Shown: positions 1-64,000 of the stretch, piece after piece
Numbering within the stretch: the first letter of the stretch is position 1
How the letters are laid out: the number at the start of each line of letters is the position of its first letter
The notes under the pieces: model-generated
What the model saw: only the letters and a program-made list of their open reading frames with translations
The model's database searches: none
Told to the model about the DNA's origin: nothing
Source of the DNA: Chroococcales cyanobacterium
GTDB taxonomy: Bacteria; Cyanobacteriota; Cyanobacteriia; Cyanobacteriales; Nostocaceae
Direction of reading: 5' to 3'
Length of the DNA stretch: 64,000 nt
Assembly: GCA_038259325.1 (NCBI GenBank)
Contig: JBBSOX010000018.1
Location: 5,901 to 69,900 of the forward strand
Program-made: the position numbers and the translations under genes

Positions 1-197
1 TCGAAGAAGTAATGCTGACCGGTTTCCGCGATATTTGATTTTATCCTCATCATTCAAGTTCTGAACTCGAAATTTGCACCTCAGAACACAAATTGTCGAG
101 TCAAAAGGGCGTAGGTCTAGCCTGTCGGATACATTGCTCAACCTCTAAGCTCAACCAATAAGCTATTTTTACTCATCTAAACGGTGTGCGATCGCAT

Positions 198-354
198 TCA
201 GCAAATTCCGCTACGCCACCAAGTCTGGCGATCGCTGTTATGGTGCATCCGTACAATACAAGCGGGAGATGATACTTTTGGGGAGGACGCTGTAATGATA
301 CTGGAATGCCAAACCACTTTCCCAATCGCCCGTGGCGAGTTCTTCGTTAGTCAT
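198..354 (-). pseudogene. Frameshifted fragment of a Roc-COR (COR domain) protein
   Basis: Minus strand reads MTNEELATGDWESGLAFQYHYSVLPKSIISR, then after a 1-nt shift IVRMHHNSDRQTWWRSGIC*. This resembles the COR signature FQYHY..LP..IISRFIVRMH...WRSG. Not in the ORF track. Confidence 0.6.
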
Positions 355-431
355 TTCGGATTTTACAGAGGCGATGCCTGACGACGAGTTGCTGCTTGGA
401 CGCGCAGCAGGAAATTGAGCTAATTAATAAT

Positions 432-522
432 AGACATCTCCAGAAATAAATTATGCGTTACCTGAAACCCTTGTAGAGACGTTGCATTGCAACGTCTCTA
501 CATTCATTTTCACCAGATGTCT
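432..522. mobile_element. 91-bp MITE (family A), TIR AGACATCT, 3-bp target duplication AAT
   Basis: AGACATCT...AGATGTCT flanked by AAT (429-431) and AAT (523-525). Internal palindrome GTAGAGACGTTGCATTGCAACGTCTCTAC. A second copy at 11710-11800 differs at 3 positions. Confidence 0.85.
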
Positions 523-677
523 AATGTAGCCTGTATGAAGTATTGCATTCAGGCAATGTGTGTGCGATCGCAGACTCCAGATGACATCATATTTGAGGTT
601 AGAGTATAGTTTTAGACGACATCAGTTTTTAAAATGATGTTTATACTTAGAACTCAGTAAATGAAAGCAGGTGCGTA

Positions 678-1586
678 ATGAAACTACAAGATTTTTTGGG
701 AAAAGATGAGAAATGGGGATTTGAAGCGATCGCAGAAGATGAAGAATTATCTCGTCAGATTCAGATATTGTTAATCAGTTTAGGTTTGCTAGAACCACCA
801 GCAGATGGTAAATTTGGCCCTGTTTCTGTGATAGCTCTCAAAAAATTTCAAGAGTTAACAAAGCTTGAAGAGAATGGCTTTTTAGGAGCAGTCACAGCCA
901 AGAAACTAATTGAAACCAAACTAGATGATCTTCCTAAACCCCCTTTAAAACTTGGTAATGACATTGCTAGCAGGATTGTAAAATACTTGCTATCTAAAAA
1001 TTATGAGGTATTCACCAATCCCAAAGAATACAACATTGTTTATATAGAGGGTATAGATGGAGACTGGATTCTTAACAATGATGCACCCAATCAATTTAAT
1101 GATCGGCGAATTGTCATTGAAGTAGTAAATAGTGTTCCCAAAATCGTAGATCATTGGGAAGCTACTACAGAACCAGGGAAGTACTACACTTATAAACCGA
1201 TGAATCCCAAAGGAGCAGCTAGGATTCAGTTTGGACAATACAAAGCTTGGGCTGTTGGCACCCACGGCACAGCAGAGCCTCATGAAGCATTAGTGCAAGT
1301 TGGAAATATAACTGTTTGTAGAGATTTCAATAAAGATTTTATACGGACTGGCGACAAACTTGATACAGGTAATAATTTTTACGTTAATCAACACTACGGC
1401 TTTGATTTCCCCCGGAATGATATTCGCCTTGCTAGCGCGGGTTGTTTAGTGGGACGGACTCGCCAGGGACATAGAGAGTTTATGGCAATTATTAAACAAG
1501 ACCGCCGTTATGTCGCTAATCGCAAATATACTTTTTACGCTAGTGTGATTCCTGGGGATGATTTACTGAAAACCTTTCCAGGATGA
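678..1586 (+). CDS. Peptidoglycan-binding domain protein with C-terminal L,D-transpeptidase-like (YkuD-like) domain
   Basis: N-terminal PG_binding_1-like motif (LQILLISLGL..ADGKFGP....ALKKFQ). C-terminal NQH-x11-SAGC resembles the His/Cys motif of L,D-transpeptidases. Confidence 0.65.
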   Translation: MKLQDFLGKDEKWGFEAIAEDEELSRQIQILLISLGLLEPPADGKFGPVSVIALKKFQELTKLEENGFLGAVTAKKLIETKLDDLPKPPLKLGNDIASRIVKYLLSKNYEVFTNPKEYNIVYIEGIDGDWILNNDAPNQFNDRRIVIEVVNSVPKIVDHWEATTEPGKYYTYKPMNPKGAARIQFGQYKAWAVGTHGTAEPHEALVQVGNITVCRDFNKDFIRTGDKLDTGNNFYVNQHYGFDFPRNDIRLASAGCLVGRTRQGHREFMAIIKQDRRYVANRKYTFYASVIPGDDLLKTFPG

Positions 1587-1632
1587 GGTAATGGTTAATT
1601 GGTAGCATTTTTTGTGGTGATGCAATGTGTGC

Positions 1633-1659
1633 TAGGGACGTACAACTGTGCGTCCCTAC
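1633..1659. repeat. Short REP-like palindrome TAGGGACGTACAACTGTGCGTCCCTAC (uninterrupted copy)
   Basis: Imperfect palindrome just past the hemJ stop. The same family is interrupted by insertions at 11688-12015 and 58300-58542. Confidence 0.7.
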
Positions 1660-1682
1660 TTTGTGTAATACAGCAACTTTGT

Positions 1683-2264
1683 CTAACTTTGTTCTTGCGG
1701 TTGCCCTATCTGTGCCGTAAGCTTTTCTTTATCCTGCCTGCGTTTTTTGGCATAAAGTTGAATAGTTACTGCCATGAAAATAATCATGGCGAAAATAGCC
1801 CAAGCAGCGATATCTGTAGGTAGATTATTCTTAAATACAGCCAGCAACACGATTGCTACTAACATAACTGTAGGCGCTTCATTTAGAGCACGTAATTGCT
1901 GACCACTCCAGCCACATTCATCTACTGCTAACTTTTTCATCAGCCGAGCGCAGTAATGATGATAGCCAATTAAAATGGCAACAAATAGCAGTTTTATATG
2001 CAACCAACCCTCTTTTAAAACATCCGGTTCAGTGCTTACTAAACCGATCGCCATTGCGATCGTCACGTACATTCCTGGGTTAGTAATGATATAGTAGAGG
2101 CGCTTTTCCATAATTTGATACTGATTTTTCAGTATCGTTCGCGCTGGTTCAGGTTCAAGGTTAGCTTCAACGTGATAGATAAAAAGACGTACCAAGTAGA
2201 ACAAACCAGCGAACCAAACTACAAATCCGACAATATGAAATGCTTTAAACCATGAATAAGCCAT
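1683..2264 (-). CDS. hemJ: Protoporphyrinogen IX oxidase HemJ
   Basis: N-terminus YSWFKAFHIVGFVVWFAGLFYLVRLFIYH, WLHIKL motif, NEAPT motif, four hydrophobic helices. Confidence 0.95.
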   Translation of the reverse strand: MAYSWFKAFHIVGFVVWFAGLFYLVRLFIYHVEANLEPEPARTILKNQYQIMEKRLYYIITNPGMYVTIAMAIGLVSTEPDVLKEGWLHIKLLFVAILIGYHHYCARLMKKLAVDECGWSGQQLRALNEAPTVMLVAIVLLAVFKNNLPTDIAAWAIFAMIIFMAVTIQLYAKKRRQDKEKLTAQIGQPQEQS

Positions 2265-2451
2265 TAATCCTCAACTCCATCAGTGTGAATTTGATACATT
2301 TTTAGTGTTAATAAAAAGTTCACAAATGCAGGCTGGAATAACATTATAAGTCTGGCAAAAATCCAGAATTAATTTCTTTACCACAGATAAATCATAGGTG
2401 TTTATCTGTGGTTTCATTTTTATAATATCGATTTTTGCCAAAAGTATATTG

Positions 2452-3303
2452 TCAATGAGCATCTTTCCGACGCACAAATGGTAAAAGGTCTTCTAAAATC
2501 GCCTCGTGGTAATGTTCTTGGGGATAATGTCCGACGTTATTAAGTTTTATTAATTCGGTATTTGGTACGGATTTGGCAAAATTTTCGGCAATGTCTACGG
2601 GCAACCAAGGGTCAATCATACCCCATTGAATGAGAATTGGCTGTTGCCATTCTTTAAAGCCAGATTCGATTTCTTTCATTGCTGAATCAAGCTGTAAATT
2701 GCGAATACTTGATAAGAGACTCCGCCCAGATGAAGAACTTTTTAAAAATGGTTTTCGATAAACATCTAATTCCTTATCTCCTATACGATAACGGCTTCCA
2801 CTTTCTAGTGTCCGGTCAACTAATAGGGGGTCTTGGGTCATAACTTCACCTGCCAAAGGTAAACCCATTTGTTTAATTTTCCAGGGTAATTTGGCAGCAG
2901 TTGAAATTGGTGTATTTAAGATAGCTAAATTGGCAATTTGTTCTGGATGACGCAAGGCATATTGTAGCCCTACAGAACCTAAAAATCCTTGGACAACTAA
3001 AGAAAAATGTTCAAGTTCTAGCGCTTTAATAAATCCTTCTAAAGCTGTGATAAAAGCATCGGGAGTGTAGGCAAAATCTCGTTTTTCTGGTTTTGCAGAA
3101 AAGCCATAACCAATCCAATCTGGTGCGATCACTCTTGTACCCTGATTCGCTAAAGCAGGTATAATATTACGCCAACTATAACTTTGCGAGACTAAGCCAT
3201 GTAGCAACAACACAGGCGCTAAGTCAGTTCTGCCAATTGGTGAAGATTCTCGATAAAACCATTCCAGTGAATCTACATTGATTTTATGTTCTGTTATTGA
3301 CAC
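2452..3303 (-). CDS. Alpha/beta fold hydrolase (haloalkane dehalogenase-like)
   Basis: LLLHG, APDWIGYGFS, and the C-terminal GHYPQE catalytic His motif. Confidence 0.85.
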   Translation of the reverse strand: MSITEHKINVDSLEWFYRESSPIGRTDLAPVLLLHGLVSQSYSWRNIIPALANQGTRVIAPDWIGYGFSAKPEKRDFAYTPDAFITALEGFIKALELEHFSLVVQGFLGSVGLQYALRHPEQIANLAILNTPISTAAKLPWKIKQMGLPLAGEVMTQDPLLVDRTLESGSRYRIGDKELDVYRKPFLKSSSSGRSLLSSIRNLQLDSAMKEIESGFKEWQQPILIQWGMIDPWLPVDIAENFAKSVPNTELIKLNNVGHYPQEHYHEAILEDLLPFVRRKDAH

Positions 3304-3317
3304 GCTATATTCCTATA

Positions 3318-3556
3318 TTGGGCATTCAGAATTGGGCATGGGGCATTGGGCACTTGTACTGAGCGTAGTCGAAGTATTAGGCATGGGGCATTGGGCATTG
3401 GGCATTGGGCACTTGTACTGAGCGTAGTCGAAGTATTGGGCATTGGGCATTGAGCATTAGTTATTCTTTCTCCTCCTGCTCCCTCATCCCCCTCATCTCC
3501 CTCATCTCCCTCATCTCCCTCATCTCCCCCACTCCCTACTCCCCACTCCCCATTCC
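3318..3556. repeat. STRR arrays (GGCATTG)n with two inserted 24-nt units, followed by (CCCTCATCT)n and (CCCCACT)n
   Basis: Tandem heptamers visible directly. CTTGTACTGAGCGTAGTCGAAGTA occurs at 3353-3376 and 3412-3435. Confidence 0.9.
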
Positions 3557-4642
3557 CTGAGAAATAATCATCCCACGAATCGCATAAGCTGTAGCGGGTG
3601 CTAGCAAAACGCCGTTGCGATAGTGTCCGGTAGCTAGGAGGACATTACTAAACCCTGGCAACTTCCCAATAACTGGGGCTGGGCGACCTTCAGGACGGGG
3701 ACGTAAACCCGACCAGGTGCGGAGAATAGTTGCTGTGGCTAATTCTGGACAAAATGCGATCGCTTGTTCTCTAACAGATTCCAACAATTCTTGATTTGGC
3801 GGTATCTCATCGCCATTGTTGGGAAATTCCACAGTTGCACCCACCCAATAATCTCCATCGCCCACAGGAACAATATGCACATCGTTACCCGTTATCGCTG
3901 GCTGGAAATCAGGATTACCTAATGGATGCCCTACATGCATTTGCAACGCTTGCCCAAGTACGGGGCGGATATCAATTATCTGATTTAATTTTGCTGTTAG
4001 GGGTGTTGAACCTAGTCCTGCTGCGATTACAAACCAATCTGCGGCTATTTTTCCTTCTGTAGTCTCAAGGCAATGGCAAAATTCAGATGTTGAGGTTTGG
4101 GCATCCAAAACAGCCACACCAAATTTGAAAGTTACCCCATTTTGCTGGGCAGCCTCAACTAAAGCTAAGGTGAGGGCAGTTGGATCAAGCTGGCGGTCTT
4201 GCGGAGAATAGACAGCACCAGTAATTTTTTCGTGAGCAACTTGAGGACAAATATTTTGGAGTTTAGCGGTGTCCCAAATTTCTAAATTCCAGCCTTGAGA
4301 GTGGCGAATTTCTACAAGCTTTTCCCATGCTGCTAAATTCTCCTCTTGCAAACCCAGACTGAGAATTCCCTGGCGATTAAAAGGGATTTTGCGACTTGTT
4401 AAAGCTTCTAGTTTAGGAATCAAAGTTTCATAGCGTTGGATGCTAGTTTGTCGCATCTGCCAAGCTTTACCCTTGATTTTTTGACTGATTACACCCATTA
4501 AAACGCCAAGTGCAGCGCCCGTGGAAGCTTGTGCTGGTGGTTGCCGATCGCAAACTGTAATTTTTAGCCCTTTTACTAGACTCAGTTCGTAAGCGATCGC
4601 AGCCCCAACTACACCACAACCGATAATAACTACATGACTCAT
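3536..4642 (-). CDS. FAD-dependent oxidoreductase (glycine oxidase / D-amino acid oxidase family)
   Basis: GCGVVG dinucleotide-binding motif, WSGLRP, ATGHYRNGVLLAP. Confidence 0.9.
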   Translation of the reverse strand: MSHVVIIGCGVVGAAIAYELSLVKGLKITVCDRQPPAQASTGAALGVLMGVISQKIKGKAWQMRQTSIQRYETLIPKLEALTSRKIPFNRQGILSLGLQEENLAAWEKLVEIRHSQGWNLEIWDTAKLQNICPQVAHEKITGAVYSPQDRQLDPTALTLALVEAAQQNGVTFKFGVAVLDAQTSTSEFCHCLETTEGKIAADWFVIAAGLGSTPLTAKLNQIIDIRPVLGQALQMHVGHPLGNPDFQPAITGNDVHIVPVGDGDYWVGATVEFPNNGDEIPPNQELLESVREQAIAFCPELATATILRTWSGLRPRPEGRPAPVIGKLPGFSNVLLATGHYRNGVLLAPATAYAIRGMIISQGMGSGE

Positions 4643-4750
4643 TGCTGTTTTGAGGCGAAGATCGAAAGATGCGGGAGATAAGGGAACAGGGGGAGCAATT
4701 TTTACTCTCCCTTATCCTCCTCATTCCCCTTTGCTCATCTTACCTTGCGC

Positions 4751-5218
4751 TTAACTTGCCTCTGCTTCACTGCTGGTCTTAGGAAGCAGGTCGAGGAATT
4801 TGTCAATCTCTGCGAAAGCAGCTTGGGATTGATTCAAGGCAACTAGAGGATTGCTAGCACTAGTAGCTTTATCGAGTTTAACCAGGTCTTTAAAAAAATC
4901 TCGCGTTATTTGACGTGCTGTGGGTTGGTCTTTGGGTAGAAGATTGGGAGTGATATAAGTCAGATTCAGCTTTGCTTCTGTTATCGGCCCATGTATAAAG
5001 TTACGCACATTGATCCAATCACCTTTTTTAATCAGGGTTGTCAATTCTTCTGAGCGATCGCGCACAGCCTGAATTTCAGGAACATAAGCCTGAATTTTTT
5101 CAAGTTGTACTGCTGTGTAAGTCGGAGGTGCGATCGCAACATCAGGGCCACCACAACTAATGAGGAATGTGGCCAATAGTACTAGGAAAAATGAAAAAAT
5201 CGAGCGTTGACGCACCAT
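4751..5218 (-). CDS. psbQ: Photosystem II extrinsic lipoprotein PsbQ (CyanoQ)
   Basis: Lipobox (FLISC), PPTYT, W..VRNFIHGP motif. Confidence 0.9.
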   Translation of the reverse strand: MVRQRSIFSFFLVLLATFLISCGGPDVAIAPPTYTAVQLEKIQAYVPEIQAVRDRSEELTTLIKKGDWINVRNFIHGPITEAKLNLTYITPNLLPKDQPTARQITRDFFKDLVKLDKATSASNPLVALNQSQAAFAEIDKFLDLLPKTSSEAEAS

Positions 5219-5568
5219 ATATTGAACTTAATTGCTTTTGGTTTACCGATTCACAGTGTCATTTTAGATCGCTAGCGCAGTCAATCGTTCTTGTCAGCCA
5301 AGGATTTTGCAGAAAATCTTGATATTTTTTCCAAACGGCAGAGTTTCATCTGCTTTTTAAGTATGATTACTTAAAAGGTGTTAGCTAGTCTCAACAAGAA
5401 GCGATTTTTGGTATCTGTCTAGTAGCCAGGATTGTTAGGGAAATATGATTTAGAGTTGCTAAATCTCAAAGGTCTTGATAAGCTGAAACACCAATACTAT
5501 AGGCCTTATGGCGGTTTTTCTGTCTTCACATCCCGGAAGATGCCGACGCAATATAGGAGTATTTTTTA

Positions 5569-5997
5569 GTGAACGCAGCCGAACAGGCAACGAACCTTGA
5601 ACTCGCCAGCAACATTGCTACGGTGGTTAATTTGTTCAAATTTGAGTTTCCTGATGCCAAATCTGATCTCAAACCCTGGAAGAATGACCCGGAAACCAGG
5701 GAGTTAGTCGATCCAGATTCTATAGATATTGGCTTTCACTTTCCTGGTATCAGCAAATCTTGGCGAAGTCGCAGTATTTTAATTCAAATCCGATTTTATC
5801 AAGATCCCATCAATAATTCCCGGCGTGCGATCGGTGTGGAGGTAGCTGGATTCGATCATCGCGGTGAAGCGTGGCGACTTTCTACGGTAGAAAACTGGAG
5901 TGTTGTCGGCGCATCTTCGCCTTCTGGTGAAATTGAGCATAAGCTTAAACAAATTTGCCGACAGATTTTAGAAGTTTTTAATAAACCAAGTGAATGA
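5569..5997 (+). CDS. Conserved cyanobacterial hypothetical protein
   Basis: 142-aa ORF with GGAG upstream; DPDSIDIGFHFPG motif; function not recognised. Confidence 0.8.
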   Translation: MNAAEQATNLELASNIATVVNLFKFEFPDAKSDLKPWKNDPETRELVDPDSIDIGFHFPGISKSWRSRSILIQIRFYQDPINNSRRAIGVEVAGFDHRGEAWRLSTVENWSVVGASSPSGEIEHKLKQICRQILEVFNKPSE

Positions 5998-6148
5998 AAT
6001 CAACTTGTGTCAGAGAAAGTAGTGAGGAATAATACAGAGGAGAGCTTTGCGATTACTCTTTTTTCTTCTTGAGTTTTGTTTAAGTCCAGTCTAAGCGTTG
6101 TAAAATGCTTTTTCAGTTGATGTTAAGATAGCATTTGGATTGGCGGGG

Positions 6149-6634
6149 CTAGCCAAAATAAGAATAGACTACCAATTTAAAACTTGGAATTACAACAATC
6201 CATCCTTCGTCTTTGGAGGAGTAGTAGCTTCCTTTTTTAGAAGCAGCGGGAAGGATTTGAGACAACAGTGAACGACTTGCACCCGAACAACCCAAACCTG
6301 GCCAAGTGCCTTCACTCGTCCATGAATTGGGAACTGGTGTTTCTTTCCATGAACTATAGGTGTAGTAGCGATCTTTGCTTTTTCTTGAATAGATAGCGTC
6401 GTTAAAAAAATCGAGACCTTTGCGGGAAATGGCATCCGCAGTTGCATCTGATAGTCGAAATATAGCTGCGCCACAACCCTCTCGAATAATACCACTCACA
6501 CCGCCAATGTGTATGGCGTAGGTTATCCCAATTTTCGCGGGAATAGAACCACTATACCAATAGTACTTAAAAACCGAGCATGCTACATATACAGTAATAA
6601 TTATTGAGGTAATGATTTTTACAATTTTTTTCAT
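6149..6634 (-). CDS. Hypothetical protein with N-terminal signal/TM segment
   Basis: 161-aa ORF with a basic-hydrophobic N-terminus; no family recognised. Confidence 0.6.
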   Translation of the reverse strand: MKKIVKIITSIIITVYVACSVFKYYWYSGSIPAKIGITYAIHIGGVSGIIREGCGAAIFRLSDATADAISRKGLDFFNDAIYSRKSKDRYYTYSSWKETPVPNSWTSEGTWPGLGCSGASRSLLSQILPAASKKGSYYSSKDEGWIVVIPSFKLVVYSYFG

Positions 6635-6676
6635 TAGCCAGACAAAGGAGTTGAACAGTTCAAAGGGAACTTCCTA

Positions 6677-6865
6677 TCATAGCAAAACCTTCGTTTTCGT
6701 CAATTTTAAAGTAACAACTTCATCAAAAACGTATGTTGTTGTTATTAAAAAAGGTTTGGATTTTATTAAATTAGCCCAATTTTGTAATACTTTTTGATGA
6801 GCATATTCATTTTTGATTTCCAGAGCTAAAATATAGCTGGTATCTAAAAAGTAGATACTTCTCAT
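6677..6865 (-). pseudogene. Truncated PIN-domain (VapC-like) toxin
   Basis: IYFLDTSYILAL and TTTYVFDEVVT are PIN N-terminal motifs. The ORF stops at 62 aa, about half of a PIN domain, and lacks the C-terminal acidic residues. Confidence 0.75.
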
Positions 6866-7071
6866 GGGTTATAGAGATAGCGATCGTGGTTAATTGCACC
6901 ATCTGTCACATCACATTCCACAGGATTTGAACCTAAATCCCAAATAGAAGATGTTTGTTTGATACTAGTAATAATAATTTTTCCATTTTCTTGAATAATC
7001 TCAAACTCTTGATTTTCTCCTAATAGTTCTTTAGGGATTAATAAGCCTTTTTCTGTTGCTGTTAATTTCAT
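6862..7071 (-). CDS. Putative antitoxin (AbrB/VapB-like)
   Basis: 69 aa with AbrB-like KGLLIPKELLG...EIIQENGKIII. Its stop overlaps the PIN start (ATGA). Confidence 0.65.
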   Translation of the reverse strand: MKLTATEKGLLIPKELLGENQEFEIIQENGKIIITSIKQTSSIWDLGSNPVECDVTDGAINHDRYLYNP

Positions 7072-7159
7072 GTTTAATTACCTTGATTGATTTTGTAAGC
7101 TAATCAAATGAATTTGCTTTAAGGCGGGCAAGATGCCCACCCCACAAAATTGGATAAGA

Positions 7160-8653
7160 CTACCAGTTACCTACAGGTTGAGCAGTTGCAGAAAACATTG
7201 AAGGATCGATTGAAATGCCCAATCCTTCAGCTACACGACGACCATAAGAAATATCTGCCCGGAAGAAGTGGCAAAGTTGGCGCATTTGGATGTCTTCCCT
7301 TGCTTGAGAGAGACTACCGACAATATTTTTAGCAAGACGCTCTTGCTGTTCAGGAGTTAGTAACCGATACAGATTACCTGCTTGGGTGTAATCGTCGTTT
7401 CCTTCACGATGACTGTAACGATCGACTGTGACATCGCCCAAATGACTAGGTGGTTCTGCATAAGCTGGATTTTCTTTGGGCGTACCCTCAGCACTATTCG
7501 GTTCATAGTTAGGAACGCTACCGCCGTTGTTCCCCGGTGCCATAAAGCCATCTCGCTGATAATGCATCACTGGACATTTGGGCTGGTTAACAGGTAGTTG
7601 CTGATAGTTACCACCCAAGCGATACCGTTGAGCATCTGGGTAAGAAAAAATTCGAGCTTGAAGCATTTTGTCTGGAGAGAAACTAATGCCCGGAACCACT
7701 GCACTAGGGCTAAAAGCGGCTTGCTCTACTTCGGCGAAATAATTCTCAGGGTTACGATTTAACTCTAATATCCCGACTTCAATTAAAGGATATTCGCCTT
7801 GTTTCCAAACTTTGGTCAAGTCAAAAGGATTATCAGGATGTTTTTGGGCTTGCTCCTCGGTCATCACCTGAATACACATCCGCCACTTAGGATAGTCTTT
7901 TTTAGCGATCGCTTCAAACAAATCATGAGTCGCATGATCGGGATCTTCGCCCTTAATCTTAGCTGATTCATCTTCCGTCAAAGTTTGATGCCCTTGCAGA
8001 GTCTTAAAGTGAAATTTACACCAAACGCGATCGCCTTCAGCATTAATTAAACTGAAGGTGTGGCTACCAAAACCGTCCATGTGGCGATGGGTTTTGGGAA
8101 TTCCCCGATCTGAAAAGAGGATTGTCACTTGGTGAAGCGATTCTGGACTAAGTGACCAAAAATCCCACTTTGCATTCTGGTCTTTGCAATTAGTTTGGGG
8201 ATTGCGCTTTTGGGTATGGATAAAATCAGGAAACTTCAAAGGGTCGCGGATGAAGAAAATAGGGGTATTGTTACCTACAAGATCCCAGTTACCCTCCTCA
8301 GTATAAAACTTGAGGGAAAAACCTCTAGGGTCGCGCTCGGCATCTGCTGAACCTTTTTCTCCTCCAACTGTAGAAAAGCGCAAGAGAAGTTCTGTTTTCT
8401 TACCAATTTCAGAAAAAAGTTTGGCTTTACTGTAGCGGGTGATGTCATTGGTGATAGTCAAAGTACCGAAAGCAGCCGCACCTTTAGCGTGGACAACTCT
8501 TTCAGGAATACGTTCTCTGTTGAAATGAGCCAGCTTTTCTAACAGGTGGAAATCCTGCATTAATACAGGCCCACGCGCTCCAGCCGTGAGTGAGTTCTGA
8601 TTATCCGCAACAGGAATACCATCAGCAGTTGTCAAGTTTTGGGGTTCAGTCAT
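7160..8653 (-). CDS. katE: Monofunctional heme catalase (small subunit)
   Basis: [15 protein letters not shown] (distal His), [29 protein letters not shown] (proximal Tyr). Confidence 0.97.
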
Positions 8654-8846
8654 GGATTAAGAAGTTCTCCGTTAGGTTATTCAGATTGCCAAAGTAAGTT
8701 TTAGTGAGTAGATAGATGGTTGCCTACTGATAGAGCTAATTAATTCATAGTCATAACGAGTTCACATATAAAGCATATTCGATATGGTTATGAATTACAA
8801 CAAGATTGTTTTGTATTTTTGGAATTGGTAGATACGCATATTTATG

Positions 8847-8988
8847 CATTAATGTCAACTTAAAGCCTGGGCAAAGTTTATTCGCAGCTAGACAAACAAA
8901 GTCAGCCTACATGGAACATGGGCTTGAGCAACTGATTTAACCCACGGAGGTGGGTTTTGTTTGTGTAGACGCGGTTTCTAACCGCCCT
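8847..8988. mobile_element. One-ended remnant of family B MITE with palindromic cargo
   Basis: CATTAATGTCAACTTAA matches the family B TIR CATTGGTGTCAACTTAA at 15/17. It follows a palindrome half-site (GTAGATACGCATATTTATG) and precedes an imperfect inverted repeat. No right end found. Confidence 0.55.
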
Positions 8989-8990
8989 TT

Positions 8991-10364
8991 TTACTGATTC
9001 AAATGTTTGAGAATCAACGAGCAAACATCTGTCGCCTCAATTTGATTTTCATTAACTAGGTGAGTTTGATGGGTGATAAATAGAGGCCCTTCATCAGGAG
9101 AAGTAGTAACGTTACCGTGAGAGCCACGCACCAGGAAAGCATCCAGAGGAATCACATCCATTAAGTAGCGAAAACCCAGTTGTTTCTTCAGTAACTTGAG
9201 AGCAATTTTTCCTTGAGGAAACTTAATTTGCGGATCGAGGAAAAGTTCTACAGGATCGTAACCAGGTTTGCGGTGGATATCTACAGTTCTAGCAAAATCA
9301 GGGGCTTTTGCATCATCGAGCCAATAATAATAGGTAAACCAAGCGTCAGATTGAGCGATCGCTACCAACTCACCCGATCTAGGATGATCGAGATGGTAGG
9401 CTTGCTTACCCTCTTCATCCAATACCTGCGCTACACCTTCAGTCGCTTCTAAAAGCGATCGCACTTTCGGGATGTATGCCGGATCGTTCACATATACATG
9501 AGCAATTTGGTGATCGGCAACGGCAAAAGCAATGCTAGCACCAAAATCGAGCAGTTCTCGCCCTAATTCTTCCCGCACAGCAATTAGACCATTTTCCCGG
9601 AGTACGCGGTTCAAATCCACAGCTTTAGAAACTGGCGTAATGCCATACTCGGAAAGAATAATTACCTGAGTATTGCGTGCTTCAAAATATTTAATTAAAT
9701 CCCCACAAACAGCATCAATTTCTCGTAAATCTGCTTGAATCTGTGTTTGATTGTTACCAAATTTTTGCAGACAGTAATCTAAATGTGGTAGATAAACTAG
9801 TGATAATGTAGGGCTGTAACGTTCCTCAATCCATTTTGCAGAATTGGCAATCCATTGGCTAGAACTAATGGTAGTTTTTGGCCCCCAGAAATCGAACAGA
9901 GGGAAATTTCCTAAATCAGATTGAATTTGCGATCGCACATCACTAGGATGGGTATAAATATCAGGTAATTTTCTCCCATCTGCGGGATACATCGGGCGCG
10001 GCGTAATGGCATAATCTGCTGTAGAGTACATATTGTACCACCAAAAAAGGTTGGCACAAGTGAAATTCGGATCAATTGATTTAGCTATTTCCCAAACTTT
10101 GGGAGCTTGAACTAGTTTATTAGATTGTCGCCAAAACTTCACTTCACATTCATCGCGGAAGTACCAACCATTAGCGACAATTCCATGTTCATTAGGCAAT
10201 TTTCCTGTTAAATAAGTAGCCTGAACTGAACAAGTTACAGCAGGTAAAACTTTTTTGATGGAAGCTACCTGTCCTTTAGCCGCCCAAGAAGATAAAAACG
10301 GCGTGTTTTCTGCTAGTAAGTTGGGCGTTAATCCCACGACATTTAGAACAACTGTTTTCTGCAT
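8991..10364 (-). CDS. eboF: EboF, alkaline phosphatase / nucleotide pyrophosphatase family
   Basis: VLNVVGL, PAVTCSVQATYLTG, YLPHLDY, SEYG, RGSHG motifs; position in the ebo cluster. Confidence 0.9.
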   Translation of the reverse strand: MQKTVVLNVVGLTPNLLAENTPFLSSWAAKGQVASIKKVLPAVTCSVQATYLTGKLPNEHGIVANGWYFRDECEVKFWRQSNKLVQAPKVWEIAKSIDPNFTCANLFWWYNMYSTADYAITPRPMYPADGRKLPDIYTHPSDVRSQIQSDLGNFPLFDFWGPKTTISSSQWIANSAKWIEERYSPTLSLVYLPHLDYCLQKFGNNQTQIQADLREIDAVCGDLIKYFEARNTQVIILSEYGITPVSKAVDLNRVLRENGLIAVREELGRELLDFGASIAFAVADHQIAHVYVNDPAYIPKVRSLLEATEGVAQVLDEEGKQAYHLDHPRSGELVAIAQSDAWFTYYYWLDDAKAPDFARTVDIHRKPGYDPVELFLDPQIKFPQGKIALKLLKKQLGFRYLMDVIPLDAFLVRGSHGNVTTSPDEGPLFITHQTHLVNENQIEATDVCSLILKHLNQ

Positions 10365-10379
10365 AAAATTAATTTCCTA

Positions 10380-11606
10380 TTAATTGGCGGCAAATTCTTT
10401 TAATACCCACTGATACTCACGCTGGATAGAAGTCGCTAAATCTATCTTCATTTCTGATGGCAATACATCCCAAGTGTAAGTTTCAATTTCTAAATGTGAG
10501 CAAGCATTGTTTGTTTGAAGTAGTTGCAAAACAGTAGCAATGTCATCTTGCGTAGATTGCAAAATTTGATAATCATGAATAAAAATTGGGACATGGAAGT
10601 GAGTACGCCATTCTTCAGCTAGAGATTGTTCTAAATGTGGTAATGCAGTTATTAAGTCAGGATAGTGATGGAGTGTACTATCACCACGACGTTCTATTAC
10701 TTGGTGAAGATAAGTAGATTCAGCAAAAGGACGTAAGCGTTCAACTATCAAACTACGCTTTTCAACATCAGCAGGTATTTTTACTTTAATTGCGGCACTG
10801 ATTTGAATTTTGCCAATTTTAATTCCTGCTGATTGCAAACGCGCAAATACAGATTGCGGTTCCTCATATTCAACTGAGAAATGGCAGGTGTCATAGCAAA
10901 CTCGAACGTGCTCTAGCAATTTCTTTTCTGCTAGATTCTGTTCAATATTTAATTTTTCTGATAAGTAATTACCGCCAATTGGTAATAACCAATTTTGATA
11001 GAAGTCAATTACTTCTGAAGTATTTTCAATTAAACCATCAGGCTCAGGTTCTAAATCAATATGAAGTATCTTGCCTGTTTCTTCACCGATCCGAATCATT
11101 TCTACAACAACAGATGCGATGTTCAAACAACTCTTTTTCAGAACCGTTTCAAAATTTGCTTGGTCTTTTACCCACCAAGGCTTATAGGATAATGGTAGTG
11201 TAGAAATTCCGCCATCAAGTCCTTGGGGTAATAGACTAGCTAAAATGTGTGCCAAGTTTAATGTATAATTAACCCGTTCTTGTGTAGACCAATCTGGTGC
11301 ATAAACTTGGTCTTTTACTACCTGTCGATGAAATCCACCATAAGGGAATCCGTTTAAGGTGAAAACATATAAATCTTGTTGAGTCAGCCAAGCTTGAAAT
11401 TGAGCTAATTTATTACTTTCCAAAAGTTGTTTTGTGGCAACATCTGCTAACCTCAAGCCAATACCAAAAGGTTCTGTTGGTGATAAACGTGATTTTAGTT
11501 CGGGAATATACTTTTCTAAATTGGCGAAAACCTCTAGCCAACTTTCACCAGGATGAATATTGCTGCAATAAGTTAAGTGAAAATTATTGTTTCTTGTAAT
11601 TTTCAT
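10380..11606 (-). CDS. eboE: EboE, TIM-barrel (xylose isomerase-like) metabolite traffic protein
   Basis: HLTYCSNIHPGESW, FTLNGFPYGGFH, VKDQVYAPDW, EPEPDG, HFHVPIF, HLEIETYTW. Confidence 0.93.
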   Translation of the reverse strand: MKITRNNNFHLTYCSNIHPGESWLEVFANLEKYIPELKSRLSPTEPFGIGLRLADVATKQLLESNKLAQFQAWLTQQDLYVFTLNGFPYGGFHRQVVKDQVYAPDWSTQERVNYTLNLAHILASLLPQGLDGGISTLPLSYKPWWVKDQANFETVLKKSCLNIASVVVEMIRIGEETGKILHIDLEPEPDGLIENTSEVIDFYQNWLLPIGGNYLSEKLNIEQNLAEKKLLEHVRVCYDTCHFSVEYEEPQSVFARLQSAGIKIGKIQISAAIKVKIPADVEKRSLIVERLRPFAESTYLHQVIERRGDSTLHHYPDLITALPHLEQSLAEEWRTHFHVPIFIHDYQILQSTQDDIATVLQLLQTNNACSHLEIETYTWDVLPSEMKIDLATSIQREYQWVLKEFAAN

Positions 11607-11687
11607 TTTCTCGCTTTATCCCTTGTATATGTAATCTGTTTTCTTTGGCTTAAACTATTTCACAAAATACTTGCCACATATTCATGG

Positions 11688-12015
11688 GTAGGGGCGCACA
11701 TATATAATTAGACATCTCCAGAAATTAATTATGCGTTACCTAAAACCCTTGTATAGACGTTGCATTGCAACGTCTCTACATTCATTTTCACCAGATGTCT
11801 ATTGGTGTCAACTTAACGTGAAAGCCAGCCTAGAATGAGCTTTTAAATATTGTCTCGTTCCCAGTCTCCGAGTGGGAATGCCGTCCTAGAGGCTCCGCCT
11901 CCCTTGCTGGTGGCAGAGCCGCTTTTCGAGTTGCATTTCCAGCCATAGGCTGGAAACGAGGTTTTAAAGGAGTTTCAGCTTAAGTTGACACCAATGCACA
12001 TATATGAACCCCTAC
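11688..12015. mobile_element. Nested element: REP-like palindrome > family B MITE (11706-11996, 9-bp TSD CACATATAT) > family A MITE (11710-11800, TSD ATT)
   Basis: CACATATAT at 11697-11705 and 11997-12005. Right TIR TTAAGTTGACACCAATG ends at 11996. The left TIR is split by MITE A, which is flanked by ATT/ATT. Internal cargo repeat CTCGTTCCC...GGAAACGAG at 11854-11960. Confidence 0.85.
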
Positions 12016-12053
12016 AGCCGATTAATGGTATTACTGGATGTATACATTCAAAT

Positions 12054-12986
12054 TTAAGTAACAGCAAATAGTTGAGCTAACTTCATCGAAATTGGTAGCA
12101 AGATTAGAACTAATAAACCGTAATACAACCCAGCAAAACCAGATGCAACAGTTGCATCTAAAACAATTAGAGATAAAATGCCTATTCTCACAGCATTTCG
12201 GATGTTTTCGGCTATCGGTTCACGCGCAGCTTTGATAAAGTTAGGTAAGATTCTGATAGCTAATAAAATAGCAAATGGTAAGGCTGCGATCGCTGTATAC
12301 TCTTTTAATAATCCTAAAGCTAAAACTGCCGTCAAAACTATTGCAATTAGCAGTAATGCTAGTACTCCCGTAATCTGCTTACCTCCGTGAACTTCACCTT
12401 GGCTAATTGCGGTGATAGCAGCAATATAAAGAACAGGAAGTAGTGCTAAATACCAACGTTCTCCTATTATTGCAGGTACAGCACTTACACCTAATAATAA
12501 GTTACTGCCACGACACAAACCCATATTTAAAGGGCCAAAAAAAGGATGATGTTTGGCGAGTGAATCATATAATAGGCATGAAAAAGTGATAAATATAGCG
12601 ATCGCAGCACTCAACCAGGATACTTGAAAAGCAGCTATAATACCTATTGCAAACAGTATACTCCCCAATAAAGTAGCATTTTGACGAGATACGCGACCAC
12701 TGGGAATTGCTCTATTTGGTCGCTCTTTTGCATCTAAGTCTGCATCGAAAACATCATTAAAAACTATACCGCCGCCATATAAACCAGTTGTAGCCAATAA
12801 CAACCAACCTAATGGAATTAGTACAGGAAAATTTGATTCTCCATTAATTAATTGAACAAAAATAATCCCAGAGCCAGAAGCAGCAAAACCAACGAGAATA
12901 TCCGCCCAAGCAGTAACAATATTAGCAGGACGCATCAATTCCAAATAACCCCGCCAGCTTTGAAAGTTTAAGCTTACAACATTCAC
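12054..12986 (-). CDS. eboC: EboC, UbiA-family prenyltransferase
   Basis: ELMRPANIVTAWADIL, NDVFDADLDAKERPNRAIPSG (Asp-rich motif), multiple TM helices. Confidence 0.93.
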   Translation of the reverse strand: MNVVSLNFQSWRGYLELMRPANIVTAWADILVGFAASGSGIIFVQLINGESNFPVLIPLGWLLLATTGLYGGGIVFNDVFDADLDAKERPNRAIPSGRVSRQNATLLGSILFAIGIIAAFQVSWLSAAIAIFITFSCLLYDSLAKHHPFFGPLNMGLCRGSNLLLGVSAVPAIIGERWYLALLPVLYIAAITAISQGEVHGGKQITGVLALLLIAIVLTAVLALGLLKEYTAIAALPFAILLAIRILPNFIKAAREPIAENIRNAVRIGILSLIVLDATVASGFAGLYYGLLVLILLPISMKLAQLFAVT

Positions 12987-13298
12987 TTATCTGCCTCCGT
13001 GCCTAGTAATTTCTCAAAACAAACCGCATATTACAGATGAATCAGATAGCTATCTATAGCTGTTCCAAATGATTCATGAAATCTTTTTTCCTACTCTCCC
13101 TCTCCGTGAAAAATATTAGTGTCGCCTATTTGCGGGATATTTTGCGAATTTTATAGGATATAAAAATATCCACCCAACAATAATTTCAGCAACATCAAAA
13201 TATTTATCAAAGAGACTCCATGAGTTATATTGACAATGCAAATATGAAAATATCTCTTGCAATGCCCAATGCCAAATTCTCAATGCCCTTCCAATTTT

Positions 13299-14207
13299 CT
13301 ATTCAATCAACACAAAATCTGAAACTGATTTGATTCCTGGTTCTTGTCCCCGCAACACAGAATTACCATTGAACAACTGACGCTGATCAACAGATTGGGG
13401 ATTGAGCCAGTCTGATGCCTTCATCTGCCCAGTTTGACTGTAAGCAGCAAGGGCATTTTCATAACAAACTGCTCGCACATGTTCTTCAGGAATACCCCTA
13501 TCTAACATCAACTGAGCCGTTTTTGGGACTGCCAAAGGATCGCTAATACCCCAATCAGCACTACTATCTACAATGATCCGATCGCATCCATACTTGCGAA
13601 CAACTTCTACCATCCTGGCGTTACCCATCTTCGTCTGTGGGTAAATCGTAAAAGCTGCCCAAAAACCCCGCCCTAATACTTCCTCAACAGTTTCCTCGTT
13701 GTTGTGGTCAATAATTACTTGTGAAGGATCTAAGCCATATTCAATACAGCGATCCATACTCCGACTAGCACCCGCCTTTTTATTGCGATGAGGCGTATGA
13801 ATTAGCACCAACATATCGAGTTCTTTGGCTAATGCTAACTGTTGACAAAAGTACTTATCTTCTGCTTCTGTCATGTCGTCATAGCCAATTTCACCAATGG
13901 CAACAACTCCCTCTTTACAGGCATAAAGTGGCAGCAATTCTATAACTTCTGCTGCTAGTGCCTCATTGTTAGCTTCTTTCGGATTTAGGCCGATTGTGCA
14001 GTAATGTTGAATGCCAAATTGACTAGCACGAAATCGTTCCCAGCCCACAAGACTGCTGAAGTAGTCTTTGAATGTGCCAGCGTTTGTTCGCGGTTGTCCT
14101 AACCAAAAGGCTGGCTCAATAACGGCGACAATTCCATATTCCCGCATTACTAAGTAATCGTAAGTAGTACGGGAACACATGTGAATGTGAGGATCGATGA
14201 ACATCAT
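13299..14207 (-). CDS. eboB: EboB, TatD-family hydrolase
   Basis: [29 protein letters not shown]. The track start (14303) is repeat-encoded (MPNAQCP)n; the likely start is ATG at 14207. Confidence 0.9.
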
Positions 14208-14217
14208 GGTTTTAATG

Positions 14218-14386
14218 ATTGGGCATTGGGCATTGGGCATTGGGCATTGGGCATTGGGCATTGGGCATTGGGCATTGGGCATTGGGCATTGGGCATTGGG
14301 CATTGGGCATTAGTTATTTAATTCTTCTCTGCTTCCCCTGCTCCCCCTGCTCCCCCACTCCCCACTCCCGACTCCCCACTCCCTTC
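14218..14386. repeat. 13 perfect copies of ATTGGGC plus (CCCCACT)n-type array between eboA and eboB
   Basis: ATTGGGC x13 at 14218-14308, counted from the sequence. Confidence 0.95.
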
Positions 14387-14388
14387 CT

Positions 14389-15252
14389 TCATTTGCGGCT
14401 AAAACTGCTCCAAGTCAGATTACCTTGTTGAATGGATGACTGTAAATCTGGGTAATGAGAAAGTAATTCTTGAGCTTGGATTAAACCAGACTCAGCACAA
14501 GCTAACGCTGCTGCTTCTTGCTCGTGTATATCCCCATTAGCCAGTACTTTTTCTAAATCTGTGATGATTGCACTATCCGCAAACCGTCCTACAGGTCGCC
14601 AAAGTTCTGGCGTAACTGAGCGTTTAGCTGCCCAACGTTCATGAGCATAGTCTGCCAACATCCTCGCTAATTCTGGGTTAGCACGCCGATCTAGTCCCCA
14701 AATTAGATGCAAAGGGCTGCCGACAAACACAGCCTTCAGCACCATCTGATTCCAAGCGGCATTATCTAAATAATCTGCTGGATAAGGGTTACGTAGTGCT
14801 ATGGCTTGGAATACATTACTCATATTGCTGCGAATTCCCTCAGCAGCGCGATGACGATGTAACTCTGGATGTGGTAATAGTGGCAAACTTTGATAAAGAA
14901 CAACTAACTCCCCCATATCAGCAGTGGAGAAGAATTTATCAAGCGATCGCACATAGCCCTCAGCATCATCGTGGGGCAAAGCTAGAAGCAAGAGTGTGCG
15001 ACCTGCTTGATCTACACTCCAATTACCAGGATACCAACCGGAAATTACATCCTGTGCTGCTTCCAAGTCCTGGAATGTTAGCTGCAAATCTTGTTTACCT
15101 AGATAACGCGGCACAGCACTAAAAGCCGTAAAAAACACTTTCTCAGCAGCGCCGCTAGCAATCTGTGCCTGCTTCTGTTCCAGCCAAGCAAGAGCTTTCT
15201 CTGAAACAGACTTTAACAGCCAATGATGCAGTAACTTGTTTACTTTACTCAT
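14389..15252 (-). CDS. eboA: EboA domain protein
   Basis: [27 protein letters not shown]....[22 protein letters not shown]. Likely start MSKVN at 15252. Confidence 0.88.
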
Positions 15253-15376
15253 GATGAATTTCAGGAGAAGTTGCCCAACTTTTTTGTGACAACTAAGTAT
15301 AAAACATATCACAAAACTTAATAATTTGTGATTAAAGCAGCTAGATAATATACTACTGAGATTATAACTTCACTGA

Positions 15377-15738
15377 GAGGATGTTTGAAAAGTCGGAAAG
15401 AGTGTAAAAAAGCTCCCTCAGTATAAGCCGTGAATAGATAATAGACAGCACCGAGAGAGCAACATGAGTAAAGCATACCCCAGCAACCTGACCCGCGCCC
15501 AATATGAATTTCTCAGTGACATGATTCCAGAACCCAAACCTTGTGGCCGCAAGCCTTGCTCAAAAAACGTTGGGTGGTAGAACGCACTTTTGGTTGGCTA
15601 ATGGGATGTCGGCGTTTGGTTAGAGACTATGAGTTATTGCCCGAAACTTCTGAGACTTTTATCTACCTTGCCATGATCCGTATTATGGTCAGGCGACTAG
15701 CTTAATTTTTGACTCCCTAAAACTTTTCAAATATCCTC
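15377..15738 (+). mobile_element. Internally deleted IS5-family (IS1031-like) element, 362 bp
   Basis: TIRs GAGGATGTTTGAAAAGT / ACTTTTCAAATATCCTC; TGA duplicated on both sides. Transposase N-terminus MSKAYPSNLTRAQYEFL (ATG 15464) is joined near 15555 to the C-terminus [13 protein letters not shown]...RDYE...MVRRLA*. Confidence 0.9.
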
Positions 15739-16088
15739 TGAAACTATAATAATTTCCAAACTTTAAAGAAGATACTGTAAAGATATCATTTTGATTAGAT
15801 AAATCATAAAAATATCTTACCGAATAAAATTAGAATTTTATGTAATAGTGATATCTATAGTCAATCTTAAATATAAAGTATAGGCATCAATAAAATTTCA
15901 ATTTATTGTTAGTTTGTATTTTTAACTATAGAGTGAGCAAACTTCAAAAATCCGATTAAGTTATTACCTAGCTTTGTCTGTAAAATCATGTTAAAGTTGA
16001 TTTCCTATCATTTTTTTCCGATTTGTTAATCAATTTTGTTTTTAGAATTGTATATATTTAGACTTACTTAAAAAGTAATAATATTCTA

Positions 16089-17291
16089 ATGGCTATTCAA
16101 CAAAAAACTGCTTTTAATCTGCAAACAATTAACCAATGTGTTCGCGTGAGCTTTAACTATGATGTTCACTTCACTAGAGGTCTGTTTCAGTTAGATAATC
16201 CTTTACTTGCACAAGTGATTGCCGCAGATGGGGAGACAGCCCCAAAACAAATTCTAGCAGTGATAGATGAAGGATTTTTAGAGTGTCAGGATGGTTTACT
16301 AAAAAAATTATCAGTCTATGCCCAGTATTATGAAGATGTCCTAACACTGAGCGGTGAACCGATAGTAGTTCCGGGTGGAGAAGCAGTCAAGAACGATTCT
16401 AGATTTATAGAGCAAATTCATCAACGGATAAATGTAGATGGATTGTGCCGTCACTCCTATGTCTTAGCAATTGGAGGTGGAGCCGTCCTAGACATGGCAG
16501 GATACGCAGCAACAACCGCTCACCGAGGAATTCGGCTGCTGCGGGTTCCGACAACAGTATTAGGGCAAAATGATTCGGGTGTAGGGGTAAAGAATGGAAT
16601 CAATGCCTTCGGCAAGAAAAACTTTTTGGGTACATTCATGCCACCTTATGCTGTCTTGAATGACTTTGATTTTCTTACTAGCCTTGACGATCGAGATTGG
16701 CGTTCGGGTATTGCAGAAGCGGTGAAAGTCGCGCTGATTAAAGATGCAGATTTCTTCGATTTCATTATGGCTAATGCCGATAAATTGGCTAATCGAGACA
16801 TGGACATAATGGAAAAGCTGATTTATCGCTGTTCCCAGTTGCACTTAGAGCATATTGCTGGTAGCGGCGACCCCTTTGAAATGGGTTCATCGCGTCCTTT
16901 GGATTTTGGGCATTGGGCCGCTCACAAACTAGAGCATTTAACTAATTACAGCTTACGTCATGGTGAATCTGTAGCGATCGGCATTGCTTTGGATACGACC
17001 TATTCATATTTAACAGGTCAACTATTGCAATCTGAGTGGCAAAGGGTTTTAAGTACACTCAAGAAATTAGGCTTTAATTTGTACGTATCAGCACTGACAG
17101 AACAATTAGATCAAGTAGATCATCCGCATTGTATATTCAGGGGACTTAACGAGTTCCGTGAACACTTGGGAGGAAATTTGACCATCACCCTTCTACAAGA
17201 AATCGGGCGTGGAATAGAAGTTCATCAGGTAGATTTGTCTTTGTATAGAGATGCTATTTTGATGCTACAAGATTGGGAATTTTTGCATTGA
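16089..17291 (+). CDS. eboD: EboD, 3-dehydroquinate synthase-like sugar phosphate cyclase
   Basis: GGGAVLDMAG, VPTT, DSGVGVKNGIN, DFGHWAAHKLE, RHGESVAIG; divergent from eboA. Confidence 0.88.
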   Translation: MAIQQKTAFNLQTINQCVRVSFNYDVHFTRGLFQLDNPLLAQVIAADGETAPKQILAVIDEGFLECQDGLLKKLSVYAQYYEDVLTLSGEPIVVPGGEAVKNDSRFIEQIHQRINVDGLCRHSYVLAIGGGAVLDMAGYAATTAHRGIRLLRVPTTVLGQNDSGVGVKNGINAFGKKNFLGTFMPPYAVLNDFDFLTSLDDRDWRSGIAEAVKVALIKDADFFDFIMANADKLANRDMDIMEKLIYRCSQLHLEHIAGSGDPFEMGSSRPLDFGHWAAHKLEHLTNYSLRHGESVAIGIALDTTYSYLTGQLLQSEWQRVLSTLKKLGFNLYVSALTEQLDQVDHPHCIFRGLNEFREHLGGNLTITLLQEIGRGIEVHQVDLSLYRDAILMLQDWEFLH

Positions 17292-17493
17292 TTCTCCATT
17301 GGGTGCAATTAGCAGAAGCGATGTTTAACAACAAGCCATTACACTAAAAGGTGGTTGTTAATGCACAAATTTACACTTGGATGATTTATGCACCCCGAAA
17401 CGCAAGACCTTAATTAGTCGGCTTAGAAACTATACAGATAATCGTCAGCTGTTTGTCTGGAATATAGAGAATAGGGGAGAACTGAATTGCTGT

Positions 17494-17607
17494 AATTTAT
17501 CAGGTGCTTATTCTCGTAGGATAAATTTACAGCATCGGTTAGTATATGAGGTCATTGAATCCGAGCAAGTAGTTAAGATAATTCGGATGTGGACGCATTA
17601 CGAGTAA
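17494..17607 (+). pseudogene. C-terminal remnant of a Txe/YoeB toxin
   Basis: NLSGAYSRRINLQHRLVY...KIIRMWTHYE is the YoeB C-terminal signature. The upstream part of the ORF does not resemble YoeB, and no antitoxin is visible. Confidence 0.7.
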
Positions 17608-17608
17608 G

Positions 17609-18307
17609 TTATCTCCTCAGCCCCCCTTGGTGTTCACAATGAAAACCTCGATTCTCCCAAGCTTGCATATCTACTTGGGCAAGTCTTGTCACATTTGAGC
17701 ATTGCGGTTGAATAATTTGACTTAAAATCGCCCAAACTAAGCTGCGTGTTACATCTAATCCAGTTTTGACCTCAGATTCACGATTACCAGGAATACCCTC
17801 CTCCTGAACAATCCCTGGCTCTACCCAAATACCATGAACGCCCAAAAGAATCTGTGCCATCCATTTGGCTCTGGGTAAGTGACTTGGCGAGGTAATCAAC
17901 ATGACTTTATGCACTCCCCAACGGCGCAAAATTGGAATACCATAATAAAAATTTTCAAAGGTAGAATTCGCGCACTTTTCCAACCAAACGTTTTGCAACC
18001 CTGCTAATTCCGCCTGAAAAATTAACCATATACAGGGGTCTGGGGAACCATGAGAAATTAAAATTGGGGTTTGCGGGGATTGTTTTGCTTGTTGGGCAAC
18101 ATAAGTTTCTCGACGAATACTGCCACCAAGCACAAAGAAGGCATCTACTGGCTGCGAAGAAGCAAAAACTAAGGTTATAGTGGTAAAAATCAGCCAAGTG
18201 CCCAAGACAAAGTACAATCCACCAGTTAGTTTTTGTAACAATTGCCACCGATTAGCAGATTTTTTTTTAATAGAAATTAACGATTTGATGGTAAATTTAC
18301 GTTTCAT
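17609..18307 (-). CDS. YdcF (DUF218) family protein
   Basis: TM anchor, DAFFVLGG, E..A.STFEN, LITS..HLPRA. Confidence 0.85.
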   Translation of the reverse strand: MKRKFTIKSLISIKKKSANRWQLLQKLTGGLYFVLGTWLIFTTITLVFASSQPVDAFFVLGGSIRRETYVAQQAKQSPQTPILISHGSPDPCIWLIFQAELAGLQNVWLEKCANSTFENFYYGIPILRRWGVHKVMLITSPSHLPRAKWMAQILLGVHGIWVEPGIVQEEGIPGNRESEVKTGLDVTRSLVWAILSQIIQPQCSNVTRLAQVDMQAWENRGFHCEHQGGLRR

Positions 18308-18616
18308 GACTTAGCTAAAAAAAGCTGATTTAATGGCTGTCTAACAGTGTTACAATTCAGTACTCAAAGTGCTATCTTATAAAAGTAATAAAGAAGTACA
18401 AACGTGACGCTAATCAAAGTGTCACACTTTCAGTATAGCCTTCCGGAGAAGGCTAACAACCTGAGAAACCATTGTTAATAATGCAGTATTTTTAGCATCA
18501 TTTAATAATAAAAATGATGAATAGAGAATAGCTTAGTTTGGAGTATAAAAACTTAAAATTTTCTGGAAAGCCTGATTGCTAAACTGTCAACAACACAATT
18601 ATTCCAGCTAATATAC

Positions 18617-19954
18617 ATGAACCAATCTGCGAAAAGTTACTCGCCGCTCCAAGTAGCCTTGATTGGTGGAGCGATCGCCACTACTGCTACGATGTCTGTG
18701 TTCGGCCCCGCTTGGACTCGTGCTGTCCGTGCCTCTCTAGCCCTACAAGACAGCCCGAAAGTGATAGTTGACCAAGTTTGGCAACTGGTGAATCATGAAT
18801 ATGTTGATGGCAAATTTAATCAACAAAATTGGCAAGCAACTAGACAAAGCCTGTTGAGCAAAGACTATTCTTCCCGGGAAGAAGCTTATGCTGCCATCCG
18901 CGAAGCTTTACAAAAGTTGGGAGATCCTTACACTCGATTCATGGACCCCAAACAGTTTGAAGCCCTGACTAGCCAAACATCTGGAGAAGTCTCTGGCATT
19001 GGCATTCGGATGGAAGTCAACGAAAAAACTCAGCGACTCACTGTTGTCGAAGCCATAGAAAATTCTCCGGCACTAAAAGCTGGGATCAAAGCAGGCGATG
19101 AAATTTTGGCAATTGACGGCAAACCCACTCTCAAAATGAAAGTGGATGACGCCTCCAAGCTAATTCGTGGCAAAGCGGGTACTCCCATCAAGTTAAAGCT
19201 GGGACGGAAAGGGCAAAATGCCTTTGATTTGAAGCTGACAAGGGCAAATATTGAAGTGCCAACGGTACGTCATACCCTAAGACAAGAAGGAAATCGCCGC
19301 GTTGGCTATATCCGTTTGCGGGAATTTAGCGCTCACGCCGCAGAACAAATGCAACGAGCCATCCGCGATTTGAACACTAAGAAAGCCGATTCTTATGTCT
19401 TGGATTTGCGGGGAAATCCTGGCGGGTTGTTACAGGCGAGCATTGAAATTGCTCGGATGTGGTATAATGACGGCGGAATTGTGAAGACAGTAAACCGTGT
19501 GGGCGGCACTGAGGAAACTAAAGCCAATCGCACTGCTCTAACAAATCGTCCTTTGGCGGTCTTAGTAGATGGTAATTCAGCTAGTGCTAGCGAAATCCTC
19601 ACAGGAGCGCTCAAGGATAATAAGCGGGCGGTAGTCGTAGGTGGTCAAACCTTTGGTAAGGCCTTAGTGCAGTCAGTTCATGAACTCGCAGATGGTTCCG
19701 GGTTGGCAGTTACCATTGCCCATTATTACACTCCTGCGGGAACGGATATTAATCGTAAAGGGATTACACCAGATATCAAGCTAGACTTGACAGAGGCTCA
19801 AGAGCGGCAGTTGGCTACTAATCCAGATTTAATTGGAACTAAGAGTGATCCACAATATGCCCGTGCGATCGCAATTTTATTAAATAATTTTGCCCAACCG
19901 CCAGCAAATCAGCCCACTCGACCTATGAGCCGCGCCGATAACCTAAAATTTTAG
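18617..19954 (+). CDS. ctpB: Carboxyl-terminal processing protease (S41, PDZ domain)
   Basis: LGDPYTRF, GIGI PDZ loop, DLRGNPGGLL, NSASASEI (catalytic Ser), TFGKALVQ (catalytic Lys). Confidence 0.9.
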   Translation: MNQSAKSYSPLQVALIGGAIATTATMSVFGPAWTRAVRASLALQDSPKVIVDQVWQLVNHEYVDGKFNQQNWQATRQSLLSKDYSSREEAYAAIREALQKLGDPYTRFMDPKQFEALTSQTSGEVSGIGIRMEVNEKTQRLTVVEAIENSPALKAGIKAGDEILAIDGKPTLKMKVDDASKLIRGKAGTPIKLKLGRKGQNAFDLKLTRANIEVPTVRHTLRQEGNRRVGYIRLREFSAHAAEQMQRAIRDLNTKKADSYVLDLRGNPGGLLQASIEIARMWYNDGGIVKTVNRVGGTEETKANRTALTNRPLAVLVDGNSASASEILTGALKDNKRAVVVGGQTFGKALVQSVHELADGSGLAVTIAHYYTPAGTDINRKGITPDIKLDLTEAQERQLATNPDLIGTKSDPQYARAIAILLNNFAQPPANQPTRPMSRADNLKF

Positions 19955-19987
19955 ATTGACGCCAGTGATTTGTTGCCAGGTGTTTAT

Positions 19988-21399
19988 CAGAAAAATGGGT
20001 TTAAAACCCTGTGCTTCCAGCACGGCTTTGATTTACTAGAGTTAGGTTCTCCACTAAATGTTTTAAAATAGTGGAATGCTAACCATGAATTACCGCTACC
20101 GAATCTATCCAAACATCACTCAAGAACAGTCACTTTTTGAGTGGATGGATGTTTGTCGCCTTGCCTATAATTACGGGCTACGAGAAATTAAGGATTGGTG
20201 CAATAGCCGGAAATGCATGGTTGACAGATGCTCGATTAGCCATGAATACATCATGGCTTCGGATGCTCCTTTCCCTAGTGAAGTAAAACAACTTAACGCA
20301 TTACCAAATGCTAAAAAGATATTTCCCCGGTTAGGAGAAGTACCAAGTCAGGTTTTGCAGCAATCTATCAAACAATTGCACCGAGCATGGGAGGGATTTC
20401 AGAAAATTGGGCATGGTTTCCCAAGGTTCAAAAAGTTTGGGCAATTCAAGTCTTTGTTGTTCCCACAGTTTAAACAGAACCCCGTGCAAGGAGTACATAT
20501 TACTCTGCCTAAGCTTGGGACAATTCCAATTAACTTGCATCGCTCAATCCCTAATGGTTTTGTGGTTAAACAAGTTCGGATAATTAACAAAGCGGATATT
20601 TGGTACGCTTCCATTAATATTCAATTTGATGTTAATGTTCCCAATCCAATGCCACATGGTCATCCAATTGGGGTAGATGTTGGGCTTTCCAAGTTTTTAG
20701 CAACTAGTGACGGTGTTCTTGTAAAGTCGCCTAAGTTTCTGAAAGTGATGCAAAGCAAGCTGAAATTGCTGCAACGTAGACTTTCGAGAAAAAAGAAGCG
20801 CTCCAAGAATTACGAGAAACAGCGCATTAAAGTTGCTAGAATTCACCACACAATTGATAACATCCGCAAGGATTTCCACTTTAAGCAAGCTCACGCCCTT
20901 TGTGACTCCTCTGATATGGTCTTCATGGAAGACTTGGATTACCGAACTCTTGGCTCTGGGATGCTTGGCAAACAGATGCTTGATTCGGGGTTTGGACAGT
21001 TCCGAACCATCACCAAATACGTGTGTTGGAAACGTGGCAAATTCTTTGGTGAAGTTAGTGCAAGGGGTACTTCTCAGGAATGTCCTGAGTGTGGTGCAGA
21101 AGTTAGAAAAGACTTGAGTGTTAGAGTGCATCATTGTTTGAGTTGCAACTATACAACGGATAGAGATGTTGCTAGCGGCCAAGTAATTAGAAATAGAGGA
21201 ATAGCCATCATTAGTACGGCGGGACACGTCGGAATCAAAAATGCTTGTGCAGACGGTCTACCGGGGATTGGGGAAACTCAGTCTAGGCAAGTGTCGAAAC
21301 CCCGCAAGGCTTGCCTTGAGCGCAGTCGAAAGGGAAAAACCAAGAAATCTAAGAAGTGATTCTTAGAAGCTCCGAGGCTTTAGCCCGGAGTGATGTCAC
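19988..21399 (+). mobile_element. IS200/IS605-family (IS1341-type, tnpA-less) element 1
   Basis: Left hairpin ACCCTGTGCTTCCAGCACGGCTT near 20005-20030. Right hairpin CTCCGAGGCTTTAGCCCGGAG followed by TCAC at 21396-21399. The left boundary is approximate. Confidence 0.7.
20076..21359 (+). CDS. tnpB: RNA-guided endonuclease TnpB
   Basis: YRYRIYP N-terminus, GFPRFKK, RuvC-I GVDVGL, RuvC-II FMEDL, Zn finger CPECG...CLSC, RuvC-III DRD. Confidence 0.95.
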   Translation: MLTMNYRYRIYPNITQEQSLFEWMDVCRLAYNYGLREIKDWCNSRKCMVDRCSISHEYIMASDAPFPSEVKQLNALPNAKKIFPRLGEVPSQVLQQSIKQLHRAWEGFQKIGHGFPRFKKFGQFKSLLFPQFKQNPVQGVHITLPKLGTIPINLHRSIPNGFVVKQVRIINKADIWYASINIQFDVNVPNPMPHGHPIGVDVGLSKFLATSDGVLVKSPKFLKVMQSKLKLLQRRLSRKKKRSKNYEKQRIKVARIHHTIDNIRKDFHFKQAHALCDSSDMVFMEDLDYRTLGSGMLGKQMLDSGFGQFRTITKYVCWKRGKFFGEVSARGTSQECPECGAEVRKDLSVRVHHCLSCNYTTDRDVASGQVIRNRGIAIISTAGHVGIKNACADGLPGIGETQSRQVSKPRKACLERSRKGKTKKSKK

Positions 21400-21478
21400 G
21401 AAAACTGCTTAATATACCCTTCTAAGATTTTGGATTGGGAATAATTAGTTAGTAATCCCAAACCAAAATCTCAGATTT

Positions 21479-22447
21479 ATGAATCATCAGCCAGTTGATA
21501 CAACCACCGCCACCAGTTTTTTACCAATGGTGTCGGTGGTTGTTCCTATTTATAACGGTGAAGCGGATTTACCAGAGTTAATCAATTGTCTGTTGTCTCA
21601 AACTTACCCGAAAGACCGGGTAGAGTACTTGTTGGTGGACAATAATAGTAGCGATCGCACTCTCACCATCCTCAAAACATTTGCCGAAAATTGCTCAATT
21701 ACAATTCGCCCCTTGAGCGAAAACCAAATTCAAAGCTCCTATGCTGCTCGTAATACTGGGATTCGCGCCGCTACAGGTGAAATTATAGTTTTTACCGATG
21801 CTGATTGTCGCCCACAACCGCAATGGTTAGATGCACTGATTCAGCCTTTTGTCAACAAAGAAGTGATAATTGTCGCTGGTGAAATTTTGGCACTACCAGG
21901 CACAACTCTGCTAGAACAACACGCAGCCCATCAAGAAACTTTGTCGCAAAAACATACCCTTAATCATTCCTTTCGCCCCTATGGTCAAACCGCTAATTTG
22001 GGGATTCGACGCATTGGCTTAGAAAAAGCAGGGTTATTTCGTCCCTATCTTACCAGTGGTGGCGATGCCGACATTTGCTGGCGGATTTTGGGGGAAAACA
22101 TTGGGCGTTTGGAACTTGCCCCGAATGCGATCGTTCAGCACCGCCACCGCGCTACACTCAAAGAACTGCAAAGTCAATGGCGGCGTTATGGATACTCAAA
22201 TCGCTATCTACACGAGCTGCATGGTGTCGATTTGATGCGAGAGATTACACCCAAAGAATGCGGCTATCGTTTGGCACGTTGGTTCTTGAAGGAAATACCA
22301 AGGGATATTAAAAAGGCTATCGCGGGTCAAGCCACCCTTGTAGATTTATTAAATACTCCCATTGGTTTGTTCACAGCTAGGGCACGTACTGCTGGGCAAC
22401 GAAACGCCAAGCTGCCAGAGAATGCCAAGATAATTGCTCGACTTTGA
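21479..22447 (+). CDS. Glycosyltransferase family 2
   Basis: VSVVVPIYN, VDNNSSD, YAARNTG, FTDADC, GGDAD. Confidence 0.92.
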   Translation: MNHQPVDTTTATSFLPMVSVVVPIYNGEADLPELINCLLSQTYPKDRVEYLLVDNNSSDRTLTILKTFAENCSITIRPLSENQIQSSYAARNTGIRAATGEIIVFTDADCRPQPQWLDALIQPFVNKEVIIVAGEILALPGTTLLEQHAAHQETLSQKHTLNHSFRPYGQTANLGIRRIGLEKAGLFRPYLTSGGDADICWRILGENIGRLELAPNAIVQHRHRATLKELQSQWRRYGYSNRYLHELHGVDLMREITPKECGYRLARWFLKEIPRDIKKAIAGQATLVDLLNTPIGLFTARARTAGQRNAKLPENAKIIARL

Positions 22448-22590
22448 CACTCCCCGAATTAGAAATTCGGGGATTCTTGCTTCACGGGGATTCCAACGAA
22501 TTTACCTTTACTCTTGCATCTTGACCGTATGCCCTACGGCGTTACCGTCGTTACCAGGGAGCGGCCCAACGTTAACAAGCTCTCTCGTTT
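22444..22590 (-). mobile_element. Orphan IS200/IS605 right end / omega-RNA-like remnant
   Basis: Minus strand reads GCCGTAGGGCATACGGTC (AVGHTV, resembling a tnpB C-terminus)...AAGCAAGAATCCCCGAATTTCTAATTCGGGGAGTG-TCAA, with a 9-bp stem and TCAA terminus. The far boundary is uncertain. Confidence 0.65.
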
Positions 22591-22664
22591 TGCCTTTATT
22601 CCTTTTGTTCAATGACTGTCAACTTTCGCTAAATTGGAAAAAGGTAAATTTAAGGGAATTCTAA

Positions 22665-23360
22665 ATGTCAGCACAATTGTTACTGGTGGATGATGAACCA
22701 GGGATACGGGAAGCCGTGAAGGATTATTTGCAAGAGAGCGGTTTCAGCGTTCAAGTCGCCAGTAACGCCCTTGAAGGTTGGGAATGGATGCAAATGAATA
22801 CACCTGACTTAGTGATTTCTGATGTCATGATGCCTCAGGTGGATGGTTATCAGTTCCTGAAGCAACTGCGGGAAGACCCTCGCTTCCAGGCACTGCCTGT
22901 AGTATTTTTAACTGCTAAAGGTATGACAGGCGATCGCATCCAAGGCTATCATGCTGGTGTCGATGCCTATCTACCCAAACCCTTCGATCCAGATGAATTA
23001 GTGGCTATAGTCGAAAATTTGCTAGCCCGTCGCGTCGCTAAGGCTGCAACTACAGGAGATGAAGTTGAAACCCCTGATCTCGCTGAACTAGCCAATCAGA
23101 TTGCCCAAATTAAGGCATTGTTAACTCAAAGAAATGCCATTTCCCAATCACCAGCCCCTTTCAAAATTGATTTGACTCCTAGAGAGCAAAGTGTTCTAAA
23201 TTTGGTCGCTGAAGGATTGATGAACAAAGAAATCGCCCGTCGTTTGGAAACCAGCGTCCGCAATGTAGAAAAATACGTCAGCCGTTTGTTTAGTAAAACT
23301 GGCACCAATAGCCGTACAGAGTTAGTTCGTTTCGCACTAGAACACGGGCTTGCTAAATAG
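22665..23360 (+). CDS. NarL/LuxR-family response regulator (Ycf29/Rre1-like)
   Basis: LLLVDD, DVMMP (phospho-Asp), LTAK, KPF; C-terminal LTPRE...GLMNKEIARRL HTH. Confidence 0.92.
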   Translation: MSAQLLLVDDEPGIREAVKDYLQESGFSVQVASNALEGWEWMQMNTPDLVISDVMMPQVDGYQFLKQLREDPRFQALPVVFLTAKGMTGDRIQGYHAGVDAYLPKPFDPDELVAIVENLLARRVAKAATTGDEVETPDLAELANQIAQIKALLTQRNAISQSPAPFKIDLTPREQSVLNLVAEGLMNKEIARRLETSVRNVEKYVSRLFSKTGTNSRTELVRFALEHGLAK

Positions 23361-23380
23361 ACAGTTTTTGAATTGAGCAT

Positions 23381-23495
23381 AGGGCATGGAGCATGGGGCA
23401 TGGGGCATTGGGCATCGGTTATTCTCTTTGTCCCCTTGTCCCCTTGTTCCCCTCATATCCCTCATCTTCCCCTGCTCCCTGCTCCCACTGCTTGC
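23381..23495. repeat. STRR arrays (GGCATGG, TGTCCCC and related) between convergent genes
   Basis: Tandem heptamer and nonamer repeats visible directly. Confidence 0.85.
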
Positions 23496-23974
23496 CCTCT
23501 TCTTGTCGGTAATTGGTAATAGGTAGCTGGCTGCTAAACCATGTCCTATTACCAGTAATATATAAAACATAAGTCTTTCAGCAAATCAGGCACTTAGCTA
23601 AAGTAAAAAGCTAAAAGAAAGGTTATTTATTTTCACTTTGGCTTTTTAGGTTTTTATTGAATTTGCGCCTGTTGTCCAATTCCCCATCTGTAAAGACACA
23701 GGGTTTTGTTATTCCTGCAATGTTTTGATAAAAACTCGGTAAAATGCACCCGGCTGAATTTGCTCTTAGATTCTACCAGTAACCTTTGCTACAAAGTTTT
23801 TAATAGAGGAAACTGTTCCTGGGACTTTGTGCTGCTAAATAAGACTTTCACAAAGTAGAAATCACAATATTTGATGAATTCTACTTGCTGCTTAGTTTTT
23901 ATTGCAACGGGGCTATGGGATCAACATTTGATTTGATGCCCAATTCATGTTTTCTCGCTACTGAAATTACACCT

Positions 23975-24259
23975 TTAAGGTTGGGGATTTTCAGCAGCAT
24001 TACGCAAGCGCATCAGTTGGCGTCGCATTTGAGGTGAGGCTTTGAACTCGGACACTTCCTGCGCTTTAACGGACGCTTGTAGCGTCTCTAGAAAGTCATC
24101 AGAACCCTCGGTCAAGGCATCAAGTAATACCTGTAACAGTTGTTCGCGATCGCCCAATAGACTCTTTTCCTCAATCAACCGAAACTTGAGATGGATTTCG
24201 CACTCATAAACACCTACTTCGAGATTATTTATCTGGCGTGGTAATGCTTTGGAGTTCAT
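23975..24259 (-). CDS. Npun_R1517-family small protein
   Basis: EVGVYECEIHLKFRLIEE and ASPQMRRQLMRLRN; family recognised from memory. Confidence 0.7.
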   Translation of the reverse strand: MNSKALPRQINNLEVGVYECEIHLKFRLIEEKSLLGDREQLLQVLLDALTEGSDDFLETLQASVKAQEVSEFKASPQMRRQLMRLRNAAENPQP

Positions 24260-25134
24260 AGCTATTGAGATTCCTTTACTTGGTGGTCATGAGGGTAAGG
24301 AGGTAGATGTCCAGCAAAATTCTTTATATCTTGTTTGAATCAAAAGTGCTTGAATTAAGAATTTTTCTTCATCAATCACCTTTGTATTCCATTTCACTCT
24401 CCTGTGCTTTATTTTCAAGCTAGATTTTGATGTTCTTGTGCCAGATGTAGCTTATGGTAAGCCATAACTATTATTCAGTTTTTAAGATTCTACACAATAA
24501 AGTTTCTGTAAGAAGTTGTTCAGCCTTTTTAAAGCTTTTTACACCAACTTTATCTTAACGTCAATAATAGTTTGACTTGTTACTTTAGTTTTGGTGTTTA
24601 TACGTAAGTAAAACCGCTTAATTTTTTTGAGTTTACTAATCCCAGAGGTCGATGTAGCCATACTCAGTAAAATTACTTGATGTACGATTTTTTCAATATA
24701 AAATTCCGAAGAAATTAATCGGCAGAAATATTAAAATAAAAATTTTTGTTACCCATCAAAAAATCTACATAGATTAAATTATTCTTGCCAAGCGCTTTAC
24801 CCTACTGGCTTCTGTCCTTGATTGAGTACAAAAATTTTAGCAATAGGTAAGATTAGGACACCGCTTAGACTTGTTTGTATGCGTCAAATAAAAACACTTT
24901 AACCAGTAATTTTTACAGAAAAATAATTGGACTACTGTCAGTACTAGCAACTAAATTTGTCTTCAACTCGTAACAGAAGTAGTAACTTAATCAGTAGAAG
25001 TGATATTTTTACTTACGCTCATTCAATATACGCTTTTGAAACTGTGTTCAAAGCTTGTAAATTCAGAGCATTCACGCTTGGATATAACGTCTACAATAAT
25101 TTCAGTGTAATTCACCCAAATCTTACACCCTTTT

Positions 25135-25494
25135 ATGGATAACCCGATGCTGCTCAAGTCCACAACCCGGCATATCCGCATTTTTGCAGGTGAAATTGAC
25201 CGGGATGGCGAACTGGTTCCTAGTAAACAGGTCTTAACATTAGATGTTGACCCAGATAACGAATTTAACTGGAATGAAGATGCGCTGCAAAAAGTTTATC
25301 GAAAATTCGATGAACTAGTAGAAGCATCTAGCGGCGTAGACCTCACAGACTATAACTTGCGTCGTGTTGGGTCAGACTTAGAGCATTATCTGCGATCGCT
25401 TTTGCAACTCGGCGAAATCAGCTATAATCTTTCTGCCCGCGTTACCAACTACAGCATGGGAGTCCCCCAAGTTGCAATTGACGACAAAAAATAA
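25135..25494 (+). CDS. ndhM: NDH-1 subunit M
   Basis: LLKSTTRHIRIF, LTLDVDPDNEFNW, DYNLRRVGSDLEH. Confidence 0.95.
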   Translation: MDNPMLLKSTTRHIRIFAGEIDRDGELVPSKQVLTLDVDPDNEFNWNEDALQKVYRKFDELVEASSGVDLTDYNLRRVGSDLEHYLRSLLQLGEISYNLSARVTNYSMGVPQVAIDDKK

Positions 25495-25498
25495 GCTC

Positions 25499-25620
25499 AC
25501 GCGATGTGCAACTTCATATTCTGCTCTTTCTTGTTATAGGAGAGAGGCTTTGAATTCTCCCCATTCCCTACAAGGTAATGGGGCTAGGGTTGAAGTTGGA
25601 GTAAAAGTTGCACACGGCGT
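25499..25620. repeat. Small MITE-like element with 16-bp imperfect TIRs
   Basis: ACGCGATGTGCAACTT ... AAGTTGCACACGGCGT (14/16 match) around an internal hairpin CCCCATT...AATGGGG. Confidence 0.55.
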
Positions 25621-25696
25621 TAAGTTCAAGAGTGACTAGCGGGCTGGCTGAACCCTTCTGTGCCAACTTACAGCTATTTTCAGTAGTACCAAGTTC

Positions 25697-25740
25697 CTCG
25701 TTCCCAGCCAGAGGCTGGGAATATCCTCTATGAGGCTTTG
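25697..25740. repeat. Truncated copy of the CTCGTTCCCAG...CTGGGAAT palindromic repeat
   Basis: Same family as the cargo at 11854-11960. Confidence 0.6.
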
Positions 25741-25830
25741 CGATCTCCCCAAAGAAGTACCCAAAAACGAGATTACAAGATTTTTAAAGCCACTTCATTC
25801 TTCAGGTACTTTTGCCAAAAGCATATTTAA

Positions 25831-27360
25831 CTGATTCGGCGGAATTCCCCGTCCCTCTACAGGGCGGGGATGGATAGCCGGGTGATGACGAAAACACCTC
25901 CGACTAATATCAACCGCAGGTTGATTAGGAAGTGGGGTGTTTGATAGCGGAGCGTAAAGCCTGCGGCATAGGTTCACTTAGAGCGAGTCTGCGTACCCCT
26001 ACGGGAAGCAAGCTACGCTTTTAGCGTCTCGTAAGAGAGCGTCGAAGTCACCAATTATTTTATTTTGGTACTTTAACACAATACATATTTCTGGTAAAGT
26101 ACAGATATCAAGGAGGTGATGTTGAGTGTTACACAAGGTTGTACAAGTCCGTTTATATCCGTCAGTTGAGCAGCAAATTCAATTAGCACAAGCTTTTGGT
26201 TGCGCTCGTTGGTGGTGGAATTATGCCCTAAATAAGTCAATTGAGACTTACAAAGAGACGGGGAAAGGACTTAGCCGTGCAGCACTTAACGCACTTCTTC
26301 CATCGCTCAAAAAATCTGTTGATACGATTTGGTTAGCTGATTGTTACAGTCAAATTTTACAGGCTACAACACTGAATCTAACTACAGCGTACAAAAACTT
26401 TTTTGAGAGCCGCGCTGGATTTCCTAAATTCAAATCTAGGCACGGTAAACAGTCTGTCCAGTATCCTCAAAACGTCAAGATTGTAGATGGGAATGTCAAG
26501 CTCCCTGGCAATATAGGGATAGTCAAAGCCAAAATACACAGGGGGATTGAGGGGAAAGTTAAGACTGTTACGGTGAGTAAAACGCCGTCAGGCAAATATC
26601 TTGCATCTATCCTGACCGAGATAGAGGGTGAAAATCCCGTTAGCTCAGAGGGTAAAATTTACGGTATTGATTTAGGGTTGAAACACTTTGCAGTTGTCAC
26701 AGACGGCGAAAAAGTATCTTTTTACGATAATCCTAAGCACCTTGCCAAGCATGAGAAAAATCTCAAACGCAAGCAGAAAAAATTAGCACGGAAACAAAAA
26801 GGGAGTATTTCAAGAAATAGATATAGAAAAATTGTTGCCAAAGTGTACGAGCGAGTTAGTAATTCGCGGCAAGATTTTCTACATAAACTTAGTTATAAGT
26901 TGGTCAGCGATAGCCAAGCTGTCATAGTAGAGAATCTTCATATCAAAGGTATGGTACGCAACCCTAAATTGGCAAAATCAATATCTGATGTTGGATGGGG
27001 AACATTTACTAACTTTTTAGCCTACAAGTTAGAACGCATTGGTGGAAAGTTGATTGAGATTGATAGATGGTTCCCCAGTTCCAAACTTTGCTCTAATTGT
27101 TTCTATCAAATGAGTGAGATGCCATTGGATATCCGTGAATGGACTTGTCCTCACTGCGGTACTCATCATGACAGGGATGGAAATGCAGCGATAAATATTA
27201 GAGCAGAGGGTATCAGAATGATAAAGACGGAAGGTTCAGCCGTCTCTGCTGTAGGAGGGGAGGTAAGTCCTATTCTTGGGCGAAAGTCTAAGTTTAGGCA
27301 CTCCCCGGTGATTACAGAAGCCCCAACTTCAACCGTACTCGGTAAGTTGGGGTAGTTCAC
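25831..27360 (+). mobile_element. IS200/IS605-family (tnpA-less) element 2
   Basis: Left hairpin CCCCGTCCCTCTACAGGGCGGGG (25847-25869), preceded by TTTAA at 25826-25830. Right hairpin CCCCAACTT...AAGTTGGGG, then TCAC at 27357-27360. Confidence 0.75.
26126..27355 (+). CDS. tnpB: RNA-guided endonuclease TnpB
   Basis: VRLYP, FGCARWWWN, RuvC-I GIDLGL, RuvC-II IVENL, FPSSKLCSNC...CPHC, RuvC-III DRDGNAAINI; GTG start after GGAGG. Confidence 0.95.
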   Translation: MLHKVVQVRLYPSVEQQIQLAQAFGCARWWWNYALNKSIETYKETGKGLSRAALNALLPSLKKSVDTIWLADCYSQILQATTLNLTTAYKNFFESRAGFPKFKSRHGKQSVQYPQNVKIVDGNVKLPGNIGIVKAKIHRGIEGKVKTVTVSKTPSGKYLASILTEIEGENPVSSEGKIYGIDLGLKHFAVVTDGEKVSFYDNPKHLAKHEKNLKRKQKKLARKQKGSISRNRYRKIVAKVYERVSNSRQDFLHKLSYKLVSDSQAVIVENLHIKGMVRNPKLAKSISDVGWGTFTNFLAYKLERIGGKLIEIDRWFPSSKLCSNCFYQMSEMPLDIREWTCPHCGTHHDRDGNAAINIRAEGIRMIKTEGSAVSAVGGEVSPILGRKSKFRHSPVITEAPTSTVLGKLG

Positions 27361-27741
27361 TTATCTTAATTCTTAATTAAAGTTAATTGTTGCTATCCTA
27401 CTTATAAACTAAATAAATACCAACATTATCTGCCTCTTGATCATCGGGTAATTCAGCAAAAGCAAACAGCGCAGTTATGCTTGGGTTATGCTTTGGTAAC
27501 AGGGTTGGAGTTAGTTGCTTTGGCGATGGAGAGTCACAGAGCAATAGAAGCTATGATGAGGCTGTAGGGTTGACTTAGGAGCGTATTCTTTAGATAAATA
27601 AGTATTAGCACCTGCTGATATCCACCAGCTAAAATCATCATCTAAAGTCTGGGTATGTCAAGTTTAAGAAAGATGAGCGGTTTAGATTGTCCCTAATAAT
27701 GCTGTTAAAGAAATTGCCAATCGCTTCCCGGTGCGAAAACT

Positions 27742-30012
27742 ATGGAAAATGACGCGGCAACGCTCTACTGTCCAAATGAAGATTGTCAGGCTGCCAACCC
27801 CCTGACCCACAAGTTTTGCCAGCGATGTTCCACGCCCCTACCCAAAAATTACCTCTGGGCTGTGGTAGATGGCCCGAGTCTGGGTAATCCTGGAGAAATA
27901 TTAGCCGATCGCTATTTAGTCCTTGATACATTTGTTCTTTTAGATACGAAGCCTGGTTTATTAGCCCTAACGCCTGAGTTAGATCACTTACAGCCTCTAA
28001 AAGCTTACTTAAGACTCATTCCCTACCGTTTACATGTACCGCAGGTATATGGAGTGCTTTTTCTCCCTGACGGCCCCTCCCATCGAGAAATATTACTTTT
28101 AGAAAAACCTCCATTAGTAGTAGATGACAAAATCCAACAAGTGCATTTGGGCAGTGAGTTAACCACCGCTTGGCGTGATGCGACATCGATGCGCCAACTC
28201 AATTGGTTATGGCAAATAGCTCATCTGTGGCAACCTCTTGCGAGTGAAGGTGTCGTCTCTAGCTTGCTTGACTCAGATGTATTACGGGTAGAAGGATCAT
28301 TAGTCCGTTTGTTAGAATTGCGTTTCGATGCAGCAACATCACCAGAATTGCCCCAATTAGGTCAATTTTGGCAGCAGTTGGTTAGTGGTGCCAAACCAGC
28401 CATAGGTGAGTTTGTTGATCAGGTTAGTCTTTCTTTAATTCAGGGAAAGATTGATTCAACCGATCAATTAATTGGAGTTTTAGATCAGGGACTGGCTGGG
28501 TTAGGGCGATCACAAACACCCACAATCAAAATTATCACCAAAACCGATACTGGGCCAAGCCGTCAACGGAACGAAGATGCCTGTAGCCCACCCAGTGGAA
28601 CTCTGGTCAGCAAACCACCCCAGCCAACAGCCTTAGCAATTGTCTGTGATGGCATCGGTGGGCACGAGGGTGGCAATGTTGCCTCAAATTTAGCCATTGA
28701 AACGATCCAGCAGCAGGTACAGCAACTAACAAAAGTTCCCTACGACCACATAGACCCCTCACTGCTACTTAATGACCTAGACAAGGCAGTAGCAATGGCC
28801 AATGACAAAATTAGTCAGCGCAATGACGGGGAACATCGTCAAGGGCGGCAGCGGATGGGCACGACTTTAGTAATGGCATTGCCTGTTGCTCATGAAATGT
28901 ACATTACCCACGTTGGTGATAGTCGTGCTTACTGGATTACCCGTCACGGCTGTTATCAAGTTACCCTCGATGATGATGTTGCTTCCCGCGAGGTGCGGCT
29001 AGGCTATGCCATTTACCGCGAAGCTGTACAACAAAGTGCTGCTGGCTCTCTCGTCCAAGCTTTAGGTATGGGGTCAAGCAGTTCATTGCATCCCACATCT
29101 GCACGGTTTATGCTCGACGAAGATGCTGTTTTTCTGCTCACATCCGATGGTTTGAGTGATTTTGATCGGGTGGAAGAATACTGGGAAACAGAAATCTTGC
29201 CGATTCTAGTTGGAGAGGCAAATATAGCAAATGTTGCGGATAGATTAATCGAAATTGCTAATACTAAAAATGGACACGATAATGTCACCATCGCTTTAGT
29301 TCACTATCAAGTCCAATACTGGGAACCAGAAATCACCATCAAAGCCATCATTCCAGAGAGTTATTCTACTAAATCAACAGTTTTGCCATCCAGAGGCACA
29401 GATCCGACACTTTTAGGTGGCCCAAACCATAAAACTCAGGTGATTCCAGACACTGAGTCTGCTAAAGCGCACAGTTTACCCCTACAGTGGATAGTTCCGT
29501 TAATATTTGTGGTAGCAGCAGGTGGTCTAGGATTGTTAGTGAAGCAACTGCGATCGCCATCAGGAGCCTTGCCAATTTTTTCCAATCCATTACAAACTCA
29601 AAATCCTACCATCGAAGCGACATCCGCAGCGCGATCGCTTGCTAACCTTTCTCGTGGCTGGATCATTCAAACTCAGCGTCAAATTCCCTTAAACAACAAT
29701 CAATCGCTTCCCCCTAACAGTTTTTTACAAGTTATCGAAACCAAACCAGATCCTAAACCTGCTTCTGGAGACTTTGAGGTACATTTGCAGCGCTGTTTGA
29801 CGAAACCAGCCACCCCAACACCAGCAAATCCCCAAAACCCTCAAGATACTACTAAGCCTTTGCAGCAAGCAAATAATAAACTGTGGATTAAGTTCTCCCA
29901 ACTTAAAAGCTTTGGGGTCTTGGTGTTGCAACCTAACCAATCGCTCTCATGTAATACTTTGCCGCAACCGCCAGCAATTCAATCACCTGCACCTGACAAC
30001 AGTCCAACTTAA
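27742..30012 (+). CDS. prpJ: PP2C (PPM) Ser/Thr phosphatase, PrpJ-like, with Zn-ribbon, kinase-like N-terminal region and TM helix
   Basis: CPNEDC...CQRC; PP2C motifs RQRNEDA, VCDGIGGHEGG, MGTT, HVGDSRAY, TSDGLSD, GHDNVT; TM segment WIVPLIFVVAAGGLGLLV. Length and layout fit Anabaena PrpJ as remembered, so the symbol is tentative. Confidence 0.75.
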   Translation: MENDAATLYCPNEDCQAANPLTHKFCQRCSTPLPKNYLWAVVDGPSLGNPGEILADRYLVLDTFVLLDTKPGLLALTPELDHLQPLKAYLRLIPYRLHVPQVYGVLFLPDGPSHREILLLEKPPLVVDDKIQQVHLGSELTTAWRDATSMRQLNWLWQIAHLWQPLASEGVVSSLLDSDVLRVEGSLVRLLELRFDAATSPELPQLGQFWQQLVSGAKPAIGEFVDQVSLSLIQGKIDSTDQLIGVLDQGLAGLGRSQTPTIKIITKTDTGPSRQRNEDACSPPSGTLVSKPPQPTALAIVCDGIGGHEGGNVASNLAIETIQQQVQQLTKVPYDHIDPSLLLNDLDKAVAMANDKISQRNDGEHRQGRQRMGTTLVMALPVAHEMYITHVGDSRAYWITRHGCYQVTLDDDVASREVRLGYAIYREAVQQSAAGSLVQALGMGSSSSLHPTSARFMLDEDAVFLLTSDGLSDFDRVEEYWETEILPILVGEANIANVADRLIEIANTKNGHDNVTIALVHYQVQYWEPEITIKAIIPESYSTKSTVLPSRGTDPTLLGGPNHKTQVIPDTESAKAHSLPLQWIVPLIFVVAAGGLGLLVKQLRSPSGALPIFSNPLQTQNPTIEATSAARSLANLSRGWIIQTQRQIPLNNNQSLPPNSFLQVIETKPDPKPASGDFEVHLQRCLTKPATPTPANPQNPQDTTKPLQQANNKLWIKFSQLKSFGVLVLQPNQSLSCNTLPQPPAIQSPAPDNSPT

Positions 30013-30158
30013 TAAATAATCGATAAACTGGTAGAAACCTGGAATAATAACAGGTAACAATCAGAGTAAAAAACTTACAAGGTAAAAAAGTAGAAAGTTT
30101 TCACCTTGGAGAATTATTATTTGAAATTATTTGTTTTAATTTTTATTTTAATGAATCC

Positions 30159-31739
30159 ATGCCATCCCTGAATTTGGCGATCGCCCGTCTCCTAAACACT
30201 GGCACTGACAACTTCGCCATTTGGGTGGTCAAAGCTCCCTATCCCAGTGGCTACGTTTTACGTGACTGTGTATGGCCTGATGAACTCAATCAAGTCTGGC
30301 AAGAATGGCAGCAAATGTTTGCTGGTCATAGTCACTTAGATATTTCCCCAAACTCAACATCTCAAAAGACTAACCCATTTCCCATAGATTGGATTTCACC
30401 CGCTTCAGGTCAAACCACTGGCCCCTACAGCAGTCGTCTGATGCAAAACTTGGGAATGAATCTATGGCGCTGGGTATTCGACGGGCAAATTCTTGGTAGT
30501 CTAGAACGCAGTCGCGGTATTGCTATGGGTCAGCATACACGTTTGCGCTTTCGACTAGAAATCCGCGACCCGGATCTGATCGCTCTCCCTTGGGAAATTA
30601 TGCAGCGTGAGCCTGGTCAATCAGCTATGTCTCTCTCCCAAGATTTGCTATTTAGTCGCACCAGCAGCGAAGTTGACCCCTTACCGTATTTGCGAGCTGA
30701 CCAAGCTTTAAGTATCCTGCTAGTTTTAGGTCATGATGAAAAGCTGCAACTAGAACAAGAAGCTGCTATTTTACAGCAAACTCTTGTAGATACGTCGGTC
30801 GGTGGTAATTCCCAAAGATATGCACCTTGTATAGTAAATCAACTTCTACAACCGACTCCACAGGAGTTGATTCAAGAATTAGAAACTAAAGCATACAACG
30901 TTTTCTTTTATGCTGGACATGGTTTGCCAGGCCCAGACGGGGGGTTACTATTTTTGCGACCAGACATGCCCCTTAATGGCATAGAATTGGCGCAAGTATT
31001 GACCCGTACAGGTGTGAAACTAGCACTTTTCAACGCCTGTTGGGGGGCCCAACCCGCTGCTATCAATCATCAAGCTATACCAGCCAGCAGTTTAGCAGAA
31101 GTGTTGATTCGTCATGGTGTGCCTGCGGTTTTGGGGATGCGCGATGAAATCGCTGACCATGAAAGCCACAGCTTTATTCAAGCTTTTACCGAAGCTTTGC
31201 GATCGCACAAACCAATTGATGAAGCCGTAACCCAGGCTAGGCAAGAATTGTTAACTTTATATAAATTTAATCAACCTGCTTGGACTTTGCCTGTTCTCTA
31301 CCTGCATCCAGATTTTAATGGCGAACTCATTAAGAATCTAGATGAAGGTATTACCGAACTGCCAGACACAGCCATTCCTGATCTAGGTTCATCGCTTCCG
31401 ACTGCAAGTTTACGATCGCTCGCTCCAAAAGGTAAAACCTGGTTACTGCGTTATGGAGTCACCCGCATCGGCCGCACCAAAGACAATGATATTGTCATCC
31501 CTGAACCATCTGTATCCAAACGCCACGCCGAAATCTTTTGCCGCAATACTCTTACTGATGCTACATTAGTGCGAAGTTATTACTTGCAAGATTTTTCCAC
31601 CTACGGGACAACCTGGTTTTTAGGCCCTAATGGTTGGCAACAAATCCTCCGAGAGGAAGTCCCATTGAAATCGGGAATGCAGTTAAAGTTTGGAAGTGCT
31701 AGAGGTGAAACCTGGGAGTTCCTTATTGAAGACTCCTAG
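30159..31739 (+). CDS. CHAT (caspase-like, HetF-related) protease domain + C-terminal FHA domain
   Basis: LPWE, FYAGHG (His), FNACW (Cys), GVPAVLGM, W..PVLY; FHA motifs IGR..DNDIVI...VSKRHA and STYGT. Confidence 0.88.
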   Translation: MPSLNLAIARLLNTGTDNFAIWVVKAPYPSGYVLRDCVWPDELNQVWQEWQQMFAGHSHLDISPNSTSQKTNPFPIDWISPASGQTTGPYSSRLMQNLGMNLWRWVFDGQILGSLERSRGIAMGQHTRLRFRLEIRDPDLIALPWEIMQREPGQSAMSLSQDLLFSRTSSEVDPLPYLRADQALSILLVLGHDEKLQLEQEAAILQQTLVDTSVGGNSQRYAPCIVNQLLQPTPQELIQELETKAYNVFFYAGHGLPGPDGGLLFLRPDMPLNGIELAQVLTRTGVKLALFNACWGAQPAAINHQAIPASSLAEVLIRHGVPAVLGMRDEIADHESHSFIQAFTEALRSHKPIDEAVTQARQELLTLYKFNQPAWTLPVLYLHPDFNGELIKNLDEGITELPDTAIPDLGSSLPTASLRSLAPKGKTWLLRYGVTRIGRTKDNDIVIPEPSVSKRHAEIFCRNTLTDATLVRSYYLQDFSTYGTTWFLGPNGWQQILREEVPLKSGMQLKFGSARGETWEFLIEDS

Positions 31740-31885
31740 CAAAGCTATTGCAAAAATAATTTGAGTCTTTACCATCAGCTTTTAAAATTTGTTTTTACTA
31801 TAGAAAAATTAAACTGTTTTTGCGGAAATCTCTTCTTAGGAATTGTAGCTGTCAATACCACTAAATAATTGTGAGGCAATAAAAA

Positions 31886-32533
31886 ATGGCTAATAAGATT
31901 AACGGCTCAGAGACTTTCTCTTCTTTGCCATCTCAAGTAGATTTAGAATTATTAGAAGCGTTACTGGAACCAGACGATGCTACCTATCCCTGGAATCCAG
32001 CTGATGAAGAATCAGAAGCTTATTTTGACGAATTAGAACAACAGTTCGGAATGCAAGATTTGCTTGAGGAAGAACTGACAACGCGATCGCAAGATTTTTA
32101 TAGCCATTTAGATACACTTTGGGCTGGAATCTCCCTGGCGTCAAACTATAATCACAATCCCCAGCAAACACTAGTGCTTAATCTTCAAGAAAGATTATAT
32201 GCTAGTTTTGCTGCCTGTGTTCCCCAAGCATTGCTCAACAAAATCGCCATTAAAGCTGCTGAAATCCTTGCTGCCCAACAATCAATCAGTGAACAACTAG
32301 TTGAGTGTGTTCAGACAGTACTTCCAAATTGGGGGACAGAGGATCTTTTAGTTTTGGCTCGTCCTTTTGCTTACGCTATGCGAAGTAGCGAATCGCAAAA
32401 CGCGGCGTCTGCGCTCAGTAGTCTGCAAAATAAAGAGTGGACAGCTTTATCAGAGGTAGAGAAAGCAAAGGTGAGTTTAGCGATCGCTTCCTATGCTTTC
32501 AATGAAATCAACAAGTCTCAGTCTGAAGCATAA
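31886..32533 (+). CDS. Conserved hypothetical protein (acidic N-terminus, YPWNP motif)
   Basis: 215-aa ORF co-directional with the PP2C and CHAT-FHA genes. Confidence 0.75.
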   Translation: MANKINGSETFSSLPSQVDLELLEALLEPDDATYPWNPADEESEAYFDELEQQFGMQDLLEEELTTRSQDFYSHLDTLWAGISLASNYNHNPQQTLVLNLQERLYASFAACVPQALLNKIAIKAAEILAAQQSISEQLVECVQTVLPNWGTEDLLVLARPFAYAMRSSESQNAASALSSLQNKEWTALSEVEKAKVSLAIASYAFNEINKSQSEA

Positions 32534-32761
32534 CTTCAGTCAAGTCTTTCTCTTTACATAAATTTCAGGGTCAAGCAGATTTATCTGCTGATAAATATTG
32601 TGCTGCGGTTTTGAGCATCCACTAATTTTCGATTTTTTTGGGTACTAGCCCTTAAATAACATTTAAACTGATTGTCAGATTAGGCCATCTATCCAAAGAT
32701 ATAAATAAGCAAAAGTCAAGAGTTATTTACCTCGTCTTCCCCTGCTTCCAGTTTCCATCTC

Positions 32762-34144
32762 TTATTTTGGGCCAAGAAATCGGGTAGCAAAATTTTGCGA
32801 TCGCGTTGGTGATAGCGCCCGTGCCTTGAGAATTGCCGCCATCAAAAAGGCGTAAGATAACACCCCAACAACTACCAACAGCAAGGCATTGATTGATCCT
32901 GTAGCATTCCACAAAGCATGGAGAGCAGAGGCACTAAGATAACCAATAGAAAGAATTTGCCAACTTCTACTGGGTTTGAGAACAGCCAACCCGATAAAAT
33001 AACCCAGGTAGCCACTATAAGCCATGTGCCCGGCTACAGAGCCTAAAATTCGCGGAATTAGCAGTTGCAAACCCGCCAGTTGACCAGCAGCGCCTATACC
33101 CACCTGTTGCGTGACATTTTGAGTGATATCTGGCACATATTGACCGAGGGTTTCCAAGAGAGTAAAGCCTACAGCAGAAGCTGTTCCCAAGAGAATACCA
33201 TCTAGAGGTTCCAAGACTCCAATACGTTCTCGCCAAGGCGAAGGTAATCCAGTGCCGATAAAATATGCGCCGATGATAGGTAATGCCTTGAGTAATTCCT
33301 CCATTAACCCAGCGCCAAAAAACATCCGTACCAGCAACTCTGTGAAGGTAATAGATTCTTGGGGTGAGGGCAAGTTTCCAGGAAGGACGGTGCGAAACAC
33401 GAAGATAAATAGATCCAACACCGGACTTATCAAAATCAGTGTCGTACTCAATGCCGCAGCCATTAGCACCCACCAAGGCTTCTGTTTGCCGCAAAGTTGG
33501 TAAACAAAATAGTAGGCAGCGGAGGCGATGTAAGTTGCAACGATCACTTGATTATCTTGGGGCCGACCGACTGTAGCAAACATCAGCACCACAAAGATTA
33601 CAGTCAGTATTCCCGGTACGAGATAAGCTTTACGAGTTAAATCTTTACCAGTGGAAATAATGGGAAAAAGCTGGGTGAAGCTAACATAATCTGGCTGCTT
33701 TAATTGTGTGTGGCCGTGGTAGTTCGTCGCCGAAGGCAGTGGTGTAACTTGGTTCACTGTCGTCGCCGGGGTGAGTAAGGTATACTCGTACTCAAAAATG
33801 TATTGCGGCCCATCAGCACCTAGAGAAATGCGATCGCCTGGGTGCAATTCTTGACATTCATACAAACGTTGTCCATTCAAATAAGTGCCATTAGCACTAT
33901 TCAAATCACAAAGCACCCAGCTGAATTTGCTATCTGGGGATAGAGAGAGGGGACGAACCACTGCATGACGACGAGATACCATTCGGTACATCATGGCATC
34001 CAAGACAACTTGGCAGCTCGGGTCGCGGCCAATTACCATCTCTTTACTGGGGGGCAGCGAGTAGCGAGATCCTGATCCAGAAGCTGCCCCATTACCAGAC
34101 ACTAGCCGCAGAAATGCATTATGTCTTGCGTGTTTGCCTGTCAT
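32762..34144 (-). CDS. FHA domain + PrsW-family glutamic intramembrane protease
   Basis: FHA motifs IGRDP...VSRRHA and SANGTYLNG; PrsW motifs EELLK, GFTLLET, HMAYSG, HALWN; multiple TM helices. Confidence 0.9.
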   Translation of the reverse strand: MTGKHARHNAFLRLVSGNGAASGSGSRYSLPPSKEMVIGRDPSCQVVLDAMMYRMVSRRHAVVRPLSLSPDSKFSWVLCDLNSANGTYLNGQRLYECQELHPGDRISLGADGPQYIFEYEYTLLTPATTVNQVTPLPSATNYHGHTQLKQPDYVSFTQLFPIISTGKDLTRKAYLVPGILTVIFVVLMFATVGRPQDNQVIVATYIASAAYYFVYQLCGKQKPWWVLMAAALSTTLILISPVLDLFIFVFRTVLPGNLPSPQESITFTELLVRMFFGAGLMEELLKALPIIGAYFIGTGLPSPWRERIGVLEPLDGILLGTASAVGFTLLETLGQYVPDITQNVTQQVGIGAAGQLAGLQLLIPRILGSVAGHMAYSGYLGYFIGLAVLKPSRSWQILSIGYLSASALHALWNATGSINALLLVVVGVLSYAFLMAAILKARALSPTRSQNFATRFLGPK

Positions 34145-34592
34145 CGATAAGAAGTGCGTTTCTAAACTAATTCTTCACATAATTTGGCAGCAGGACTAAC
34201 CTTAGCCACATTAACAGCAGCATTGCTAAATCCACTATAGCTTCACTTACTGCTAAGAAATTTAAAATTCTAAATGCAAAATTTTAAATTCTTTCGCCTA
34301 ATGTGAATAAGTATTCCATTTACTGAGAATTTATCCTAAACCTGCCTTGTTAGCCGGATCAATCAGATTGTATCGGTCGTGTACTCTTGAAATCCTAGCT
34401 ACAACTTAAACTATTAAATTTCTCAAAAATAGTAGTTTTTACTGCATTTAGTTCTATTCCAAAAATATATAATTTTCAGCGCAATGGGCTACGCCCCGCT
34501 ACGCTAACGCAATTACGTTTTGTAACGGGGATTTAACCCCGACACAAAACCTGCTGCCTGTCTTGCTGGGGAATTAAACTGAACATACTTTG

Positions 34593-35045
34593 TTAAAGCA
34601 GATCAAATTCTGCGATCGCTCTTTTGAAGTTTTTGTTTTCATGTCCTGGGCGGCTGAGTTTAATCAAGGCAAAACGCTGTAAGGGCGTTAAACCTACCCA
34701 ATGTTGTTGTGTTAGGGTTACACCTATTTCTTGAGCTTTTTCCTGGAGGCTAGGTGGTACAGTGGCAGAGTCAAGCCATGCGGGATGTGGCTCGATGGGC
34801 AATTTTGTAGCTGGTATACCCGTGCGTTGTAGAATTAATTGCTGGATATGCTCGCCGTAAGACTGAATTTCCGTTTCTGTAGTGCAAGGTAATTCGACTA
34901 AAGCTTGACGCTCGGCTGTAGTCATTTGATTCCAATCAGACAATTTTAGCTTAATACCACAGGTATCTAATTTGCAACGCACCTGCATGGGGATACAGCG
35001 CAGGGAATCAACAAAGTCTGCTTCAAATTGAAAGAAATCTGTCAC
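34593..35045 (-). CDS. narM: Nitrate reductase associated protein NarM
   Basis: FFQFEADFVDSLRCIPMQVRCKLD and QRFALIKLSRPGHEN; lies in the nitrate cluster. Confidence 0.9.
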   Translation of the reverse strand: MTDFFQFEADFVDSLRCIPMQVRCKLDTCGIKLKLSDWNQMTTAERQALVELPCTTETEIQSYGEHIQQLILQRTGIPATKLPIEPHPAWLDSATVPPSLQEKAQEIGVTLTQQHWVGLTPLQRFALIKLSRPGHENKNFKRAIAEFDLL

Positions 35046-35257
35046 GTTGTTTCACTCCAAATTCATAGTTAAAAATTTAAAATTAACAATCACCATAAAT
35101 AAAGTTAGGGGTTTATATCCTTTTGTTTTTCGATCACAAGAAAGTATTTAAAATTAGCTTATTATGCTGTTGCTCAACAAATTTAAAACTACTGTATGAG
35201 TATTAGGAGTAGGGAGTAAAAAAGTATTTTTTAAATCCACAAAAGTTTTTTTGATTT

Positions 35258-35725
35258 TTATCTTGCGTCTCTAGCATTACTAAGACGAATTATTAAATAA
35301 CTAATTGATAAGGCGAGAATAGCAATTCCTAAACCAATTATATCAATACCTCTAACTTTCTCTAAGTCAAGAATAATAATTTTTCTGGCAACAGCAATCA
35401 AAGATGTAACAATAACTAATTCAACCTGAAAAACGTGTTTTCGCAAATAGGCTGTAATGTTTTCTAATATTTCTAAAGCGATTAAAATATTTAAAAATAG
35501 ACCAAAAATTTTATACAATGTTGTGTTAAACTTACCATAAGGTACTGTAAATAACTCTTTAAAAATAAATACTCCCAAATCCCCGATCGCTACCAAAATC
35601 ACAACTACCATGAACAGAGATAAAGCTTTAGAAACTAGCACTTCTATGTTTTCAATAAAGTGCATGAAGTTCTCATCTTTGGTAGCTCCTAAAATTCGCC
35701 TAAGTAACCTTTTCATGTGATGCAC
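35258..35725 (-). CDS. PsiE-family membrane protein
   Basis: FLNILIALEILENI, LIAVARKIIILD; four TM helices. Confidence 0.8.
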   Translation of the reverse strand: MHHMKRLLRRILGATKDENFMHFIENIEVLVSKALSLFMVVVILVAIGDLGVFIFKELFTVPYGKFNTTLYKIFGLFLNILIALEILENITAYLRKHVFQVELVIVTSLIAVARKIIILDLEKVRGIDIIGLGIAILALSISYLIIRLSNARDAR

Positions 35726-35992
35726 CCGATTTTAAAATAAAAGAAAATCCCATAGATAAATCTAAAGGATTAAAAAAAGATGATTTGTAATACTATCTGA
35801 TTTTTATTCTTTACCATAGCTTAACTAGGCGCTAGTAAAACCTCTGCTTACTAGAAATTTACCCTCTTTAGATATAGTAATTGGTATGAGTCAAGAGTAG
35901 AGAACCATAAAAAATGATAATAACTATTGGCTATTGCTTATTGACGAAATTACCTATTGGTGAATAATTACCATAGAGCCACACTTTGTAGC

Positions 35993-38227
35993 TTACCATT
36001 GTGAGGACTGGAGTTGATAATCTTTGACTATAACTTCTACAGAGATTGGTATCAGCTGCACAGCACAGGCTTTTAATTCTGGTTGCAGTGAATCGGGGCA
36101 GGATTCTGGATGAGTGAGGGCGTTGGCTTCGGCATTATCTGCCCACAGTGAACCCCAGTGCATGGGGACAAAAACTGTACCAGGTGCGATCGCTTTTGTC
36201 ACTTTAGCAGGAAACTTAGCTTTACCCCGACGCGATCGCACTTCTACATACATAGTATCTACAATACCTAACCGAGCAGCATCACGGGGATGAATTTCGA
36301 TAAACGGTTCGGGATGCATTTTGCAAATTTTTTCAATCCGCCCGGTGCGTGTCTGCGTATGCCAGTGTCCGTAAAGTCGCCCGTTAGTTAGCACAAAAGG
36401 ATAATCTGGGTCTGGTGGTTCTGCTAATCCCTTTGAGTAATATGCCCCAAATCGAGCGCGTCCATCAGGGGTGTGGAAGCGGAGATTGGTGTAAAGTCTT
36501 TTGGAGTGAGTAGGGAGTAGTGAGTGGGGAGTAGGGGATTCACCACTCCCCACTCCCCATTCCCCACTCCCCTCTTTAGGATGAGGCCATTGAGTCGGGC
36601 CTTCTGCTTGTAATTGCGCGTGACTGATACCCGTCATATCGCAGGGGCGAGTTTTAGTTAGTTGGACAAACTCAGCATAAACTTCGGCAGAGTTAGCAAA
36701 GGCAAACTCTTTCTCAAAACCTAATCTCCGTCCAACTTCGGCAAAAATCTCCCAATCTGCTTTAGCTTCTCTTGGTGGTTGGCGGAATGCTGAACAAAGA
36801 GTTACTACCCTTTCAGAGTTTGTCATTACACCAGTTTTTTCACCCCACTGGGCTGCTGGTAGCAGAACATGAGCGTAAGCAGAGGTTTCTGTAGGATAAT
36901 ATGCGTCTTGGTAAATAGTAAAAGGCGATCGCAATAATGCCTTTTTCGTGCGCTCCAAATCTGGCATACTCACAGCTGGATTAGTAGCTGCAATCCACAG
37001 TAACCCTACAGCGCCATTTTCCAAGCCAGTAATCATGTCCCAAGCAGTCAAACCGGGATTGGGCGAAATCTGCCCCGGCTTGAGTCCCCAAAAATCCTCA
37101 ACTTCTGCGCGGTGCTGAGGATTTTTTACCACCCGATAACCCGGTAATAAATGCGCCAAACCTCCGGCTTCCCGTCCTCCCATCGCGTTTGGTTGACCTG
37201 TAAGCGAGAAAGGGCCAGCGCCAGGTTTGCCAATTTGTGCAGTCATCAGGTGCAAGTTAATGATAGTTCTTACCTTAGCCGTCCCTTCTGAGGATTGATT
37301 CACACCCATTGACCACAAAGACAGTACGCGCTGTGATTCACCCCAATAGCGAGCTGCTGTTTCTAAATCTTCAATGCTGATTCCACATCGATGAGCTACT
37401 ATTTCTGGGGGATAGTGGCGAATCACCTCAGCATAAGCGGGAAAGTTGCTGGTGCAGTCTTCCATGAAGATGGTATCGATGTAGTTCCAGCGCATCAACA
37501 AATGTGCGATGCCATTTAACAAATCGATATCTGTACCGGGACGAATCGCTAAATGCAAGTCAGCAGCTTCTGCGGTTGGCGTGCGACGGGGATCAACCAC
37601 AATCATTTTGACTTTGCGGTTCTTTTTGTGATATTTTGCCAGCCGATTGAAAACGATGGGGTGACATTCGGCTGTATTAGTACCAATTAAAAATGCACAG
37701 TCAGTTAACTCCAAGTCTTCGTAACAGCAGGGCGGGCCATCTGCGCCAAAGCTTTGAATGTAGCCAGACACAGCACTAGACATACATAAGCGAGAGTTGG
37801 CATCAAAATTATTAGTACCCAGACAGCCTTTCAACAGTTTCTGGGCTATGTAATAATCCTCAGTTTGAAACTGGCCAGAACCATACATACATAAGGCTTC
37901 TGGGCCTTGGGTAAAACGTACTGTTTGAATGCGCTGCGTGATTATATTAAAGGCTTCATCCCAACTAACCTGGCGAAACTCTTGATCTAAGGAGTCTCGC
38001 ACCATTGGGTAATGTAATCTATTTTTATCTAAAGATTCTGCGATCGTTGCGCCTTTAACGCAAACCATACCCTGACTGGATGGATGAGATTTATCACCCC
38101 GCACCCGCCAAATTGGATTACCTTGGCTATCTCGATTAGTTGCTTTGTTATGTTGGGCTGGGGGCGAAACTTCCAGTCCACAGCCCACACCACAGTAAGG
38201 ACAAAGAGTTTTCGTAAATTCAGTCAT
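35993..38227 (-). CDS. narB: Ferredoxin-nitrate reductase NarB
   Basis: CPYCGVGCG...CVKG 4Fe-4S motif, [31 protein letters not shown]. Likely start MTEFTK at 38227. Confidence 0.96.
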
Positions 38228-38243
38228 GGTAGTTTGCTTTGAG

Positions 38244-38452
38244 TGTGGGAGATGGGGAGAAGAGGACAAGGGGCAGGGGAGGAGAGGACAAGGGGCAGGG
38301 GGCAGGGGAGAAGAGGGCAGGGAGGGGGTAGGGGAGAAGAGTTTTCACCTCTGCCTCTTCGTTGCTTTGTTTAGGGAACTCCAAGAAATAAATTATCCAA
38401 TTTTTGGACTTCACTACGACTTTCCCTCCCCCTGCTCCCTGCCCCCTGCCTC
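38244..38452. repeat. Purine-rich STRR-like arrays with a complementary pyrimidine block between nrtP and narB
   Basis: GGGGCAG / GGGGAGA repeats and a downstream CTCCCCCTGCTCCCTGCCCC block. Confidence 0.7.
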
Positions 38453-38487
38453 TATAGCGATGGTATATTTTTTTATTTGGAAGTCCC

Positions 38488-40044
38488 TTATCTTGCTTCT
38501 TCTCCAGGCTCAATGCTCAATGAATACTTCTCTTCGCCAGTGAAAACAGTGAAGCTTTTTTCTGCTGTCAGTTCTGGTTCATCACCTTCATGGTGTTCAG
38601 CAAATGAGCCTTTAGGTTCTTTCAGCAAGAAGGCACAAAGGAAAGTAACAACCAACGCAGTAACACCGAGAGTCTGAAAAAAGATTTGATTACCAATGTC
38701 ACCCGGTGGTAAAAAACTATATAAAGTCAGGTAAGCTACGGCTCCTACGTTGCCGTAAGCACCAACATTGCCCGCAATCTGACCAGTAACTCGCCGCTTT
38801 ACCAAAGGCACGATCGCAAAAGTAGAACCTTCCCCAGCTTGGACAAAAAATGAACAAGCCATAGTCAGCATAATTGCTATAGGCAACCACCAATTACTAC
38901 TGACACCGCTCATCATTAAATAAGCAATACCCATGCCACCAGTCAATATGGTCATTGTCCATTTGCGACTACCGACTGTATCAGATACCCAACCGCCGCC
39001 GGGACGGGCAAATAAGTTCATGAATGCGTAACTAGCAGCAATCATCCCCGCCAACACTTTACTGAGAGTGAAAGTTGATTCAAAAAATGCCGGTAGCATG
39101 GAAACAACTGCTAATTCTGAACCAAAGTTGACGAAGTAAGTTAGTTCCAGTATTGCCACTTGAGAAAATTCATAGCGGTCTTTAGGGGCATACTGTTTTT
39201 TACCGATCATCAAGTCTTGATTTACGTCCCAGCACTTATAGGCTTGGAAGAGGTACAGACCAATTAACAATAGATAGACAATAAATAACTGGGTTGGAGA
39301 GAGTAAACCAATTTGAGAGATGCGCCAAGCTAGCAGGGCTAAGATGCCAACTAAGGGAATATTAGTCAACATCAGCAACCAAAAGCTTTTCTTGCTAGTA
39401 ACTTCGATGCCGCCGTGACGAGAGGGACGCTGATAAACTTTGCCAGAGGGAGTATCTTCAACGTTGAAGAAATAGATAACTCCATAGATAGCGGCTATTA
39501 TCCCAGTTGAAGCGATCGCTAGTCGCCAGTTAAGTTGACCAGCAGCGAAAAAAGCTGTTAACGCCGCTATTGAAGGTAAGGTAAAAGCCGCACCTGCTGA
39601 ACCAAAATTACCCCAGCCACCATAAATCCCCTCTGCGATGCCAATTTCTTTTGGAGGAAACCATTCAGCAACCATCCGAATACCAATTACAAAACCAGCA
39701 CCTACTATACTTAATGCCAAGCGACTGATAATCAATTGGCTGAAGTTCTGGGCGAATGCAAAAGCCAGACAGGGAATGGCAGCATACATCAGCAAGATTG
39801 AGTAAGTAATTCTTGGCCCATATTTGTCTAAAACCATACCGATTATGATGCGGGCTGGCACAGTCAGGGCGACGTTACAAATAGCGATGGTTCTAACTTG
39901 TCCTTCACTTAAGCTAAATGCTTCTTTGATAGCTGTTTGAAACGGGGCAAAGTTAAACCAGACTACAAATGATAGAAAGAAAGCGAACCAAGTCAGATGT
40001 AAGATGCGGTAGCGATCGCTAAATGAAAATAAGTTTTTAAGCAT
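38488..40044 (-). CDS. nrtP: Nitrate/nitrite MFS permease NrtP (NarK family)
   Basis: HLTWFAFFLSF, GIAEGIYGGWGNFG, FGSELAVVSMLP, GNVGAYGNVG; between nirA and narB. Confidence 0.93.
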   Translation of the reverse strand: MLKNLFSFSDRYRILHLTWFAFFLSFVVWFNFAPFQTAIKEAFSLSEGQVRTIAICNVALTVPARIIIGMVLDKYGPRITYSILLMYAAIPCLAFAFAQNFSQLIISRLALSIVGAGFVIGIRMVAEWFPPKEIGIAEGIYGGWGNFGSAGAAFTLPSIAALTAFFAAGQLNWRLAIASTGIIAAIYGVIYFFNVEDTPSGKVYQRPSRHGGIEVTSKKSFWLLMLTNIPLVGILALLAWRISQIGLLSPTQLFIVYLLLIGLYLFQAYKCWDVNQDLMIGKKQYAPKDRYEFSQVAILELTYFVNFGSELAVVSMLPAFFESTFTLSKVLAGMIAASYAFMNLFARPGGGWVSDTVGSRKWTMTILTGGMGIAYLMMSGVSSNWWLPIAIMLTMACSFFVQAGEGSTFAIVPLVKRRVTGQIAGNVGAYGNVGAVAYLTLYSFLPPGDIGNQIFFQTLGVTALVVTFLCAFLLKEPKGSFAEHHEGDEPELTAEKSFTVFTGEEKYSLSIEPGEEAR

Positions 40045-40074
40045 TCTAATCTTTCTAATTGAATAAAACGGACA

Positions 40075-40299
40075 ATTGAGCCTTTTATCTCAGAAGTTGA
40101 GCCTTTTAACTCGGAAGTTGAACCTTTTATCTCGGAAGTTGAACCTTTGAACTCGGAAGTTGAGCCTTTGAACTCGGAAGTTGAGCCTTTGAACTCGAAT
40201 GTTGAGCCTTTTATCTCGAACGTTGAGCCTTTGAACTCGGACGTTGAACCTTTTATCTCGAACGTTGAGTCTTTTATCTCGAACGTTGAGCCTTTAAGG
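40075..40299. repeat. 21-bp minisatellite (consensus GTTGAGCCTTT[TAT/GAA]CTCGGAA), 10 full copies + 1 partial
   Basis: Unit boundaries counted at 40075, 40096, 40117 ... 40285. Confidence 0.95.
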
Positions 40300-40319
40300 T
40301 TGAAGTATGAGTTTTAACC

Positions 40320-40391
40320 AATGCCCAATCCCCAATCCCCAATTCCCAATGCCCAATGCCCAATGCCCAATGCCCAATCCCCAATCCCCAA
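40320..40391. repeat. STRR array (CCCAATG / CCCAATC)n directly after the nirA stop
   Basis: Tandem heptamers visible directly. Confidence 0.9.
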
Positions 40392-42017
40392 TCAGTTACT
40401 AACTACTAGGGCTTCTTGCTTGAATTTTGCCCCAAAGTTTTTGATGAGTAACTCTTGCAATACTGGCTGCAAGTCTTCGCATGGTATGCCTTTGGTAACG
40501 CAAGTTCCTAAATGAGCGTCTTTGCCAACTTTGCCACCCATATATATGTCAACGCCTTCCAAAGTTTTGCCATTTTTGCGAGTTTTAGTTCCCATCAAGC
40601 CGATATCTGCAACTTGGGGTTGTCCGCAAGAGTTGGGGCAACCTGTCCAGTGAATTCGGACTGGATTGGTGAAAGTTAAATCTTCTTCTAAGGCTTTAAT
40701 CATTGCCAGGGCGCGGTTTTTGGTTTCGATGAGGGCAAAGTTGCAAAATTGTGCGCCTGTGCAAGATACTAGCGATCGCGTCAACAAACCTGGATCAATA
40801 GAAAATCTTTCTAGCATAGGCTCTGTTAAAAATGTTGCTAAACGCGAGTCAGGAATGTTGGGGATAACGATGTTTTGCTCAACTGTAAAGCGGATTTCGC
40901 CAGTGCCGTAAACTTCTGCCAGACGCGCAATTTCAAACATATCTTCGGCATACAACCGCCCGACGGGAATGTTCAAACCTGCGTAATTTAATCCTGCCTG
41001 TTTTTGTTTATATACCCCGATGTGGTCGCGTTTTTCCCAGTCGATTTCGTCTTTTGCGGCTGCGGGTAGTAATGATTTACCCAAACGGCTTTCTACTTCT
41101 GCTCGAAACTTTTCTAAACCCCATTCATCAATTAGCCACATCAGGCGGGATTTTTGCCGATTAGCACGCGGGCCATGATCACGAAAGACTTCCAAAACGG
41201 CTCTACATACAGCTACTACATCTTTGGGAAGTACCCAAGCATTCAAAGGAATCGCCGCCTCACAGCGTTTAGCTGAGAAAAAGCCACCCACAAGGATGTT
41301 GAAGCCAAATATTGGGGACTGGGGATTGGGGATTGGGGATTGGGAAGATTTTTCCCCAGTCCCTAGTCCCCAGTCTCCACTTCCTTCTTTAAATGCTGGA
41401 ACAAAAGCTAAATCGTTAATTTCAGCGTGAACTGAATTGTCTCTTCCGCCTGCGATCGCAATATTAAACTTCCGTGGTAAGTTACTAAACTCTGGGTTTC
41501 CTTCTCCTTTGTTGGTGAGCATATCTTGAATTTGCTGTACCAACTCTCGTGTGTCATACAATTCATCTGCATCCAACCCCGCCACAGGATCACCTGTGAT
41601 ATTGCGGACGTTATCCATTCCTGATTGGACGCTGGTTAAACCAACTGCGTGAAATCTATTAAAGATATCTGGTAAATCTTCAATTCTGATCCCCCGTAAT
41701 TGGATATTCTGTCTCGTAGTAATATCAGCGCAGCCATCATCTCCGTAACGCTGCACCACTTGGGCTAAAACACGCATCTGACTGCTGCTGAGAATACCGT
41801 TAGGCATCCGCAACCGCATCATAAACTTACCTGGAGTAACTGGGCGAAAAAACACACCCATCCACTTGAGCCGATGATCGCGATCTGTTTCGTCCATTGC
41901 TTCCCAGCCTAGGGCAGCAAATTTCTCTATCTCATCCCTGATGGCGAGTCCATCTTTTTGCGCCTTAAATTTCTCGAACTTATTGAGGCTGGTAGTGGTA
42001 GTTGCTGTGTCTGTCAT
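40392..42017 (-). CDS. nirA: Ferredoxin-nitrite reductase NirA
   Basis: [32 protein letters not shown], siroheme/4Fe-4S ligands CTGAQFC and WTGCPNSCG. Confidence 0.97.
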
Positions 42018-42278
42018 GATCTGACTCTCAATGCAAATTACTGAATATGGTGATAATTAGCCAATATCAATCAACCCGTAGCTCCATAAAATGTTGTATC
42101 TACGAGGATTAGGGAATAAAAACTTAATATTTGCTTACGGTTGATTATTTTTACTTAAGAGCATTCCAAAGTTAAACTCCAAATCCGTGATTAGTTAAGG
42201 AAAACTTGTCGCCATTTACATTTTGGAAATTTGTCAAGCAGGTTTAGATAATGTTCATGTAACAATTTCGATACCTAT

Positions 42279-42320
42279 AACTTAAAGGCATATTTCTGTT
42301 AAAATCGTATAAATAGCTAC
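42279..42320 (-). promoter_or_regulatory. NtcA-activated nirA promoter: GTAGCTATTTATAC (42307-42320) and -10 box TAAGTT (42279-42284)
   Basis: GTA-N8-TAC followed by exactly 22 nt and a TAN3T box, the established class II NtcA promoter layout. Confidence 0.88.
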
Positions 42321-42357
42321 GGTTTTTTGGTAAAATTGCTGAAAACGGATAAATAAT

Positions 42358-42372
42358 ATGCATTTATTGCAT
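42358..42372. promoter_or_regulatory. NtcB (LysR) binding site ATGCATTTATTGCAT
   Basis: AT-N11-AT palindrome centred about 92 nt upstream of the predicted nirA start site, matching the known NtcB position. Confidence 0.75.
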
Positions 42373-42515
42373 CAAAGCTAGCCAATGACCCACGTAAACC
42401 CCTTAATGAAGGGTATTTGAAATGATCGAAGGGATTTTAGATTGCCATAAATAAATTCTGAATCCAAAATTGAGTGGCAGATGTTAGCTAAAACTTAGAT
42501 ATTATTTCAGCAGCT

Positions 42516-42929
42516 ATGAAACGTCGTGATTTTATTAATTGGGTAGGTTTGGGTGGGATAGCGAGTTCTCTACCAGTAGCGATCGCAGCTTGTTCTTCTC
42601 AAACAACCCCAGTATCTAGGGATTGGCAAACAGTAGGCACTTCGGCAGAATTAAATAAGACTGGCCAATTGCTGGCGAAAAACTCACCTGCTGGGCCTGT
42701 GTTGGTAGTCGGCACATCTAAAGACGCAAGTCTGACAGCTGTTAACCCTACCTGTCCTCACGCAAATTGCACCGTAGCATGGCAAGCTGAAGCAAAAAAA
42801 TTTGCCTGTCCCTGTCACGGTTCGGAATTTGGCATTGATGGTAAAGTGCAAAAAGGCCCAGCAGCAGAAGCGCTTAAAACTTACGCCGCCAAGATTGAGG
42901 GTAATTCAGTTGTAGTCAAGCCTAGTTAA
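42516..42929 (+). CDS. Tat-exported Rieske 2Fe-2S lipoprotein (PetC-like)
   Basis: KRRDFI Tat motif, lipobox IAAC, CPHANC and CPCHGS ligands. Confidence 0.9.
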   Translation: MKRRDFINWVGLGGIASSLPVAIAACSSQTTPVSRDWQTVGTSAELNKTGQLLAKNSPAGPVLVVGTSKDASLTAVNPTCPHANCTVAWQAEAKKFACPCHGSEFGIDGKVQKGPAAEALKTYAAKIEGNSVVVKPS

Positions 42930-42949
42930 ACAATACAATTCAGGGTATC

Positions 42950-44245
42950 GTGAGTAATATCAACCAGCTTTTAGTGCAAGCCCAGACAGCACATGATACG
43001 GCTGATTGGTCATCACTAATTCAATATTTACAACAATTAATTTTAGGGACAGATTGGGAAAATCCAGAAGTAGTTGAAAATCGAAAATATCTGCTGACAT
43101 TAGCATTTTCAATCTTAGAGATGGGGGATTTTCAACAACGCTGGGAAATCACCAAAGTGTTGACTCACTTAGGGAATATTGCTATCCCACCACTCATTGA
43201 GATATTAGAAGACGAAGACGCAGAGGAAGAATTACGCTGGTATGCAGCACGGACTTTAGGCGAATTTCAGCACCCAGAAGCGATCGCACCCTTAATTGAA
43301 TTGTTGAAAACCGATGAGGATGAAGAACTCAAAGCGATCACAGCTACAGCACTGGGGCAAATGGGTACTGTTGCGATCGCTGCACTCTCTGAACTTTTAT
43401 TAGATGAAGATACACGACTTTTAGCAGTGCGATCGCTTTCCTGTATTCCCCAAACAGAAACCATCACACCGTTGTTGAGTGTAGTGCAAGATTCACAAGC
43501 AACAATCCGCACTGCTGCAATTGAAGCCCTCAGCAGTTTTCATGACGAACGTGTACCACCAGTATTGTTAAACGCTTTGGATGATATCGCTGCTACAGTC
43601 AGGCGTGTAGCAGTCCTTGGTTTAGGTTTTCGCCCCGATTTACGCGAAGCCTTAGATTTGGTGAGGAGACTACAACCCAAGCTTTACGACTTTAATATTG
43701 ATGTTTGTTGTGCAGCCGCAGTTTCCCTTTCCAGAATGGGTAGTGATGATGCTGCAAAACATTTATTTTATCTGCTAATATCACCCCATACACCGCTACC
43801 ACTGCAACTAGAAACCATCCGCGCTTTAGTTTGGGTGGGGACACCATCCAGTTTGGAATATTTGCAAACAGCATTTAATCAAAGCACTTCAGAGACACTT
43901 TGGCAAGAAATTGTTACAGTTCTGGGGCGAGTGCAAAAGCCGCAAACTACACAAGCCGCAGAAATATTATTGCAAATACTGCAATCACAGCATCCAGCCA
44001 CAAAGATTGCTAACGTCAAAAGTGCGATCGCTTTATCTTTAGGGCAGTTAGGCGAAATGCAAGCTATTGAACCATTGATTTCGCTGCTAGCTGATTCTAA
44101 TACATCGGTGAGACTACATGCGATCGCTGCACTGAAAAATCTGGATAGTGAAGCCACATATCAACAATTGCAGCAGTTAGCAAATAACACCGCACTCACA
44201 CCAGATTTGCAACAAGGAATAGCGATCGCTTTAGCCGAGTGGTAA
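42950..44245 (+). CDS. nirB: HEAT-repeat protein NirB (nitrite reductase maturation)
   Basis: Multiple PBS-lyase HEAT repeats; sits between the Rieske gene and ntcB as in the Anabaena nir cluster. Confidence 0.78.
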   Translation: MSNINQLLVQAQTAHDTADWSSLIQYLQQLILGTDWENPEVVENRKYLLTLAFSILEMGDFQQRWEITKVLTHLGNIAIPPLIEILEDEDAEEELRWYAARTLGEFQHPEAIAPLIELLKTDEDEELKAITATALGQMGTVAIAALSELLLDEDTRLLAVRSLSCIPQTETITPLLSVVQDSQATIRTAAIEALSSFHDERVPPVLLNALDDIAATVRRVAVLGLGFRPDLREALDLVRRLQPKLYDFNIDVCCAAAVSLSRMGSDDAAKHLFYLLISPHTPLPLQLETIRALVWVGTPSSLEYLQTAFNQSTSETLWQEIVTVLGRVQKPQTTQAAEILLQILQSQHPATKIANVKSAIALSLGQLGEMQAIEPLISLLADSNTSVRLHAIAALKNLDSEATYQQLQQLANNTALTPDLQQGIAIALAEW

Positions 44246-44246
44246 T

Positions 44247-44310
44247 GAAAAAAAGTACGAATTATCAGCGCTCGAAAAGCCACCCGTCAGGAGAAAAGGT
44301 TTTATGAACA
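44247..44310 (+). pseudogene. C-terminal remnant of a BrnT-like toxin
   Basis: Frame reading VRIISARKATRQEKRFYEQ, preceded by an in-frame TGA at 44246-44248. It overlaps the start of the antitoxin-like gene. Confidence 0.7.
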
Positions 44311-44537
44311 AAGAAATGGAAGACGAATTACGTTCTGAGTATGATTTTGCTCAAATGGAGGGAGGCATCAGAGGCAAGTATATTGAACGGTATCGTCAGG
44401 GAACAAATTTAGTACTTTTAGATCCCGATGTTGCCCAAGCTTTTCCTAATGATAAAACGGTGAATGACGCATTGAGGTTGTTAATTCAGGTTGCCCAACG
44501 CCAGCAGCCTAACACTGTGGTGCAGCAGACAGAATAG
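44304..44537 (+). CDS. BrnA-like antitoxin
   Basis: ELRSEYDF...RGKY...VLLDPDVAQAFP....VNDALRLLI. Confidence 0.7.
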   Translation: MNKEMEDELRSEYDFAQMEGGIRGKYIERYRQGTNLVLLDPDVAQAFPNDKTVNDALRLLIQVAQRQQPNTVVQQTE

Positions 44538-44800
44538 AAATAATGCAAATATGACGCGATCGCAGCCGTATCCGCAAGTTGCACAGAAAAGAAACTTGTG
44601 CAGCAGAAAATAGTCAATTCTTTTTTGGCGATATTTTGCGAAAAAAGCCGTGCAAAACTGGTAATTGACGATTATGGCAGTCAAATCTGTTTTACATAAA
44701 TGTAAATCAGAGAAAAATTACCGTAACAAAGTATACTAAATTGCGGATAATAAACCGTTAACTTAATGGAAGTTATAAATGTAATTCAGGCTACATAAAA

Positions 44801-45748
44801 ATGCGCCTAGAGCAGTTGCAAGCCTTTCTAGCGATCGCCCAAACCGGCAGCTTTCAACAAGCAGCGCGAACATCTGGTGTTACGCAATCGACGATTAGTC
44901 GCCAAATCCAAGCATTGGAAGCAGATTTGGGTATAGAACTGTTTCACAGAACTAATCATGCAAAATTAACGCTGGGAGGTAAATGTTTACTACCCCGTGC
45001 CCGGAAAATTTGCCAAGAATGGCAGACAGCTACAGAAGAATTAACCGATTTAATCGCCGGAAAGCAACCAGAACTTTGCATTGCAGTGATTCACTCTTTA
45101 TGTGGATCTTACTTACCACCAGTGTTGCAAAAATTTTGCCATGATTATCCAGATGTGCAATTGCGGGTGACTTCATTAGGAAGTGATCGCGCCCTCAAAG
45201 TGCTCAAAGATGGATTGGTGGATTTAGCAATTGTAATGAATAATCGCTTCTTAACCACTGGTAGAGAAATGGTGGTAGAAGTACTTTATGATGAACCGAT
45301 AGAAGTTCTAACCGCAGCCAATCATCCCCTAGCCCAATATGAATGCATCCCTTGGTCGGAGCTTATTCGTTATCCTCAAGTGGTTTTTAAAGATGGTTAT
45401 GGGATGCAGCGCTTAATACAAGATAGATTTGAGCGAATGGAAGCTACACTCCAGGCGGCTTTAGAGGTAAATACCCTAGATGCTTTCCGGGGAGTGGTGC
45501 GCCAAGGAGAACTGATAGCTTTGCTACCTCAATCAGCATTATTAGAAGCTCGTCTTGACCCTACCCTAGCGATTCGTTCCTTAGCCAGCAATAATACTAG
45601 TGGTTTAGCAGATGGTTCCAGTTTGACTCGGCGGGTAGTAATGGTAACAACTCAAGATCGATTGCAAATTCCCCCTATCAAGCACTTTTGGCAACTCGTG
45701 CGGGAAAATATCCCATTACAAATTGACCAGCAGCGATCGGCTTCTTAA
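44801..45748 (+). CDS. ntcB: LysR-type nitrate assimilation regulator NtcB
   Basis: MRLEQLQAFLAIAQTGSFQQAA...QSTISRQI HTH; cluster context. Confidence 0.9.
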   Translation: MRLEQLQAFLAIAQTGSFQQAARTSGVTQSTISRQIQALEADLGIELFHRTNHAKLTLGGKCLLPRARKICQEWQTATEELTDLIAGKQPELCIAVIHSLCGSYLPPVLQKFCHDYPDVQLRVTSLGSDRALKVLKDGLVDLAIVMNNRFLTTGREMVVEVLYDEPIEVLTAANHPLAQYECIPWSELIRYPQVVFKDGYGMQRLIQDRFERMEATLQAALEVNTLDAFRGVVRQGELIALLPQSALLEARLDPTLAIRSLASNNTSGLADGSSLTRRVVMVTTQDRLQIPPIKHFWQLVRENIPLQIDQQRSAS

Positions 45749-45833
45749 ACGTCATTAGTTATTAGTCATTCGTCATTAGTCATTTTCAGAAAGGACAATG
45801 GACAAATGATAAAGGACAAAGGACAAAGGACAA

Positions 45834-46907
45834 ATGAGTAATGTATTTAGAGAATTACTACAAAAAGTAGGTAGTGGAAATCATACAGGTGAGAATTTAA
45901 CTCGCGCCGAAGCAGCCACCGCCACTAAAATGATGCTGCTGGGTGAAGCTACACCAGCCCAAATTGGAGCATTTTTGATTGCTCATCGAATCAAACGCCC
46001 TACGGGGGAAGAGTTAGCGGGAATGTTGGATGCCTATGATGAACTGGGGCCAAAACTGCAACCAATCCCTTCTGGGCGACCAGCGATCGCTCTTGGCATT
46101 CCCTATGATGGCAGAACACGTACAGCACCAATTAGCCCGATAACAGCTTTACTACTCGCCGCAGTTGGACAACCAGTGGTAATGCACGGTGGCGATCGCC
46201 TCCCAACTAAGTATGGTTTACCTCTGGTAGATATTTGGCAGGGTTTAGGAGTCGATTGGACTACCCTACCACTAGCAAAAACCCAGCAAGTGTTTGAGCA
46301 AACAGGAATCGGCTTTATTTATCTACCTCAGCATTTTCCCTTAACTACAAGTATTTGGGAGTACCGCGACCAACTTGGTAAACGCCCGCCATTGGCAACA
46401 ATGGAGCTAATTTGGTGTCCTTATGCTGGGGATGCTCACGTAATTGCTGGGTTTGTTCATCCGCCGACAGAAGGGATGTTTAAGATAGCTCTAGGGCTGC
46501 GGGGAGTAACAAAATTTACATTAGTGAAGGGATTGGAAGGTAGTTGTGATTTACCACGCGATCGCACTGCGATTATCAGCTTATCTTCATCCGTAGCATC
46601 CCAAGAAGTAGAACGATTGCACCTCGTACCGCGTGATTACGGCTTTACTACCAAGAACGTACCCCTTGGAACTACTGAAGAACTAGTGGCACAAATGCAA
46701 GAAGTTTTGGCAGGTAAACCAGGCGAACTAATGCAAACAGCCTTGTGGAATGGCGGATTTTACCTATGGCGGAGTGGCATTTGTCCAGATATGCCAGAGG
46801 CTTTAGCTAAGGCAGAAGAATTATTAACCAATGGTGTAGTAGCAGCTAAACTCCAAGAACTCACTCAGTTAGTAAATTCACTGTCAGCAGCATTTGTGTC
46901 AGTGTAA
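45834..46907 (+). CDS. cnaT: CnaT, anthranilate phosphoribosyltransferase-like protein
   Basis: AQIGAFLIAHRIK, PYDGRTRT, VKGLEGS; directly downstream of ntcB. Confidence 0.82.
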   Translation: MSNVFRELLQKVGSGNHTGENLTRAEAATATKMMLLGEATPAQIGAFLIAHRIKRPTGEELAGMLDAYDELGPKLQPIPSGRPAIALGIPYDGRTRTAPISPITALLLAAVGQPVVMHGGDRLPTKYGLPLVDIWQGLGVDWTTLPLAKTQQVFEQTGIGFIYLPQHFPLTTSIWEYRDQLGKRPPLATMELIWCPYAGDAHVIAGFVHPPTEGMFKIALGLRGVTKFTLVKGLEGSCDLPRDRTAIISLSSSVASQEVERLHLVPRDYGFTTKNVPLGTTEELVAQMQEVLAGKPGELMQTALWNGGFYLWRSGICPDMPEALAKAEELLTNGVVAAKLQELTQLVNSLSAAFVSV

Positions 46908-46985
46908 ATAGTTCAGTTAGAAATATCGATTTCATTACTTACTTGAGAGTGTCAAAATAATTCGTAATTAATTACGAATTACGAA

Positions 46986-48422
46986 TTATTTGGTCAACAA
47001 CTCCTCCAAAATAGATTTTTGTTGCAACCAATCCTGGCCCACTTGGATACTGATATCTGAGCCAAGGTTGCCAGTACTTTCCACACGCACTTCGCCAAAT
47101 CCCAAAGTGTTGCGAATTGATTCGGCACTGTCACCATCTCCTTGTTGGGCGACAATGTGAGTTACTTCTAGAGGTTCACCCCATGCCTTAGCCACATATA
47201 CATTGCGATATCCAGATTTTTCTAAGGCTCTAATCAATGGACGCAAGTTAGAGCGATCGCCACCTGTACTATCTTGAATTGCTACACGCAAAGAGCGTGG
47301 GTCAGCCATCTGCTGTTCCTGGTCTGATTCCAAACCAAAGTGTTGAGCCATCAATTTAGCAATACCATTTTTGCTTGGCAACCAATAGCTAGCATCATAC
47401 TCACTCTTCTCGCTAAAGCGACCTGGCAGCATTAACATTTGCATATTAGAGCGATTTGTCCGCACCCCAAAACCCATTAGCGCTACTAACTCTTCAACCG
47501 TTAAATTGGTATCGATGTGGTCTTTAACTACATCAAGAACTTTAGGTAATTGAGCAACAGTAGCTGGGTTGAGTGTTTGATCCATCAAGGCACGCATGAC
47601 CATTTGCTGGCGCTGAATCCGACCAATATCACCGAGTTCGTCATGGCGAAACCGCAGCAATTGCAGAGTTTGATCGCCGTTGAGATGCTGCTTACCCGCC
47701 TTCAAATTGATGTACAAATGCTGAGAATCATCTTGATACTTCATATCTTTGGGGACGTAAACTGTTACGCCCCCTAAAGCATCGATCAGCTTGCCAACTC
47801 CCAAAACGTTAATTCGGACATAGCGATCAATTCCCGCTCCACCTAAGAGATTACTGACGGTTCTGGCAGTTAAACCTGGCCCACCTTCAACATTGGCGGC
47901 ATTAATTTTTCTCACCCCATACCCCTCTATTTCTGTGCGGGTATCTCTGGGAACGGAGAGCATAACTATTTTTTTCGTCTCTGGATCAAATTTGACCAAG
48001 AGCATCACATCGGCAAGACCATCAAAGGAGTTTACTTGGGGCAGGTACTTAAGGTCTTTGGTTTCTTCAGGAGGGTTTTGGACATCTGGCGGGAGTACAC
48101 TCATCCCCATAACTAAAAGATTTACCGGGCGAGTTAATTCTGAAAAACGCAGCACACCTCCAGAAATGCGATCGCCATCAAAGACCGCCTCATCCTGTGG
48201 ACTTAGCTGGGCTTGTTGTAAAGGCGTGCTAGTTAAAGACACCGCCAAAAGCGCCCCTGCTGTCGCTGACACCATTGCAATCCCACTCATACCTACCCAA
48301 AACCACAGCCAACGTCCGGATTTCGAGTTATGGGGAAGGGAAATTTTTTTCTTGGACTTTGAGAATTTTCCCGACTGGTTTTCTTCCGCCGAACTTCTTT
48401 GAATGGTCACAGACTTCCTCAC
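46986..48422 (-). CDS. LCP (LytR-CpsA-Psr) family protein with LytR_C domain
   Basis: TM anchor, DVMLL, LSVPRDTR, KINAA, LRFRHDELGDIGRIQRQQ, SDISIQVGQDW. Confidence 0.9.
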   Translation of the reverse strand: MRKSVTIQRSSAEENQSGKFSKSKKKISLPHNSKSGRWLWFWVGMSGIAMVSATAGALLAVSLTSTPLQQAQLSPQDEAVFDGDRISGGVLRFSELTRPVNLLVMGMSVLPPDVQNPPEETKDLKYLPQVNSFDGLADVMLLVKFDPETKKIVMLSVPRDTRTEIEGYGVRKINAANVEGGPGLTARTVSNLLGGAGIDRYVRINVLGVGKLIDALGGVTVYVPKDMKYQDDSQHLYINLKAGKQHLNGDQTLQLLRFRHDELGDIGRIQRQQMVMRALMDQTLNPATVAQLPKVLDVVKDHIDTNLTVEELVALMGFGVRTNRSNMQMLMLPGRFSEKSEYDASYWLPSKNGIAKLMAQHFGLESDQEQQMADPRSLRVAIQDSTGGDRSNLRPLIRALEKSGYRNVYVAKAWGEPLEVTHIVAQQGDGDSAESIRNTLGFGEVRVESTGNLGSDISIQVGQDWLQQKSILEELLTK

Positions 48423-48695
48423 ACTTACTCACTAATCAAATTCGTTAAATTGCAGACTAAAAACATGCAAATAAATCAACCCATAATAACTAACTCTTAA
48501 TTATCAGTGCTAATTTTTTTAAGGTAGTGTCAACCACAACACTTATAGCAACATTTTTCCTTCTTTTGGGTCAACCTGGATATGTTTTACTGAAGTATGG
48601 CAATAATAAACTGGATTTGACTAGATATATAGATGAATCAACCGTAATTTTTTAGAAAATAGGTAAAAGTACTGAAAAATTCTCACCCTAAAAAA

Positions 48696-49271
48696 TTAAG
48701 ATAAGTACTTTCCAAGGACTCGTTCTGCTAAATTAGTAAACCCTGGTAAACGCCCAGATTTTCCCTGCATCAGGCGCAAAATCAACCATATACTTACTAA
48801 AAAGTAACCCGACGTAAGAAAACTATTCAGGATAAATAGACGTAGCGGAAAAAAATCTGAAGTTGCTGCTCCGGTAGCTAATAATAGATATCCCAACAGC
48901 CAAGTAAGTGCCAAAGTAATAGACAGACGGCTAATAGCCAGTTCTTCCCGACTCCCCTGGCCCCGATAGAGAGTCCACAAAGACGGAAAAAAACCGATCA
49001 TCGGAATCAAATATAAAAGCAACTGTGTTTTGGGCATTGGGCATTGGGCACTTGTACTGAGCGACGCCGTTGGCGCAGCCTCTCGTAGAGAAGTATTGGG
49101 CATTGGGAAAACACTTTCTTTGTCCCTTTGTCCCCTTGTCCCCTTGTCTCCCTCATCCCCCTCATCCCCCCACTCCCCACTCCCCACTCCCCACTCCCCA
49201 TTTTCTTTCGGTTCAAAATTTTCCATTTGGGTTAGTCTAACTCCTAAACTAGAAGGATGAATAAGACTCAT
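48696..49271 (-). CDS. Hypothetical membrane protein with STRR-encoded N-terminal region
   Basis: Three TM segments in the C-terminal half; residues of about 24-80 derive from repeats. Confidence 0.65.
   Translation of the reverse strand: MSLIHPSSLGVRLTQMENFEPKENGEWGVGSGEWGDEGDEGDKGTRGQRDKESVFPMPNTSLREAAPTASLSTSAQCPMPKTQLLLYLIPMIGFFPSLWTLYRGQGSREELAISRLSITLALTWLLGYLLLATGAATSDFFPLRLFILNSFLTSGYFLVSIWLILRLMQGKSGRLPGFTNLAERVLGKYLS
49030..49200. repeat. STRR arrays with a 45-nt inserted unit (49051-49095), inside a CDS
   Basis: GGCATTG, TGTCCCC and CCCCACT arrays; insert CTTGTACTGAGCG...GAAGTA. Confidence 0.85.
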
Positions 49272-49335
49272 ATAGTTAGAGATAATAAGCTGTAAAGAAA
49301 GATTTCATTTAGTTGTATCCCGCAATCAGCTTAAA

Positions 49336-50511
49336 ATGCAGACACGCAAGCTACTCGACTGGTGGCAAACATTTACACCAATAGCGCGAATCGGGGCGAT
49401 CGCGTTATTCCTGCCGCTGCTAGTTCTTAATGGTTGGGCACTTTCAGTATTTTTTGATTATTTCCATTCTCTCATAGTCATTTTAGTGGGAGCCTCAGTG
49501 CTAGCATTTCTGCTCAACTACCCCGTGAGCTGGATGGAGCATCATGGTGCTAGGCGAGAGCAAGTTGCTATTTTAGTATTTCTCTTGGCTTTATCGATTT
49601 TATTAGCGTTGGGTGTGACACTTTTTCCGTTGGCCCTTACCCAAGCTCAACAACTTGTGGCTCGTTTGCCAGAGTTGATCGACTCTGGGCGCTCTCAATT
49701 AATGATATTAAACGAAAAAGCTGAGACTTTTGGCTTACCGATTAACCTCGATGCTCTGGTAGTGCAAATCAACGATCGCGTCAAGGGACAATTGCAAGCG
49801 ATCGCTGGACAAGTTTTAAATCTGGCGGTAGTTACAGTTACTAGTCTGCTAGATATTCTCTTGACAATGGTTTTGACTTTCTACCTTTTACAGCATGGAG
49901 GCGAACTCTGGCAAAGTTTAGTGGGATGGCTACCTACTAAATTTCGCGATCCTTTCTCCAAAACAGTCCGCCTAAGCTTTCAAAATTTCTTCATCACTCA
50001 GTTGATTTTATCGACTTGCATGGCATCAGCCCTCATTCCCACCTTTTTATGGCTGAAGGTGCCATTTGGTCTATTATTCGGTCTAACTATTGGTCTGATG
50101 GCTCTCATCCCATTTGGCGGTTCTGTAGGCATCGCCTCGACTACATTATTGGTAGCGTTGCAAGATTTTTCAATGGGTGTGAGAGTTTTGATAGCGGCAG
50201 TTATTGTACAGCAAATTCTGGAAAACTTAATTGCCCCCCGAATTTTAGGCAGCTTTACTGGCTTAAATCCGGTTTGGATTTTAATCTCAGTCTTGACAGG
50301 GGCAAGAATTGGTGGACTGTTGGGTGTAATTGTGGCAGTACCTACAGCTGTTGTAATTAAGACTGCTTTAAGCGCCTTGCGTCCTGGAAGCCTAAGCAGC
50401 GAGATAGACGACAGCGTGACTGGGGAAACAACTGCACCTATTGCAGGAAACGAGTCCCCGAAAGCTGACGCTAAAAACACTCTGAGTATTTCTGAAGCGA
50501 CATTACCCTAG
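49336..50511 (+). CDS. AI-2E family transporter
   Basis: LAFLLNYPV, LIPFGG, QQILENLIAPRILG...LNPVWI, GGLLGVIVAVP. Confidence 0.9.
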   Translation: MQTRKLLDWWQTFTPIARIGAIALFLPLLVLNGWALSVFFDYFHSLIVILVGASVLAFLLNYPVSWMEHHGARREQVAILVFLLALSILLALGVTLFPLALTQAQQLVARLPELIDSGRSQLMILNEKAETFGLPINLDALVVQINDRVKGQLQAIAGQVLNLAVVTVTSLLDILLTMVLTFYLLQHGGELWQSLVGWLPTKFRDPFSKTVRLSFQNFFITQLILSTCMASALIPTFLWLKVPFGLLFGLTIGLMALIPFGGSVGIASTTLLVALQDFSMGVRVLIAAVIVQQILENLIAPRILGSFTGLNPVWILISVLTGARIGGLLGVIVAVPTAVVIKTALSALRPGSLSSEIDDSVTGETTAPIAGNESPKADAKNTLSISEATLP

Positions 50512-50551
50512 AATTAAATTCAAAATTCAAAATAAAAAAATTTTGAATTTT

Positions 50552-51874
50552 TTACTGCGGCTCAATGATTGAACCCATAAACAAAACGTTTCCCGTCTGA
50601 TTATCTCTAATGGCAGAGAAGAAGGGACGATCAACAATCATTCGGAATGGTTCTGGTTCTTCTCTCAAAGATGTTACTACTATTCCCACTGAAGTAGCCG
50701 CGGCCGCTTCGGTGCCTTCTTCGTTTACTTCCACAAAACTTTTATGCTTAACTTCGCTAATGGCAAGATTTTTACCCATGCCTGAAAAATTAGCTTTCCT
50801 GCTGAAAGCCTCCTCCATGCCTAAACTTTTTAAGGCATCATTGAGTGTAACTTCATAGTCTGTTTTAAAACGGGGTAAGCGGATAAACCCTTTTTGTTGG
50901 TTGAACTGAGTCATCCATTTTTCCCAGTTTTCAGCATTCAAGTTTTGATAAAAGGCATTGAGGTTAGAGTTCTGTTTGGGCAAGAATATATAAAAACTGA
51001 ATTTACCATCTTTGCCATAAGGTAAACTAACTGCCTGAAATTCTTTGTTTTCGTAGTATCTATAGTCACCATTCTGTGACATCATAGGGTGTTGTTTTTG
51101 CCTGCCAGATGTTATGTAAAAGGGAGCAGTTTGACTTTTGTCAAATTCCTTACTCCATTTTGCTTTAAAATATATGGCATTAATCAGAAACAACACATCA
51201 TTGGGTCTAACGGTTTCAACTATTTCAGTGATTTTTCCACTAGTATTTTCTTTGACCCAGTTATTGATAATACTAGATGCGGCGGCATCTTGAAAGTTTA
51301 AATTGCTGACCTTGGCTTTATAGAAATCCTGTGTTCTCTGGAGAAAGTCTGGCTGAAAGCTAAAATTTTGATTTGCCCAAAGTGAGTTAGCAATATTCAG
51401 TTGCACTTTTGCATCAGGATTGTCTAAAAGCTGTTTTAATGCCGCCGCGTAAGAAGAGTTAATTTCTGATAAATTCATCCCCTGTAATTCCAGGGTTTTT
51501 GCCATTGCTTGTTGAGTCAAGCCGCTAGCACCGTTGTACGTCATAGCAAGAGCGATCGCAACACTCGAAGGTGAGATAAAAACATTATTCGCTTTATCAT
51601 TTTTCAGAACTTCTGAAAACAGTTTGAAACCAAACTTATTGCTAGACTCAACGATTTTTTTATCAGTCTTAAGTGTTTTTTTTTGCAATGGGGTTTCTGG
51701 CTGAGGTAAACCAGATTGGGCAAGGGCACTTTTGTTACTCTCGACTTGAGAACACCCTAATACACTAAATAGAACAACACTTGCAGCTGCCAAAGCATAA
51801 CGTCTACCCAGACTCACACCGTAACGTCTTTGCAGGAAATTTTCTTTCGCATCACTAAATTTTTGCCGATTCAT
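50552..51874 (-). CDS. Serpin (serine protease inhibitor), predicted lipoprotein
   Basis: NVFISPSSV, NAIYFKAKW, hinge VNEEGTEAAAAT, DRPF signature; lipobox VLGC. Confidence 0.95.
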   Translation of the reverse strand: MNRQKFSDAKENFLQRRYGVSLGRRYALAAASVVLFSVLGCSQVESNKSALAQSGLPQPETPLQKKTLKTDKKIVESSNKFGFKLFSEVLKNDKANNVFISPSSVAIALAMTYNGASGLTQQAMAKTLELQGMNLSEINSSYAAALKQLLDNPDAKVQLNIANSLWANQNFSFQPDFLQRTQDFYKAKVSNLNFQDAAASSIINNWVKENTSGKITEIVETVRPNDVLFLINAIYFKAKWSKEFDKSQTAPFYITSGRQKQHPMMSQNGDYRYYENKEFQAVSLPYGKDGKFSFYIFLPKQNSNLNAFYQNLNAENWEKWMTQFNQQKGFIRLPRFKTDYEVTLNDALKSLGMEEAFSRKANFSGMGKNLAISEVKHKSFVEVNEEGTEAAAATSVGIVVTSLREEPEPFRMIVDRPFFSAIRDNQTGNVLFMGSIIEPQ

Positions 51875-52212
51875 TCTGCTACCTCGCTTGCCAAAGATTC
51901 CCGATCTGTGCTCATGGTTGACGCAGATACTGTGTCAATGATTAACTATTGCATTTGCTCCAATAGAAAAATGGGACTGTTACAGTTTTTGTAACAGCAA
52001 GTTAGTAGCTCACAGCAATTAAATACAACTTATGAGAGTTGCTAATCCCTGATTGGGGCGGTTATGCAGACGAATTATGAAAAATATCGATTCTTAGGAA
52101 TTTTCCTATTTATATATAAAAGTATTGTAGACTACTTAATCAAAAAACAACCACTGTTCTTGATTTTTAAAGATAAATCCAGCTTCTCGATTCACGAAAT
52201 AATCAAACTTTT

Positions 52213-52297
52213 GTAGGGACACACAGATGTGGTCCCCTATACGGGTTCAAATAGATGAAAAACGCTGTAAGTTGACACATGTAGTTGTGCGCCCCTA
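52213..52297. repeat. REP-like palindrome plus a decayed family B right end
   Basis: GTAGGGACACACAGATGTGGTCCCCTA ... TAAGTTGACACATG-TAGTTGTGCGCCCCTA. Confidence 0.5.
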
Positions 52298-52299
52298 TT

Positions 52300-53895
52300 T
52301 TAATTAATAGGTACACTCCACCAAGCTAAACTATAGGGTTGAGTTGCTTCATTTAACTTTTGACGAAAGTGAACGCGGATTTTGTAATTGCCGGTAGCAG
52401 CAACGGGGCAAAAAATATGTTCTACACTATCGATTTGGCTGATTGAGGAGCAAACAGCACCAGCGTTTGGATTTTGAGCATCAGATTTTACCAAGTATAG
52501 ATCAAGATTATTTAAGCCGCGATCGCGAAAATTTTCGCCCGCGTCATATTGCTGGTTTTTATTTTTATCGTTGAGTTCCACCAATCGATCCCAACTCATG
52601 GTAACAGCAACAAAACTTCCCTGCTTTAACGGTTTTGCTAATATATAATCAACAGAAGCTCCAACATCGACTGTACGATAATCCCAACCAATCGCTGGCA
52701 CAGCACCTGATGGTTGCCATTGACCAGCACTAAATTGCTGATAAGCGCGAAATACATTTAAATGGCCCGCTCCCATTTGGGCATCTAAGGGAATCTTTGG
52801 ATCTTTATAAGCATCAGAATCTAGCCAGTTTTGATTTTGTTTATCAATTAGGGTTCGGGTCATTCCCAACCGCAAGCGATTGCCACTATCTAGGATTTTG
52901 TCTGCTGAATTTAGCAATACAGCTTTCATCAGTTGATGACGCCGAGAATCGATGCTCCAGTGGGGTTGTTTTGTTCGCATCTGTCTGTCAGCAAACTCCT
53001 GCAACAGAGCAACAGTAGCCGTAACTTGAGGCGCTGCAAAACTCGTACCCGTAACCTTTTTCAATTTGCCATCTGGATTGAGCAAAGAAATGTTATTCCC
53101 AGGAGCAACTAAACTGATGGCGGGACGCCCATCAAGATTAAATTCCTTGCCAGCTAGCCTTTGAGTAGCTCCTTGATTAACACCTGCCAGATTAGCCACA
53201 TCTACTTTGTTAAAAACTCCCCCTCTCTGGGATGAAAAGGCCACGTTCATTCCGTTAAAATTATCTGTAGGAATGGGAATACCGCCCTTACCCTGGTTGC
53301 CTGCGATCGCATACAAAACATCATGAACGCGACTAGACCAGTCAACACATAAAGTTAGTAAAGCATTGCCGTCTAAAATAGCCTGTGGTCTAGGATCGCG
53401 GCTCAGGGATTCACCAAAACTAAAGTTAATGGCACGAACATCACCACTATTTTGTAGTGCTATGTGCTGTGCTGATAAACACTCTTCTGGTTGACCCATG
53501 TTTTTAGTCGAACCCACCGCAGACGAATACAGTCTTGCTCCCGGAGCAATTCCCGGCAAAGCTTTGTCTTGACTTACCATGACACCAGCAACATTGTAAG
53601 CGTGGGGGTCAACACCGCTATTAGACTTGGCTGGCCCATTGCGTAAGAATACTCCCGCTAAAGATATGGCACGATTTTTAGACACTGCCTTATCCCACCC
53701 AAACATTCCGGGTCGGCCAATTTCCACTTGACCAATAGCAATCTTACGACCGATTAAATTATAAGGAGAGCGGTGTAGCTTCAGAGCATCAATGCCGTTA
53801 GTTCCCAAAGCAGATTCTAAAGCTGAAGCAATTGCCGGCACACTCAAACAAGAAGCACTTAATCCCCAAATTATCCAGGTTAGTTTTTTAGTCAT
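52300..53895 (-). CDS. S8 (subtilase) family serine peptidase, secreted
   Basis: Signal peptide; His in DPHAYNVAG; oxyanion AGN; Ser in GTSFAAP. The Asp position reads GQVEIG. Confidence 0.85.
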   Translation of the reverse strand: MTKKLTWIIWGLSASCLSVPAIASALESALGTNGIDALKLHRSPYNLIGRKIAIGQVEIGRPGMFGWDKAVSKNRAISLAGVFLRNGPAKSNSGVDPHAYNVAGVMVSQDKALPGIAPGARLYSSAVGSTKNMGQPEECLSAQHIALQNSGDVRAINFSFGESLSRDPRPQAILDGNALLTLCVDWSSRVHDVLYAIAGNQGKGGIPIPTDNFNGMNVAFSSQRGGVFNKVDVANLAGVNQGATQRLAGKEFNLDGRPAISLVAPGNNISLLNPDGKLKKVTGTSFAAPQVTATVALLQEFADRQMRTKQPHWSIDSRRHQLMKAVLLNSADKILDSGNRLRLGMTRTLIDKQNQNWLDSDAYKDPKIPLDAQMGAGHLNVFRAYQQFSAGQWQPSGAVPAIGWDYRTVDVGASVDYILAKPLKQGSFVAVTMSWDRLVELNDKNKNQQYDAGENFRDRGLNNLDLYLVKSDAQNPNAGAVCSSISQIDSVEHIFCPVAATGNYKIRVHFRQKLNEATQPYSLAWWSVPIN

Positions 53896-54096
53896 TTGTC
53901 ATTGGTCATTAGTCATTTGTGATGAGATTAGAGGAGAGGTTACAGGTAACAGGTGGTAGGGAATAATCTGTACCCTGTAACCTGTATCCTATTCCCTATT
54001 CCCTATCTTCCAAAAAAGCCGGGATCAAAGTTATGAGTCTTGCTCAATGTTTTGTTACAATGCGTACAGACGAGGACGCTTAAAAACCCACTAGCC

Positions 54097-54804
54097 ATGA
54101 CCCAAAACCTATCTCAAAAGCCCATTGTAATTGCTCCATCTATCCTATCAGCCGATTTTAGTCGTCTAGGTGACGAAATTCGCGCCGTTGATGCGGCTGG
54201 AGCAGATTGGATTCATGTTGATGTCATGGACGGTCGTTTTGTACCTAATATTACGATAGGCCCTCTGATTGTGGAGGCGATTCGTCCGGTTACGACCAAG
54301 CCCCTGGATGTCCACTTGATGATTGTGGAGCCAGAAAAATATGTAGAGGGATTTGCTAAGGCGGGTGCTGATATTATCTCTGTACACTGCGAGCATAATG
54401 CTTCCCCACACCTGCACCGTACCTTGGGGCAAATTAAAGAGCTTGGTAAGAAAGCTGGAGTTGTACTTAATCCTGGTAGCCCTCTAGAGCTAATTGAATA
54501 CGTTCTAGATTTGTGCGATTTAGTACTGATTATGAGCGTCAACCCTGGTTTTGGTGGTCAAAGCTTTATCCCTGGTGTATTACCCAAAATCCGCAAGCTG
54601 CGTCAAATGTGCGATGAACGCGGTCTTGACCCTTGGATTGAAGTGGATGGAGGACTAAAGGCAAATAATACCTGGCAAGTTCTGGAAGCGGGAGCTAATG
54701 CAGTTGTGGCTGGTTCAGCTGTATTTAACGCTAAAGATTATGCTGAGGCTATTACATCAATTCGCAACAGCAAGCGTCCTACCCCAGAATTAGCCAAGGT
54801 TTAA
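54097..54804 (+). CDS. rpe: Ribulose-phosphate 3-epimerase
   Basis: [45 protein letters not shown]. Likely start MTQN at 54097. Confidence 0.97.
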
Positions 54805-54832
54805 TTAATTTTTGGATTAACTATACTCCACA

Positions 54833-54869
54833 AAAAGTAGGGTGGGCGATTTGCCCACCTTATTTTTAT
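54833..54869 (+). terminator. Intrinsic terminator after rpe
   Basis: AGGGTGGGC-GATTT-GCCCACCTT stem-loop followed by a T-rich tail and preceded by an A-run. Confidence 0.75.
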
Positions 54870-55672
54870 TGAGACATAAAAAAACTGGAAGCTATTCAAG
54901 TTTTGAACTTCCAGTAGTTGCTATATAAATTGAAAATTTAGAAAACAGATATAATCCAGGTTGGGAGGACTAGGATTAAAATAGTCGAAAGAGAAGCGTA
55001 TGAGCTACTAGTTCTACTAGCCACGATAGCGATTTCACCGTAACTTTTCTATTTCCGTTCTTGGTATTGGTGTTAAGCGTTTGCTTTATTAACTAAAGCA
55101 ACACCAATCACAAGATAAGAAGTTTTATAAGCATTGCTCGCACCGTCTGCAGTCGGTGAAAGCCGTGTAAAGTTTGGATTGGGAGAAGCTACCGCTCCAA
55201 ATTTTCTTTGCTCAGACTTCCTCGAAAATAGAACCACCAGTAGCAACGGTTAGATCATCAGTCTTGGTATAGGAGTTATTTACTCCATGAAATGCTGACC
55301 ACTTTTGTAATTAGTTTGATTTCTTTGATAGTCAGAACTAATCATTGAATTTATTTTTTAAAATTAACTTGCTTGCCGCCAATCACCTCTATTTTAGTTT
55401 AAGTTGTAGTTTTTATTAGTTTACCAATCTCGCTAGTATATATTTGCCATTTTGGCAGATTTTTTAAAAAAATATCAAATTAATCACTGCTATAGAAAAC
55501 CTACTATGCTAAAAATTTTAAATTAGCATAGCAGGCTTTCAGACACCCAATCAACTCTAGAAAAGAATCTATTGATTCCGAATACTTTTTAATTGAATCC
55601 ACAACGTTTCAATGAAATCTCTTGAGTGCTTTCTGGTTTCATTTGCGATTTGATTGATTGATAATCGTTAAT

Positions 55673-56062
55673 TTACTGTGCCATTCTCTGATCTAAACTA
55701 CCACCCCGAATTTCCGTTTTTTGCTTTCCGACGACTTCCAGATAAGCTCTGTCTTTGATTTTGGTTAAGCAACTGGATGATACATTACTCTCAGATAGTG
55801 CATCATTAGCATGTTTTAGGATTTTTATATTTTCACTTTGCTGTTGATTTGTCCTACTAGCTTTAGAGTTTTCTTTTAGTAATCGATTGTAGGTGCGATA
55901 TGGAATGTAATGGAGAGGATTATAGCCAGCAAATCGCAGCATTAAAACACATGCCCAGGAATATTTACCAGCAAGAATTGCTTCAACTACTTTGTCAAAT
56001 TGTTGAGCCTTCACTGTCTTATCTAAGTTACTACTAATGCCAGCGATGTCTTGATTAATCAT
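55673..56062 (-). CDS. HetP-family protein
   Basis: [45 protein letters not shown] is the HetP family core. Confidence 0.88.
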
Positions 56063-57092
56063 AGTTTTTAGGTGTCTGGGATGAAGTAAACTAGTTTAGT
56101 TTTTGCGATTATTTGTGTTTAAATTGAAGTTTACAAACTGCTTAGTTAGTAAAAGGTATAAATTTACCTTTTACCCTGTAATATGACTGGTAATACCAAA
56201 GCCTCATGTGGCTTTCGGTAGAGGCAATTTTGTTCTAGGAAAGTTTTTCGACTCCTAATTAAACAAATTTTATCTGTTCAATTGGTTGTACTTCTTACTA
56301 CTACTGAATTAGGCAGTTTCCGGGAAGTTTGCATATTTTTTTTGGGTTAGTAAAGAAAATTTATTTATCTTTGAAGGTTAACAACGCTATTCGTATATAT
56401 ACTATTTATTGTCGTTAATGTCATCTACTTAATTAGCAGATTAATAAGTTAAATTTACTGAATATCTTTGGATACGTAGGTATGTATTGTGCAACTTTTG
56501 ATTTTGACCCCTTTTGCTAATTGTTGAGGGGTCTAACCCCTCACGCAATATCAATTTAAACCTTTTATTATTGTCGAGTCACTAGAAAATATTAGCACTA
56601 ACCAGGAGGCAAAACAACTTCTAAAAATAGCAATATATAAAAGCTTGGTAAAACGGGAGTAGCCATAGTAATTGGAAATATTTTTAAAATATTCTCAAAT
56701 AGATGAGAATGTTATTTTTTAGCCTTGTATGCATTAATTTACAAAGGCTACAGCTTTAGCTTAACTAAATAAAATTGCTATGAAGTTCTCACAAATATTT
56801 CATGAGCATCATCACTAAATCACAGATAGTCTAGTTTTTAAAGATAATTATTTGTTATTAGTAATATATATAATTTTAATTATAATCAACTAAGTTAAGC
56901 AAAACGCCCGTGGGGGTATGCTGCCAACAAAAAGCGTAGCAGGATAAACCTATATAAATTAAGATAATTAACTAATAGAGAGAAAGCTAATTAATTAGAG
57001 AATATTGCTAAGTTGATTTAGCAAAAATTTATCTGTGTATTAATATCTAATAAATTTATATAGGTAAGATTATAGATGCAGTTGCAGTTTGG

Positions 57093-57932
57093 CTAAATGG
57101 TGATATGAGCCACTAATTGCCATGAGTTATTAATGAATACCTTGCTTAAAGAGAATACCTCTGTCTGGAACAAGGATCTAATCGACATAATGAAGGTGAT
57201 ACGAGCTTGATTAATCTGGGTTAAGTTCTGTTGAAATTGGCGTGCTAATTCTATATTTAAAGCACTAGTTGCTTTATCTAGAATCAGAATTGTTGGGTTT
57301 TTAATCAGTTTGCGAACGAAAAAAGTAAGAATAATTGCTCTGAGTGATTTTTGATAATGCCACAATATTTGCCAATAGTGGCTTAAAAAGAGTTTCTGAC
57401 CCTTGGGTGTATTCAAGTTTTCCGCAGGATCTAAAAGTAGGGCATATCCTGTCCAGCTAGCTTCAAACTGTGGACGCGAAAGCCAGTCCTTGCCTATGGC
57501 TGGATTACTGAATATGCGATCGCCTTTAAGCCAGACACCTATATAATGAATTTCTTGCCAATTAGCTACCCGCGGGTTATAATATGAGTCCAGCTTGCTA
57601 AGACTCGCCCTTACTGCTAGCGCTTCCAAAAGCAAATGAGTTGAGCCTTCTCCTTCAATAGTTGCGTTTGACGCAATTAGCTGCACCCGACCCTGGCAAA
57701 TTGAATACAGCAAGTTTCTATTGTCTTCAATTTTCCCATCTAGACCGTAGATAGTTGTCTCCTCGCCTAGTTGAATCTCGTCGAGAGCCCAAAGGCTAAA
57801 TTGAGATTCTAGATTTGTATCCTCTGCAACTAACCTCAAAAATCTGAGCATAGCCACTTTTGGAGTGGGAGACTGCTGGTTACTTGTATATTTCACATCT
57901 CCCCGGACTCTTAATGATGAAGAGGAGTTCAT
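57093..57932 (-). pseudogene. Collapsed peptidase-containing ABC transporter (HetC/PCAT-like), multiple in-frame deletions
   Basis: 279 aa joining a cNMP-like piece, a C39 tail (HY...NPAIG...WTGYALLLDP), the start of the TM domain, and the ATPase end (RKLIKNPTILILDKATSALN). No Walker A and a degenerate Walker B (DK for DE). Confidence 0.75.
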
Positions 57933-58299
57933 GGTTTAATTTCGTTTTTTGGGTAAACTTACTAACTTGTGCGAGGTAAGTATCTATAGAGCAAAAAAGT
58001 TGATAACTCTTTCGCAAATTTGGTTTTACATTATTCGACTAGCCTATGTAAAACGCGATTACTTGTGTTTTTAATCACCCAATATTTCAATTTCATTTCT
58101 TACATTTATGGCTAAAGCTAGTAATAGTTGCATTTTTTGAAAGAGTGGTCTTGAATTCTCAACCCTTCAACTCTTACCATTACTGAAAATTTCCTTCGCT
58201 TCCGGAAATACTCGGAAAATAAAATCACAAAACTAGACTCTGCTTTCTCAGATGAAGACAGGCTAAATTTGGCATTACGCATACCAAATATTACCGTTC

Positions 58300-58542
58300 G
58301 TAGGGACGCACAGCTATCATACGTGTCAACTTAAGCTAAAAGTAGCTTAACTGAAAGCTTTCTCACCCGCCTAGAACTAAAGTTCTAGGCTAAGAGCTAA
58401 AGTCTACTGAAGTAGACTAAGGATTTTTCGGATTATTTAGTCATCTTTAGATGACTTGAGCTATTATTCTTGGAACTTCAGTTCCTTGCGGGACATGGTT
58501 TTCACGTTAAGTTGACACCAATGCACAGCTATGCGCCCCTAC
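58300..58542. mobile_element. Family B MITE (58318-58523, CAT...ATG ends) in a REP-like palindrome, 9-bp TSD CACAGCTAT
   Basis: CACAGCTAT at 58309-58317 and 58524-58532. Ends CATACGTGTCAACTTAA / TTAAGTTGACACCAATG. Multi-hairpin interior. Confidence 0.85.
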
Positions 58543-58580
58543 GTGTGTTGCATCAAAACGGTTCTCGTTTTGATAGCCAA

Positions 58581-60983
58581 TCAATTAATAACTAAGTAAA
58601 TTCCCCAAATCGCCATTGCCCGTAAGTAAGTACTAGCACGGAAAGTACCAGCTGCGGTAATAGCTTCAGGTGTGCGAAATTGTAGACCATTGTTGTAAAT
58701 TTGCTCCACTACAGCTTGTGTTAACCTCAATGCTTCATCCTTCATTCCCATTTGCACAAGAAAAGCCGCCAGCCCAAAGTTTATACCTGTCCAAACTTCT
58801 AGGGGATGAGTAGCTTTGGGGTTTTCTGGTGAACCGTCAGGACGAACACCATTAGCAGCACCAAACTCACCATTACAGAATTTTAAAAAGCACGCATCAT
58901 AAACGGTTTTTAGAGCAGAGAGAGCGCGATCGCTCGGTACAATATCAGGTAAGTCCAGCAGACGAGCATAAAACTGTCCGCACAATTGATCTGCCATCAC
59001 TACATCGGAACCACTTTCACTATCAAGTTTGTAATATTTCCCATTCCAAAGTTTTTCTTGGTAAATGGGGCGAGATTGTTTCAACCAAGCTTCATAAGTG
59101 GACTTTTGCGCCGCCAATTCTGCTGTGTTACCTGTCTGGTAAGTTAATAAAATATCGCTAATTGCGATCGCAGCCTCCAACGCCGCCAACCACAACCCCC
59201 CGCAATATGCACTGACACCTTGTAACCGCCAATCATCAAAGGTTTGATCAGGCGCACCAGAATTTTCGGGAATTCCATCGCCATCAATGTCAAAGGTTTT
59301 CAGGTAGTCCAGGGTTTGAACGATCGCATTCCAGCAATCTGCTAAGAATTCTACATCGTCAGCGCCTGTAAGCAAAAAATCACGATACACTTGCAAGACA
59401 AAATCACTACCCAAATCTTTCCACAAATTGCAGTCTTGATAGCTGGTGTAGTTGGTTTTTTCCCAAACGTGTTCATTTGGTGCGCCTAAATCGTGGGGTG
59501 TTGCACCTACGACTTTGCGAACTGCGATCGGGCTTTCTGCCTTAATTGTCATGTAATAGCCAATTATCCTGGGTGTATCGTCACCTTGAGGAATCGCCCG
59601 TGCAAATGCCCGAATCACCGATTTTTCCAGTTCTGGAAACAGCATCAGCAGGGCAAAAGAGCCATATAACCGCACATCTAGACTTTCATACCAACGGTAA
59701 TCTAGGCACTCCAGGACTGCAAACTGACCGATGGGGTCAAGTTCTGATGCAGCATTCCAGAGAGTACCACCACTGGTAAGGTCATAAAGCTCATTAAATA
59801 GAGCCATCTTAAACCAATTGGGTAAATCTTCCCGGTCGAGAATCGGTTTTTGCCAAGCTTGAATTTGTGATCGCCAGGTTTGGTATTCTTGTAGTGCAGT
59901 AGATGCGATCGCCCAAGCATTATCACCACTTTTACCAAAAAAGTCTGTATATCTGCGATAATAGTTGACTCCGGCGGCAAATTCTGTAATCGGCAAATCC
60001 CAAGCGAGGACAAAGGGGATTTCGAGAGTTTCGCCTGGTTGGAGAGTGAAACGGAGTGCCATCGCAGCCCCTAATTGTTCACCTTCTGCGACTGGATTGG
60101 CATCTATATAATTGGGCAAAGAACCATCTTTAACAAAGCTTTGCCATACGTCATCACCCGTTCCTTCAGGATTCCAGCGAGTGTGGTGAAATACTTCCAC
60201 TTGGGGATGCTTAACTGTAGCAATACACCAAGTTCCGTCACCTTCTTGCAAGGGTTGATCACTACCAACCCGACCTAAAACACAGCCAAACTGTTGTGTA
60301 TTTTCAACTATCTGGTTATAGTTTCCTTGACTTTCGCCCCAGCGCGGTTGGTATTCGTAAACCGGACTACCATCATCGCGCACTCGCACTTCGGGAGATT
60401 TGAGAGCGTTTGTAAACCAGCCCACCATATTTTGCCAAGTGAGCATAATGCTGAGAGTAATCGGTGCATCCGTGGGGTTGTGGGCATTCCAGAGGAATAT
60501 TGCCACAGGGTAGCTAGTTTCTTGGTAATTACCTGCCCAGATTGGTGAAAACTGCTCACAAGTCAACTGTGCTTGGAAAACATTTTCATACGCAAACCAG
60601 CTACGTGGGTATAGCGCGTGATAATTACCTGTCCCCTCTGGAAGTGTCGGATAGTACTGCCAAGCTTTGAAAGTACCATCATCAGGCGCTTGCGTAGATA
60701 AAGCGTAGGCTTGGGAAGATGTGCTATTGGATTCAAATACACTGAATTGACAAGCGGGAACATTTTTGAAGGTATGCTCACCGCCATCGATGTGCCACAG
60801 GTTAAAATCTCCCCGTGAAGAACGACCGATGCAACCTGCACCAAAGCCACCTAAAGGCATACCATGCCAAGGGCCATCATCGATATTACTTTCGTAGCGG
60901 ACGGTATAAGGTTTGTCCCAGCCTAAGCCGATAGGACGGCTCCAAGTGCAAGAGGGAATTTTCACAGAGAGTTGATTTGTCAT
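58581..60983 (-). CDS. Glycoside hydrolase family 116 (non-lysosomal glucosylceramidase-like beta-glucosidase)
   Basis: GMPLGGFGAG, YESLDV, PHDLG, PDQTFDDW, DQLCGQFY, EVWTG, FRTPEA, YLRAMAIW. Confidence 0.92.
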   Translation of the reverse strand: MTNQLSVKIPSCTWSRPIGLGWDKPYTVRYESNIDDGPWHGMPLGGFGAGCIGRSSRGDFNLWHIDGGEHTFKNVPACQFSVFESNSTSSQAYALSTQAPDDGTFKAWQYYPTLPEGTGNYHALYPRSWFAYENVFQAQLTCEQFSPIWAGNYQETSYPVAIFLWNAHNPTDAPITLSIMLTWQNMVGWFTNALKSPEVRVRDDGSPVYEYQPRWGESQGNYNQIVENTQQFGCVLGRVGSDQPLQEGDGTWCIATVKHPQVEVFHHTRWNPEGTGDDVWQSFVKDGSLPNYIDANPVAEGEQLGAAMALRFTLQPGETLEIPFVLAWDLPITEFAAGVNYYRRYTDFFGKSGDNAWAIASTALQEYQTWRSQIQAWQKPILDREDLPNWFKMALFNELYDLTSGGTLWNAASELDPIGQFAVLECLDYRWYESLDVRLYGSFALLMLFPELEKSVIRAFARAIPQGDDTPRIIGYYMTIKAESPIAVRKVVGATPHDLGAPNEHVWEKTNYTSYQDCNLWKDLGSDFVLQVYRDFLLTGADDVEFLADCWNAIVQTLDYLKTFDIDGDGIPENSGAPDQTFDDWRLQGVSAYCGGLWLAALEAAIAISDILLTYQTGNTAELAAQKSTYEAWLKQSRPIYQEKLWNGKYYKLDSESGSDVVMADQLCGQFYARLLDLPDIVPSDRALSALKTVYDACFLKFCNGEFGAANGVRPDGSPENPKATHPLEVWTGINFGLAAFLVQMGMKDEALRLTQAVVEQIYNNGLQFRTPEAITAAGTFRASTYLRAMAIWGIYLVIN

Positions 60984-61141
60984 CGCCTAATGTTATAGCG
61001 TGCAGTTACGTCCATGAAGACTAGCGCGATGTGCGATTTTTCTCAAGTCGTTTGTTTGTAACTAGCAGCAGCCCAGGAAGTAGAAAAAATATAGAAACAT
61101 AAAACTAGTGATTACAATACTTGATATTTTTATATAAATAT

Positions 61142-61645
61142 TTAGCTTTGAGGTAGTAATTCTGTTTGATAAACTTTCACTTTTTTTGATCGGTTTAAAA
61201 TATCACATTTTGCTATAGATTGAACAAGATTTATTTCTCTATCTTTTAAGTAATGATAACATTGTGGCGGTCGAAAATCTGACCATTCTTCTCTTAACTG
61301 TTCAAGCTTAATTGGTGAATCAAAACTGAATGGTTTTTTAAAGAAAATAGCAAAAGCAGTTTGGGAATTTTCGTAGTATTTTTGAAAGCATTCATAGCTA
61401 ATTCCGCCCTTATCTTTAACAATTTTCCAAAGTTTATTCGGCGGCATTTCGATAACTTTTTCTACTTCAAGCACTCCAACCAATGCTTGTTCCGGGGATG
61501 TCGCGTAAACGAGAATCAGATCATCCTCATTTAAATAGCGAGGTCTGACACGACGAAACTCGACTTGCTTATCACCACCAAATATCATTCTTGCATACTT
61601 GTGGTGGATAGATAAAAGAAGTATATTTGGAGACATTAAACTCAT
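61142..61645 (-). CDS. ASCH (PUA-like) domain protein
   Basis: LLSI...YA..IF.GDKQVEFRR (GxKxxExR), VYATSP, F..PI.L..L, FRPPQ.Y.Y. Confidence 0.88.
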   Translation of the reverse strand: MSLMSPNILLLSIHHKYARMIFGGDKQVEFRRVRPRYLNEDDLILVYATSPEQALVGVLEVEKVIEMPPNKLWKIVKDKGGISYECFQKYYENSQTAFAIFFKKPFSFDSPIKLEQLREEWSDFRPPQCYHYLKDREINLVQSIAKCDILNRSKKVKVYQTELLPQS

Positions 61646-63777
61646 TATAGTATAGGATTTGAAGTTCCTATATTATATAATATTTTAAAGTTATTTGTCG
61701 TTATCTTGAAAGATGATTGTACTGAAATATTGCGTCCTAATATCTGTTTAATATCTTCCAAAATTATTGGATTTTTAAATAACTCAGTATCACTAAACTT
61801 GACAGCCATAATATCTTTATTTAGATCATTATCAGCTATTTCTAAAATGTCTTTGAAATTAAATACTCCAAGTCTTCTGAAGCGTCTATATAACTCTTTG
61901 GGTTTCCCAATTACAATTTCGTCAAGTCGTGAACAAGCTCGAATAGCTTTTAAAGTATAAGAACTATTTTTTCCAGTACCAGATTTACTTACATACCATA
62001 AAATTCTCCCTGGGGCCTGCATTGCACGCTTTGCACAGTAGTAAACTACTTCGCGTTTAAGAGCTATTTCTTCTTTAGATCCCCATAAAACTTCACTCGC
62101 CAATTCTTTATCGAACAAATCTTTAGCAAACCATGATTGAATGGGAATAATGAAAGTGGGAATTTCAGCATCAGCAATTTTAGCAGGATAAAGTATCCGC
62201 TCAATATCTGCCATCAGCTCTGTTTTACTGAGTAGACATTGATTTTCTAAAATTTCTACAAATGGAAAATATTTTTCATAGCCTTCACCTGATTCTTGAC
62301 ATAGATTAGAAATATATGAGGAAATATCTGCTGCATTTTGTATTATAGCTAAGTTAGCTCTTAACCATCCCTCTTGAGTTTTTATAAAACTATCTTCTTG
62401 AAGTGCAGCAATAGTTATATCCTCTAAGTATGTTTCACTGATTCTGGTAAATTGTCTTTGTTCACTAGCAGCGGTAGAAAAACATTGGAAGATACAGCGG
62501 CGTAACACAGTAGGCGTAAGCTTACTATCTATAAAACGAAAAACAGGAATTTTTAACTCGCCATTTTCTGATCTATCGTAAACTATTAAAGCTATTGGTT
62601 TTTCTTTTTTACGACCAACTGTAAAACATTTAAATTGTTTGGTATTTGAAAGTAATTTGCGAATCTTTTTTCTAAAATCAGATTTTTTCTCCCCTTGAGG
62701 ATTGTTTAAGAATAAGTCAATTATTGAATCTATCTCTCCACTCTGTATACGCTTTTCTTCTATATCAGTTCCAACTAAACGTTCAGGCTGGTATTCGGTT
62801 TCTCTACGGAGTTCATCTAGCCTAATAATTAAATCAATTGGATGAATAATTAACAAACTAAATTCTTTATATATGTCTGTTTCAATTCCTAGTAAACGTT
62901 TATCTCGTGTTACAAAGAAAGAAGTTTTTATACTGGAACTAATAACTCTTGCAATTTGTCGAAGGTCTGAATAATCGCTATCTTTCATGTCTTCTGGAAA
63001 AAATTTACGTATAGCCTTACAGGCTTGTTCAAATTCTTCTTGGGTACAAGGAAGAAATGTAAATTTGCTGGTTATTTCACGTAATTTTTTCCGTTTTTTA
63101 CTATCTTCATTCCTACTTATTTCATTATTAATTTCATTAGTAAGGCATAATTCCAGTTCTGGTTCTAACCAATCGGCAATTAAAACTTTAGATTCTTTGC
63201 CTTCTTCATCAAAATTCTCATCATCTACTAAATCAAAGAAAATATTTGCATCTATTGCCACACAAATCCTAGATTCAGTTTTTTGGTAAGCAAGAGTAGT
63301 TAATAAATTAGAATGGCCATAATCGAACCACCATTCAGTAAGAATGCTGCCATCCTTACTTTTTCCTGGTCTTTCATGGAGAGGAACAAAACCAAGACCA
63401 GCCCACATTCTATCTAGCTGATAGTCTCGACGACAGGATGCAAGAATACCGTATAGATGCTGAGTTCTTTTCCTTAAATCTTGGATAAGTAACTTTGTAA
63501 TTCCTTTATGTCGCCACTCTTGAGCTACACAAAGATGTGTGAGTTTTACTCTAGAACAACGACGATTAATCCCGTAGAGAAGATATCCAACACAACCTAC
63601 TTTTGGAGCTATACAGCCGAGAACGAAGCCTTCACCAGCAAGTCTACGGAAAGCTCCATACGGTAACGATCCAAGAGTTTTGGAATTGGCATCTCCTAAA
63701 CGCATTATAGTTTCCAGATACTCGGAATCTGGGCTAATTTCTTGAATGCTAAACTTTAACGACTCCCCTTTTACCAT
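61645..63777 (-). CDS. GNAT acetyltransferase - PIN nuclease - degenerate GNAT-like - EVE/PUA-like multidomain protein
   Basis: GNAT motif A LTHLCV..EWRHKGIT and WAGLGF; PIN acidic set IDANIFFDL / EINNEI / SDLRQI / FVTRD; C-terminal IIPIQ..FA..LF, ILWYVS, FRRLGVF, F.NPI.L. Confidence 0.8.
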   Translation of the reverse strand: MVKGESLKFSIQEISPDSEYLETIMRLGDANSKTLGSLPYGAFRRLAGEGFVLGCIAPKVGCVGYLLYGINRRCSRVKLTHLCVAQEWRHKGITKLLIQDLRKRTQHLYGILASCRRDYQLDRMWAGLGFVPLHERPGKSKDGSILTEWWFDYGHSNLLTTLAYQKTESRICVAIDANIFFDLVDDENFDEEGKESKVLIADWLEPELELCLTNEINNEISRNEDSKKRKKLREITSKFTFLPCTQEEFEQACKAIRKFFPEDMKDSDYSDLRQIARVISSSIKTSFFVTRDKRLLGIETDIYKEFSLLIIHPIDLIIRLDELRRETEYQPERLVGTDIEEKRIQSGEIDSIIDLFLNNPQGEKKSDFRKKIRKLLSNTKQFKCFTVGRKKEKPIALIVYDRSENGELKIPVFRFIDSKLTPTVLRRCIFQCFSTAASEQRQFTRISETYLEDITIAALQEDSFIKTQEGWLRANLAIIQNAADISSYISNLCQESGEGYEKYFPFVEILENQCLLSKTELMADIERILYPAKIADAEIPTFIIPIQSWFAKDLFDKELASEVLWGSKEEIALKREVVYYCAKRAMQAPGRILWYVSKSGTGKNSSYTLKAIRACSRLDEIVIGKPKELYRRFRRLGVFNFKDILEIADNDLNKDIMAVKFSDTELFKNPIILEDIKQILGRNISVQSSFKITTNNFKILYNIGTSNPIL

Positions 63778-64000
63778 GTAAATAACCTTTCTAAATCTCA
63801 GGATATGCTTAATTTTTCTATAGTAATCATATTTGATTTTTGAAAAGTCAAGTTGATTGAAAGTTTGCCAAATAAGGTTTTACTTATCAGTACACTTAGC
63901 AAATTTTAAATGGTATTATACCGATTACCTGTGAGGTTGCATAGAATAATTTGCTAAAACCCCTTGCCTCACCAAGGCGGATTTTGTGCAGCTTTACAAA

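Follow-up and report, generated by a model that had tools for sequence, protein, structure and literature searches.

Operons that pair a (PIN)-GNAT-EVE protein with an ASCH protein have been described, without a mechanism, in the surveys of Matelska 2017 (PMC5499597; PIN_15/PIN_17) and Bell 2020 (PMC7641849). As cited by both, Iyer et al. 2013 flagged the class as likely nucleic-acid-modification or defence systems. The GNAT-like domain that is associated with PIN in this class lacks motif A (Matelska 2017, PMC5499597). An AAA ATPase is a frequent but optional component of the operons, the class is found embedded in type I restriction-modification (R-M) systems, ASCH-HsdS fusions have been reported, and the ASCH protein of alpha-proteobacteria is fused to an HTH domain (PMC7641849). 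More recently, PDC-M11 was proposed as a computational defence candidate on the grounds of guilt-by-embedding in BREX, DISARM and R-M loci (Payne et al. 2024, bioRxiv 10.1101/2024.01.29.577857). A full-text literature search found no experimental paper on the (PIN)-GNAT-EVE/PUA + ASCH class; an earlier note on this DNA had likewise stated that the class was known from surveys without a mechanism, which agrees with PMC5499597, PMC7641849 and the PADLOC candidate PDC-M11. Here, we analysed a member of this class in a 64,000-nucleotide stretch of a Nostoc genome, hereafter the window. The class, a widespread group of suspected toxin or anti-phage modules, was already known from computational surveys; the present member has an additional, apparently active GNAT domain at the N-terminus.

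The cassette consists of two open reading frames, both on the minus strand. The large gene (61645..63777, minus strand) encodes 710 amino acids with the domain order GNAT1, PIN, degenerate GNAT2, helical linker and ASCH-like domain. The partner gene (61142..61645, minus strand) encodes a ZmASCH-type ASCH protein of 167 amino acids, assigned by Pfam ASCH, PADLOC PDC-M11B and PDB profile matches. The two genes are joined by a TAATG stop/start overlap (61643..61647, minus strand), indicative of translational coupling. The junction reads CTA TAA TG and one base is common to the stop and the ATG, exactly as the earlier note had it for these two reading frames. Another ATG follows in the same frame 9 nt further downstream, and it is the start used in many homologues. 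In relatives, the two genes may overlap by as much as 19 nt or be up to 29 nt apart. There is no ATPase gene in or adjoining the module, which bears out the earlier reading, and neither R-M genes nor McrBC adjoin the window locus.

The module has a GC content of 33.8%, compared with 41.7% for the genome, which places it at the 0.9th percentile of 13,118 genome windows of equal size. The window contains 61 HIP1 sites and none lies between 59905 and 65051; this gap of 5,146 bp is among the top 1.3% of HIP1 gaps genome-wide. The earlier note had described the block as more AT-rich than its surroundings and free of HIP1 in 61-64 kb, and had taken this foreign composition as a sign of horizontal acquisition; all three points hold. 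Judged by its composition, the two-gene cassette is horizontally acquired. No flanking direct or inverted repeats hinting at site-specific insertion were found around it. On the 3' side, the flank (61048..61141) begins where homology to the same-genus genomes L030, L031 and L032, which lack the module, stops in blastn of the extended region, at 61047/61048. The 5' leader and upstream region (63778..64000, minus strand) is 92% conserved with module-bearing Nostoc relatives to about 63918, and the best promoter-like site is predicted just past the end of the window, at about 64017-64046. Metatranscriptome contigs of a relative (about 93-94% identical) span both genes and their junction, and part from the window sequence beyond 63856.

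The pair belongs to the (PIN)-GNAT-EVE/PUA + ASCH class, candidate PDC-M11, with GNAT1 as an add-on. Residues ~165-710 of the large protein correspond to a PIN domain, a GNAT fold that lacks motif A and a PUA-superfamily domain, and the operon also encodes a second PUA-like protein, the ASCH partner. The sporadic distribution, the R-M, defence and toxin-antitoxin (TA) neighbours and, in relative L034 and on plasmid pCENA543c, the downstream AAA ATPase are also shared with the class. However, the window protein has an extra GNAT with motif A ahead of PIN, its C-terminal domain is detected as ASCH-like and not by Pfam EVE, and the window locus lacks both the ATPase and an HTH on the ASCH protein. 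The two adjacent genes match the A and B profiles of PDC-M11. The partner matches PDC-M11B with E 6.5e-34, while the large protein matches PDC-M11A with E 3.9e-13, by profile match alone and only over positions 319-474 of 486, the last third of the profile, with GNAT1 outside it. PDC-M11A is matched by 53/53 large-protein homologues, and residues 163-649 of a Prevotella homologue span its positions 3-458 of 486. Unlike the loci on which PDC-M11 was defined, the window module is not inside a BREX, DISARM or R-M locus.

The AF2 model of the 710-residue protein (pLDDT 88.1, pTM 0.75) resolves four domains. The protein has more than 658 full-length homologues, and its family comprises 1,396 clusters (50% identity) at E<=1e-30; almost all of the 150 clusters listed are about 700 amino acids long with the same architecture. 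The family is mainly cyanobacterial, with members also in Chloroflexi and Bacteroidota. The first domain, GNAT1 (residues 8-155; 63313..63756, minus strand), was assigned from Pfam, Foldseek, the AF2 fold and column counts. Its motif A, R89-H-K-G92-I-T94, fits R-x-x-G-x-T, and the family pattern is R(85%)-G-x-G(83%)-x-A/T, with A in 41/53 homologues. Motif B is Y119...G129-F130. Column counts in the family give C62, H81, C83 and C115 as invariant. Pfam Acetyltransf_10 matches the window protein with E 1.8e-4 and 21.9 bits, just below the cut-off of 23.6, while Pfam GNAT families match 50-53 of the 53 homologues, the Prevotella homologue scoring 51.5 bits. The order of strands and helices in the model is canonical for GNAT, and Foldseek returned Ard1, Naa60 and RimI at E about 1e-7. 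GNAT1 looks competent to bind acetyl-CoA, and, on these motifs, it is apparently an active acetyltransferase domain, extra to the known class. The RHKGIT motif pointed out in the earlier note is intact as R89-x-x-G92-x-T94. The single GNAT of that note has to be amended, as the protein has a GNAT fold twice, with the acetyl-CoA motif in the N-terminal fold only.

The PIN domain (residues 170-330; 62788..63270, minus strand) was assigned from weak Pfam matches, matches of homologues, the order of elements in the AF2 model, which alternates between β-strands and α-helices, and conservation. On the window protein, Pfam PIN_3/PIN match weakly (E 0.04-0.07) over the whole profile length; PIN_3 matches 24/53 homologues, with a best E of 3.4e-8. 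The four acidic positions claimed earlier are all present as D176, E215, D271 and D292. Across 53 homologues, D176 and E215 never vary, and the positions of D271 and D292 hold an acidic residue in 87% and 83%, respectively. About 10-15% of the family members lack the third or fourth acidic residue, so PIN catalysis may be dispensable in the family.

The divergent α/β segment that the earlier note had seen behind PIN is present, and the AF2 model gives it the fold of a second GNAT. This domain, GNAT2 (residues 335-498; 62284..62775, minus strand), has the element order β1-α1-α2-β2-β3-β4-α3-β5-α4-β6 in the confident model. Its β4-α3 loop has no conserved glycine and no Q/R-x-x-G-x-G/A across 53 sequences, and GNAT2 is probably non-catalytic. 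A comparison of GNAT1 and GNAT2 sub-alignments with hhalign gave no similarity, so that the identity of GNAT2 rests on structure. The same null result rules out a recent duplication as the origin of the two GNAT folds. A separate AF2 model of residues 331-710, made from a 7-sequence alignment, was poor (pLDDT 54), and its Foldseek matches to GNATs and ZmASCH were weak, at E only about 1e-3. Profile searches of the PDB, with the whole protein and with residues 331-710, gave only weak matches to motif A of GNAT1 and none for PIN, GNAT2 or the tail. GNAT2 is followed by a helical linker (residues 499-532; 62182..62283, minus strand), which has helices at 500-528 in the AF2 model and is the least conserved segment.

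The C-terminal domain (residues 533-710; 61648..62181, minus strand) is an ASCH-like domain of the PUA superfamily, assigned from Foldseek, hhalign and PDC-M11A. It is the most conserved part of the large protein, with 26% of its columns conserved at >=90%. Foldseek ranks ZmASCH first for the model as a whole (5gus, E 3.1e-8, TM(target) 0.78), and hhalign aligned the domain with the profile of the partner protein with E 1.3e-4 over 135 columns. Pfam EVE or ASCH matched this domain in 0/53 family members. The PUA/EVE-like tail proposed earlier therefore stands in part: the profile alignment and the model place it in the PUA superfamily as an ASCH-like domain, and EVE is not demonstrable.

The partner protein matches Pfam ASCH (PF04266) with E 2.7e-6 and 28.4 bits, above the cut-off of 21.2. 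The GxKxxExR motif reported earlier is confirmed as G24-x-K26-x-x-E29-x-R31 and is invariant in 30 homologues, as are Y47 and F124-x-P-P-Q-x-Y, with a total of 24 invariant columns. No HTH, RHH or AbrB domain was found in the protein. Searched against the PDB, its profile matches ZmASCH (5GUQ/5GUS) with E 8e-27 over residues 8-146. ZmASCH (ZMO0922; PDB 5GUQ/5GUS/5Y6B/5Y6C) binds nucleic acid and cleaves ssRNA in vitro (PMC5615036). It has G-x-K-x-x-E-x-R, Y47 and F-x-P-P-Q in common with the partner and also matches PDC-M11B, with E 3.2e-29. Of its residues Y47, K53 and S128, which are reported to matter for its RNase activity, the first is invariant in the cyanobacterial partner family, while K53 is mostly Q and sometimes K, and S128 is replaced by C129. 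Only one of the three is thus conserved, which counts against the explanation that we favour below. The gene upstream of ZmASCH encodes a 375-amino acid protein without detectable similarity to the large protein; it was considered as a relative and rejected, as it has no Pfam, PADLOC or family-profile match.

The ASCH gene lies directly downstream of the large gene in 16/16 loci, at 43-94% identity, and the same pair is found in Aliinostoc, Chloroflexi, Leptolyngbya, Anabaena, a Nostoc plasmid and Prevotella. Among 151 Nostocaceae genomes, 31 carry the large gene, with a strong adjacent ASCH match in 29; the other two have a fragment of the large gene or a gene cut by the contig end. On two independent contigs, the two proteins are naturally fused into one of 846 amino acids, which argues for a stable complex and against a labile antitoxin. 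The module is present in 27 of 138 good Nostocaceae genomes (~20%) and pseudogenised copies exist; of four same-genus genomes searched, the window's own among them, two lack it. Copies are carried by two cyanobacterial plasmids. Searches of the phage collection and of IMG/VR contigs gave no homologues of the module, a result that agrees with a host-side role but reveals no trigger.

The insertion site is a variable hotspot. Three same-genus genomes (L030, L031 and L032) have the GH116 flank in common with the window as far as 61047, beyond which their cargo differs from it: YefM/HicAB, a dynamin-like pair matching LeoBC, or a NACHT-WD40 protein. Elsewhere, McrBC is directly downstream of the pair in relative L034, a McrB-like AAA_5 ATPase follows it on plasmid pCENA543c, PD-T4-4_A (E 2.6e-62) is near it in another locus, and the Prevotella locus has an ABC-ATPase and HNH pair adjoining VapE/Toprim genes. 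TA genes near the pairs include ParE, PemK, HigB, PIN_10/DUF433, MNT and vapBC pairs; this proximity is weak evidence because TA genes abound in cyanobacterial genomes, and several loci, such as that of Aliinostoc, have plain housekeeping surroundings. A defence or TA role, which the earlier note had considered possible, is supported by the patchy distribution, the variable hotspot and the defence and TA neighbours.

We tentatively favour, at somewhat less than even confidence, the view that the two genes form a conflict module acquired by horizontal transfer, which would make them a candidate anti-phage or toxin-like system within the (PIN)-GNAT-PUA + ASCH class and PDC-M11. Its most likely function would be that of an RNA-targeting conflict module with the ASCH protein as obligate partner. 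The large protein would be the effector, with GNAT1 and a PIN ribonuclease that has the full acidic site; the degenerate GNAT2 would probably serve as a scaffold or substrate-binding module, and the ASCH-like C-terminal domain would bind nucleic acid. The small ZmASCH-type protein, made in a fixed ratio through translational coupling, would be an obligate subunit and not a labile antitoxin. The two PUA-like domains may act together as a reader of some RNA feature, perhaps a nucleic acid that is modified or foreign, and this recognition would gate the catalytic domains. Cleavage by PIN, perhaps with acetylation by GNAT1, of cellular or invader RNA would then lead to growth or infection arrest. 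The domain anatomy, the conserved residues, the strict pairing and natural fusion of the genes, the patchy distribution, the foreign composition, the hotspot and the defence and TA neighbours are observed; the RNA target, the gating, any phenotype and the complex, the last from the fusion and the gene pairing, are what we infer.

A classical type II TA system, in which the large protein, through PIN and/or GNAT1, is the toxin and the small ASCH protein a labile antitoxin whose loss frees it, is unlikely. PIN and GNAT are common TA toxins, and PMC5499597 and PMC7641849 gave this reading. The module is also a tightly coupled two-gene operon with a patchy occurrence among other TA pairs and on plasmids, and the alpha-proteobacterial ASCH-HTH fusion resembles an autoregulating antitoxin (PMC7641849). 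Its PIN is VapC-like, with four acidic residues, in a small, coupled and mobile operon such as those of VapBC pairs, but it sits inside a four-domain protein of 710 amino acids. A type II antitoxin is small, has a DNA-binding domain, is usually encoded upstream and is separable from its toxin. The window partner, in contrast, is an ASCH protein that is encoded downstream and has no DNA-binding fold, and fused forms occur, which are hard to square with differential stability. Moreover, antitoxins usually evolve fast, whereas the partner, with its invariant columns, is as conserved as the effector, and its solved homologue is itself a nucleic-acid-binding enzyme. The GNAT toxins TacT/AtaT/ItaT, which acetylate aminoacyl-tRNA, share the GNAT fold with motif A and a TA-like context, and TacT2 is among the weak matches of the poor model of residues 331-710. 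However, the best structural matches here are Ard1, Naa, RimI and SpeG, not TacT, and no RHH or DUF1778 antitoxin is present at the window locus. The antitoxin role given to ASCH in the earlier note is hard to fit with the natural fusion of the two proteins.

Acetylation could have a larger part. It is quite unlikely, but conceivable, that GNAT1 is an active RNA or aminoacyl-tRNA acetyltransferase grafted on an older PIN-pseudoGNAT-PUA sensor. In that case, the paired ASCH-like domains, in cis and in trans, would read a modified base, be it the acetyl mark itself or a modification specific to phages, and would license cleavage by PIN. It seems very improbable that, as in the scheme of the earlier note, RNA receives an acetyl mark such as ac4C from GNAT1, the mark is read or erased by ASCH domains, and PIN cleaves RNA with or without it. 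GNAT1 does keep motif A and the tyrosine of motif B, two PUA-superfamily domains are present, and some ASCH proteins hydrolyse N4-acylcytidines (review PMC12707154). However, the partner groups with ZmASCH and shares with YqfB-type N4-acylcytidine amidohydrolases the ASCH fold but no detected sequence relation, YqfB (PDB 1TE7) not being among the 9 PDB sequences matched by the partner profile at E<=1; removal of ac4C by ASCH finds no support. In PIN-GNAT-EVE relatives that lack GNAT1, the degenerate GNAT is the sole one, and acetylation can therefore not have been the core of the class ancestrally.

There is equally little chance of a system directed at DNA, as conceived by Iyer et al. 2013, in which the GNAT modifies DNA bases or ASCH reads modified DNA alongside modification-dependent restriction: the McrBC or McrB-like ATPase downstream of the pair in two relatives, the type I R-M embedding with ASCH-HsdS fusions (PMC7641849) and the definition of PDC-M11 by BREX, DISARM and R-M embedding (bioRxiv 10.1101/2024.01.29.577857) speak for it, but VapC-type PIN domains are RNases, the closest solved ASCH cuts ssRNA (PMC5615036) and the window locus has no such neighbour. 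A housekeeping enzyme of tRNA or rRNA processing or modification with an RNA-binding accessory subunit is highly doubtful. Pointing to it are the PUA/ASCH domains typical of the translation apparatus, the housekeeping surroundings of some loci, the apparent transcription in mats and an NCBIfam match of the partner (PRK12279, E 2.9e-11) to an L22 fusion protein, in the C-terminal domain of the latter. Against it stand the presence in only about a fifth of Nostocaceae genomes, the absence from two of four same-genus genomes, the pseudogenised and plasmid copies, the foreign composition and the variable hotspot.

The window locus is a minimal version of the class, with two genes and no ATPase, and it is part of a very large family. 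Its domain map gives residues to mutate, namely D176 and E215 in PIN, R89, G92 and Y119 in GNAT1, and Y47 and C129 in the partner. The apparently active GNAT1 is set apart from the degenerate internal GNAT, which qualifies the published view that acetyltransferase activity is probably lacking. The partner is tied to ZmASCH, the only homologue that has been both solved and assayed, and the natural fusion protein argues for a stable complex. If the grafted GNAT1 is indeed active in the way outlined above, the pair would be a self-contained, two-gene form of RNA immunity that marks, reads and cuts without an ATPase. The value of the finding is that an old question becomes testable, rather than a new principle.

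The locus is real and represents a variant within a class already described computationally. ORF calling gives two genes on the minus strand, a large gene at 61645-63777 (710 aa) and its ASCH partner at 61142-61645 (167 aa). Their junction reads CTA-TAA-TG, with one base common to the TAA stop codon and the ATG, so that both the coordinates and the overlap reported in the earlier note are confirmed. Another in-frame ATG lies 9 nt past the first ATG of the partner and is used as the start by many homologues. Metatranscriptome contigs from microbial mats cover the large gene over its full length, as well as the ASCH gene and the junction between the two (61441-61665), which fits co-transcription of the two genes; these contigs come from a relative about 93-94% identical to the window, and contaminating DNA remains a possible source of them. 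The host genome is Nostoc-like and has 7.08 Mb, and the window spans positions 5901-69900 of its contig C18. The GC content of the module is 33.8% versus 41.7% for the genome, which places it at the 0.9th percentile among 13,118 windows of equal length. The HIP1 element (GCGATCGC) has 61 copies in the window versus 0.3 expected by chance, and the module lies in a HIP1-free stretch of 5,146 bp (59905-65051), longer than all but 1.3% of the gaps genome-wide, for which low GC alone reduces the odds of a HIP1 site. The AT-rich, HIP1-free character claimed for this block is therefore real. A second low-GC stretch (0.29-0.35), at 55000-57100, contains hardly any ORFs above 70 aa, and relatives match it at no more than 73-87% identity.

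For the large protein, AlphaFold2 gave a confident model from an alignment of 53 homologues (mean pLDDT 88.1, pTM 0.75), which can be divided into five segments. It shows four predicted folded domains, in which the signature residues of PIN and of the first GNAT domain, GNAT1, are kept. GNAT1 (aa 10-152; gene positions 63313-63756, minus strand) has the GNAT-typical order of strands and helices. Its motif is R89-H-K-G92-I-T94, of which the family form is R-G-x-G-x-A/T, and a motif-B-like element, Y119...G129-F130, follows. All 53 homologues keep C62, H81, C83 and C115; these three cysteines and one histidine in the core of GNAT1 could bind a metal or include a catalytic cysteine. The PIN domain corresponds to aa 171-324. 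In the homologue alignment D176 and E215 are invariant, and an acidic residue is found at D271 in 87% and at D292 in 83% of the members. The second GNAT domain, GNAT2 (aa 339-496), is modelled with the order b1-a1-a2-b2-b3-b4-a3-b5-a4-b6, which is the GNAT fold. The family alignment shows neither a conserved glycine nor a Q/R-x-x-G-x-G/A motif in its b4-a3 loop, and no sequence similarity between GNAT2 and GNAT1 was found. Of the two GNATs in this family, only GNAT1 has an acetyl-CoA motif. A helical linker (aa 500-528) leads to a C-terminal domain made of a barrel plus a helix (aa 541-705), and no other part of the protein is conserved as strongly as this tail.

In Foldseek searches of the PDB with the whole model, the first match was the Zymomonas mobilis ASCH protein (ZmASCH; 5gus, E 3.1e-8, TM 0.78 on the target), followed by many N-acetyltransferases. 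A separate model of aa 331-710 was poor (pLDDT 54), yet GNATs and ZmASCH again came first among its matches, at E of about 1e-3; they lend slight support to the GNAT2 assignment, because GNAT1 is missing from that construct. Pfam GNAT families match 50-53 of the 53 family members, and PIN_3 matches 24 of them (best E 3.4e-8). The tail also aligns to the partner family in a profile-profile comparison (E 1.3e-4 over 135 columns) and to positions 319-474 of the PADLOC profile PDC-M11A (E 3.9e-13), so that three kinds of match link it to ASCH. The earlier note had listed a GNAT motif, a PIN domain with four acidic positions and a PUA/EVE-like tail. The GNAT, PIN and PUA parts of this inventory stand; Pfam EVE and ASCH match none of the 53 members, and by the three kinds of match the tail is ASCH-like.

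The partner scores above the Pfam ASCH cut-off and matches PADLOC PDC-M11B at E 6.5e-34. A profile of 30 partner sequences finds the ZmASCH entries 5GUQ, 5GUS, 5Y6B and 5Y6C with E 8e-27, the alignment covering residues 8-146. ZmASCH reportedly binds nucleic acids and cuts single-stranded RNA in a Mg-dependent manner, with contributions from Y47, K53 and S128 (PMC5615036). Y47 is invariant in the cyanobacterial partner family, whereas K53 is mostly replaced by Q and S128 by a nearly invariant cysteine within F-R-P-P-Q-C-Y. A further match of the partner (61142-61645) is to the C-terminal domain of NCBIfam PRK12279, a fusion of L22 ribosomal protein and an unknown domain (E 2.9e-11), which hints that the ZmASCH-like subtype might associate with the ribosome. 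Upstream of the crystallised ZmASCH (ZMO0922), at L025:4825-5952 of that locus, a 375-aa protein is encoded that has no Pfam or PADLOC match and no similarity to the large-protein family; it may be another ASCH partner. Seven Nostocaceae genomes without the large gene (G001, G018, G020, G061, G068, G129 and G131) encode a second, more distant class of ASCH proteins, which match the partner profile at E of about 1e-20 and have open frames of 167-181 aa.

The ASCH gene lies directly downstream of the large gene in 16 of 16 loci, at 43-94% identity. The arrangement recurs in Aliinostoc, a Chloroflexi MAG, Leptolyngbya, a Nostoc lichen cyanobiont, a metagenomic chromosome, Anabaena, the Nostoc plasmid pCENA543c and Prevotella, and in relatives the two genes are spaced anywhere between an overlap of 19 nt and a gap of 29 nt. 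The large gene is present in 31 of 151 Nostocaceae genomes, and a strong ASCH match adjoins it in 29; of the remaining two, one retains the large gene only as a fragment and in the other it is cut by a contig end. Furthermore, a natural 846-aa fusion of both proteins is found on two independent contigs, with the partner aligning to residues 701-846 (40% identity, E 1e-40). Because this fusion exists, we read the two proteins as acting in one complex. The ASCH partner is obligate, co-inherited, sometimes fused, and homologous to an RNA-binding and RNA-cutting ASCH protein.

Previously, PIN_15/PIN_17 proteins were described that combine PIN, GNAT-like and PUA-like domains and have a second PUA/ASCH protein in the operon; their PIN-associated GNAT lacks motif A, and they were suggested to be probably not acetyltransferases (Matelska et al. 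2017, PMC5499597). (PIN)-GNAT-EVE proteins with ASCH, often accompanied by an AAA ATPase, have been linked to type I R-M and further defence genes, and no member had been characterised at that time (Bell et al. 2020, PMC7641849). Our literature search found no experimental paper on this class. The PADLOC PDC-M systems are multi-gene candidates found by their embedding in BREX, DISARM and R-M loci (bioRxiv 10.1101/2024.01.29.577857). PDC-M11A is matched by 53 of 53 large-protein homologues, and residues 163-649 of the Prevotella homologue cover its positions 3-458 of 486. The published PIN-GNAT-PUA core is thus represented by residues ~165-710, with GNAT1 added outside it.

The family is very large, with 1,396 clusters at 50% identity reaching E<=1e-30; among the 150 clusters listed, almost all are ~700 aa long and match the whole profile. 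The distribution of the module is patchy: it occurs in 27 of 138 good Nostocaceae genomes and, among the four same-genus genomes searched, only in the window's own and one other. Several copies are pseudogenised, and copies are found on two cyanobacterial plasmids and a 1.77-Mb Prevotella replicon. Searches of phage records and IMG/VR contigs yielded no family members. Three same-genus genomes match the window through the GH116 gene and its upstream region to 61047 and then diverge. The replacement cargo comprises YefM and HicAB pairs and a RAYT-like transposase in one, two dynamin-like GTPases (one matching PADLOC LeoBC at 1.4e-10) together with a YefM-like gene in another, and a 1,063-aa NACHT-WD40 protein in the third. 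Nostoc relatives carrying the module at 94% identity share 58500-63918 and differ further upstream. The GH116-side site is therefore a variable-cargo hotspot. It lies upstream of the GH116 beta-glucosidase gene (60984-61047 in the window; loci L030, L031 and L032), and no flanking repeats were found at the module. A distant Leptolyngbya genome also has a GH116 gene (L033:14560-17493) near its GNAT-PIN/ASCH pair, four genes away, and the toxin genes PemK and HigB lie in the interval; the arrangement may be fortuitous or may reflect an ancient hotspot. In its behaviour the module is an accessory element that moves horizontally.

The neighbours of the pair vary. In the Nostoc lichen cyanobiont, McrB and McrC follow it directly in the same orientation, and a McrB-like AAA_5 ATPase does so on plasmid pCENA543c, beside IS genes (L034:12654-15418 and L037:3125-4411, respectively). 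Such loci may represent a form of the system with four genes. In Anabaena, one unrelated gene separates the pair from a PD-T4-4 system (PD-T4-4_A, 2.6e-62). The Prevotella pair has an ABC-type ATPase and an HNH nuclease upstream and VapE and Toprim genes downstream. Toxin-antitoxin genes (ParE, PemK, HigB, PIN_10/DUF433, MNT) are found at several loci, and Aliinostoc has housekeeping neighbours only. On the window's own contig, a divergently oriented vapBC-like pair lies just past the window end, at contig positions 70234-70856 (L002:4235-4857): a 134-aa VapC-type PIN protein (PF01850, 8.6e-17) is preceded by a small 51-aa ORF with no Pfam match, and a UPF0182 membrane protein gene follows.

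We tentatively favour, at somewhat less than an even chance, an RNA-targeting conflict module with an obligate ASCH subunit. The two PUA-like domains would recognise a nucleic-acid feature, this recognition would control the PIN RNase and perhaps GNAT1 as well, and their action on RNA would halt growth or infection. A classical toxin-antitoxin pair, with ASCH as a labile antitoxin, is unlikely. The write-read-erase acetylation model of the earlier note appears improbable; its parallel with the ac4C amidohydrolase YqfB gained no support, YqfB being absent from the PDB matches of the partner profile at E<=1. We give equally little weight to a DNA-directed role tied to modification-dependent restriction, and a housekeeping RNA enzyme is just as doubtful. 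The value of the locus is that of a compact, well-mapped entry point for experiments on this class.
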